From: Microbotryum violaceum
Taxonomy: Eukaryota
Length of the DNA: 64,000 bases
Assembly (NCBI GenBank): GCA_001244265.2
Contig: CDLV01000015.1
Coordinates: 372,001 to 436,000, forward strand
Reading direction: 5' to 3'
Shown here piece after piece: positions 1 to 64,000 of this stretch (its first letter is position 1; the number at the start of each line of letters is the position of its first letter). The position numbers and the translations under genes were made by a program. The notes under the pieces were generated by a model, which was not told the DNA's origin, ran no database searches, and saw only the letters and a list, made by a program, of their open reading frames with translations.

Positions 1-586
1 ACCCAACACGAACACGTTAGCGATCAGTCCACGCAGCGCGTCCGTACCCCATTCGCCTCCCCTCAGCGCTGGCGGAGCGGCCAACCGTTTTGGGAGCAGC
101 TCGCCCCCACGATCAACGTCTAATGTTGGGCTGGGGTTGGGTCTGCCCAAGTCGCCTCGGCTTGGGGTGGGGACAGCTAGATTGGCGTTGAACGATGACG
201 AGATGACGCAGGTGACGAACCCGCAGGAGTTAACGAGCTATGTACGCCATGCGTGGGACTGCTCGTACCTCCATCCTTTCAAATATGGACCAAATCTAAT
301 GCCTTCTTCGTACTCGCAGGTTGATAAGCTGTTGAACGACCTCGAGGCCAGGTTCGACGGGATGAGTGCGGACGTTCTCTCGCGACGTAGGTCGTCCTCA
401 ACCAGTCCACTCGAGCTCTCCTATTTGATACACTTTGTTCTTCCAACAGTAACATCCCTCTCAACACGTGTTGACTCGCTCGAAACCTCCATCTCGGATC
501 TCATGTCCGGCAACGCGAGTGTCGCGTTAGGGCCCGGTACCGAATCAGGCGCCTCGTCACCAACCGCTGAGAAATCAACAACCTAG
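1..586 (+). CDS. HSBP1: Heat shock factor-binding protein 1 family (5' end outside window; 2 introns visible)
   Basis: Spliced reading ...NPQELTSY|VDKLLNDLEARFDGMSADVLSR|LTSLSTRVDSLETSISDLM matches the HSBP1 coiled-coil pattern; GT..AG introns at ~242-319 and ~387-449; frame is open from base 2. Confidence 0.8.
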   Translation, partial: PNTNTLAISPRSASVPHSPPLSAGGAANRFGSSSPPRSTSNVGLGLGLPKSPRLGVGTARLALNDDEMTQVTNPQELTSYVRHAWDCSYLHPFKYGPNLMPSSYSQVDKLLNDLEARFDGMSADVLSRRRSSSTSPLELSYLIHFVLPTVTSLSTRVDSLETSISDLMSGNASVALGPGTESGASSPTAEKSTT

Positions 587-746
587 GTATGATGGAGGGG
601 TCCTATTTCTTCTTTCGAAACCCAGTCTTTGTTTGTACGAGTGTATGTTGTAAACATTTCGTTTGGTCATCTCAAGCTCAAGGAGGGCTGTCTGTGACGA
701 CCTTCAATTCAATTCAAGCCGAGTCAAACTGGCACCACCTCCCGGC

Positions 747-1678
747 CTACCACTTCTTGTACGGCAACCATTTCCCCACGAACGTCAACTTGACCCGATC
801 TGCGCCTTCCTCATTGACCTTCTCGACGTTGGCACGGAAGTCGATCGCGGACATGATGCCGTCGCCGAACTTTTCATGGATGACGGATTTGAGAGGGTAG
901 CCGTAGACGAGGATGACTTGTGGAGAGGGGGAGAGAGAGAGTCAGATCCAAGCGTGTGCTCCATGAGGTTTTTGTAGAATTGTCGTACGTACTCTCGTAG
1001 AGGCGGTACAAAAGCGCATCCGTAGGTGGCGTAACGCCCAGACCTCGCTCGGGGTAAAAGTGCTCTCCCATCGTCGAGACGAGTGACTGCACGGTATCAC
1101 CAACCAATACACAATCAATTCCATTCAGTTTTAGCGGGTCGAAAAAAGAAGAATGAACCTTTGACTTTGTTACACGTACGTTGTGGTCAACTCCCAAACA
1201 TTTCGACAAGCCCTCGAGGTCCTCCTTGGTTGGTTTGGCCTGTTAGTCGAAGAGCATTGAGTCGAGGTGCAGAGAGGAATGGCATGTCAGCTGTACCCGA
1301 GTCGAATTGATTGAGCCAACACTGTTTTCCCTGACCTGACCGTAAAACACTGCGGCTACGTAAACCTCGTTGCGGCCAAGGTCCTTCGCGATTTGATCGA
1401 AGGTGAGCCCTGCTCGAGTTCAAGCGACGTCCACAGCTCAGCACTGAAGCTTTGGCCAAGTCATCAAGACTGCACGACGTCCAGTTCCTCACCTTTAGCA
1501 GCTTTAGCCTCGAACAGAGACTGAGTAGAAAAGCGAAACCACTTGAATCAGCATCATCAGGTTTTTGTGAGCTCGTGTTCGGAGAAAGCGGTCGACCAGA
1601 TCGCGCTCGATCGCCACCACACAAAGTGGGGCTCACCTGGTTCGCGGAAGCGAGTGAGTTGATCACGGAAGCTGACAT
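747..1678 (-). CDS. CYN1: Cyanate hydratase (cyanase), multi-exon
   Basis: Exons encode [36 protein letters not shown] and [24 protein letters not shown]...GKWLPYKKW*, the cyanase signature; ATG at 1678. Confidence 0.93.
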
Positions 1679-2215
1679 GGTGGATGATTCGGAGAGGTAG
1701 AAAGAACTTCTTCGATTGATGCTGTTTTAGGGTCTTAGGTCCTGGAATCGGGTTCTCCGATAGTGCGCGCGACGTGTAGGAGACGGTGAGTGAAGCACAC
1801 GGAGACGGTCGCCGCGATCGCGACGTCACCCTGCTCGGTCTTGCGACGAAAAGACCGAGCAGTGCCCCGCTTCGCCACTTCAGATCGAAGCTTTGGTAGG
1901 TATTGTATTGCCGTCAACCACCTACTCATGAAAGTCCGACGTCACTCGTCCTGGTCTTGTAAATCTTTAGAATAGTTAACCACTTTCGATGATCTTCAGA
2001 ATCAAATTTCTCCGGTCGCTACTTGGTCCCAAGCTGCTGTGCGCCCCCTCACCAAGGCCGATCAGCCTAGTACTCGCGTTCAACACTATGACTCTGTCGA
2101 AACGTCAATCGATCGTTCCTGTTCTATTCCGTATTTCAACAGTCCCCATAACGCTACACAAGAAAGTCGCATATACCCACTTCGCCACCCAGACCCCCAC
2201 TCAAAGCCTCTTCGA

Positions 2216-4780
2216 TCACGATCCCGTCACCCCCTCAGCATCCAGCAACTCCTCCAACGAATCGACCCTCTTGCGCAACCGAACGGTCATGAGCGTCGCC
2301 AATCCAGTCGTGATGAGCCCTACGAGGACCCAAAGGAACGTTTCGGGCATCTTTTCGACGGTGGCGATGAAGACCGTGCCGAACAACAAGGGGCCGAGGA
2401 TCATGCCATTGACGGAGGACAAAACTGACAGCCCAGCGAACAGTCGTCCTGAATCCCTTGGAGATGTGTGGGCGAGTGCAAGGGATTGGACGGCTGCGCT
2501 GGCACCTCCACCAAAGGCGGAAAATCCCGTACCGATCAAGAAACGCACAGGTGAACCTCCGTTGAGAGCCAGCAGCACGTAGCCGACGAGGTCGACGAGC
2601 AGCGATAGTTTGGCGAGGAATAGATCAAAGTGCGAGTCGTGGAGCGTGCGCAACCATGACGCTTCCCGGTCCCAGAGCTTTTGCTCTTTCGTCAATGTCG
2701 TAGGTCCGGCAGTATCGAGCTCGCCTTCCGGTCGCGCGCGCGGCGGTAAAGGCGCTGGTCGACGAACAAAGCGGATGAAGGTGGGCAGGACGATGATGAG
2801 GCCGACAACCCTGCAGACACCTATGAAACTGAGATAGAGACCGTTCTCTTCGGCTCCCCAACCGAATCGATACGAGGTGTACACTGCCCATGTGAATCGA
2901 CAAATAAGCTCCTGTCCTCGGTGCAGATCGTGAGGCAGGGTGCAGGACACAAAACTCACGAAGCTTGACTTGATAGACGGCCATCCCAATGCTGAAGCAC
3001 GACATGGCAATTACAATCTTGAGCATAGAAAAGTCCCATCCGGCTTTGACAGGACCCATCGCATCCAGCATGGGTCGATCCTCATCCTTCTCGTTCGCTT
3101 GTCGCTTCCGAGGTAGGATCAACACGAGCGGCTTGAGGAACTTCCATGGTCGTCGCGCGATCTTTTTGGTTTTGAAAAGCACGACCATCTTCACTCCGTT
3201 GACCTTGGCCTTGCGAGCTTCCTCATCCTCAGCTGCGTAACGGGCGGCACGCTCCGCGGCGTGTCGTTCCCTTGCTGCGTACTGCCTCGTCTTGGTGAGC
3301 GATTCGGGCATGATAAACATCATTACCGAGGTATAGAGGAGATGCATGGTCAAAGCAATGTAGAAAGGCAAGAGGATCGATCCACTCTGTCGAACGAGGA
3401 TCGAACCCAAGGTGGGGCCAATCGCAATGCCCGAAAAGATGACGCCGCCCAACACGGCGAAGATGCGCGCCCGAGATCCGGCGTCAGTGCAATCGGCCAG
3501 GTAGGCGTTCGAAGTCGCCTGCGCAGTCGTGGCTCCACCTAAAAGACCATCGACAATGGGGCCGAGGAAGAGGAATCGGTAGCCGACGATGTGGTGGTAC
3601 TGAACGGTGATGAGCAAGACGGTGTCCATCACGATCGTGCCAAACATGGCGAGCACGAGGATAGGTTTTCGACCTCGTCGGTCCGAGAGCGACCCGTAGT
3701 AGCCCGTTGTCAAAGCCGACAGCACGCCCATAAGAAATGTAAGCGTCGTAGCCTGTGTCATATCAGGTTGTCGAGCGTATCAGCGGCCGGGCGGGAATAA
3801 GCAGCTTCATTCGGAAGAAGTGCTTGACTAACCAGTGAGGTGACGCCTTGCTGAACGGGGACACTGTGGTGACATTGCTTAGACCACGAGTCTCCACTGG
3901 TCGCGCTCGAGCTAAACTCAAAGTGCTGTGGCCCCATTGCCCTCTCAACGAAGCGATGAACAGGGGATTGATTATTATCGAGTTTGGCTGACGATGCCAG
4001 TCCGCTCCGAGCAGTACGCTGCCCGAGCTCGATGAGGGGTGGTGGGAGGGTAACGCCGCTCCTCTTTGGCTCGATATTGCGACACACAAGTTGGTAGTAG
4101 ATCTCGAGTTTGGGCGAAATGGTCATGCCGAGCGATAAAGCCATAATGAGCGTGCCGGGGATGAAGAACCAGGGGCTCGGTCGCTGATACCACCGCAGTC
4201 GACGGGATGTCGAGTTCGATCTCGAAAGGGTCGGTCGTTTGCGCATACAATGATGCGACGAGGGCCCTTCTGCGTCGTCCACATCCTCGTGTTGGACGAA
4301 ATGGTCACCGTCTCCGAGGTCGCCATCGCCGAGCAAGTGCTCCCTCTCCGAGTCGAGCTTGGTGGTGGTGCTGGTCCTCGGATCGTCATCGTCGTCGTCG
4401 GCGTCTCCGCGATTGCTGGACAGGGATCGGGTAAGACGATTGAACCAATGATCGCCAGGGTGAAGTGTCCCATCGTGAGAAGCCAGACCCGGACCCTCGT
4501 GGCCGGGCTCCGAGGTGTTGGGCGTGGGTAGCCTGGCGTGAAGGGCGAGGACCCGATCGGCGAGCACGTTTGGCACCTCGCCTTCGAGCATGTGTTCGTA
4601 CGAGATGTTGAGGTTCGGTGCGAGGTGTATGCCCGACTGAGCTGGCGTGGCTATGGCGGTGGTAGGTGTCGATGATGGTGAAGGGTGTTCGTAGTCTGAA
4701 TCGCTGTGGTCGTCGTTGCCGCGGTGAGCGTGGGCATCGGGCTGAGCGTGGGCGTCGGGCGACCGCATGGTTTTCGGCAT
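2216..4780 (-). CDS. Major facilitator superfamily transporter (SLC46/TetA-like), multi-exon
   Basis: MFS motif A GSLSDRRGRKP, YLADCT, SGRLFAGLSVL and many hydrophobic helices across ORFs 3758-4867, 2625-3761 and 2216-3010. Confidence 0.85.
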
Positions 4781-5447
4781 CGAGGATGACGCGATGACTA
4801 GGCGACCCGTGAGGATAAGCCACCTGCCGACTTGCGCACGGGAGCCGGGGCTGCACGAATCTGTCACCTATCGCGGTCGGGCCGATCCAACGAAAGATTT
4901 TTGTTCCAATGTAGTCAATCTGAAGGAAAGGGATTTGATTGGGTTCCAAGACCCGACAAGCAAGCGAGGGTGCATAAGCTGAAAATAGGCGCCCCGCGGC
5001 AACTTGAACCGCGTGAAACCGCCGAGAGCATCGGCGATCGTGCTCGGAGATAGAAACTGAGCTCGGACCCATGGCTGGCTCAATCATCTCGGCAGCCCAG
5101 GCTGGCGCAGTAGATAGTCTAAGCCACACTGAAGCTGATGCTTACGCGCGCCTACACTAGAATCCTAGTGTATTTTGGACCGGCACATGAGCCAGTGAGC
5201 TCAAATGAGTCGAGCAATGAAATTCGACTCGCTTGGCACCGTTCGGGTGCTCGCTCTCACGCTCTCACCTAGATCGCACACTTTCAGCCAGCGCGCTGCT
5301 TGCCTTCTCTCGACTGTACTTGTTGGCTGTCGTTTGTTCCCAGTGTATTCCCACGTGGGCCATCTTGGAGCAAGCTTGTTGGAGCTCTTCGAGCTTATAC
5401 TACCTAGCTAGCTCTCGTTTCGTCGCTACGCGCTCCCCCGCTTCCGA

Positions 5448-6881
5448 ATGCCCAACTGGCCCGGGATCGCCGCGGCTTTGCAAGCGGTCGTACGACCCTC
5501 GATACTCCAACCTAGACTCAGGGTACCTTCTATCGCTTCGTTAAATTTCCAAGAGTTCAAGAGAAGAGGGGTTGTCGGCGTCGTTGTGGACAAGGATAAT
5601 TGTCTGGTGCGAAATCATTCCCCTCGAAGCTCTCTTGGAGATGCTCCTGGACCCAGGTGAAAGAGCCTCAACTGACTGAAATACTCTTCATGACTTTGAT
5701 AGACGAAGCCTTTGGATGACGAGCTCACACCCTCTCTGCGGCCGGCATGGCAAGCCTTGTTGACGACCTTTGGAACGGCGAACGTGCTCGTCGTCTCCAA
5801 CTCGGCCGGTACACGCAAGGATCCTCTCTTACTCCAGGTCAGTCGGCTTCTTACTTCTTTGGCCCAGCACCAGTATCATGTACTTAGAAGTGCAACTCGT
5901 CTGATATAGGCCGAATCCGTCTCTCGCAACTTGCTCGTACCCGTGCTCGTTCACCCCACGCCTAAACCGGGCAAGAAATGCGCCCACCAAGTCGCCCACT
6001 ATTTTTCCCAATTACAACAGTCACCTTCTTCAAACATGTCCCACACATCACCACCGACAACGACATCCCCCATCATCTGGTCCAGGCAAGGTCGAGTCCT
6101 CGCGGAGGCTTACGCCCAACGACGGCACGTTGACTCCACGCCCGCAGCAGTCGACCCTTCACAAGGCCAAGGGTCCCTCATCCTCGTCATTGGCGATAGG
6201 GTCACGACGGATATGGCCTTGGCACGACGCATCGCCAACGTCAAGATTGCCCAAGGCCGCCGAATAGAGACCATCTCGATCCTCACGACCGAGCTGCATG
6301 AAAGGGAAACACTTGGGACGATGCTGATGCGGACCGCGGAGAACCTTCTCGTGCGGATCGTCGAAGCGAGGCGGAGAAGATCGCAGATCAGAGAGGTGCC
6401 GGATGGTGGGCAGGTAGTGGGCGAGGAAAAGCTTGTTGCGACGTCGACGACTGATCTGATGATGGGTTCGACGAGGGCCGACGAGCGGTGGGAAGAGTGC
6501 ACGATCTTGACCTCCACGGCCAAGCAAGTGCCCATCCAGGAATCCTCAACCGATCCCGAATCTGCGCTACCTTCTCGGACAGGATGGAAGAGGTTCCTAC
6601 CTCGACCCCCACGGAGACTCGTCCGGGCCTTCTCTCTGCGCTCCATCGTCTCGACGCTGTATTTTCAGCTCTCGCGGCTCATCTCGACATGGACACCACC
6701 GCCACCACCGCAGATCAAAGGGGCATACAAGACCCCTTTGAGTGATGAATATCGAAGGGAATTTGCCTCGCCGAATCCGACGGATCAATGGAGGGTCGTA
6801 TCAAACAAAGCGGTCGAGGCAGCGGAGAGGGCGGTCAGAAGGGGGGAAGCCGTCGTCGATGGGCTTAGAACGCGCTTGTAG
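5448..6881 (+). CDS. GEP4: Mitochondrial phosphatidylglycerophosphatase (HAD family)
   Basis: HAD motifs VVVDKDNCL, LVVSNSAGT, KPG and VIGDRVTTD; two short introns. Confidence 0.88.
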
Positions 6882-7435
6882 ATCACTGTATGGATGCCTG
6901 ACATCATTCGTTTGACGTATGTACTTACATATCCAGATGCCGGCTGCACGAACGGACCCAAGTGGCAAGCGAGTTGAGCGATCTGTTTTTGTCACGCTCG
7001 AACTCTCGCGGCAGCTTGGAACCAGTTTTCACGGATCACCGGCAGACATCGGAGCCCAATGCAAGGGACAGCATACAGTATGCGCAGAGCCGTACAATTT
7101 ATCGCATTCAAACTTGGATGTGGATGTGGAGTGATGTAGAGTGAAGAACTCGCGAAGGCCGCGTCGGATTTGTGATGTGATGTCCTTCGCCGTGACTCCT
7201 TTTTGCCGTCGGCTAAACTAGCGCCGGCAATCAGCCCTTGACCCAGTTCGGCTGGCAAGGTTCATGGACGGTGCATTCTTGATCACTGTCATTACACCTC
7301 GAACAGACTTGCAGGGAATAAGTGTTTGACATGCTCGCCACATCACCTGCTGTCCAGCTACCCAAGGTGAGCGACAGGCACGACTACATAACGAGCGGTT
7401 CGAGTTCGGCAGCCGCTGCAGGCCGAGCGGCGACG

Positions 7436-9414
7436 ATGGCGGCGAACGCCGAAGGTTGGGCAACGTTGCCGAACTCGCTCGACGGGATGCACTGGTGGTA
7501 TAATCGTGGTTTGATCCAACTCAACTACTTCGTGAGTCCACACTGTCCATTCTGACCGTCCCTGTACTTCGAGTAGACGGAGTGGAGGCTCGTCTGTGCG
7601 AATACCGATGGTGGTGAAGTACGCAGCCGTTTTTTTCACACCAGGCGCAGCGGCCGGGTTGAAAAGGGGCTGCTCTCCGCACGTCCCGTTCTCATCCTTA
7701 GACTCTCCCGCCGAGGTTCTGGCTCTGGTCATAGGCTTCCACAGACTCAACGACCTGTATTCTGTCCCAGGTCTCGGTCGTCTTTTGTGCCCAATTTCTC
7801 AATGGATTCGACGACAACTTGACAGCTGGCCTACAAGCCCTCCCCTCTTGGCACACCGCGCTCAATCATCCATCACAGAGCGACATCGGTTTGATGAACG
7901 CCGTGTTTTACCTTGGCGGACTCTTATCTGCGCCTATCGCAGCCTACATCGCTGATCGCTTCGGTCGACGATGGTGCGTCCGCTGGGCGAGCTTGATGAT
8001 GCTCGCAGGGACTGTGATCGCCGTGACCGCGGGAATCGAACCTTCGTCTGGGTACACCTTGTTCGTCGTTTCGCGGGCCGTTTGTGGGAGTGGTTTGGCG
8101 TTCAGTCTTATGGTTGGACCTATTCTGCTTCAAGAGTGGGCACATCCCAAGCAAAGGGCCTTGATTGGATCGATGTACAATTTGAACTATGCTCGTGCGT
8201 GTGCGCAGCGAAGCGTTCTAGCCCCCCGATGGCTCACTTACCGTTTATCTTGTGCAGTCGGCTCGTTCATCGTCGCCTGGATCATATTCGGTACTACCTT
8301 CCTCCCCAACAACTGGGCATGGCGAATCCCAACTCTCCTTCAGATCGTTCCAGCGCTCTACCTCACTATCGTGATCAACTTTGTCCCCGAATCACCGCGA
8401 TGGCTAATGTCCAAAGGGCGCGAGAGGGAAGCAATGTCCTTCCTCGTTGCTTATCATGGGAATGGTGACGCCCATGATGCACTTGTGTTGTTCGAGTTTG
8501 AAGAGATGAAGAAAGCAATTCGAGCCGAGCGCGCAAAAGGTCGAACAGGAAGTTGGCTGCAACTGTTCGCTACGAGACGGAACAGACATCGCACCGCGAT
8601 TGGTAAGCTTGAGGTATGAATCTTGAGTAGAACGAAAGGTGACTCATCGATTTTGCACTTCAAACCACTCAGTGACCCTCATCTGCTCTATGCAAAACCT
8701 GTCCGGCAGCGCCATTGTCGGAGGGTACTACACGCAAATGCTCGACCTCGTCGGCATCACATCCCCCGCAAGTCAAACCGGCATCAACGGGGGTCTAACT
8801 ATCGCCGTCATTTCCGGAGCCCTTCTAGGTTTTTACCTCGTCACTCGGACCCCTCGTCGACGCTTACTCCTCAGCTCTTGGATCGCTCTCATCATCGTCA
8901 ACGTCGCCTTCGTCGTCACGGCCCAGCAATTCGTAACCCGAGCCTCAAAACCCGCCGGGGTAACCCACGTCGTCTTACTTTTCCTCTACCTCTTCATCTT
9001 TTTCATCCCCTGCGGCTCCCTCTTCTTCTCTTACAACGTCGAGGTGATGCCCTATTCCCTCCGCGCTCAATCCCAAGGTCTTTGGGCCGTACAAAACAAG
9101 GCCATCTCCATCTTCAACGGCTACGTCAATGCGATCGCGCTACAACGTATCAGTTGGAGGTATTACCTCGTTTATACGGGGATTATGGTCGTGCAACTCG
9201 TGTTGGTCTACTTGCTTTGCGTCGAGACCAAGGGCTACGTACGTCCTCGTCGATTTGCCCAATTGGATGGCAGTCGAAATCACTGACCTGTGTTTGACTG
9301 CGCGCTCTGAAATAGACCTTGGAGGAGATTGAAGCTCTGTTCGATGGTAAGACCTCAAAGGCTCGAATCGCAGAGACGGAAGTCAACAAGAACGAAAATA
9401 ATCACGACGAGTGA
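7436..9414 (+). CDS. Sugar porter (lactose permease/cellodextrin-transporter-like), multi-exon
   Basis: ADRFGRR, EWAHPKQR, WAWRIP, PESPRWL and VETKG-TLEEIEALFD motifs; N-terminal WWYNRGLIQLNY typical of this subfamily. Confidence 0.88.
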
Positions 9415-9632
9415 TATGAGCGTCGCTCGATCCTATGAAACGCCGCACTGCCGATGCGAGACAGCCCGATGTACAAACGCACTCGGCGAGATAGATCGCT
9501 CAAGAAGCATGTAACGTTGAGACGTAGTACACAACAATTGCGATGCAAATATACAACCGCAAATGCCTGATAGCGATACACAAAAGCGGGATAAAGAGCT
9601 GATACGATCGCCTTGAAACCATGCGATGAGGT

Positions 9633-12600
9633 TCACCTCGCCCTTCGAATCCGTTTTCCGACTTTGCCAAACTCGAACGACTCTTCTTCCGTTAGATCAT
9701 TATCGATTTTGCGCTTCCGAGCGCTCGAACGCGTGCTCGTTCGCGTGTAGGGTTCCTTGTCTTCCGAGCCTTGGTCCACAGGTGCGGGCTCGATCGCCTC
9801 GGTCGTCGTGGTCGGATCCTTTCCCTCGCCTAGAGCGAAGGCCAACGCCGCACGAGCCGCGACTTCAGCAGGGTCATCGTATTCAACGGCATAGGTATCT
9901 TCGCCAGCCTGGGTGAATTGCGAGGGCTCGAACATCGCTTGTCCGGGTACTTTGCGGGGTACTTCGGAACTCTTGGATCCTTCACGACTCATCGAGATGG
10001 AACTTTTTGTCGAGGCGTTCGAGACGTGGCTCTGAAAAAGAAGGCGAGAAAAGACATACAACAATCAGATCAGAAATCTCCACCCCAAGTGAAACCGTTC
10101 CACAACGCACCCTCTTTCGACTCAAAGCCCTCGCAGGATTGGCCAATTCCCCTCCCAGATCGGCAAAGTGCACCAACAGCTCCGATGTCGTCCTCGTGAG
10201 CTCATCAAACTGCTGTGTGCTGCCCGATTTCTTCCGTCCTGTCTCTTGAAAGCTTTCATCCTCTCCTGCGGGGACAGGAGCGGGGTCTGATGAAGATCCT
10301 GATTCGACTCTTGCACCAGCGCCTGCCTCTTCGGCAGCTTGGGATAGGCGAGGCGACGAAGGTTCGTCTGCACGATCCGAATGCACGGGTTGAGCAGCCG
10401 CAAGGGGTCCGAACGAGTCATCCATGTCCACATTGTGACGCTTCGGCGTAGCTGGCTTGCTCGGCGAGCTATTGCTCCGTTCCATCCAAAGGGGCTGCGA
10501 ATTCAGTGGTCGCCCAGCCCGACGTCCTCCCGGCGAAGCAACCAATTGGGCTCTCTCCTGTGATTTCGCCGGCGAGCTGATGGCAACAATTGCGAGTTGC
10601 CCGCCCCTCTTCGGATCAAAAGTGTGAGGGTACTCGTGCTCGTTGACTCGTTCATCCAAGAGTTCGCACTCGACGGCCCACTGAGGATGCACGATACAGG
10701 TCTGCGCCGCTTTTGCTTTCTTGTACTCGCTCGAAGGGTCATTCGATCGGTTACTGGCGTAGACGAGATGCGTCGCCACGAAAGGGTCGAACGAGGTGGC
10801 GACCGTAGCGCCCAGTTTGGTGACGCTGCCGATGACTTTCTTCTTCTCGACGCTAGCCAACTTGTTCGAGACGAAGATGACGCATCCGGACAGGGCGCCA
10901 CTCGTGATGGCTTGGTTCTCGTCCACGACGGTGGTATCCACGTGAGGAGTTGCGCGAGCTCTCGCAAGACGAGGTTGACTTTCGTTCGTAATGTCCCTCG
11001 GGGCCACCGTCGCTTTGCCCTTGCCCTTCTTGTCCCGAGTCATCCTTGATGTCGCCGACTCGGCAGACGAAGCCGAAGGAATAACGCCTCGTTGGGCGGC
11101 CCAACTCCTCAACCAATCCGGTCCCTCGATCGGGATCCCCCATTCCCGCGCTTTGTCGATCTTGAGCCCCCCGGGGCCTCCCACTTCTTTCCCAGCATCG
11201 ACGTGGATCAGGTGCGTACACGATCTATTAAAGACTTTGGATGTGCCCGCTCCGATCTCCTTGAGGAATCTCTTTGTATGGATCTTGCCAATGTCGCTGA
11301 AGCCCGAGAGATGAATTCTGAGCTGGTCCGCGCCTTGAATAGGGATCTCGTACGGCAAGGGGCGTTCGAGCAATCGGTCATCGAACGGCACGAGTCGATC
11401 CTCGTGGATGCAGGATTCGATCCAACACCCTGTGATGACACGAGGATCGGCATCCGGTCCGAGGTACTCGCGAGGTGCACCAAAGAAGTCGACGACGATG
11501 TGGTCGGTCGTGGGCTCGATGCGATCGATCAAAACCTTCCCTCTACGTTCTTCGACGGCTCGCTTGATGATGTCACGGTTCTTGTCTTGCAGGTCCATCA
11601 ATGAGAACGTTAACGCTTCAAAGATGGGCGGGTCCGACGAGTCCTCCCCATGCTCGTTCTCCGCACCCATTTGGGCCTCCTCGTTGCCTTCGAAGAAAGC
11701 TGAGTCGTCCGCGGCTAGTGGGTTCGGAGCATGTCCCTCCATCGAGCGTTTTGAAATGAGCGCCGTGCGAGGTCTGGACGGCTCGACCTCGTCGAAGCGC
11801 CTCGACCTTGTACTCGACAAGGCCTTGATGATCGATCCTCCTCGATCTCGACCGAGTGCGTAAGGATTGTCATCGTTTGTAGCCGACGTGACCTGCTCCG
11901 ATGGCCTCTCGACCGGCCCATCCACCTTTGCTTCAGACCCCCTGCCTCGCAGCGGCTGTGTTGCCATCTCGTGGGGAGCCACAAGTTCACCATCAGCTTC
12001 CTCGTCCCGATACATCGCACCAGACCCGGGCCGAATTGATGAGCCCTGCGTACGAAGCTTGATCGCCATGGGTCCGAGCAACGGGTCATTGTCGATCCTC
12101 GACTTCTTTTTGCGTATGACGACGGTGTTGCCATCCTCGGTTTCCTCCCCAGTCTTCTTGGCCGTGGTCCCGTGGTCAGCTCCACCCGCCATTGAAGAAG
12201 GTCCCCAATGCGATTTCGACGTCTGAAACTGCGAGGTTGGTGGGACGGTGGACACATTCCTCGTCCGACTGTGCGACGTCGAGGTGATGGGGTCGATGTC
12301 ATCGTCGTCGAGCATGATGGGTGCCTCCCCTCCCGGTTCGTACTTCCACTTGATATCCCTAGCCACGGTTCTCCCCCCTCTTCGGATCGCATCTTCGAGC
12401 CACCCTTCCCAAACGATGATCATCTTTGGAAGTTCAGTCCTCCCTCGGTCGCTGATCGCAAACTCGAGCTTGGACGTGTGAGGCAGATGACTCGAGCTGG
12501 TCGAGGAAACGATGAGGTGGGTCGTCCTCCTGGTCAGACGTTTGGTGATTTCGGCGCCAGCTCCTTTCAGGATCGTCATCAATTCGCTTTCGCGAGCGCC

Positions 12601-13431
12601 TATCGACCGATGTAAAAGTTGTGTCAGTGCTTCCAGACTCAGCTCGAGGGTGAGGGTCGAGAGAGGCGCTGCAGGTGACCGACCAGGTGGGAACTGGGTG
12701 AGCGTGACGACCGTACCGGTTAAAGCCGGGAGTCGGTACTTCTTCTCGAGCTATGTGCCAGGGATATCATCATCAGTTTTCTAGACCTGAAAGGTCCGAG
12801 GAGATTGGCCTGGGCATCCGAATTACCCACCTCGGCAAAGTCGACGTTTTCGGCGTCCCTCCACGCGTCTCGGACAGCGAGCAACCACTTCGGATCCATA
12901 ATCTTCATGTTACATTTGAGTGCCATCTGTTCAGAGAAGAAAGTATGTGGGTCAGAGAACAACGCCCTCAAAGGCTTCATCGTCAAGAGGCCTCGCCCGG
13001 TCGAATCGACTGACATCACACTTTGCGCTCCCAAACCCATCAGCGATGAGATGTGTCGTCTGGCTCGTCAACGAGGTGCAATCCTTAGCTCCCAATTCGG
13101 CGGCCACGGTCATCAACATCCTCTTGTCGGCACCACACCCTGACACGGTGACGGTCGCGCCCTCGAGAGGTCGTTTCTCCCCTCTCAGCTGATCCTGATA
13201 TGTAAACTCTTCTTCGTCGCCTTGTTCGTCGCTTTGGTCGTATTGCTGATGGGTCGAGTCGCGTTGGTAGTACGGTGTTCGATTGTCGTCGTCCTCAGCA
13301 GCTGATCGTGAAGAGCTCGCGGTTGGGGCTTTGGCCGGTGGAGGACGTAGCTTGACCGTGTTACGCTTGGCACCATTGTTCTGCCGCATCCCCGTCCTGA
13401 CGCCCTTTTTGGAAGGGAAACCAAACGCCAT
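9633..13431 (-). CDS. Multi-BRCT replication/checkpoint scaffold (TopBP1/Rad4-Cut5/Dpb11-like)
   Basis: Repeated BRCT signatures (LTSQTTHLIAD...PKWL; LTRRTTHLIV...WEGWLED; FNRSCTHLI...GPDWL; ATHLVY...VHPQWAVEC) in spliced ORFs. Confidence 0.8.
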
Positions 13432-13645
13432 CGTGGCTGTGGTCGGCCGGGTGAGCGATACGGGAGACCGGCGAAGATGAGAGACCCAATTGTGTCAGAC
13501 GACTCCCCGCGGCGGCGCGTCAGATTCGACAGGATTCGACGCGACGAGGCGCGCCTGCTCGCGCCTGGGCCGCCTTTTGTCGTTTTATTCGATTTGAACA
13601 CACGCGGTTTGTCTCGAGGGATTGACATCCGCCGCCCACGCCAGA

Positions 13646-14164
13646 ATGCCAGCTGTCGACCCTGAGAGGCTAGAAATACTGCTCCTCTGTATTTCCGAGC
13701 TTTTGCTGCTTCTTCTCGGAACAGGACTCTTGCTCGTGTTTATCTACACAATGTACTATCTACCGTTCAAGAGCAACACCTCGCCGAGTGAGCATCGCGG
13801 ACCAGTAGATGTGGAGGAAGGGGCTCAGCAGCCTACCGACGGCGCTCCTATCAAGGAGACGCCCGACGACAATGTGCAGGCTGTCGACGCGCGTCGGCGC
13901 ATCGACGCCGACCATAACGTCGACGCCAACGAGGTCATCCACGGTGTTAACAACTCCGACGCCGAGGCTGACTCGTCATCGCGGTCATTGACGATGTTCA
14001 CGAATCCTCACGCCGACAACCAAGGTCTCCATGAATTCCTTCGGCCCGTGTACAAGGTCAGACTGCGGCAACGCAAGCGGCCATCGGCCAGCAGGTTGCG
14101 GCGGGCAAGCATGGCTGACAGGCTCGGAGGTGGTGCAAGCTCGTCCCCACGTTTGCGGAGATGA
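13646..14164 (+). CDS. Hypothetical single-pass membrane protein
   Basis: Single-exon ORF with an N-terminal hydrophobic stretch (ILLLCISELLLLLLGTGLLLVFIY); no family recognised. Confidence 0.5.
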   Translation: MPAVDPERLEILLLCISELLLLLLGTGLLLVFIYTMYYLPFKSNTSPSEHRGPVDVEEGAQQPTDGAPIKETPDDNVQAVDARRRIDADHNVDANEVIHGVNNSDAEADSSSRSLTMFTNPHADNQGLHEFLRPVYKVRLRQRKRPSASRLRRASMADRLGGGASSSPRLRR

Positions 14165-14514
14165 AACAATTCAAGAGTTTATCTGCAGCGACAATGTAGA
14201 CAGTTTCACAACATATTTTGCATTTTTCCAGATATTTGCATTCTTTCAACTGCCGTGCCTTTCTTTCTGGTCTCTGAGGTGTGGCTAAGGCTTTCCCAAC
14301 TTGCACGCTTGGGTAGATCAATGTCTCCCTCCGTCTTTTTGTTATTACCCTCCCTTGTTCGACATGATCGTAGAATGCGCGGTCCGGACCAAGTAGCCCG
14401 ACACGCGTCACGCTTCATCACGCTTCGCTTCATCACGCGTCTGTAGGGTCGCAGGCCTGTGGCTGGGCTCTCCCGCCGCAGCTCGAACGGACCTCCCCAC
14501 CGGCACTCAGCGCC

Positions 14515-15987
14515 ATGTCCACCTCGGAGCCGAGATGCGCCGCACCAATCATAGCAGAAGAGCCTACCACAGCTCCCCGTGACGCATCACCACCACCACT
14601 TCAAGCCTCGACATCCCAACATCCCTTACCCGCTGTCGCCGCCTCCGTCGCCGCTGCTGCTCGACCTCTCATCGCAGCTCACCCTCTGGTGTCGTCATGG
14701 ATCCCTCTCGAACCAGACGTCTACGCCTCCTTACGCGTGACGTTGCATGGCCAGATGTCGAAACAGATCCAATTCGCTCATTCTCAACTACTCGTACGTC
14801 GTCTATCGTCCTCGTTACCTCGAAACTAACCCTGTAACCCTGTGGGGCAAGGTTCGAACCAGACTGATTTGACGACTCCCTCCTCTCACAGACGAACAAA
14901 CCCCTCGTCATGCACGCGATGCCACCCCATCCCCCAATCACACCCACCACCGCCCCCCTCGTCACCTCAAACCACGCGACAGCCGCTCTCCCACGTCTCA
15001 TTTCGACTTGCGAGATCCTCAAACGAACCTTCAGGGACCGTCTCCTCGAACTCAAGTACGCTTCGGACGAGATCAAGACTCAATTGGGTCTGAAGGGGTG
15101 GATCAGAAATTGTAAAGGGCTGCATCAGTATACGCTATTAACGACAATGCAGAAGGTCGCGCTCGTCGGGAGGACGACCCAAATTGATCAGACGGATGGG
15201 CAAGGGGGTCGGGAGGAGGATGATTTGGTGCGCGAATGGTTACTGGGGAGTGGCAAGAAGAATTCGAGGTACGTGTATCTGCTGAGTTGTACGGATAACC
15301 AATCTCTATGATTGAAATGCTGATCGTTGCTCGGATCCCCATAGACCCAAAACGAACCAACACGCTTCACCTCTACTCATCATCGTCCTGTCGCCGTACC
15401 CGATCGAAGCACTCGCGAACGATAGAGCATTCACGTAGGTGTTCATATAGCATCAAGCTATCCAATCTTTTCGTAAGAAAGCTGACATCTCTCCTTCATT
15501 CACATGCAGCTACCAAGGCCCCGAAAAGCTACCCCGTCTCAAGCGTTCCAAACCTATCCCCGAGAAACCGATTCATGTCCAAACTACCCCACTCGAAGAA
15601 GTCGAGATGGAAGAGGGCGAGATACCTCCCGATGCACCACGACCACTACCCATTGTCACCGATACATCCTCAACGACGAAGAAGGTCAAGGTGCGACCGA
15701 ATCGGAAGAAGAAGCGCCTATTGCAAGAAGCTGCAGAGGCTTTGAGCAAGGCTAAAGAGTTGAGGAAGACCTTGCAAGGCAAAGCTACCAACTTGGGCCA
15801 GCGGCAGAGTCAAGGGAAGAAGAAGAAAGAGGGTGGGGAGCAAGGGCAACAAGTTGGGCAACCAGGGGAGAAGGGGGAGAAGCAGGTCAAGAAGAAGAAG
15901 ACGAGACGTAGTAGAGGGAAATCTTCAGGAGATGGAGCGGCGAAAACAGACGATGGGACGAAGGCGGACGGAGCAGTGAAGCAATGA
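14515..15987 (+). CDS. Hypothetical protein with Lys-rich C-terminus, multi-exon
   Basis: Chained ORFs 14515-, 14910- and 15607-15987 separated by GTACGT..AG introns; no family recognised. Confidence 0.6.
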
Positions 15988-16178
15988 CCGCACTTTCTCT
16001 TTGCAATGAAGCATGATGGGTTTCAATGTAAATTACAGGGAACTTGAGAAAGACGGAAAAAATCAAGTACGCTCTATAGTGGATGTGACTGCAAAGGACA
16101 AGGAACTGAGAGGGAGAGAGAAAGAGGAAAGAAAACAACGGATGAAAGAACAGAAGCGAACCAGCACCGCCTCATCGA

Positions 16179-19722
<3,544 letters not shown>

Positions 19723-19969
19723 GTTGCTTTGGATGACGAGTTGGTTCGAAGTGAAAGGTTCGTCTGAAAAGGGACTAGTTGAAGGGATGCGAGAACTACG
19801 AAGAGATCACCGCGGGAGGATGTGAGGGGAGAGAAATCAACTGCGGTCAGCGGCTCGGGTCGCGCATGCCGCCCAAATTCTGCGAAGGCCGGTGGCATGA
19901 CGCGCACGGACCCTCCCCATCGGCACTCGCTGGACGCCGGGGCGCGCCGGCCGCGGCCGTTCCCACAGG

Positions 19970-20281
19970 AGCAAAATGGCCACGCGCGCGAACCCGCTTA
20001 AGGATTCGCCCGAGATTACGCGCGCTTAACAGCGCTTAACGGTGCATAAGATGCGCATAAGGACGCGCATAAGAGCGCTTACGGACCGCTTTGCGTATGC
20101 AAACAAAGCGCGCGAGGAGTCTTAAGCGCGCCGTAAGTGCGCCGTAAGTGTCCCTTATCTAGGGTACACTTAACGCGCGCGCGGCTTAACGAGTGGTTAA
20201 GGGCGCTTAAGAGCAGCTTTAGGCCGCTTAACGACTGCTTTACGAGGTTTCGCGCGCTTACGCGCGTTTGGCCATTTTGCT
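19970..20281. repeat. MITE-like element with terminal inverted repeats and internal ~10-11 bp periodic motif
   Basis: AGCAAAATGGCC (19970-19981) and GGCCATTTTGCT (20270-20281); internal GCGCTTAA/GCATAA/CGTAA units; no clear TSD. Confidence 0.65.
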
Positions 20282-21425
20282 GATGCAGGGGCCAGTGGTA
20301 ACCCGGTGCTTTGCTGTGGGTCACGGTTTTGGAGCCAGAAGTACCAACCTTGATAACTTAGGCGTCAAAGAAAAACTCTTCAGAGTATCATTCTGGAACA
20401 CCACCGCTTTTAGCACTTTCCGATACGTGGCTCACTCTTGCAAAGGCTCCTCGTCACTCGCCGGCCGGCCCTAGTAGGACTAGTAGCTAGGTATGGAGAC
20501 GACCCGACAGTGGACAACCACAGCTATATCGAGGTCGAGTGTTCCGATTGAGTAGAGAACTTTCTTGATCCAAATGAGCTTGCTCTCATTCGTCCCGTAT
20601 CGCTGCGTATCCCGTACGGAAGCCCAACCGCCGTGTTCCAGTGTCCCGAGGCCAACGAGAGAAGACGACACAGATTGCGAATGCAAGACGTTGTTTCGGA
20701 GCAAGGTGAGGGACATCTGAATTCACCATTATGAGTAGGACTACGTGATGAAAAGGAAACAAAAAAACCCAAGAATGATTCAGAGGACGCACCGGCGGGC
20801 CCGCCGCCCCGGGCGCCGGCGCCGTCCTCTCGCGGCGGACTCTACCCCCCTCACAACTAGCAACTATCGAACGCGCAGCAGATGGCTCCTGTGATCAGTC
20901 CTGCTGCGAGTCCTGCTGCCCCATCTTCTATTGCGCCTTTAGCGGCTTCGCACGCACGCAATAGGCGTAGTTGTTGTCTGTTGAACGGATTGTTTTCCGG
21001 AAACTCGTCAGTTCACGCACTCGAATGCAAATTGCGCAGCGCCCCGTGTTAGACTCAAGCAACGCACCGCAGTAGTTGTACTCAAAGCATTCATTGTATA
21101 TGATAAAGGCTTGTTGGGGATTGCTGAGAACGTGATGAACAGAAGAAGGGGTCAGCTCATGTTTCGTTGAATGGCTTTGTCGATGTGCGCACGGAAGGCG
21201 GGGAAGGATGAGGTCGATGAGGCTTTCACCGCGCTGGCGTCGGCCGTCAATAGGAGTAAGAGAGCAAAGTAACTTACCCGCTACCCAGGTCGTTTTCGCT
21301 GCAAGTGAAAGCAAACTCTCCAAACTTGGAAGTGCAGGGGTAGCAGCCTTGGACCTTGAAGGGAACCTTTTGGGCGATGACGGGATCTATTTGCCAGCGT
21401 TTGGCGTCACAAAGCCTCCGCTAAA

Positions 21426-21682
21426 TGTCACAGTTATTGGTTAAGAATCTGAAGAGTTTTCTACTACGATTAGGTTTTATTTCATTATTCTAATTCTTAT
21501 TTGCTAAAAGGAAGACATTATCACCTCACAAATCTTGCCCTGGCCTTACAATCTATTAGCTTGTTTAGATTGGTCTGCGCCTGAGTGACACTTTTCTCCT
21601 TAGTCTTACTCCGTTCGCTCTCGCAACGGTTCTGACATAAGTGTCCTCAGTGCGAGATACATAGGATCCCAAATCCATCTTA
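21426..21682 (+). repeat. 5' LTR
   Basis: Starts TGTCACAGTTATTGG; direct repeat of 23170-23488; followed immediately by PBS. Confidence 0.9.
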
Positions 21683-21686
21683 GGTT

Positions 21687-22826
21687 ACGAGCCTATTCGC
21701 TGCTACCGACCTGCCTCACAGCAAGGTGGACAAGCTCCACAACTCCTTCGTCAAACTCAAGGACGAGTCCAACTATGCGTCATTGCACAAGAAGATGACT
21801 TTGCTCTTTATGGGTCACAAGGTCATGGACATCGTCCTCGGTGAAGAGGTAAAACCGCTGTCACTGCCTCGCCCGCCTGCGACCGGTACTCCCGACGCTG
21901 CGGAGCTCGATGCATCGGCCGATCGCCAGAAGCAAATTGCAACCTGGACCGATCGCGATATTTGGTCGCAGAGTCACATCATGGCAACCCTCAGTCCCGA
22001 AATCGAAGGAATGGTCACGTACTGTGAAACATCGCACCAGATGTGGGACTTGCTCGAGAAGAAGTACAGGAAGCGCGGCCACAATGCTCTCTACAGCGGC
22101 CTCGTTCGCCTACTCTCGACCAAGTACCGTGACGGCGACAACATGGACGAGCACATCACCAAGCTTCTGACCTACTCGGCAGAGCTGATGAAGATCGGCA
22201 AACCCGTTCCGGACGAGTACCTCAATGTATTCATTCTGTTCTCGCTCCCGCCTAGTTGGTCCGTCGTCAACACGCGGTACGAACAAGTCGCCGCAATCGA
22301 TGAGAAAGTAACTGTTCGTCCATCGCTTGTGGTCGAGCACATCTAATCGGAAGCCCACCGTCGTGCTACAGCCAACATGCAACTCGTTCCCATCAAAGTC
22401 TCGAGCTCATCGAACGCCGGTGCGCTCTCCGCCAACGCCCTCAAACTGTGCGACTTCTGTAACAGGAAGGGACACAATGCAGACGAGTGTTACACCAACC
22501 CGAATGGTCAAGGCTATCGACCTCCTCAAGGCAAACAGTCAAGGAAGCGTGGCAAAGCCAAATCGGTCAAGCCCGCCCAGTCATCCAACCAAGAGGCTGT
22601 GGCATTCTCCGTGATGTCAGCTGGTCAATCCGCCAAGTCTAGATTCATTATCGACTCTGGCGCGTGGAAGAACCATACCGGCGATCGTACTCAATTGACG
22701 AACTTGATCGAGGATCCGTACGAAGCCAAAACCGCAAACGGCGAATGGGTCGTCTGTCCGGGACACGGTACGCTCTCTATCGAAACTGTTGGTGGTCGAA
22801 AACTCGAGGTAAAGAAGTTTCGATAG
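21687..22826 (+). pseudogene. Copia gag-protease with ACG in place of the start ATG and in-frame TAA at 22344
   Basis: ORFs 21726-22346 and 22377-22826 are in the same frame, separated by one stop. Confidence 0.85.
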
Positions 22827-22944
22827 AGAGCGTACCGTGTCCCGGACAGACGACCCATTCGCCGTTTGCGGTTTTGGCTTCGTACGGATCCTCGATCAAG
22901 TTCGTCAATTGAGTACGATCGCCGGTATGGTTCTTCCACGCGCC
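22659..22944. repeat. Perfect inverted repeat: 129-bp arms, 28-nt spacer
   Basis: 22659-22787 is the exact reverse complement of 22816-22944; mirrored ORFs 22664+ and 22691- share peptide text. Confidence 0.97.
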
Positions 22945-23169
22945 TCAAGATCGCCTACAACCCAGCTCACCACGCTCGCACCAAGCACTTCAATGTGGTT
23001 CATCACTTCGTTCGCAAGCGCGTCACCCTTGGTGACATCAAGCTGGTCTACTGCCCAACCGATTCAATGACGGCCGACGTTCTTACAAAGGGGCTCGGTC
23101 CGATCAAGTTCGCTGCGCACCGCAAAGCGATGGGAATGGTTCAACTTTCAAAGCTCTGAACCAGGGGGA

Positions 23170-23488
23170 TGTCACAGTTATTGGTTAAGAGTCTGAAGAG
23201 TTTTCTATTACAATTAGGTTTGATATCATTATTCTAATTCTTATTTGCTAAACGGAAGATATTATCACCTCACACAAATCTTGCCCTGGCCTTACAATCT
23301 ACTAGCTTGTTTAGATTGGTCTGCGCCTGAGTGACACTTTTCTCCTTAGTCTTACTCCGTTCGCTCTCGCAACGATTCTGACATAAGTGTCCTCAGGTGA
23401 GTTGTCATTACATATATTGCTCGCTCTCGCAACGGTTCTGACATAAGTGTCCTCAGTGCGAGATACATAGCGTCCCAAATCCTTCTTA
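23170..23488 (+). repeat. 3' LTR (60 nt extra relative to the 5' LTR)
   Basis: Preceded by a purine tract; contains a duplicated TCGCTCTCGCAACG...GTGTCCTCAG unit. Confidence 0.9.
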
Positions 23489-24678
23489 CTAATGACGTAG
23501 CTCAAACCTGGGTCGCAGTTCGAGGTGCGAACCCGCTTGTCGTCCACCCAGTCGGAAAGTTTGGTACTCACTTGCGTCTTCCTGGAAGTAGCCGGGAATG
23601 GGACAGCTGGCGACACACGCCGTTGAGGAGGTACCAGCCGGGCTTGCACGACTTTGCCAGGGTGGCAGTGCAGGTCACAGAGTTGTGCTGGATGCCGGAG
23701 TGCAAGTTCTCGGGCCGTCGTTGATGTAGTAGGAACTGTCGCAACTACTCCTGGGAACGCACACGACGTCGGACAGTCGCGCCCACCAGCCGGGGAAGCA
23801 AAGAGTGGCACGATTGTTGATGTCGCACTGCTTGGCTTGCGAGTCGAGTTCGAGGCAAGAGGCGCACACGAAAGGTCCCGGCTTGCCGTAGGTACCGAGG
23901 GGGCACTTGTCGGTGGTCACGCACTTGCCGGCGTTCATAAACAAGGCTTGTCCGTTGAGTGAAGGTGCGCAGAGGTTCGCGTTGTCGATGGCATCGCAAA
24001 GCAGAACTCCGGCGGGGCAAGACGTGCATGTGTTGTCGCCGTCATCGACGAACGTGCCTTGAGGGCAGTTGGGTCCGGTGTAGCAATCGCCTTGGAACAG
24101 GTAGAGTTGCTCGCCGGTAGCGGGAAGCTTACCGCTGTGAAAGGATCGGCACGCCAGCTAGTCAATGACCAGTCTCGCTCGAGAAAGGATACCTAGCACA
24201 ACTCACCACTTCGTAGCAGCCCCGAACCCATCGGCGGTGCAAGCGAGCTCTCCCTCGTCGCAGCTCACGCAGGCCTTGAGGTAGTCGTCGGGGTAGTAGG
24301 CGCCGATCTGTCCGCACTTGGGACCTTCGACGCAATCATTCGTCGGACTCATGTAAGTCTTTTGTCCGAGGGAGTTGACACCGCAGACGAGGGCAGTGCC
24401 GTCTCCATTACCGGTGCAGGCACGCTTCGACTGTCGAAAAGTCAATGTCGACGAATTTTCGGTTCTAGCTTTGTCGAGGAATATGAAAGAGTGTTGAACT
24501 GTGTCTTCATGTCACGCACACCATATTCGTCGGTTCCAACTAACAGGCACTAATCTGATCCCTGAATTCTCAAGTGCTGCGAGGCGCGCTTCGCATCCTC
24601 GAACTCTTTCTGCTTTCCTCCCACCCGACCGCACTCAAAGCCCACCTGATCTCGACCCAGCTTTTGGACCTACAAGCT

Positions 24679-26551
24679 ATGATCGGAGTTCCCCGTCGAG
24701 TCCCCTGGAGCTCGCCGGACGAGCTGCATCAAGTGTTCAGCTGGCTCTTTGCGGGCGACGGCGATGCGGCTGTTCAACGGTATGCTATCGGTAGGGTGAG
24801 TTGATGTAAAGAAAAGGAGAGGTTGTTGCAGACAATCCCTGGACTCATGGCATACTTTGACTCTCGTCCTCTTCCAATGCTCTCACCGTCTTACCTCCAC
24901 CTGGCCACCTTGGCCCGATCGCTTCCTCGTCACGTGCCCCCGGCCGTCGCCGCCAACCACAACTCTTCACACCACCTGTAGATCAAGGTATGGATGAGCC
25001 GAGGCAACTGTCCGCACGCGATCGAATCGACGGCGTCCCTGCTAGAGCTCGTCTTACGCGATACAGCCAACGTCGGACCTTCGCAACGTCCTTCGCAGCA
25101 TGAGCTCAGGCTGGCTTACTCGATGGCGCTCATCCGGTACGCCAGAGGGAGCTGCTTTCTCTGATTATTCTGACTCAAAAAGCTGATGAGAGAACTTTGG
25201 GATCTTGTAGATTCGTCAACTCGCTCGTGGATCCACTGCAGACGACCTACTATGCCCGATCGATGGCCTCCCTCGCGGCTCAACTCGGCTTACCGCTCTG
25301 GTTCGTCGAGCTACGACACGCCGCAACACACGAGGACCTACCTGGAATCGCGGTCTTGCGTGATGCAGCCAGACAGGTCAGTCCGTAGGTACAGGAACAG
25401 ATTGACTCGCCATCGATTGCTAATGCATCAGCGACCCTGCGCAGGCTCTCGATTGGCTTTACTCCAATTACTGGATCCCAACCTTGACACCTTCATCTTC
25501 GTCCCAAACCATCAACACGATTCCTCCCATCCCAATCGACAGCCTACAACCCCTTTTAACTTCATACAAAACCCTGATGAAACGAGCCCTGCGCGACGCC
25601 TCCAAATCGAAGCAAATCCGACCTGATTTGGCACGGAGTTATCGGGCGATTCAAAGTTGGGTTGCTGAAGCCGAGTCGATGGGAAGAGGGAGGGAACGAG
25701 CTATTGAAGGACTCGTAGAGGCGTTGCTGGAAGTGGGGTGTTTGGTACCCGAAGCGAAAAAGTGAGTCGAGCACGAAAAGCGGAGAGGGCCCATCAGGTC
25801 GGTCTTCAGAGGAAGACAATTTGACGTTCGCTTTCTTTACAGGAAACGAGTCACCCCTCGAGCACCGACCTTGTCCGCCGAACTTGTAGCGATCTGGTCA
25901 CCTTTATTAGAACGGCTGGACGAGATGTTTGAAGGGTTGCAAGATGCTCTCTTGACTAGGATCGTCGAATTGTTGGGAACTTGCTCGGCGCCCGAGCGAG
26001 TGGATGGTGAGTTCGTGAGAAATAGTTGAGTATCGCTTCGCATAGTTCTTGACTAAGATGTTTTGACGCCCATAGGAACGACTCAAGTCAATCCTTTCGA
26101 TCGATCCTACTACTCGACCCTCTCAGCATGGGTCTTCCAACTCGTCAGCTTAACCGACGATACAAGCTCAATCGAAAACTTGATCAAGTCCCTCCTTATC
26201 CAAGCCAACCCTATTTCCCTCACCCTCGTCGAAACACTTTCCAACGTCAATGAAAACCTCTCCAAGATCGTCAAGCCTTTGATCGAGGTGATGAGACAGT
26301 CGGAGACGAAGGTGGCTAGTTCGATCGAGGTGGATGGTGTGGAGGATCAACTGGCCGAGATGGAGAGGAGGTTGAAACAGATGGAGGAGAAGGTCAAGTT
26401 GTCAGAGACAGCACGGAGTCCAGGACAGGCTTCTTCGTTGGCAACGAGCGGACATTCGACGATGAAGAACGGATGGACTCTGGTGCAGAGCTGGAAGCCG
26501 TGCCCCATCGGTGCTTCGGGGTCTTTAGACCTCCCACCTTTCCAAGTTTGA
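24679..26551 (+). CDS. LAS1: Las1 pre-rRNA ITS2 endoribonuclease (HEPN), multi-exon
   Basis: PRRVPW, PHAIESTA, LRLAYSMALIR|FVNSLVD, FVELRHAATHEDLP and ALDWLYSNYW. Confidence 0.93.
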
Positions 26552-26674
26552 TATTCTGATTAAACGGCTGTAATCGGTTGTCGAAATTGGCATACATCAA
26601 AATAGTACAGCATTACGAGTCCTGGATCCCAGCCGAAAGGGGAAAAGATCGAGGCGGCTTCCCCTTTCTTTCGT

Positions 26675-27804
26675 TCATCCCTGTTTCAGCTTTTTCTTCT
26701 TGCGATGATCATCCTCGCTTGTGTTCGTCGTTCCTGATAAATTGGGTGTCCCCGTCGCCGTAAGCGTCACAACATTCCCCCCACCTCCACCGCCACCATC
26801 ACCACCAACTTCGGATTCCCTCAGTCTTTTCTTCTTCTGTATAGTCGGACCCATCGCGTGCATCAGTTTTCCTTTCTTCCAGCAGCAGAAGCGTGATCCC
26901 TTTCCGCACCTTTTTCTTATTCACCGGTCCGCCCTGAACTTCCGTATCATTCTCCCACACCAACGCGTCGAAGCCAGGAATCGTGCCAGGTTTCAAAGTG
27001 AACGCATCCCTCAGGACGTCCTCATCCAAAGCTCGGAGATCGACGGCGGGTGAATCGGGGTTGAGGATCAGATGTTTGAGGTACGAGTCTTTACGAATCG
27101 CGTTCCGACCTATTGAAAATCCCCACACGGACGATCAGGTTTCTGGGGAACGGAAGGATGAGCTCCGACTCCGAATCGTCGACGAACCTGGGATATCAGC
27201 GACGAGGTACAAATACGTCTTTTCCTTCTCCGGCTTGGGCTGCCTCTGCTGCTGCTGAGTCGGATTGCCTTGTTTCCCATCATTACCCGAGCCGTTCAAT
27301 GCACCAGGCCCTAATGCACCCAATTTGATCCCACCGAACGAGATGCCGATCCTCGACGGTGCTGGATCGACCACCAGGGATTGTTTGCCTTTCCCGTTGC
27401 TATGAACTGGGTTGGGGGTGTTGGGATCTGATGTTGTGGAATTGTTGGAACCTGTTGAGGTGCTGTCTTGAGGAAGAAAAGGTCGTAGATGGGTGTCGTA
27501 CAATGGTTCGAGGTGAAAGAGGCTGATCAGGTCGCGTGAACCGCTAAGAGGAGAAGGCTTCATATCTGGGTTTCATTCATCGTACGAGATTCCGCATCAG
27601 CTTTTGCCCAATTTCAACTTTCGCACAATAAACCTTCAACTGACTAGAAGGAGCAATGAGCACCGACGCCAAATTTCGTCCTGTCGTCGTCGCGAATGCT
27701 GTCGTCGAAAGCTCAGCCCCGCCATTCAAGGTTGAGCTCAGTGTCGAAGTCGATGTGGAGGTCGACGCGATCGGTCCCAAAGGACGAGATGGACCGGCTT
27801 CCAT
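26675..27804 (-). CDS. MED19: Mediator subunit 19 (Rox3)
   Basis: LSGSRDLISLFHLEPLYD, KTYLYLVADIPG, AFTLKPG and a Lys-rich tail. Confidence 0.78.
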
Positions 27805-28378
27805 CGCTTCTAGCGCCTAGACTTGGATAGAAAGAATCCCTCCCGACTTTGGTACAGTCGCGGAGGGAGAGGATTCGATCTGGTGGGGGCGAAGACGGTC
27901 GGTAAGAACCGAGGACCGAGGCGCAAGGGACGAACGGAACGAAGGGAGGTCCAGCTATAGGCAATCTTATAAGCCCATTGCACCTGTACGGGAGCTCGAG
28001 GCTGCTCGAGTCGGGGGCCAAAAGTGCGCCCCGTGCCAGGCCCATCAGAAGGTTTACGATACGACACAACTATAGACAAAAAGCACGCCAGTACTACTAC
28101 CACTAACTTAGTTGTAATCATCCTGAAAGCTATTTTGGCGGGGCCGAAAACTGGCGAAAAGGCCTCCTGCTGACCTTCCCATTCGCCTGCTGCACACGCA
28201 CCGGCAGACCGGTCGATTCCATAAGCGGCCGCGAGCCTGAGTGCCGAGCCTCGAGTCGGCGTTTCTGAGATTCCTGGTTGTTCGCCAGTCTTGGAATTCG
28301 GATTTTATGGAGATGCGAGATTGCAACGATGTTTATTCAATCAAAACAGTAGATTACTTGTATCCAGCCGCGCCCCCA

Positions 28379-29641
28379 TCACTGCCCCAGAATCCTCCCG
28401 CCCATTCCCCAATCCTCCAATTCGAACCTCCTCTCCTCCCCACTCCACCTGACCTTCCCCGACCCCTTCTCAATTTCATACGCATCCCGTTCCACAAACA
28501 CCGCCCTCCCTTTCAGATCCCTCTTATCGACCATTAATACACTCTGTACCCTCGTACCGTACCAATACCCATTCCGACCCTCTGTCTTGTCCGGATCTTC
28601 GACTGAGGAAGGGAGAACTTCCGGAGAAGGGGCTTGTGTGTCGGGTGGGGCAGGGGTGAACGGCGTCGGTGTCGAGGGTAGTGGTGCGAGAGGGTTCATG
28701 AATATTGGGCGGACTAGAATGGTGTGGCGAAGGTGGGTGCGGTCGAGTAAGGGTGCAGGGTTCGCCGTGCTGTCGGGGAGAAAGAAAGATTCTTCACTGA
28801 TGAGCTCATCCCCAAGCCACCCTCCGCGTAAGCTAAGAAGCAGACAGACCTTAGTAACTGCCACGCCTTTTCCAACAATATGCCTTCATCCTCTTCGTCG
28901 TCCGAGATCAGCTCATCCAAAAGGGAACACCCGGCCTCGACCTTGGGCCATCTCGGCTCGGCTCGACTGGTCGGTTCCCATGTTGAATTGCTGACCGCAT
29001 CGGCTTGTGTTCCTCGACCACCAGTAATCCTTCTCCCAGGTTGTGCATCCCTATTACTCGTATAGAACATGCTCCAAACCCCTTTCCTCGACTCCCACTC
29101 AGCCACAACGAGGTTGAACCCCGCAAATTGATCCTTGGTCTCATCGAGCGTAGGCAGACGTTGATCGATTGTTGATTCCGTGTGTACGAGTACGTTCTTG
29201 ATGAGATGTCCTCGTGAGGGTCTTTTCTCTGCTTCAGTCGTGTGTGCCGGTTCGGTGAAATTGGTCAAGGTTGCGAAGCGGAGGCTGGCTGGAGGGCCGC
29301 CGGCAGGATCTTGATCGTCTTCGTCCGCGTGTGGGGTAATCGTGCTGGGGACCAAACTGAGGCCCCACCATCCCCCACCTGCTTCGAGGTCCAGTCCAGA
29401 GAGGACCGGGATCGAGGGTGAGAATTGGGTATGCCAAGCGGCTTTGGTCGTCGGTCGGGAGAGGAACTCGTCCCGGTTGCCGAGGATGATGCTGTGGAAG
29501 GTCAAGCGGGCCGAGGGGAGTGAGTCATGACGTGATGAGTGAGAGCTCCGTCAGTGCATGGAAAAAAATTGAGTGAGAGGTTGACTCGGTTGGAGGGGCT
29601 TACTGGTGCGTTTTGGTCTCTTTCCAAAATATGATACACAT
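28379..29641 (-). CDS. NRDE/TANGO2 family protein
   Basis: Start MCIIFW; NRDEFLSRPT, GLDLEAGG, LTNF, SRG, FAGFNL, WPKV and YGTRVQSV. Confidence 0.9.
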
Positions 29642-29786
29642 GGAGTAAGGAACGCACGAGCGCAGCGTGTTGGGAGAGAGAGAGAGTGCGTCAACTTGCG
29701 AAAGGCGCTGCAGGCAAGTTCTCCCTCCGACCGAACATCAAGGTCCTTCCAGCGAGGCGACCGGCCAAGTGAGGTCAAAGTCAAGC

Positions 29787-32015
29787 ATGTCAATCACACT
29801 TTCCTCACCGACCGCTGCACCTCGCTCTACCACCAAACGCTCCTCCACCCTCGCCGACCTAGCACTGCAGGACCCAACCTCCTCCCGCATCCGCCTCCTC
29901 CCCCCACATGCCCTCTCAGCAAAGTACACCCACTCGACCCCCTTGAGCGCGCACCATTCCTGCGTCAATGCGTTGGCCGTGTCGAATCTGGGTGGTCAAT
30001 GGCTGGCTAGTGGCGGTGATGACAAGAGGGTCTTGTTGTGGAGGGCCACCGCCGATTTGACCCAGGAGCAGCCGAGGGCGAGTTATATCGGGTCAGGGGT
30101 GCGTCACCGTTCACGTCATCACTACCGTCGGGTTTGATGGCGTCAGCATCTCAGTCGGAGATAGATTATTGGTCAATCAAAACGTGAATGATCCTCGATA
30201 TTTCTTCGCCACAGAGCAACATCTTCTCCATCGCCTTCTCGTGCGACGACCGCAAACTCTTCTGCGCCGGCAACGACCACAACGTTCGAATGTACGACCT
30301 CGAGGCGCACCCACCCTCAAGATCGAACGAGACGGAGCGAGGACATCGCGCTTCGAGGATGTGGGAGGCTCACGATGTGGGTCCATGAACTCTGCACTAC
30401 GGTGTGTCCGAGCGGCTAGGGACTAACATTCGGACCCGTTCACCCCCGCAAACTCTTCCAATCAGGATGCCGTCCATCGGGTCAGGTGCCATCCAATGAA
30501 CCCGGATCTCTTCATGTCGGCCTCGTAAGCCTGTCGAACCCACTTCAAGGACGTCATTGCTTGTAGCTACTGATACCACTTCGCTGAGGCCTGCACAGCG
30601 ACGATGGCATCCTCAATTCTTACGATCTACGCGTCCCTGGAGGCAGAGTCAACGTCGGGGTCGTCAACGTGCTCGGCGACCCAACTGCTGAACTGTGCGA
30701 CGTCGCCTACCACCCTCAGCAGCCGGATACCTTGTTCGCGACCGCCAACAGTCGAGGAGCTCTCTTGCTGCACGACACGAGGATGACGACGAGCCCTACC
30801 TACCTGCTGACCAAAACATTTGCCGTTCAAGAGGTCAGTCTCACACCCTCTTGGCTGAACATTGCCTTTCCCTCATTGTCTCACCCAGCGACTTCTTCGC
30901 GCAGTTCCACTCGAACCTCATTCGATATGTATCGGGTTCCAACACAACCGCCTCCGTGGAAACGGCATCCCCATCCATCTCTTCCATCTCCTTCTCTCCC
31001 AACGGCTCGCTCCTCTCGGCCACCTTGACCGGCTATCTGCCGACGTTTTACGAGATCTCTTCTCCTCTGCCGTTGTTCACCGTATCTTCACCACCTCCAC
31101 CTGCCACTGAGGTCACCTCCTCATCCCGAACTCTCGAAGACACTATTCCCATGTATCGCAATGGTGTCACAGTCAAGCACGGTGGCTTTGGAGGGGACGA
31201 ATCGGGAGGGGGTGCGCTGAGATACGCCGAAGGTTCGGACGACTTTCGTGTCTATGTGTGGGACCTGCCCAAATCGTACGAGGATTTCAAGGCGCAACGT
31301 AAAACGTGGCAAGAAGGAGAACAGATGCCTGAAGGCGTGGATGATGCGCAGGCCCGAGTCGGTGAGTGGACTTCATATCTCCGATGACAAAACAAGGAGC
31401 TCGAACAACGTGCTTTACCCAACCTCACCAGCGTTCCGAGGTTCGAATCCCGACTCGTCTCGAACTATCGTCCCAAGTATTTCGATCCCTTCTTCGATCT
31501 TGGACCCTCATCGTTCCATCGTCAACTCGTGCCTGTTCCACCCGACCCTGCCCCTCCTCTTCACAAGCGGCGTCGAAAAAACCATCTGGGCGCATTCCCC
31601 CTACCCCTTCTCCGAATCGATCTACCCCGTCCCTCGAACTCGTCGAAAGCCCAATCCCGTCGTTTCATGGCTGGCGATGATGTCCCCCGTTTTCGAGAGG
31701 GTTGTGGAGAATGAGAGTCAGGAGGAAAAGGAGAGGAGGTTAAGAGCGGAGGATAGGGAGGTATTGGAATATTTTGACGCAATTGCGATTGGGGACAGGG
31801 AGATTTGGAGGAGTGCGAAGTTGGGGAGTAATGAGGAGGAAGAGGAGGAGGATGATGATGATGATGAGGAGGAGGATGAGGAGGAGGAGGAGGATAGTGA
31901 AGAAGAGTTTGCAGATGAGCTCGCACACTCCGAGGAAGACGCCGATGAGGACTTGGAGGAGCAGCTTGTCGTACAGGACTCGGACTCGGGCGTCGACCCA
32001 GACGAATACCCTTAA
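29787..32015 (+). CDS. WD40-repeat protein, DCAF5/DCAF8-like, acidic C-terminus
   Basis: HHSCVNAL...LASGGDDKRVLLW, SNIFSIAF, GSDDFRVYVW and HRSIVNSCLFHP...SGVEK. Confidence 0.85.
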
Positions 32016-33331
32016 TCGATCAACGATGGCCATGTATTCGGCTTGTACAATTTCTCGTATGTACACTTTGTATTTGCTTGCATTCTGCATCATAATTCGT
32101 CTTCGTATTCGGAGATTCACGCTGGCGTTCGGAGGGAAGCGAAGAACAGTCGCCCTGAAAAGTATCCGCTCGCGAGAAGATTTCCGCGGAGATCCGAGGT
32201 TTCGGTGATCAATCTACGGGGTTGCAGAGACTCTACAGATGACCTGTAAAAGCTCACAATCCAGACCAATGTTTCCCGAAGCTCTTTGTGGTACCATATC
32301 TCAGTCACCTACTGTGGCGAAGCATCGAGCTGTGAGGTTGAGAACTTGAGGATTTCAAGGAGTTGGTCCGCGGGTGAAGCTGCTTCGTCCGGCATCGTTA
32401 GCTCGCGGTGACCCGGCAAGACGACCTGCGCAATCTCGCTTCGGTTCTGGATGCCTACGCACAAACGCACGCCACGACAGCCTCGATTCGTTTCTTTCAA
32501 ACAGGAAATGTCAGAGAGAGGGTAGCCTCAAGCTACGCCAGTTTTGCGGACACGGAGCCCCGTCGATGGGGACCCCATCGGATTCCGACTCGCGAGTCGC
32601 GACTGCTCGGAATCTCGATCACGCAAAACGACTTTGGTGCGGAGGATAGATAGCGCGGCTTGAATCGATAATGATGGTGTGCTCTGGCATATGGCCACCG
32701 GGTTTGGACTTAGACGGGCCCCATTGGAATCTCGCGCAGGTTCCATGTAGCTTCCCGCATTTGCGCTGTATGGGCATACCGTATGGCCTCGAGGTGGACA
32801 TCTCATAGTCACGCTATGGCGAACCGTATAGGTTTGATAGAAATGAATTTCATGGAAGCCAGGTGGATACGCTGCAGAGCCTTTGCGGTCACCAACGTAG
32901 GCCCGGCATGGATTCCTTGTGGCGGCCGCCAAATACAAGATCATCCTGAAACGGTACACCCGATAGTCTCATTGGTCCCAGGTGGTCGGGAACTCTCGGC
33001 GATGAGAGATCTTGGATGCACAGCACGTCCGGAGCCGAAATTCGTGGCCCCTGGGTGCCTTTCGGTGAAGATGGTCACAGGCCGACTCCGACGAATGGCC
33101 GCTTGGCCGAAAGTTCCGCTCCGCCAGGCACCTCCAGGCACTGCCAAACACTTCGCCCCGGCGTGTCAAAGGCGAGGCCGCGCGCCTCAGCCTGATTAGC
33201 CTCGCCTTTTCCCCGCTAGGCCGCTCCACGCCGTCGCCTCGCTGACTCGCTCGCTCGCTCTCTCCAACCTAACCACAACCCCTTTGCCGCGACGCAACCC
33301 TCTCTCCTCGGCGAGTTTCCCCCCCTCGTGC

Positions 33332-36300
33332 ATGGCAACAACCGCATCCGTTTTGGATCGCGTACTGATGAGTTCGAGCTACGCTTCGCTACCAGGCTCG
33401 CCGTCGACGTTGCCCATGGCGTCGTCGACCTCGTCATCGCCGTCGACGTCGCTCAAGCTGCCATCGCAGCAACCGCCGGCGCCGCTGCAGCCCCAGCCTC
33501 ATCACCACTACCAGCCTCATCCGCAGGCTGGGCCTTCCCACCACCACCACCCGACGCCGATGACCGCTCACCTCGGCGCGCCCTACGCCGACCCACTCGG
33601 TCACCCGACAGCATCGTCATTACCTTCGACTTCAATGTCAATGGATCATCACCACGGTGACCCGATCCACGATGTTGGCGCCATGTCGGCGTCGTCATCC
33701 CTGCCTCGGCTCGACTCGGCGGGACACACGCTCGACCAGTCGGTCACCGCCGCGTCCCTGACCGTCGACAAGGCCTCGATCCCGCGCCCTTACCAATGCC
33801 CCTTGTGCTCGAGGGCGTTCTATCGACTCGAACATCAGACGAGACATCTCCGGACGCATACAGGTATGTTTTCTCCCCCCAAACCCGATTGTCTTGCTAA
33901 GCCAGTGAGCGGAGATTGGTCGACGGTTGTGCCCGTCCGTACTGGGGAACGCGGAAGCTGCACGTTATCGCCATTTCGACACTACCACCCTTCGGTGGGC
34001 CTTCGTTGCGAGTCGCGTCTCCGCGCTTTCCCGACCAAGGCTCACTCTGCACGCCGCATCCGAGGCCTAGGCTTGAAGAGTTTGGACCTGGTGGTAGACT
34101 GTTGGTCAGCTTTGCCTGGCCTTCTTTCTGAACTGAAGTTCGACTCCCCGGCCACGGCGGGGCGAACGGGTTCTCCATTGTCGGAGCCTCCTAGGCACTC
34201 GAGCGCGCGCGCCGACCGATGACTGGGTCGAAACGTTATTCACGCTCCAAAAATCACGCAGGAGCGGCGCGGATCAGGAAGACGGAGGCGGAGGGTCGCC
34301 GAGGACCCTGCATTCCCATGTGGCATTCGGCGATGAACACTGCCCACGATCCATGACGGGGACTGATCCATGTTACTACTATATATGCTTCTTCTGTACA
34401 GGCGAGAAACCGTTCAAGTGCGACCACCCAGGGTGAGTTTCAAACTCGATCCCGCTCTCCCCAGATCGCGATCGCACATTCGCCTGTGGCCTTGTCGGTC
34501 GTCGTTAAACGACACGCATGGCTCGGAGCTCCGGTCGTTTTTAGCGCCGAGCGAGCCGCTTAGCGTGGGGGACCAGGGGGCCACAGCGGAGCGAAAGCCT
34601 GAAACGTGGTCCAGAGCTGATTCCCCCCGTTCTTCTCATTCTTATCGTGATTGTCTTCTTACAGGTGCGAGAAGCGATTTTCTCGGTCCGATGAGTTGAC
34701 GCGGCATGTGAGGATTCATTCCACCGATCGGGGCAAGAAGAAGGCGGCGGCTCAGGCAGCGGCGGCCGCAGCGATCGCTGCCGCTGGCGGGGTGCCTTCC
34801 TCATCTTCGAATGGTGGAGCATCGACAAGTACGAGTGGGGTTTCGACCCCGAGCAAGAGATCGACGAACTCGACGCCGACGACGAGTCGCCCGCATTCGC
34901 CAACCGAGGACGAGGGATCGCCCGAACCCCCTCAACGACTACCGCCGCCGCCAGCGCACCCGGCCTATGGACCTCCAATGATGGGCTATGTTAGTACTGT
35001 GACCCATTCTGTGAGATATGAGAGATACATCGCTGACCTTGTTCTTTTTGCGTGTATTTCTCGCTCACAGCCTTACGGATACGCCCCCCCACCGCCGGGT
35101 TACCCGGCCTACTATGGCCAGATGCCGATGTACGCCTATCCTTACGGCCCACCACCGCCGCAACACTATCCTCCGCCGGCGCCGCATTACCCACCGCTCG
35201 GCTATGGGTTCTCTCTGCCGCCTCAGCATTCTCAGCAACAGTCTCACCATCCTCAGCACCCCCAACACGCTCCGCAGCAGTCGCACCCTCAACAGCAACA
35301 GCAGCAACAACAGCAACAGCAGCAACAACAGCAACAGCAAGCACCGCATGCTCCTCTTCCTCTGCCGGCATCGACAGAACAACCGCGCCCTTTGAATGCG
35401 TTGGCTTTGGCTGCAGCGAGCGGATTGCACGAGATGGAGCGCGAGCGGGAGATTGCAACGCAGCGGGAAAAGGACAGTAAGAACAACTCGCCGTACGGGT
35501 CGTACGATCCTGGGGCCTACTGGCCGCAGTACCCGGGGCAGGCACCACTGCACTATCCTTTGCCGATGCAGCAGCCTCAAGCGATGCCGCCGCCGCCGCC
35601 GCCGCACCAGCAACATCAGCACCATCAGCAACAACAGCAGCAGCAGCAACCGACCGTGCACTCGAACCTCGTTCCGTCTAGTGAGGACCACAAATCCCAA
35701 GTTGGCGCATCGAGCTCGTCGTCCTCTTCCCATGCAGGTCCAAGACGGCACCGTCCGTCCCACGGCACGCATTCGCACCCTCATCTGCCGCACCCGAGCT
35801 TACCTCACAACGACGATACCGCGGCACGACATTCATACTCGCACGATGCGTCGCACCCGGCGCAACACTCTTCGTTCTCGCGCCTGCAACACCGACATAC
35901 GTACTCGCCGTACGCGACGGCGGCCTCGACGGACCATTCGCGGGCCACAAGTCCGGCACACAGCCATTCTGATGGCGAATCGGATGACGGGCGGCCGACG
36001 ACGGGCCTCGCTACGGTTCCCGGGTCGGGTCACCAGCACGCGATGGGCCAACTGCAGCAGGCGCTGGCATACCACGCGCAGCCGTCAACGAGCCCCGTGC
36101 TTGGCCCGCTTAAGGGCCTGACGTTGATGAGCGCCGCTGCGAGTCGAGCTGGTTCGAGACATCAGTCTCGCGCGAGCAGTCCCGTCCACCTCGCCCCTTT
36201 GCACCTTCCACCTTCGCTAGAGCGGATCGCCAACGGCGCGGGGATGCTGCGGCCCGACGGGACGCCGTTCTTGCCCGAAGGTTCGACGCCGAACAGCCCC

Positions 36301-36837
36301 GAGAATCGAGGGCATGGCCAGATTCCGTCGAACCACCATTCGCCGGCGCCGATGCCGACGATCAACCGGTCCGGCGGGTCGACGAGCTCCAACTCGAGTT
36401 ACGGCAGTCCTGCGATCCCGAGCCACCTCGCTGCGGCCGCGTCGAACCAACAGACGACGTTGCCGAGTCTGGGCTCCTTGGGTGCGATGCTCAACCACCA
36501 ATCAAGCAACAGCAACAACCAGAACAGCCAGAATAGTAGCAACGTCGGGTCCGCAGGTTCATCAACCTTTTTCCCCAAGTCGTCGTCGTCGTCGTCGCAA
36601 GCCGCCTCGCCGCTCGGAGGCGGATTCGATCACTCGTCACAGCCTGGGTCGCATCCCTCGTCGACGTCCAACTCAAACTCGGCCAGCTCGGACTCGCTCG
36701 CTGCGATGGGCAACGCGAGCGCCAGCCACTCGAACTACCCGCGATCCGGGTTCACGCTTTCTCCCCTTCATACTGCGAGCAATTGTCAACAGCAACAGCA
36801 GCAAGGGCCCGGAGGGAGCGATGCCATGGAGATCTGA
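33332..36837 (+). CDS. creA: C2H2 carbon catabolite repressor CreA/Cre1/Mig1
   Basis: [56 protein letters not shown] across introns 33864-34401 and 34433-34664; [10 protein letters not shown] motif. Confidence 0.9.
35290..35340 (+). repeat. CAA/CAG polyglutamine microsatellite within creA
   Basis: Run of 17 Gln codons. Confidence 0.9.
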
Positions 36838-37369
36838 TTGAACAATTGTTTCCGTGCCTGTGCGCGCGTGTATGGCTATTCGAGGAGGCGCTTGTGCGCT
36901 TGACGAGGATACCCCTTGACATCCCTGTTCCCTGTTTCATTATAACGTTTCGGCATTGCCCGCCCCTCTATTGTTCCCCCACCCCCCCATTCTCCATTCT
37001 CCCTCCCTCCTCTCTCCTTCTCTTCGTACGGTCTCGTCTGTCACAAGTTGTTTAGCATATCATAGACGGATATATTCTTTAAGCAGTATATCCCACCCAC
37101 TCACCGTCGCTCTACTGAGTTCGATGCGCTAAGTGCTGCACGGAGCGAAGAGTCACGTGCGGCCATCAGCGCTCATCCGGTCATCGTCTGTCATCATGTG
37201 AGCCGGCTCGGCATCGCGGCAGATCGCGGCTCGCGGTGCTCTTGGCCTCCTGCTGTCCTGCCACGCTGTCTCCTCCTCCCCCGCCGTCTTCGCTCTAGTG
37301 AGGTCTTGTTCGCTCTCCATGACCGCCTCACCCAGTCTCTGCTGGTAACCCTCCACGCGGGTCTCGAAA

Positions 37370-39346
37370 ATGTCGAGATCATCTCCCTCAGCACCACCGC
37401 CGGGCACAGTTTCGTACCACGAGCCATCGATCCCTCGCCTCTTGACGCTATCCTCGCTCATCTACCTCTTGCAAGTCGCTCGATCGGTGGCAAACGCGAT
37501 CTTCGGTGCTGGTCTATTGGGCGAGATCATGATTGGCGTTATCTATGGGCCTGTAGCCAAGATTTTGCCTATCGAATGGGAAGAGACAATTTTGATGTTG
37601 GGTTACCTCGGCCTTGTGTTGATCGTCTTTGGTATGTCATGAACACGGCACAGCTCTTTCCTCCATTCCTTATCAGGTAATTAATCTCATCTCATGCCTA
37701 ACGCTGTAGAAGGAGGCCTGGACATCAGGCTCTCGTTGTTCGTACCGGCGCTCCCGTTATCGACGATCGCAGCATTACTTGGCATCCTTACTCCCCTCGC
37801 CTTCACCTTCGCGCTATTCCAAGCCTTCGGATACCCAGCACTTCACGCCTTCACAGCAGGATCTGCACTGGCTTCCACCTCATTGGGGACGACGTTCTAT
37901 GTCCTCAGAGCACAGTCGACGCCGGCTGCGAGGACAGGTCAAAATGTGGGGTCGCTTGAACCGCCTCCTGATTTGGCCGAGACGAGGATTGGAGTGACAT
38001 TGCAAGCTGCGGCTTTGATTGATGATGTCGTTGCGTTGGTATTACTGGTAAGCACAATCCTATGTTGCAGCCTTGAACTTGAGCTTAAGCATAACCCAAG
38101 TTATCCCCATCATCGCAGGCGGTTATCGTCTCGCTCGCAAAATCTCAAGACAACACCTCGAACCTAGGATGGACGATCGGTCGACCTCTCCTCGCCTCCA
38201 TCGCCATGGTCCTTGTCATACCTTCTTTGGGTTTGTTTGTCGCTCGTCCTCTATTTCGGAAGTGGCTCGAGGCCCCGGTCGAAAATGTCGGGAGGGATGC
38301 AGAATTGTCCCTCGGGATGGTCGTGCTTTCGGGGTTTCTCGCTATGTGAGTGATGCTTTCGATGAGTCCAGTTAAGAAACAGCGAGTGATGACTGATACC
38401 AGCACTGCTCCCATTTATCTACAGTGCCTACTATGCCGGTACAACGATGCTCCTCGGTGCCTACCTCGCCGGCGTCTTTCTCCATTCCCTCCCTTCCCCT
38501 ACCTCGACCGTCGATTTTCAGTGCACCTACTCAACCTGGGTCGGCCCTCTCCAAAAGCATCTCTTCGCGCCCTTCTTTTTCGCTTCGATCGGGTTCTCGA
38601 TCCCTTTTCTGCAGATGTGGAGAGGGAGGATTGTCTGGAGGGGAATTGTGTATGCGGTTTTGATGGCACTGGGGAAAGGATTGATCGGGATGACCGTCAT
38701 CATTCAGGATACGCTTTGGCCTCCGACAGCACTCGGGTCCGCAAAGAGGTACGCGCAAGAGGAAGAGAGAAATTCGAAGGAGCCAGCGGTAGGAGGGATA
38801 TGGTCCCGAATTTCTGGCAAGCTTGATGCCGTTGATGCGGAGAAGGACAAGCCCGTAGTCATCGCCATGTCGTCGGCGGCTGAACGCAATAGGGCGGGGC
38901 ACGTACATCCTCTCACACCAATCTCTACTCGAGGAGCGACAAACGATCACAAATCAACAGCTCTGCCGTCGGACATCTCGTCATCGACCCAAGTCGTCTC
39001 TCCATCCATCACGACGTCAGCGACCCTCGTCGCTCCACCACCAAGTCGAAAGTCCTCGAGTCCTCGAATCACCTCATTATTACACGATACCTTACCCGCC
39101 GCTGCCTTCCTGGGCGTAGGCCTCATCGCGCGAGGTGAGATCGGCGTGCTGATTTTACAAAGCGCGATAAACTCTTCCTTCTCTTCAGGAAGTGCAAAGA
39201 TGTTAGGCGAAGAAACTTATCTCGTTGCTGTGTGGGCCGTGGGGTTGTGTACGATCGGGGGTCCTGTTGGGATGGGGTGGGTGTGTAGGAGGTTTGGGGC
39301 CAGACTCGTGGAGGGCCCTTGGGGCGCGGGCGGCAGAGGTCTATGA
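37370..39346 (+). CDS. Sodium/hydrogen exchanger family (CPA2-type) antiporter, multi-exon
   Basis: GLLGEIMIGVIYG, LIVFEGGL, TSLGTTF, AALIDDVVAL, LLGAYLAG, PFFFASIGF and ARGEIG. Confidence 0.87.
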
Positions 39347-39879
39347 AGTATGGGCTAGAGGGTGGAACTGATGTTTAATCAAGGTCTAGGGGTCAGTAAT
39401 TTGTCTGTTTGGATCGCGCATTCCGCATAATACTTGATATGTTGTAATTCACCTGATCGTTGCCGTTGAGTGAAGCCGCACCGACCGGAGTAAGGATATG
39501 GACGGCGTCGAAGCTTGGGTATCAGATAGGCAATCTCGAGCTCCTAATTGAATATCTCCGAAAGGCTGCTGATGTTGCAGGGATCGCCGGAACCCGCCTT
39601 CTTCCGAGTCCAGTCTTGGGGCTTGGGTCTTTCTCTGTCAGTCCATATGGGTCCGTCTTGTTGTCAGCCCTATCTTCGCAGCAGAGATACTACGTGGGCG
39701 TGGGCCAAGCTAATCGTCTTGGTTCCAGAAATGCCAAGCCGGTCCAATGCCGGTCCATGGCGCGCGCCACAGCGGAAACCGCGCCCGACTGGACTTGTTC
39801 ACTTTGGCTTCTGGCGCACACCTCTCTTCTCGCTCGCCGCTCGGTCTTCCTTCGTGTGTGCAGTGTGGGCAAGGAAACG

Positions 39880-42800
39880 ATGACTAAGTTCGCGCCCGCC
39901 CACGGCGACCCTAGCAATATCACGTCGTTCCAAGGAGCGGGTACGGCCGAGGAAGCCGAGTGAGTTTGATTACCTTGGCGCTCGTGTCATCATCGCTGGT
40001 TCCCTCCCAGTCGGGCGGGGGCGGCGGCGGCGGGGGCGGGGGCGGCGGCAGCGGAGGAGCAGGCAGCGATGACTGGCTGACCGATCCAGACCGGACCCGG
40101 CGGCGGTTCATGACACGAGGGGCATGCGGCATGTACTGATGGCCGAGACTTGGATGTTGACGTTGAAACAGACATGAACTGTACCAGATCGTACCCGAGG
40201 TGAGTGCCTGTTCGACGCACTGGTTCGAGGATCGGCTCGGCCCGGATGATCGCTATCGTCGGTCGTCCGTCGGTCGGAATCGACCACAACTCGACGACCA
40301 CCGACAGCAGGTCCGAACCCGACCCGACCCCCCCGAGAGCCCACCCTGACACTGACAATGATGTTTGTGCTCCACCCGGTCAGGTCAACATCGTCCATCT
40401 CGCCATCACACTTTTGTCCATCTTTGTCACCTTCTTTGGCCTCTTCTCGTCAGTATACTCGGCCTGCACGCGCCTCTCGCACAGCTCCGTGTCACTTCGA
40501 TCGCAGCATCGCTGACGGATCCGAGCCACTCTCGCCACAACGTGGCGCCGGACTCTCAACAGTGGTTTTGTCAAGGAACGTCTCTTTGTTGGAGAAGCCA
40601 TCATCGCTACAGGATTCGGCGTCGCCTTCTCGTGAGTGAACCGTGCCTACACCGTATACCTGCCGTCATTCGAGATCGCACCGTCGGGGGCGCCCATGAC
40701 GATGACGACGATCCCAACTTGAGTTCTCGCTTCGGCCACGATGGCAACGGGAGCTCAGCGATGCAAGAAGTTGCCTTGCGCCACTTTTTGACTTTCGAGG
40801 CACGGCGGAGCTAATGATGATACTTTACATGCAATCGTACCCACAGTGGCTATGGTGCTGGTGTCTTTGCCCCGAGGAGCTGGTCCTTCGGTAAGGGATT
40901 TCGTCCTACCTGCCCGGACACTTTGAGCGTAGTAGAGTCCGAAAAGGGCTGATCCAATCTCTTTCAATACCTTGACCACTCACAGGTCACCACTTTGACG
41001 ACCTGACCCTTGAATTGACCCGCATCGTCATCGCGCTTTCCGTCTTTGCTGTCGGTGTCGAGTTGCCCAAGTTCGTGCTGCGCCGAGGTCGGAATGAGAG
41101 ACCGGAGCGAGTTTGCTCACAATCAATCCGATCTGCCTCCACAGGGCTTACATTCTGCGACATTGGAAATCTCTTAGCATGCTTCTTGGTCCCATGTGGG
41201 TACTCACTATTCCATAGTGTTGGCTGATGACTCGCACTGACCGATGTGCTCGTCCTCCGATTCGCCAGCATGTTACTCGGATGGATGGTTTCGGCTGCCC
41301 TCATGTTTGCCATCATCCCCGGACTCGAGTTCCTTCCCGCCCTCGTCATTGCCGCCGGTGTGACCCCGACCGATCCCATTCTCGCTTCTTCGGTCGTGGG
41401 CAAGGGTAAATTTGCGCAAGAGCATGTGCCGGCCCACATTCGACACATTTTGCAGGCTGAGAGTGGATGCAACGACGGCGCCGCTTTTCCCTTTCTCGTA
41501 CGTGCTTCAGAGGGGTGAAGGTTTTCTCGAAGGTTGCCTTGTCTGATCTGACGCCTTGATCACGCAGTACCTCGCCCTCTTTCTGCTGCTTCGCGGCCAC
41601 CACACTATCGGCCAGTCGATCGGGTGGTGGGCCTTGCTTGTTTTGCTCTACCAAATCGTCCTCGGGTGTATCATTGGAGCCGCAGTCGGCATTGCGGCTC
41701 GCAAGCTGCTCAAATTCTCCAAACGACGCGAGTTGATTGATCGAGAGTCCATGGTAGGTGCTCCCTCTTCATGTTTCCGATGAATTCTGCGACCGGCGAG
41801 CTCATGCGCATCTTGCCCCCTCGACAGGTCGCGATGTACGTCGCATTGGCTTTGCTCGTCACCGGACTGACGACGCTCGCTGGATCGGACGACTTGCTCG
41901 CCGCCTTTGCTTGCGGTACCGCTTTCGCTTGGGACGACTGGTTCACCGAATCGATCGAAGAGTCCAACTTCTCCTCGACGATCGATCTGCTTGCCAATTG
42001 CGCCATCTTCATCTACCTCGGAGCAACGATGCCGTTCGCTGCCTGGTCCGACGAGATGTTAACGTTGACGGTGTGGCGACTCGTGCTGCTCTCCTTGGGG
42101 ATCTTGACGCTTCGTCGTCTGCCCGCCATCTTTGCGCTTCAGTGGTGGATCCCTGACATCAAGACGCGACGAGAGGCCCTGTTCGCAGGGCACTTCGGCC
42201 CCATGGGTGTCGGGGCGATCTTCATCTCTACGCTTGCAGCGGCTAAACTGCCTACTCCGACGGTCCCGCCCGAAAACTCGTTGGATTTGCTCGCGCTCAT
42301 CATTCAACCCGTGACATACTTTATCGTTCTTTCGTCAATTCTCATCCACGGCTTAACGATCTCCTTCTTCACACTCGGTCGACGCGTGCATTCGCGAGTC
42401 GCTTCCTTCTCCCGCACCTTGACCTCGGCCTCGAGGGATTCACGGGGTGGGTTGAGCCGCAATGGACCTGTGATGGCGGAGGAGCCGGCTTGGATGTCTC
42501 GCGTCAAACGGGCGCAACAAGGTGAAGACATCATCATCAATCGAGACGACGATCTCGAACCAACGAGTATGGCCGAGAAAGGTCTGGTTGGGTCGTCGTC
42601 GAGTGAGTATGGGTCCAATAGTCTTGAGAAAGTAACGGTCGGGGATGGGTCCGATCCCGAGGATGGCCGAGGGGACGTGTCGAGGATGCGCTTGGCTTCA
42701 ATGGAGAATGACTTGGAACGTGGAGAGGTCGATGGAGAAAGGAGACGGTCGCTCGAGGACGAGTCGCACGGTATCTTTTTGGACGAGGACGATCTAACCG

Positions 42801-44457
42801 GGACGGCTCGGACCAAGAAGAAGATGGAGCGAGAGAATGATGACCATCCGCGCAAGAATATTCTGGAGCATGTATCGAACGATGGGAGCAGGTCTGGGTC
42901 CCGGGGCGCGTCGCTTGATCGATCCGATCGTGGGAGACCACAATCGGCGGAACGTCCGCAGGGGGCCGAGGTGGGGAGAAGTTCCGAAGCCGTGGCGGGA
43001 AACCGGAGGGGATCGTTATCCTTCGGCAGCCGCAAAGACAGCAAATCGCCTTCGCGGCCACCACTTCGACAAAAGGACTCGGCCAGGGAGGCGAGGTACT
43101 GCTCCAAGAACGTGACGCAAACGTGGCAGCAAGGGCGCAAGATTATCATCGACCGCAACGACGGCGCCGAGGTCGAGGTCATCGACTTGGATGCTACTCC
43201 CGACGCACTCGAAGAGAGTGCACGTAATGACCGCCACGAGATTTTGACGGTGCCTCAGGGAGCGATCGATCGGGAGAAGGAGAAGACACCTGTCGGGGAC
43301 CAGACACCGCAACAGCATGAGGAGTCGGCCGTGCAACGCGTTGCGCAAGCGATGTTGCGTAGTCGGTCTATGCTGGCGAAGCTGTACAAGGAGGAACCGA
43401 ATCTCTCGGCGGAGGAGAAGGAGAGGCGCAGGAAGGAGAAGTTGGAGAAGGATGCTTGGTGCCGGAAAGAACAAGTAGGTACCGATCAGACGTTTAGTGT
43501 GCGGTGGACTAGGAGCTAAACTATCGTCAAACTGTGCAGCACTACCCCGAAATGCCCGCCGCGAAGCGAAGAGAGACGCAAGAATGGCCCGAGGGTGAGA
43601 AGGTCGTCGTCGAGCACACGGACGGTACAGTCGACGTTCGTGACATGACGGAAGAGGAGAAGAATCGCCGTATCACCAAGCACCTCGGCGCACTGCGAGC
43701 CTTGGGTCACCCCATCGAAGCTTTCGAAGGTCGAGGTAAACGACGGTCGCCGGCGCCGGCGGCTTCACCATCCCTCCGCGTCGAGGAAGAGGAGCACGAC
43801 CCTTCGGCGCTCTGGGGTCGACCCATCCAAAGCCCTGACCCCGCTTCCTCGTCCAATTCATCACCTCGCAACAGAAACGGTCAGCAGCACAGCAGCAACT
43901 CTCCGGCGCGCAGTGAGACCCCACCTCCCGTCGCTCGCAAGTCCAACACGGGCTTTGCGCTCGAAAGAACGGGGCGAGTCGATCCCGACTCGGAAGAGGA
44001 GGCGGCGAGCGAGGATGAAGACGATGGCCGTGACGATGACCGCACAGCCACAATGACCCGCGAAAGACCCGAGTCCAATTCCAAGTCGGGAGGCGCGTTC
44101 AAGTCCGTCAAAGGTATCTTTGGGTTAGGATCGAGCAAGCGTTCGGCTTCACCACCTCCCGAACGACGCCCCGTTATCACCCGCATCGATGTCGCTCCTG
44201 CACTTCCGCGGCCCCCTTCACCGCCACCACCGCCATCGAGGGACGACCCCGTTTCAAGTAAGATGGCCTTCTTGCGCAGTCCCGGGCATTCACCGACGAC
44301 CCCGATCAGTGCTTCGACCATTCGGTTCGCCGATGCGAGTCGACCGACGCGAGATGGGGCTGGACCTTCGAGCGGCTTGAAGCCTTTGCCGACGACCGGA
44401 AATTCTTCGGCACTGCGGAGGACCCCGATGCAGGGTAGCTCCAAGGGTGCTCAATAG
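39880..44457 (+). CDS. NHA1: Fungal plasma-membrane Na+(K+)/H+ antiporter Nha1/Sod2 with long C-terminal tail
   Basis: VKERLFVGEA, FAVGVELPK, TPTDPILAS, AESGCNDG, GSDDLLAAF, LRRLP and GHFGPMGVGA; start position tentative. Confidence 0.9.
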
Positions 44458-44633
44458 ACGTTTTGCGAGCTTCCTTTTTCGTTCTGTGAATTTAACCACT
44501 TGCATTTTCGCATCTCTTTGGCCTCAAGAGTCGGGACGAGCCGCTTCGCACGGGTCTGGACATTTGCAAACCTGTATCATTACAACACGTGGCCCCTTCC
44601 TTATATGTGTAAGATATAAATACTGAGGGTACT

Positions 44634-46325
44634 TCATGACCCCAACAAATTCAATACATCGTCGAAACTGAGCTTGCCGCGCGTGTGCCCTGGCCTCGGT
44701 ACCATCTGCGCCCGAACCCTCGCTTTAAGCTTCTGGCCCGAAGATAGACCCGCTACGACGTCGTCTTCGTCATCGTCGTCTTCGTCTTCGTCCGATTGGA
44801 GCATCATCAATCCGACGGATCCATAGCCATAGGCGGCGTCCATTAAAGAATCTGACGAGTGACGATTGAGTGAAGGGACGCCGTATTCTTCGTCGCTGAG
44901 GGGTGCGCGGCGACCATGGATCGTTGCCAAGGTCGGAGTCGCATCGAGGGAGGAAGCGAACAGATCTTCGTCGAAATTGGTAGAGAGAGCTCGATTGGAG
45001 GTAAGTCCTGTGGCGCGTACAACCGACCGCGTCGGCCAGATTCGGGTCGGAGAAGGAAAGATGATCTTGGGTTGTTGGTACGACCGAGGCGACGCGGGCT
45101 CGGCCATCTTTGCGTAGCTGTGGTTGCGAGTTGAACAACATGAGGATGCGGGGGAAGCCAGGGAGGAAGAAAGCGAAGGCGCTTTGGATTGCGTTGACCC
45201 CGTCGAGTCGCGAGTCGGAACGGGTTTGCGTTGAGAAAGGTCTCGTGGTGATCGTTTGAAGCCCGTCGAGCTCGAGGTCGAGGCGGACGAGGCGACACTC
45301 GACCCGGAGAGTCGACGAGGGGACGACACGGACGGATTCGAGTGAAGGTTGGTTCGGCTATTGTTGCGCGATTGCCACAGTTCCTGCGAGATGCGCTCCT
45401 CGGCTCGCTTGCGCTCGACCCGTCGGCGATAATGGCTGACGACCCCATCGGACGAACCGAACGAGGTCGGCCTCGATCCCATTATGGGCGTCGCGACGGC
45501 TTCATGCTTTGCACTCAACGGTGTCGTTGGCTCGCCTTCTTGACCGCCACAGAGCGCGTTCAGCGCATCGGCGCGCGAGCATTCTCGCCCGCAGTAGATC
45601 GAGTCCTCCTCGGCGACGCGACCACAGAAGCAGAGATCGATCGCGGTGCTCAGACGCGCGAGCTGCTGCAAGAGGTCTTGCTCGGTGTCAATCTTGGGCG
45701 GTTTGTTGGTCTTGGATTTGGGTTTCGTTCTCTTGCGCGAAAGGTTAGCAACGTCACCATCACCGCGTCGCTGGGTCGCGAGGTTTGTACTAGATGAGTT
45801 CGAGGCAATGGATCGCTGATCGTCGCCGCGCTCGCTGCACTCGTCGGACTCCGGCGCGCTCGCGCTCGCGCTCGGACGCGTCGATCCCAACGGCTTGCTC
45901 AACATTGCGTGCGAAGATCTGACGAGCGTCGAGTCGTGTGCCCCGGCGTTGTGCGCGTCGTAGTGCTGTTCGTAGGCGGTGTACAGCGCATAGAGTTCGT
46001 CCTCGTCCTCTTCGTCCGGAGCGTCGTCGTAGATGGTGTAATCGCAGCTGTAGTCGTCGCCGTCGTCGAGCACCGAACTCCAGGCGGTTGAGGTCGTACG
46101 CGTCGACAGCGCACGGCCGGAGCGACTCGACGAGACTGACGAGGCGACCGACGAAGCAGGCGTGTGGTTCGCTCTTGTGCGAGCCGAGGGCGGTGGCAAG
46201 GGCTGCGATGAAAATTGAGACGGGACCTGGGGTGTGTGGATGTATGGCAGCGAGTCCAAGCGGGGCGGCGGCGGTCGGTAGTGCAGGCGACCACTGGTGC
46301 TGGCCGCGTCGGCGACGAGGGGCAT
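44634..46325 (-). CDS. Hypothetical Ser-rich protein with a small Cys cluster (Ecl1-like zinc motif possible)
   Basis: Long single ORF containing CFCGRVAEEDSIYCGRECSRADA; start chosen at MPLVAD. Confidence 0.6.
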   Translation of the reverse strand: MPLVADAASTSGRLHYRPPPPRLDSLPYIHTPQVPSQFSSQPLPPPSARTRANHTPASSVASSVSSSRSGRALSTRTTSTAWSSVLDDGDDYSCDYTIYDDAPDEEDEDELYALYTAYEQHYDAHNAGAHDSTLVRSSHAMLSKPLGSTRPSASASAPESDECSERGDDQRSIASNSSSTNLATQRRGDGDVANLSRKRTKPKSKTNKPPKIDTEQDLLQQLARLSTAIDLCFCGRVAEEDSIYCGRECSRADALNALCGGQEGEPTTPLSAKHEAVATPIMGSRPTSFGSSDGVVSHYRRRVERKRAEERISQELWQSRNNSRTNLHSNPSVSSPRRLSGSSVASSASTSSSTGFKRSPRDLSQRKPVPTRDSTGSTQSKAPSLSSSLASPASSCCSTRNHSYAKMAEPASPRSYQQPKIIFPSPTRIWPTRSVVRATGLTSNRALSTNFDEDLFASSLDATPTLATIHGRRAPLSDEEYGVPSLNRHSSDSLMDAAYGYGSVGLMMLQSDEDEDDDDEDDVVAGLSSGQKLKARVRAQMVPRPGHTRGKLSFDDVLNLLGS

Positions 46326-48781
46326 GACCGCAGTAAACTCGGGGGTCTTTCGATCGACTGCTGAGTCTGGTGCGACATCAAGTACATAGAGAATAAGATT
46401 GTGGTCAGTAGCCTGATGGAGCGGTAGCAAGTGCAATGATCGAGTGAACTACCTAGGCGTCTCTAGACTTGAAGCGGAATGCGAGGGGCGAGGTAGAGCG
46501 GGACCGAAAGCTGGAAGAGGGGGCCAGACAAGACGAGTCCGAATGCCCTCTGCTGCTGGCGCGAGCGAAAAGCGGACGCCGACTTTCGAGCGCCGCCGAA
46601 ACCGACTGCGAGCTTTCGCCCAGGTAAGGACGTCGATATCCAGTCACTGATTTCGGGAGCCGGGGCGACCTCGATCCAGCGGTGACCAGTACCTCTGTTG
46701 TAGACCTGACAAGAAGGAGAAAGGTCAAGGGATGTGTGGGTGTGGGACGTGCACGAACTTGAGCGACGTGCCTGAGGGATCCACCTTTTTTTTTGGCCGG
46801 GAAAAGGCAGGGTCTTCAGGATCTACACTCCGATCACATTTACTAACTCCAATGTGGCCCCCCAAATAGCCGTGCGACTCCCGGGCCTTCAACCTGCCAC
46901 CCCGAGCCACCGGGCCGGGCACCTCGCGCAGCGGGTCGTCCACCTTGGACGTCAGAGCTGGGCATAGGGCCAGGTCCAGCGCACGGCGTCTCGTATGTCT
47001 CTCACCTTCGGTAAACGATTGCCCCTGCCAGTCTAGGCAAGAGTTCTGCTGTCGCACCCCCAAGCTAATGCTTAATGCTAAAATTAAACCGGATTTTTGA
47101 CCTTCTCAACCCCCCCGCCGCACGACAATGTATCAGGAGCCATCTTGCTCAAGCCAGGTACCTCGAGCCTTGACCAATCCCTTGCTGAACAGTTTTTCCC
47201 AGGGCTCGTCTGACGTCGCCGACGAATGAAACCGAAGGGCCAGGCAGGTGTAATCAATTTACAAACGGTACATGCTCCAAAAGCTAGGGTACAAGGGGAT
47301 TATCACAAGCTCTTCAGTTCGTCGCACTGGTCTTAAAAGCTTGAATCCATTCCTGGCTCTAGGCATAGGCATCAATCTCCGGTGGGCCACGGAGATACTG
47401 CGAGGTGGCGGAATTGATATCGACCTCGGCGGACCCCTAAGTCCGACGTCGGACCCAGTTGGGGTGACGCGCGAACTCGGCGCTCGTCCGGTGCAGCTCC
47501 GAGCCTTGGAGTCGCTCGTCGTGCCAGACATGTTGACTCCAGCCGACGGATTAGGTTATATCCGTTGCCCTTTCCCCGAGCCTCCGGCGCTCAAACCAAG
47601 TCTCGATTCTGGATTCGGCAAAGCCTCTGCGCCGACGGGTGCGCGGGCGACCACGATTCTCCACGCGGAAGCGGCTAAGAAAAAGTTAGCAATATGAACA
47701 GAGCGTTGCTACGAAGCTTATCTAGTGGCGCACACACAACTTGTGCCTGTTTTTGTGAACCGCTTCTGCGCACGGCCGGCGGCGGGGCCGGGAATTGGGA
47801 CTTCGCCGCGCGGCGACTCGCAAGGCTCTCTCTGCGCTCCGGATCAAGAAGGTCTAACCTCCTCTCTGGTCGACCCGGTCGGCGCCAACCCTCTTGAGGC
47901 GAGAACTCGCCAAAGCAGCGGAAGCTAGTTTTTTTCCAATTGGACACAACTTTGTTGACATAGGGCTGTTGCAGGGCCGAACCAGCTGTTTAATCCAGCG
48001 TCCGATAAGGGTCGTCTCTCTTTGTAGACTAGCTGGAATTCAAATCGTCATTCTCATTTGAGCCACGAGGGGTGTCTCATATCGCTTGGTAGCGAGGGCT
48101 TGCAAATGTCTGGGAGTTTTGACTCCGGGGTCACATTTCTTGCGACACTGTGACTTACCGAGGTAAACTACTCTAGGGTTACAAGACTGTGTGGTCTCAT
48201 GACAAAGCTCCTTGGATTACCTACAAAGGGAATGTCGAAGGAACAGACGGGATGAATGGATGCAGTGGCTGGACATCTGGCAGCGGAGCATCCGACAAGT
48301 CGGCGCAGTCTCGATCCGTCGTCGTTCGAGGTGAGGCCCCTGTGCTGTCTGCTACCGCGACGATCTCGTACTTTTACTGATTTCGAGTGAGAGAAATTGG
48401 CCCTACTTCGTTTTGGTGTCTCCGACCGCTTTGTAGCCCCCGTGATGCTTTGATTTTTGAACGTCGGAAGATTTGCGTTGCGAAACGCTCTCAGTCCGGA
48501 ATGCAAGGGCAAATTTGGGGGGGGGGGGAGGGGATGCGATCTTGGCCGAGGTGATACGGCAACGATCATCGAAATCCTTGCACCAGGCACTGCACCCCAG
48601 ACCTCAGATCATTTTAACCGCTGCCTTCATGACATTGACCGAGGTCGGGTAGTCGGGTCCGAAGCGCCCTCGGGCCGGTCGGCGTTGAAGCTTAGTGGAG
48701 CTTTCTCCCTCGGGCAACGCCAAGGCACCGGCGAACCCCTCGAAACTTGGTCGCCGCACCAGTCCTGACGTGGTTCTTTGG

Positions 48782-49843
48782 ATGGCGTACACGGAGCAAG
48801 CGACTATCGTGCCGCATGATCAGGACCCGGCCATTAATGAGCTGTTGCAAGAGGCTAGAAGGCTGCAGGCGGCTCATGAGCCCATCTTTACGTGGAAGCA
48901 GTTGATTGACATCATCCTCGGCCAGTGAGTCCATCGCGCTACATCCGAGGTCCTGGTCACAGACTTGAACAAGAATCTAACCGTCTGAAGTCCTCCTTCG
49001 CAGAGGTCGTCTAGGAGAACTGATCCGACATCCCACCGTCGAACGAGCATACGAAGAACGCTTCAACCCGGCGCTTCGCAAAGCCCACGGATCCGTCGCG
49101 GCTTATCTCCGTGCTCAACTTCGATGGGAACACCATGAGTTGTCGAGTGGGACAGATTATTGGATAAGGACCGCGCCTGCTCGAGTAAGGCTGAATGATT
49201 GGGCGTATAGTGTGCCCAAGAACGTGGTGTGAGTTGTAAATCGGAGGTGGACACGTGGTTCAAGTGGGGGTGCTAGACCTGCATCGCGTTTGGGAGGTCA
49301 TGAGGACGGTTGACTCATCTTGCAGCCTTTCTACAGACACTACGTCGTCTGGGTACCTACTCCCTTGCTTCACGCGGACCTCTGTCAGCCAGTGACAACC
49401 TCCAGAGAGAGCTCCGCCCCACCTACCAAATCGCTCGAATCCGAATCCGAATTCGACCCATGGGAGCAAGTCAAGCGAAATGGACTCGGGGGAAGGACGG
49501 GAGCAGGAGGGGAGTCGAGGGAAGATGTTGGTCCGGAACGAGAGATATCGGCTTTCGTCAAGGAACGGTGGAGCGAGGATGAGTACGACACGCTCTGGTG
49601 AGTTTTCGAGCTGCTCGATCACCCGAGCAGAAGTTCCGACGGTGCTGCTTCGAAAGTGGTACCTTCACGACGCCACGTCCCACTGAAGAAACTTTTCCGT
49701 TCTTCGACCAGGTTTGCCAATCCACCCGAATTGCAGTCGGTGAGGGACTTGGCCCACTTCCATGTGCTCGTACGGCAGAAGGATCATCTCGGTCGCGCCG
49801 AGCTACCGAATTAGAGAAACGCTTGCAGGATGATCAGAGATGA
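48782..49843 (+). CDS. DUF3605 (Gig1-like) protein, multi-exon
   Basis: FTWKQL, RLNDWAYSVP, HYVVW and LW|FANPPELQSVRDLAHFHVL. Confidence 0.78.
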
Positions 49844-50238
49844 CGGATGAAATATTGTAAAATGGATTTAATGTATCACCGTTTTTCGGTGTACCATACC
49901 AACAGTAGATAAGCTCTTGGACATCATAGAAAATTGGATCCGAGCTGGCACGTGGTAAAGCAGCTCGCTTCGAGGTCATTGCTCGAGTTCGAGTTCACGC
50001 GCTTCGCAATTTTTGCAGCGCCACCTATCCGCTCAGCCACGGCTTCACAACAAGAACGCCTTCTCTAGCCTTCACAAGATCCGACTACACTTGGTCTTTC
50101 CAATCCCAGCCCGCACTCCCAAGCACGAATCCACCTTGGGACAGCCGACGACGAGTCGCGCACAGCACGGACGTCACGGACGTCATCGTCACTCGCGCCA
50201 AGCCAACGACCCGAGTCGCCCGACACGATCCAGCAACC

Positions 50239-51456
50239 ATGTTCCAAGCGTTCCTCAACTGGCTAAGGAGCCTCTTCTTCTCTAAGCTCTGTGATATCGC
50301 CCTGATTGGGCTGCAGAACTCGGGCAAGGTGCGTGGGCGTGTACACACGTGACGACCGGGAGATGACTCGATGAGAGCGGCGAGGCGAGGCGTCACGGTG
50401 CTGTACAAAGCGGATGACAGTTCACTGACGCAGTCTATTAACTTCGTATTGTAGACATCCCTCGTCAACGTCTTGGCCGCCGGAGAATTTAGTAGCTCGA
50501 TGATACCGACAGTGTGAGCTAGATTGGGAGGCTCCTCAAGCGGTGTGGAAGAGCATAGCAAAATCTGATCGGTGCGATGGTCTTTACAGAGGCTTCAATC
50601 TGAGGAGGGTACAAAAAGGCAATGTCGTAAGTGGTCTTTTCTGATTGGGGACTCTCAATAATCTCGCGCTGACCTGATCGAGTTTACCGAGCAGACCTTC
50701 AAACTATGGGGTCAGTCGGCACTTTCTCCCGCCCTTAGCGGATCCGAGCACATAGAGACGAGTTTGAATAAAAGTTGTCGATTCTGACACCCACGGAGAT
50801 TATTCAACCAGATATCGGTGGACAGCCGAGGTTCAGATCCATGTGGGAACGGTGAGTGGTCCGATCCGAGGGTCGATCTGAGCCCCACATCCGAGACTGG
50901 GTGACCTGACTCTGAGAGTCTTGCTCCGTTGAGGTATTGCCGAGGAGTCAACGCCATTGTGTGAGTATGATCAGAGACCATACTGTCTGTGGCCACTCGG
51001 ACTGACAAAGAGTCCTCTCTGTACAGATTTATCGTCGACTCGGCCGATCAAGATTCGTTTCCATCTGCCAAAGCCGAGCTGCACGCGCTGTTGGAGAAAC
51101 CACAATTGGGAGGAATTCCGTTGCTCGTCTTGGGCAACAAGAATGATCTTGAGGGGTATGCCAAAGTTGAAGAGGTCATCTCGGCGCTGGCCTTGTCGAC
51201 GATCACGAACCGCGAAGTTTCTTGCTATTCCATCTCGGGTCCGTCCAAAGCATGAATTTCGGCGGCATACTGATATTGTGGTGGGCTTCGGGGGACTGAT
51301 AGTGACTCCGTTTTACTGTCACAGCCAAGTCCAAGAATAATATCGACATCACCTTGTCTTGGTGCGCGACAGCTGTTCTGGCAGCCTGGAGAGGAGCATG
51401 CTGATCTGACCCTTTTTTTCACTCTTGCCCTCGACAGGTTGATCAAGCGAGCTTGA
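50239..51456 (+). CDS. ARL8: ARF-like small GTPase Arl8, many small exons
   Basis: WLRSLFF, IGLQNSGK|TS, MIPTV|GFN, DIGGQPRFRSMWER|YCRGV, LGNKND and REVSCYSIS. Confidence 0.93.
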
Positions 51457-51781
51457 CAGGTCTACTTTGCTTCCGTTAGATTTCTTGAATATGTACTCTA
51501 AACTGTTTGCCCGCAGTCTCTAGTGATTCCACCACTTGAGTAGGAGGGGGTCCAAGCTCAAAAAGTGACGTGTTGGCCACCGCGGCTCACATTCGCTCAC
51601 AGCTAAAAGGGTTCTCCGCCATTAGCCCACCACCTTCGCTCGCTCGAAAGGAAAATCAGTCACCACGACGTCGTTGCTCTTGCCCCGACGCTTGACCCTC
51701 GAGCTCACCTCTTCGACGCGTATTCTTGTTCGCCCCTTGTCGTGCTCGTCCACCACTTTTGCCCCCAAACGTCGTAGCGTG

Positions 51782-53915
51782 ATGCCCCCCAAGAGTGCGT
51801 GCCCGGTCGCTCTTCGTCTGCGAGGCGCGCTCAGGACAGCCAGCTTGTCCCCGTCGTCTATCCGAGTAGTACACATGTACTGACTCGCACCATCCACCAC
51901 GCGCATGATTCGTACTCTGCAGAGGCTGCCACGGCGGAAAAGAAGGTCTGGCTCGGCCGACCTTCCAACAACTTGCAGATCGGTATCGTCGGCAAGTCCT
52001 CTCTTTCCCGTCCCTCCTCGCTCTGTCGTCAGGTGGTGGCTCAGATGGGACTCGGACTGACCACTCCCTCTGTTGTGTTACACCATTTAGGTATGCCCAA
52101 CGTTGGAAAATCGTCGCGTGCGTAGTCCTAACCGACGTGGTGGTGCAACCCTAGAGCTTGGGCGCTCGTTCTCCCCTTCTTCTGGGCCGGTCCTCTAACC
52201 AGAACCTTTGGGTACACTACAGTGTTCAACATACTCTCCAAGTGCGACTTGGGAAAGATCGCCAACTTCCCCTAGTGAGTCGCGCTCTGAGCTGCCGCAG
52301 TGGGTCGCAGAGCTGATCCGACTTTCGGCACTTCTCTTCGGACCCATTCTTCGCGTCACTACAGCGCTACCATCGAACCTGAAGAAGCTCGTGCGTAGCG
52401 AAGAAAGCAGACACCTCAGATTTTCCGAGAACCTGTCGTCAACTCAGAAACCCCTCTTCAACAGGTGTCGCCGTCCCCGACGAGCGCTTCGATTGGCTCT
52501 GCGAGGTCTACAAGCCCTCGTCCAGGGTCCCCGCTTTCCTCACCTGCGTCGATATCGCCGGTTTGACCAAAGGTGCTTCGACCGGTGCCGGTCTCGGAAA
52601 CAACTTTTTGGCCAACGTCAGGGCTGTGGACGGGATCTTCCAGGTCGTCCGTAAGTCGGACAAGTGGATGGGAGGGATAGATTCCGGGGTCGGCGGGCTG
52701 ATGTGACAATGGCCCCCATGCTTGCGTGTGAACAGGTGCTTTCGATGATGCCGAGGTCATTCACGTCGAAGGTGATGTCGACCCCATCCGTGATATGGAG
52801 ATCATCCGTGATGAGTTGAGGTGCGTCCAGCCCGGACGATGTCGGGTTCGCCCGAGCGTACAAGTCCGAGCGCTAACGATGCGAACTCGTTGCAACAGGT
52901 TGAAGGATATCGAATGGGTCGAGAAGAAGCACGATGCGCTCAAGAAGGCCCTCCGAGGTGCGACCGGTACCGCCAACTTGGCCGACAAGGCCAAGAAGGA
53001 AGAATTGGTACGCCGCCGGCCGCGGGCAATCGCACATTCCTTGCCCTCCCATTTCTGATCCAGCCTCTTCGTTTTCATAGGACTGCGTTGCGAAGGTCTT
53101 GGACGTCCTGACCGTGCAAAACAAGGACGTTCGAAAAGCAACATGGTCTAACAAGGAGATCGACATCGTCAACGACTTGCTCCTGTTGACCGCCAAGCCG
53201 GTGACGTATCTCGTGAACTTGTCGGAGAAGGACTACATCCGCAAGAAAAACAAGTGGTTGCCCAAGATCAAGGCCTGGATCGACGAGAACAATCCGGGAG
53301 ATTTGCTGATCCCCTTCTCCATCGCGCTCGAGGAACGCGTTGCTCAAGAATTTGCCGACGAGGTTGCGCAAAAGGCCGAGTTTGAGAAGTTAGGCACCCA
53401 AGGACAGTTGGGCAAGATCACAACCGCGGGTTACGCCTCGTTGCACTTGATTCGGTACTTTACTTGCGGCCCTCAGGAGGTGCGAGCGTGGACAATTCGT
53501 GAGGGGACAAAAGCGCCTCAAGCCGCAGGTGTCATTCATGGCGATTTCGAGAAGAACTTCAGTGAGTGCCGTGCTTCTCATTTATTTTCCTGGATGGGAA
53601 ACTCACCAGTTTTTGAATATAAAGTCTGTGGTGAAATTATGTCGTACGCCGACTTGAAGGAGTACGGTACAGAAGCAGCGGTCAAGGCGGTACGTTGTGC
53701 CTCCGTCTCCGTTACGACCCAATCCTAGCTTACTGATCCCTTCTTTTGATCCCATCTTGCGCAGGCCGGTAAGATGATGCAAAAGGGCAAGCCGTACGAG
53801 ATCCTCGACGGTGATATCTGCCAGTAAGTTTTCCTGAAGGGTGGGCTTCTCTGGTGGCAAATGCTAATCAGCCTCGATGTGGGTTATTATTCGTAGCTGG
53901 AAGCACAACGCTTAG
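51782..53915 (+). CDS. OLA1: Obg-like ATPase Ola1/YchF, multi-exon
   Basis: [48 protein letters not shown] and [14 protein letters not shown]. Confidence 0.95.
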
Positions 53916-54279
53916 ACGATCGTATCGCATTTGGTGTGTTCGTATTCGTTATCTCGAGTGTCTTTGCAACATCATTAAAAATCGATGCTTCGGCACCTTG
54001 AGCGAACTTCTGGAGTGGCTGTGACTTAGTGGCGTAGAGCCGGGCCCCATACGAGATCGGTACGGAAGATGCAAATTATATTCGATGCAATGAAAAGACT
54101 GTAGACGGCCTTTGACACCTCTGAGGCGGGTTCAAGTCCCAGAAGGGGTCATTCGCAGCATTGCTAATGAGGAAATCGTGTCAAGCACGTAAACCCCCTT
54201 CCCTTCCTTTTATTTGATTCAAACGGCCCAACTTTGCCCGACCAGGCCAAACCTTGCCAAACCTTGTCAAATCCCAGCC

Positions 54280-54542
54280 AGGACCCCCGAAAGCCCAGTC
54301 TGAGGCGCGTAGGTAAAATCCGCCAAAATCCCGGATTTTGGACCTCATTTGTCCACCCTTTTTTGGTGTATTCGCCCAAAAATGTCCTTAGAATGTCCAG
54401 TCCATCTACGCTCGTCCACAATAGCTCTAGAGTTGCTTCAGATGCTCTACAACATCTCCAAAAATCGCGATTTTGGCTTTTCTAGGGCCAAAACATGTCC
54501 ACTCTTTACCTACGCGCCTCTGGCTGGGCTTTCGGGGGTCCT
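54280..54542 (+). mobile_element. MITE copy 1 (~38-bp TIRs, 8-bp TSD with one mismatch)
   Basis: TIR AGGACCCCCGAAAGCCCAG.CTGAGGCGCGTAGGTAAA at both ends; flanks TCCCAGCC / CCCCAGCC. Confidence 0.9.
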
Positions 54543-54720
54543 CCCCAGCCTCCGTCTGGCAGCTATTTGCCGCGCTCTCACTGCAGGACTGCTCTCGGAG
54601 CTCGGAAGCTTACCATACCCTCGCCATCTCGTGATGACGCAATACGACGTACGCAACGACGTTCTTGGAGATTTCCCGGCTTTCGTCCCCAAGAACCCAC
54701 GTTTGAGCGCGCCCTCAACA

Positions 54721-54985
54721 AGGACCCCCGAAAGCCCAGCCTGAGGCGCGTAGGTAAAGCGTGGACAAAATTTTGGCCCTAGAAAAGCCAAAATCGCGAT
54801 TTTTGGTGATGTTGTAGAGCATCTGAAGCAATTCTAGAGCTGTTGTTGGACGAGCGTAGATGGACTGGACATTCTAAGGACATTTTTGGGCGAATACACC
54901 AAAAAAGGGTGGACAAATGAGGTCTAAAATCCGGGATTTTGGCCGATTTTACCTACGCGCCTCAGGCTGGGCTTTCATGGGTCCT
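54721..54985 (-). mobile_element. MITE copy 2, inverted relative to copy 1 (exact 8-bp TSD CCTCAACA)
   Basis: Reverse complement aligns to 54280-54542 with roughly 14 differences; TSD at 54713-54720 and 54986-54993. Confidence 0.92.
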
Positions 54986-55420
54986 CCTCAACAGGCAGGC
55001 GCTTGATCGCTCGTCGAGCGTCTCGTGTCGGCCAAGTAATACGACGAACAATCTTCGACTGAACGACGTTTGTGCCGAGCTCTATTGATGAACATAATAT
55101 ATAATAAATGGCTTTGGTTTGGGCTTGGGGGCGAATTCCCTCACGACATGGCCCCGCGAAGAAACCGGCGACCTAACCGGCGCAGATTGCGCCGCCGCGA
55201 GCGAGGCCGAGAAGGGAGGGGAATACAGGGGGTTGAAGGGAGAGCTCGCCCCCCAGCCCAAACCAAGCGAGTTCATAAGTGATTTCGATATCCCACATTT
55301 CACAATGAAGATCACTGCGACCATGAAGCGGCGGAACGTATTAGGGGACGGGCGGAGACACGGTCAACGCGAAGAGACCCGAGCTGAGCGTAGAGGAGCG
55401 CAGGATGAGCAGGAGGCAAG

Positions 55421-58400
55421 TCACAAATCGCCCTCCGCACTTGCGAGCTCGTCAAACGCAATCTCAAACTCCTCTAATTGATCGTAGGCTTGAACCAAAA
55501 GTGCACCTCCCGGCGTGCTGAGCTGAGAAACATCGCCTGACATTGCGCGGGCCGCGATGAGATTGACTTGGCGCCAGTACCGTTTGAATGAGTTGCTCTT
55601 CCAGCGACCAATAACTTTCACTGTTTCCGGTGGAATCCCCTCGAGAAGGTAGAGGGTGGCGCCACCGATACGGAAGGAGCGACCGGATACGGGCGGACGA
55701 TCCGCTGCCTTCAAGGGTTTGATTCACACGCGAGAGGAACCGGGATCGAGTTAACGGAACCCATCGTCCCTTAGATTGGTAGGAGAAAAGCGGTTGATTT
55801 TGCGGAGGGATCGTTTGCAGGTGCAACGAAAGCAGGTTATAGGGGCAGGGACCTTTCCCCGATTGCGGTACGATGGTGATGAAGTCACCTTGATGACGTT
55901 GTACCTTGTCGAACGGTAGGTGAAGCTCGAATCGAGACCCCACACGGAGAGCAGAGATCGAGGGATACATCCTGACGATGAAACCAGGGTACTCAACGGA
56001 AAAGCAGGGAGAGTCACCAGAGTAAGCTGAGAACACACACAGCACGAAGCAACAAGGAGGAAAGAAAAACGGAGAAACCCAGAACAAAGAGCAACAACCC
56101 GTGAGAGCTCCGAGTCCATACGAGGACGGCCAGCGGAGTCTGAGGAGGCTAAAACGTGAAGTGCGGTATGGGCCGATAGCCTGCAATCGCACGCTGCATC
56201 GGATGCTCCAGATCAAAGTCGAAAGGAAGAAGATGAGAGGGAAGTAAAATGTTTCAAGAGACAATGTCCGCAGGGTTAGATGCGGTATGGAGATAGTCGA
56301 CGACGAAAGACACATCATGAGTTGCCTCGAGTTGGCGTAAGTACTCGAACGATTTATTGATCCAACGATTCGTCGACCTCCCTTTCCTCCAACTATGCCT
56401 GTGCTGTCGCAACGAATCGAAAGCCTATCATGACAAAAATTGAGTGCGGTGAGCGCTCTCGACGGCCCAGGTTTCCGCGACGGTGATGTGCGCATCCCGA
56501 AGTTCTTCCCAGTTCGACGGCAACGGGAAAACGCTCGTACGCAAATCGATGACGATACCAAGGGCTATTTCACTGGCATCGGAGGAAGCGTCGACATGGG
56601 TGGAGGGCGGTTTCAGTGCGAAGCAATACACGAGGTTGTTTGCGTCCCCGAGAAACTCCTTCCATTCGGAAAGCTCCTGCCGGACATTGTGGAGCGCCCG
56701 AACTTTGGTGCATGTGTTTGGGAAACAAGTGAAACGATGGGTCCAGTCGAAACCTTTGTCGGGCGCGAGCTTTCAACCCAAATCCGAAATCGCTTCTTCA
56801 CTCCCCTGTCGAGGGACAGCGGCATCTGGGCAAAATACGACGACGTCGTCCACCTGTTTGAAGATCGTGATCGAGGGGAAACGTAACTCGAGGAGGTCTT
56901 GGGTTACGTCCGCTAGGTTGCCGAACACCCCCGGAGTGGTTCGACCGCCAAAACAGGGGACTCGACGAATGTAGATTCGACCCTCCCAGCAGATCGTCAT
57001 GTGCAGCCGTTGCGACGGCAGGAGGGAAACTTGGTCGAAAGCATCCGCAAAGTCGAAACCAAAATAGATCTCGGTGAGCATCGTACGCCGCGGGTACGAC
57101 ATGTTTTCGATCACGCGGTGTTTCGGGGGTTAACCGGATTCGCGTCGTTTTCCGGTCACCGACAACGGATTAAAGCGGAAAGAGCCGACTTGAGGGCGGA
57201 GCCAGTCATAGTCAAAGGGTCCCGCGATGCGACCGTCGCGTAGGAGACGGAGAAGTTCCTTGGCCGCTGCCTCACGAGATGCGTCATCATCGTTCGAAAT
57301 GTGGTTGTTCGGAGTAAACGGCTCCCTCGGAAGGTGACGGAGGCCAAAGTCGAAACCCTCGCGGATTTGGGTCGGGATCGAATCGACTTACTCAAAGGGA
57401 GTGTTGCCGCGGTGTACGCGAAGGGAAGGCAGCCCACGGCCGATTGCCAACGATCAGGGTTGAGGGGGTAACGACCTCGGTCAACGCCGCAAGTAAATTC
57501 GTGATGGAAGGAAGAGCGGAAAGCTTATCCACAGCCGACCTAGGGGCTCGCGCCGATGAAGGAGCATCTGAACGCATATGTACAGGAAGAGCTGTGTCCG
57601 GTTGAAAAGGGTCCGTAGGAGATATGTACGATGAGGGAGTGTCTGTAGAGGTGACGTCCGTTGAAATCGCGAGCAAAGGCGGAGAGAATGAGGGGATCGT
57701 TTGTTGGGGTCGAAGAGGGGGGTTCGAGAAGGCGACCACTTCATAGGAGACAGCGACCACGTTATAAGAGAAAAATACCGCATTCGAGGACGGATGCGGC
57801 CGTATGAAAGTCGTAAAGGTTGAATATGGTCGTATGATGTGGCCGTAATAGGATATAAGAAAACGGAATATGACCGTACGGAGTATGACTGTATTATTAT
57901 TAATAGAGGTAATGTCGATTATGGTCGTATGATGGAAGTAAAGCCGAATATGGCCATAATAATATGATATAAGAAGACGGAATATGACCCACGGAATATG
58001 ACCGTATTATAATATAGGTAATGTCGGTTATGGTCGGAAATAGAGGTCATGTCGATTATTGTCGTAAATAGAGGTGATGTCGATTATGGTCGTGTTAAAA
58101 TTAAGATTAAGATTAAGATAAAGATTAAGATTAAAATGAAGTTATGTCGATTATGGTCGTATGATAGAAGTACAGCCGAATATGGTCGTATTATGATATA
58201 ATAAAACGGAATATGACCGCCTTATGATATAAGTAATGTCGAATATGGTCGTATGAGAGAACCGAAGTCGAATATGTGGGGCGGTGGCAAAGGTGCTCGG
58301 CCGTGAACGGGTTGAAATCGGAAACGTCGATGATTGTAATGCTGTTCGGTGCCGTATCGCTACAAGACCTCGCCAAGTGGGTCCAGAAGTTCGCCCTCAC

Positions 58401-58942
58401 GACAATGTCGTACTCAAGTTACAGGGGCCAGCTCTTCGAGGTAGCGCGCATCGCGACTCGGGAGATGTGTAGTAGGAACGCCAGCTTCACCTTGATGCTG
58501 GCTCTAAGCGTGAACAGACTCATCGGGATCGCTTCTGGTCTGGTCGCGTTGGACGCGATGTCAAACAACTCCGACGAGACGGTGATTGGCGAGTCCGTGT
58601 AGGCCGAAACCAACTGGCACGAGAGTGGAACGTAGTGACGTTGTAGGAACTGAAAGACTTCTTGTGGGAGTCCGAAGCCCCCGCCTGGAAACTCCTGTAG
58701 AGTTCGCGACCGAATGAGGCTACTAAGTCCTGCGAGGCCGCCCCAGCACCAACGCGTTCGCACCAGCATCAGCGGCACCAAGACCGCTACTACTGGCATC
58801 AGCACCACCAGTACCAGCACCAACCGGATTCAGCACTCATCGCTCCGCAAGCACCACCAGCACCACCAACACCAGCAGCACCACCAGCATCACCGGGGGG
58901 TGGGGCGAGGATCTCGCCGCCTCCGGGATTGATGTCCGACAT
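55421..58942 (-). mobile_element. Degenerate tyrosine-recombinase retrotransposon (DIRS/Ngaro type)
   Basis: Order on minus strand: gag-like ([12 protein letters not shown]), RT (DFADAFDQV, CFGGRTTPGVF, QVDD), RNase H (SDAS, ITVAETWAVE), YR (GRSFRIGGAT...VKVIGRWKSNSFKRY); frameshifts and stops. Confidence 0.88.
57795..58276. repeat. AT-rich degenerate tandem repeat (ATATGGTCGTA/ATATGACCG, ATGTCGATTATGGTCG) with a (TTAAGA)n run
   Basis: Recurrent motifs seen directly; TTAAGA run near 58101-58135. Confidence 0.85.
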
Positions 58943-59174
58943 GGGTATGGAGATCGCCGCAAGCGGGACACTTGTTCGTGTTGAAACGAAAGTGTGGGGA
59001 GAAGCGGTTTGTTGGCGTGGAAAAGCGTGGAAAGCAAAAAATTATGGAGTTTCGAGCGAGCAACAGGCGATGTTGCGAGCGAGAATAGTTGGTTCTAGTA
59101 AGAGGGAGTGAGTCACACCGCACTCGCCTTTCGACTCGCTCGGCGCGCCCGTTGGTCGCTTTTGGCAACCGGCC

Positions 59175-59828
59175 ATCAGCCACCCACAGTATTACAGTAT
59201 TAGAGGCGCATACGCACTTCTACCAGCTTCTACCCCGCTCCCACCGATCCGACTACGCACGTCATCACGCGTTCCCCTGGGTGTGGGTCCTGCTGTGGGA
59301 GCCTCCACAGCCCTCCACAACCGATGGAGCGTACGTATTCGGACATGCAGTTGCAATGGTACGACCTGACGAAGGGCGAGATACGTGTCTTTGTAGCGCT
59401 CGTAGGCCAGTCATCGCTTTTTCAGCTCGCCCGAATCCTGACCTGAATGTTCGGCCCCGGGCACTTCGACCCCGAGCGCTTGATCGTTCAAGAGCTGGTC
59501 CAGTTCTGTGTCGACCAACCGGGGTCTCTTGTCCGTTCGGATGACGAACACGGTCAGAGAGTTGACACAGAACTGGACTAGCTTTTGGACGAACGACCAA
59601 GCGCTCGGGGCCGACGTGCTCAGGGCCGAATACTCAAGCCATGCGATCGGGATTTGGGCGAGCAGAAAGAGCGATGACTGGCCTACGAGCGCTACAGAGA
59701 CACGTATCTCGCCGAATACGTACGCTCCATCGGTTGTGGAAGGCTGTGGAGGCCCCCCGACCCAGGGAAGCGCGTGGTGGGATCGGGGTAGAAGTACGTA
59801 TCCGCCTCTGATAATGTGGGTTGCTGAG
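59175..59828. repeat. Long imperfect fold-back inverted repeat
   Basis: Blocks such as CCACAACCGATGGAGCGTACGTATTCGG and TGTAGCGCTCGTAGGCCAGTCATCGCT recur as reverse complements at 59670-59750; centre near 59540. Confidence 0.88.
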
Positions 59829-60399
59829 GGCTGTTGAGGGCGTGCTCGGACATGGGTATTTAAGGACGAAGAGCCGCGATGATCTCCAAGAACGTCGTTG
59901 CTTCGGTATGTGTAGCCGCCAGTGCGCTCACCACCTCACAACTTCTTGTCAAGGATAGTTGGTTTCACCGTCCTCATCCGATTACAACATTTAAGTTGGT
60001 TCTTGGGATTGAGCCAACGTGCCTTCATTTGGCCCTTTGGTGTCTTTTCCCAGCTCTAATTGTCTTCTTAGTCCCTCTATTATTGCAGCGCTTCACCAGT
60101 TAGCGTTCCATGGGTGTACCTCTTAGTTTCTGACCACTCTGTTCTCGTCGCTGTCCACTGGACTGAGTCGTGGTCAACATCAGGTCAGCTCCTTTGGAAT
60201 TTTACTGCTCCGTTCTCGTCCCTGTTCACTGGACTGAGTCGTGGTCATCATCAGACAACAATCTGTAGAACTTCACCACCGCAGACAGGATCCGGGAAAG
60301 CTCAGCCCAGCACAGGTGGGCCGTCATGTAAGGCAGCTGTGTCTAACGCAACTAATGTGGCACCCAGTCTTCGAATTGCATCAATTCAAATTCCTTTAC

Positions 60400-62900
60400 T
60401 TTTGGATCACGTGTTAGGATGCCGCGCGCTTTTCACTTCACTCCATCGCTGAACCAAATTCAGAGTGTTTCGCGTTTTCCCAGACATGGTCCCGAGGGCC
60501 GAGGAGAGGAACGAGTCGAGGGCACTCGGACTTGATGGCGATGGCAAGCCCAAGCTTGTGCGTTCGTTTGACCATATAATGTCTGAATAAGTCATATCAC
60601 GAGGATGTCGAAGCCGCACAACACCGCCAAATTTTTGGAACGGTTGCGGGCAAGCCTACTCGTTCATCACCCGAGCTCGCTCGGCCGTCCAACCTCACAT
60701 CTGGAGCTCTGGGGGCTCGAGGAGCACAAAGTGTTTTTTTTTTCATCCAATACATCAAATATTCGGTCCAGCTGCGTCGAATCTCACGGGGAGGGATGCG
60801 ATGAAAGACAGCTGGAGCGATCGACTGCGCACCCTTCTTGGGCGAGGCGATGGCGCTGCAAGAATTAAACGCGCGTCGCTGGTCATACATCATAGCGCGC
60901 TGGCTCATTACATGGCATTACAGGCACATCGCACCGAACTGACGACCCCAACCTAGATCAAGCTGGCCGCCACCAGCGCGGCGCGACTTGCAAGTCGTTC
61001 AGTTCTCGATTCAGGTACTCGACGCCACACCTTTGAAAAATCTCGAAGGCCTCTCTTTAGATTGATGAGTGGCCTTAGCCTGATCTTCAGCAGTCGACTC
61101 TCCTGACCACTCGCACGAGTCGTAGCGGAATAGTGGTTCGAGTTGCAACAAGACGGAGGACAACATTGGTGTAGGAGTTGTTAAACAAATACCTCAAGCG
61201 GTGAAAACCCAGCCTTCTGGGGAAAACCGCAAGAGATTGATCTGGAAGAGAGTCCGAACTTCTTGGTGATACACAGGGATGGTGCGCAGGATCACAATTG
61301 GGAGCTTTGCGACCCAAGCTTCTGGATGTCATTCGGCTGCAACTGATGATGGAGCAAGTCCACTGATTGTCTCAGCATACCTTTGCGACAAAGGCAAGAC
61401 ACTATATAAAGACAGTTGGGGCGCGGTTGGTGCAAAGGACGGCAAAGGGTCTGCTGAGAGAGATGCGATTTAGCTCGTTGCCCAACAAGGGCCCGGAGCA
61501 AAATGCCCCCACAAACAATTTGCAGGGATCCAAGTGCAAAGTACACCGTGCAACAAGCTTGGGTGTATCGAAGCACTTACCCCGAGCTACTCTAAGCGAG
61601 CCACGTCGAGGGTTTCATAACGAGCTGCTAGCAGCTGTGAACGTCCGGCAAGATGGAACTCTCGATCAGCGACCTCGTCAGCTGGGAGGTAGTCTTGGGA
61701 GTGAGGAACGCACCTGTCCCTACAGGTGGTGAACGCAGCCGCAGAAGCTGGTAAGAAAACATCGACAACGCAGTGAAGGCCCGAAAAGGAACGTGCGTTG
61801 CGAGTACCGCCCGTGAGCCCGCGTGTGGGAAGCACAGCTATAGCATCCACGGGGGGGGGGGGGGGACGTCGACAACGCAGTGAAGGCCCGAAAGGGAACG
61901 TGCGTTGCGAGTACCGCCCGTGAGCCCGCGTGTGTGGGAAGCACAGCAATAGCATCCACGGGGGAGAAAGGGTCAGTGCGCGCGAGCCTGAATCGGCGCG
62001 TCAAATCCTTGCAGCAAAAGCCGAAAAGACCATGGTCTAGGCGGTGGCGGTCCCACAGCACCGAACGGTGGAAGGCTTCAATGCTGGCGCAATCAGCCTT
62101 ACGCTACTCTCGTCTTGAGCGCCTCAGACTTATCCTTGTCCTCGATCGGGCGGCCACCGTAGCCCAGAACGAGTCCTTCGCCGTCCTCTTTAGAAGCTCG
62201 GTACGTCCCGTGATAGGCAGGGACTCGGAGTAAAGCGCGGACATTGCTCGGCAGTCGAGGGAAGACGTATACGTAGAACAACGCTTCACAGACCCCTTGG
62301 GGGACCTCTACGCCCCGGAATTTCTTGAGTACCACGGGGTGGTCTGTTGGGATCCCGATTCATCACCCGCATCAACCAACGGAACTTGGGCGACCACACT
62401 TGCGCGCTCGTCACCGAGATCGTTTTTGCCTGCGTCCTTGGTACCGGAGTGGTCCATACGCGACATCCTGGCCATCTACAGGTCGACGCGTTAACAACTC
62501 TGGACGCAGGCAGACACGATCTCGGTGACGAGCGCCCCGAGTTATGCAGCCAATCTATCGGGATCCTGCACAGGAGAAACGAGGAGGAGCCAACCACTGC
62601 AGGCCAACATGGGCGTAGACGTTGATGGCTCCTAGTCGTGTGCCATGCCACATCAGGAACGCGTTGGAGTCGGTCAATGTGAACATAATCGCAACAAGGC
62701 AGGGTGATGGTATGGAGATAGATGATCTTTCCGATTCGTGTATGCTGACGGTAGGGATTGCTTGGGCAGGTGTGGGCAGTTGTTCAAGTAGAGCGCACCG
62801 AGTACGCGTCAGGCCATGGCCCGCCCCGATCCGACGCGCCCTGACGTCACTGACGTACTGACGACTGACTTCCTGACGCGCCAGTGAAAATGAGCGGCAA
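60400..62900 (-). pseudogene. Highly decayed non-LTR (LINE) ORF2 relic: APE endonuclease and RT fragments
   Basis: Remnants SLARQE and AINVYA (APE-like), QDYLP and RRLGF...PLRLVRVVRRVDC (resembling YRP and RGVRQGD of RT); many stops; ends approximate. Confidence 0.5.
61762..61965 (+). repeat. Tandem ~105-bp duplication with a G15 tract at the end of the first copy
   Basis: TCGACAACGCAGTGAAGGCCCGAAA...AGCATCCACGGGGG occurs at 61762 and 61869. Confidence 0.92.
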
Positions 62901-63207
62901 GGGTTGGCACTGGCTATACCAGTCGAGTAGCCCGCCGCCAAATGTTACTCGTTTTCAAGAGCTGCGAGAGACCAAATCAGGCCTGAAATACCAACTTGAC
63001 GATACTATTGCCACGTTTAGGCGAGAGGAGAGGCAGTTATTGTTCTGTAGGCCACCTGACGCAAGCTATCGGTCGAGAAGTGGTTCCAGGCTGCAGCAGC
63101 CTAAGCAGCCGTCGGACACAAATTACAAATTACAAATTAGCGCGAGGTCGCCGTGTGGGGCGGGCCCACGCCGATTTGGCCGACTTGAAAAATGAAACTC
63201 CTATTGG

Positions 63208-64000
63208 ATGGACAACAACAACAACACCAACAACGCCAGCCATGCTGTTATACCACCTCTTCGCCCTGACCCTCCCGATCCTCCCGGCTAAGCCCCCGCC
63301 ACCACCACCAAATCATACTCCGCCGCGGTCGGCGCCCGCTCCGCTGCGAAGCACGGAAACGCCACCGCCAACGCCTCGACTGCCGTCGCCGCCCATCCAC
63401 TGATGCACAACATCGAGAATTGTGTCATCATCAACACCCCACCCTCAACCTCGGTCGAGCAAGTCCTCCTCGCGCTTGACAAATACTACCCTGGCCTTAC
63501 CGGCGCAATGCCATGCGTCATCAAGGGTCAGCGCGGCCTCCGCTTTCCCAAGGCCGCCGATCTCGACACCCTGGTGGCCAACGGCCTCATTGTTGGCAAG
63601 ACTCTGTGCAAAGTCGAGAAGCTGTACAGCTCTACTAGAGGAGGTGTTGTACAATGCACCCTTACGGGCTTTTTCTCCGACCCCGAGGGCCTCTGCCTAT
63701 TCGATGAGCAGATCGCTGCCTATGGCACGGTCCTCCGTCGTCGCATCCAATACATTGGAAAGACGAAACACATCTCTGGGGTGTACGACTTTATCCTTGC
63801 CCTTAAGGATGTAGATGTTTTGCTCCCTGCCTCACTTTCTATTGCTCGTGACGGTGTCACTGAGCGAATCCCACTGAGGATCACCGGTGGCATGCGCCAC
63901 TGCGTCTTCTGCCGTTCCGCGGCTCACGTCCGTAAGGTTTGCCCCGTCGCCCCGGCGTGCAAGTCCTGCGCGAGCACCTCGCACGCCACCCAGCACTGCC
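63208..64000 (+). mobile_element. LINE ORF1 (gag-like) with two CCHC zinc knuckles, running off the window; in-frame TAA at 63289
   Basis: PDPPDPPG*, KSYSAAV, CVFCRSAAHVRKVC and CKSCASTSHATQHC. Confidence 0.78.

Follow-up and report, generated by a model that had tools for sequence, protein, structure and literature searches.

A perfect 129-bp hairpin in an old copia remnant of Microbotryum violaceum, probably the scar of a recent deletion mended by snap-back synthesis

How does a long terminal repeat (LTR) retrotransposon come to carry a perfect inverted duplication of its own protease region at the place where its integrase and reverse transcriptase (RT) should be, and does such a structure act on the family from which it came? 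The question is raised by a copia element in a stretch of 64,000 nucleotides from Microbotryum violaceum (assembly GCA_001244265.2, contig CDLV01000015.1, positions 372,001 to 436,000 of the forward strand), hereafter called the window, in which position 1 is the first nucleotide. The original prediction, made from the letters alone, proposed that the locus could be a natural killer locus, whose hairpin RNA silences the parent family in a manner similar to that of Mu killer in maize. Here we consider in turn what the element consists of, where it was broken, when and how the hairpin might have formed, whether the hairpin might be an artefact, and whether it might silence its family.

The element is a copia remnant of 2,063 nt that comprises the LTRs, gag, the start of the protease and the tail of RNase H (Table 1), and the pieces of the gag, protease and RNase H reading frames share one frame. 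It has the paired LTRs, the target-site duplication and the copia-type gag of a Ty1/copia element; the full pol of that class, with integrase ahead of RT, is absent, and what is left of it is the protease start and 71 codons of RNase H. The protease region itself matched PF22936 weakly, at 22.2 bits and thus under the 27-bit cut-off. Repeat search recovered to the base the 129-bp inverted duplication with a 28-nt loop that had been predicted, and its arms (100% complementary) were confirmed by script as exact reverse complements of each other. Likewise, the proposed replacement of the integrase-RT region by an inverted copy of the protease region, followed by the RNase H tail, is borne out by repeat search, Pfam and comparison with relatives, with the addition that most of RNase H is gone too. 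The claim that both priming sites were retained stands for the polypurine-tract-like run and fails for the primer binding site (PBS), since a private change at 21688 falls within the PBS-like 11-mer, which we take to resemble the complement of the initiator-tRNA anticodon arm. No tRNA gene was found in a scan of the whole 64-kb window, no other copy of the element lies within the window, and Rfam gave no match on either strand of 21300–23600 at E-values up to 1.

Table 1. Coordinates of the features of the copia remnant, in positions of the window
Feature	Position	Strand	Remarks
Target-site duplication, left	21421–21425		CTAAA
5' LTR	21426–21682	+	257 nt; direct repeats, global alignment to the 3' LTR
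PBS-like 11-mer GGTTACGAGCC	21683–21693	+	placed directly after the 5' LTR
gag reading frame	21684–22343	+	PF14223 Retrotran_gag_2, E 1.7e-21, 76.9 bits (cut-off 27 bits)
In-frame TAA	22344–22346	+	Q (CAA) in relatives; P0001–P0004 read HIQSEAQ
Native frame past the TAA to breakpoint 1	22347–22817	+	gag end, zinc knuckle, protease start
Zinc knuckle CX2CX4HX4C, CDFCNRKGHNADEC	22449–22490	+	translation
Protease D-S-G motif	22653–22661	+	read directly in the sequence
Left arm	22659–22787	+	native orientation; starts exactly at the G codon of D-S-G
Loop	22788–22815	+	native protease sequence, 28 nt; its translation ETVGGRKLEVKK corresponds to ETAGGRKLEAKK in relatives
Right arm	22816–22944	-	reverse-complement copy of 22659–22787
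C-terminal RNase H tail	22945–23159	+	71 codons plus TGA; 91% identical to the end of P0005
Polypurine-tract-like run ACCAGGGGGA	23160–23169	+	adjoins the 3' LTR; assigned by position only
3' LTR	23170–23488	+	319 nt; alignment to the 5' LTR
3' LTR rearrangement	23361–23456	+	36-nt copies 23361–23396 and 23421–23456 flank a 24-nt filler; 60 nt extra
Target-site duplication, right	23489–23493		CTAAT; 4 of 5 positions match the left copy CTAAA

The RNA of 22600–23000 has a folding energy of −303.9 kcal/mol, compared to −124.0 ± 5.7 kcal/mol in 100 shuffled sequences (z = −31.6), none of which matched it, and the fold cannot be the product of chance. Among the 14 inverted pairs found in the 64-kb window, the hairpin is the sole perfect long inverted repeat. 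Other repeats of the window include two MITE-like units of ~263 nt at 54280–54985, each with terminal inverted repeats of 38 nt, which stand head-to-head, 178 nt apart and ~95% alike, and together make up a long imperfect hairpin of ~700 nt. A fold-back of ~460 nt at 59297–59757 has nested inverted arms that are 82–96% complementary, and close to it a segment of 70 nt (59832–59901) resembles, at 83%, a portion of the spacer that separates the MITE-like units (~54653–54720). In addition, a proline/glycine-type tandem repeat with a 21-nt period (CTCCTCCGCCACCG...) occurs in six copies at 19053–19280 and is probably coding.

The insertion was compared with public sequencing runs, of which 24 were listed; 20 of these contain at least part of the compared stretch, and 16 of the 20 contain half of its words or more (best share, 0.66). 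Logan contigs of four of the 24 runs, X1, X2, X12 and X18, were examined, the status of X18 as an RNA run being a guess only. The border between the 5' flank and the LTR is crossed with 0 differences by contigs of X1, X2 and X12, which represent three studies and two organism labels, and the border between the 3' LTR and the flank is crossed by contigs of X1 and X2 with 0 and 2 differences, respectively. The insertion itself is confirmed as real. An 885-nt contig of X18 (21890–22774) was considered as the locus under study and rejected, as its 31 differences mark it as another copy of the family. At the loose ends at 21425 and 23169, contigs of X18 and X2 join the LTR start to other upstream sequence (...CACTTCAAAGGGGTCGGTC), which suggests that the same LTR may also bound elements with another internal region.

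Relatives of the element were sought with the gag-protease translation read through the stop, for which an X was placed. Four long protein relatives of this part were found, three from Microbotryum silenes-dioicae at 88–94% identity and a fourth at 73%, and the protein that matches the RNase H tail, P0005, is also from Microbotryum silenes-dioicae. These annotated relatives are all partial gene models of 668–955 amino acids, and in several of them internal gaps or scrambled segments are obvious. Since P0001, P0002 and P0005 carry PF00665 and PF07727, the hairpin copy is, as judged from its domains, a deletion derivative of a copia family rather than an autonomous member of one.

The relatives and the family contigs together place both breakpoints. 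The protease in P0001 goes on as ...KKVYYMPGMPVG, and family contigs of X2 and X18 depart from the window after 22817 to code for VYYMPGMPVG, the continuation found in P0001; because they leave there with the continuation of the relatives, the sequence up to 22817 is native. At breakpoint 2, family contigs from all four runs diverge before 22945, 22947 or 22948, where they code ...YEDNQAT, as at the end of P0005. P0005 extends from MPGMPVG, three residues past breakpoint 1, to the tail at its end; ~824 codons (2,472 nt) are thus absent from the copy, a figure that is approximate because the P0005 gene model may have gaps of its own. At joint 1, the AG at 22816–22817 fits both the native continuation and the right arm and constitutes a 2-nt overlap; after 22817 the sequence runs backwards, as the reverse complement, from 22785 to 22659, which makes the copied part 127–129 nt long by origin. 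Joint 2, at 22944|22945, is blunt with 0 shared bases. The structure is a deletion filled with an inverted, self-templated insertion of 127–129 nt. The 3' LTR has a second small duplication with filler (23361–23456), which shows that such rearrangement has affected the locus more than once.

The copy itself has decayed. The earlier hand count of about 11 differences in ~257 LTR positions was accurate, since the alignment has 11 mismatches in 257 aligned positions (4.3%), together with a 2-nt indel and the 60-nt insertion in the 3' LTR. RIP-like hypermutation was considered as the source of these differences and rejected, since no more than 1 of the 11 falls in a TCG/CGA context and transversions account for 5. 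At 21687–21689 the gag start codon ATG has become ACG, so that the window reads TSLFAA where relatives begin MSLFAA; the C at 21688 is private, the family contigs having T at all of their depth (1274.2 of 1274.2 in X1 and 352.5 of 352.5 in X2). This start codon lies inside the PBS-like 11-mer, and the one T-to-C change hits both. A further private change relative to the family contigs, C to T at 22344, turns CAA into TAA. With LTRs that differ at 11 of 257 positions, a lost gag ATG and an in-frame TAA, the insertion is an old, dead copy.

The arms of the hairpin point to a different age. At the LTR rate 5.5 differences between them would be expected and 0 were found (P = 0.0035). The arms contain 17 CpG in 129 nt, compared to 7 in the 257-nt 5' LTR, and they should therefore decay faster than the LTRs, not slower; CpG transitions have been reported as frequent in Microbotryum transposons (PMC4469406). 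The proposal of a hairpin that arose after the insertion, or is undergoing homogenisation, thus holds statistically. Furthermore, three states of the arms, N, L and K (at 22701, 22706 and 22728), are derived, all four of the relatives P0001–P0004 having D, F and E there. They differ also from the family contigs and are present on both arms, so that the duplication copied a template that was already mutated. The element may have received these states from its source copy instead of gaining them once inserted, and the LTR rate may be an unfair clock for the arms because the 11 LTR differences include 5 transversions and several changes that only the 5' LTR carries. Homogenisation of the arms is a possible source of their identity; homogenisation through assembly polishing was also considered and is thought unlikely, since the LTRs stayed different. 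Taken together, a rearrangement much younger than the insertion is the dating that we favour from these comparisons.

We infer that the hairpin probably records a recent, post-insertion deletion that was mended by snap-back synthesis, and that it is a neutral scar and a latent template for hairpin RNA. In such a scheme, long after the insertion, a single rearrangement at the DNA level would have removed ~2.5 kb that held integrase, RT and the greater part of RNase H. A 3' end would have been left at 22817, by a stalled fork or by a break in the element, and this end might then have snapped back onto its own strand, where AG would pair with CT at 22786–22787 over 2 nt. The snapped-back end would have grown by ~127 nt with its own protease region as the template, and the extended end would have been ligated to the right break at 22945 without microhomology, giving a perfect palindrome with a stem of 129 bp and a loop of 28 nt. 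Either end joining with snap-back synthesis or a template switch during replication might have been the route.

Snap-back synthesis has been described as a source of inverted templated insertions at deletion joints in synthesis-dependent microhomology-mediated end joining (MMEJ), and the scars reported there resemble this locus in combining a deletion with an inverted insertion templated beside the break, with a tiny overlap on one side and an apparently blunt join on the other (PMC2943611, PMC5728401). The joint studied here holds such an inverted copy of adjacent sequence. Joint 1 has 2 nt of microhomology (AG) and joint 2 has none; as an overlap of 2 nt occurs by chance in 1 of 16 cases, it supports the priming step weakly. 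The copied tract of 127–129 nt differs from the short insertions of described snap-back scars, for which it is long, and this counts against the reading. So does the fact that Pol theta, the polymerase usually credited with snap-back insertions, is to our knowledge untypical of fungi.

Alternatively, the hairpin might have originated at reverse transcription, when a nascent cDNA primed itself and then switched template to RNase H, with the arms being kept identical afterwards by intramolecular gene conversion, by mismatch repair or by chance. Template switching is known from reverse transcriptases, and so are deletions accompanied by insertions where short overlaps occur; non-autonomous LTR elements with internal deletions are common. 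The two joints, one with an overlap of 2 nt and the other blunt, suit reverse transcription as well as they suit DNA repair. We nevertheless regard this origin as very unlikely. It would make the arms as old as the LTRs, against which their excess identity speaks despite their higher CpG content, and conversion between arms of 129 nt, although possible, is an extra assumption. Moreover, no second copy with the same joints was found in the window, the protein set or metagenome contigs, all of them weak searches. The frame across junction 2 (22827–23159), when compared at near length with a set of 5.8 billion proteins, gave one candidate and no significant match, and an exact search of metagenome contigs with the 166-nt stretch over both joints gave no match.

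The element resembles families of internally deleted, non-autonomous LTR retrotransposons in keeping LTRs, a PBS-like site, a polypurine-tract-like run and gag while the enzymatic core is gone; it differs in that such families are defined by amplification, whereas here there is one known copy, with its PBS and gag start mutated.

A young palindrome could also be no palindrome at all in the living genome. The locus might truly hold a full-length or simply deleted copia element, with the fold-back having come from chimeric molecules or from mis-assembly of a repeat. The hairpin joints are known from this assembly alone: among the matches listed for X1, X2, X12 and X18, no contig bridges 22817|22818 or 22944|22945, although holes in such cover prove nothing. 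Contigs that fit both arms were assigned to one arm, and the element is split into pieces of 145–450 nt, with 201 further pieces beyond those listed. The depth of the right-arm bin 22818–22918 was 6.94 in X1, 312.2 in X2, 1.68 in X12 and 0.97 in X18. An estimate of arm copy number from depth was dropped as ambiguous (reference-type 338.5 against single-copy 224–238 in X1, and 206.3 against 116–132 in X2).

The family is also multi-copy, its element bins having several-fold the depth of the flanks, and it is in such sequence that mis-joins occur. A perfect palindrome in an otherwise decayed element is the expected look of an artefact, and in-vitro polymerases yield snap-back chimeras with an equal short-overlap signature. 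On the other side, an artefact requires that two joints be false in a consensus otherwise colinear with the unique sequence to its left and right, in a 64-kb window without a single N. The arms have locus-specific states and the loop has two private changes relative to the relatives, so that the sequence is not a family consensus, and the assembly left the LTRs, whose 257-nt repeats stand 1.7 kb apart, unhomogenised. On balance, we consider an artefact unlikely, and a recent deletion mended by snap-back synthesis is the explanation that we carry forward.

The element lies antisense in an apparent GT..AG intron of a minus-strand host gene; this intron (23571–21387, minus strand) would measure 117 nt without the element and measures 2,185 nt with it. 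The putative host gene is Cys-rich and is read on the minus strand at 21275–21386 and 23572–24511, with a frame that continues across the element. This frame seems to shift near a GTGTGT run at ~23615–23625, so the gene may be degenerate or the model wrong, and Pfam gave sub-threshold matches only for the four flanking minus-strand frames. As candidate promoters, the 5' LTR, or transcription in antisense from the host gene, is conceivable. A transcript through 22659–22944 would, as modelled, fold into a perfect 129-bp stem that Dicer could cut. None of the 24 listed runs is on record as RNA containing the stretch.

On this basis it is possible to imagine a functional killer locus, in which the hairpin is transcribed and diced and the resulting siRNAs silence the parent copia family in trans, perhaps under selection. 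A perfect stem of 129 bp would be an ideal Dicer substrate, and the 5' LTR and the possible host-gene promoter could each drive transcription. The arms differ from most family contigs at no fewer than four positions (22687, 22701, 22706 and 22728), a handful, so that siRNAs from them would match the family; 85 more differing places of the compared stretch lie beyond those listed. For M. lychnidis-dioicae, RNAi machinery has been reported that comprises one Dicer, two Argonautes and one RdRP, all of them expressed (PMC4469406). The precedent would be Mu killer (PMC3440606), and the inverted duplication of part of the target transposon by which such loci are recognized is found in this element as well (129-nt arms, 100% complementary). 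The two are alike in that part of a transposon, duplicated in inverted orientation within its own sequence, might give hairpin RNA, and in possible transcription from a flanking gene, here one in whose apparent intron the element lies antisense.

Several points speak against such a function. Transcription and small RNAs of the hairpin are hypothetical, and no small-RNA study of Microbotryum was found among the titles and abstracts listed. The perfect arms indicate youth rather than long-term selection, since dsRNA function tolerates mismatches. Mu killer concerns the maize DNA transposon MuDR and makes a hairpin of ~4 kb, whereas the present locus is a fungal class I LTR element, known from sequence alone, with a 129-bp stem that is ~30-fold shorter (PMC3440606). 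In addition, there is perhaps little left to silence, because the relatives are partial and disrupted gene models and RIP-like hypermutation has been reported for these Microbotryum elements (PMC4469406, PMC5381629). A functional killer locus is in our judgement highly doubtful.

Transposon-derived hairpin loci and Mu killer-type loci are already known kinds of locus. The long perfect intramolecular stem of transposon sequence is a feature that this locus shares with transposon-derived hpRNA and endo-siRNA loci; those are defined by sequenced small RNAs, whereas the present one is known as DNA. Hairpin small-RNA loci derived from transposable elements have been discussed for fungi in an article in which the name Microbotryum has 0 occurrences (PMC9757828).

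The boldest reading of these comparisons would be that a very young copia hairpin, lying antisense in the intron of an expressed host gene, is diced and silences its own family, and would be a fungal counterpart of Mu killer. We regard this as a long shot. If it were true, the hairpin would have been caught at birth, before its arms could diverge, and the sloppy repair of a dead transposon would have produced a silencing trigger in a basidiomycete. A hairpin that is silent or an artefact would make the locus an ordinary rearranged repeat. Provided that the joints are real, the locus is a clean and datable case of a dead retrotransposon that became a perfect dsRNA template in what would have been one repair step, and its value lies in breakpoints mapped to the base and in an ancestral sequence known through relatives. 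Where a fungus possesses Dicer, Argonaute and RdRP, structures of this kind are thought to be the raw material from which transposon-silencing hairpin loci may arise.
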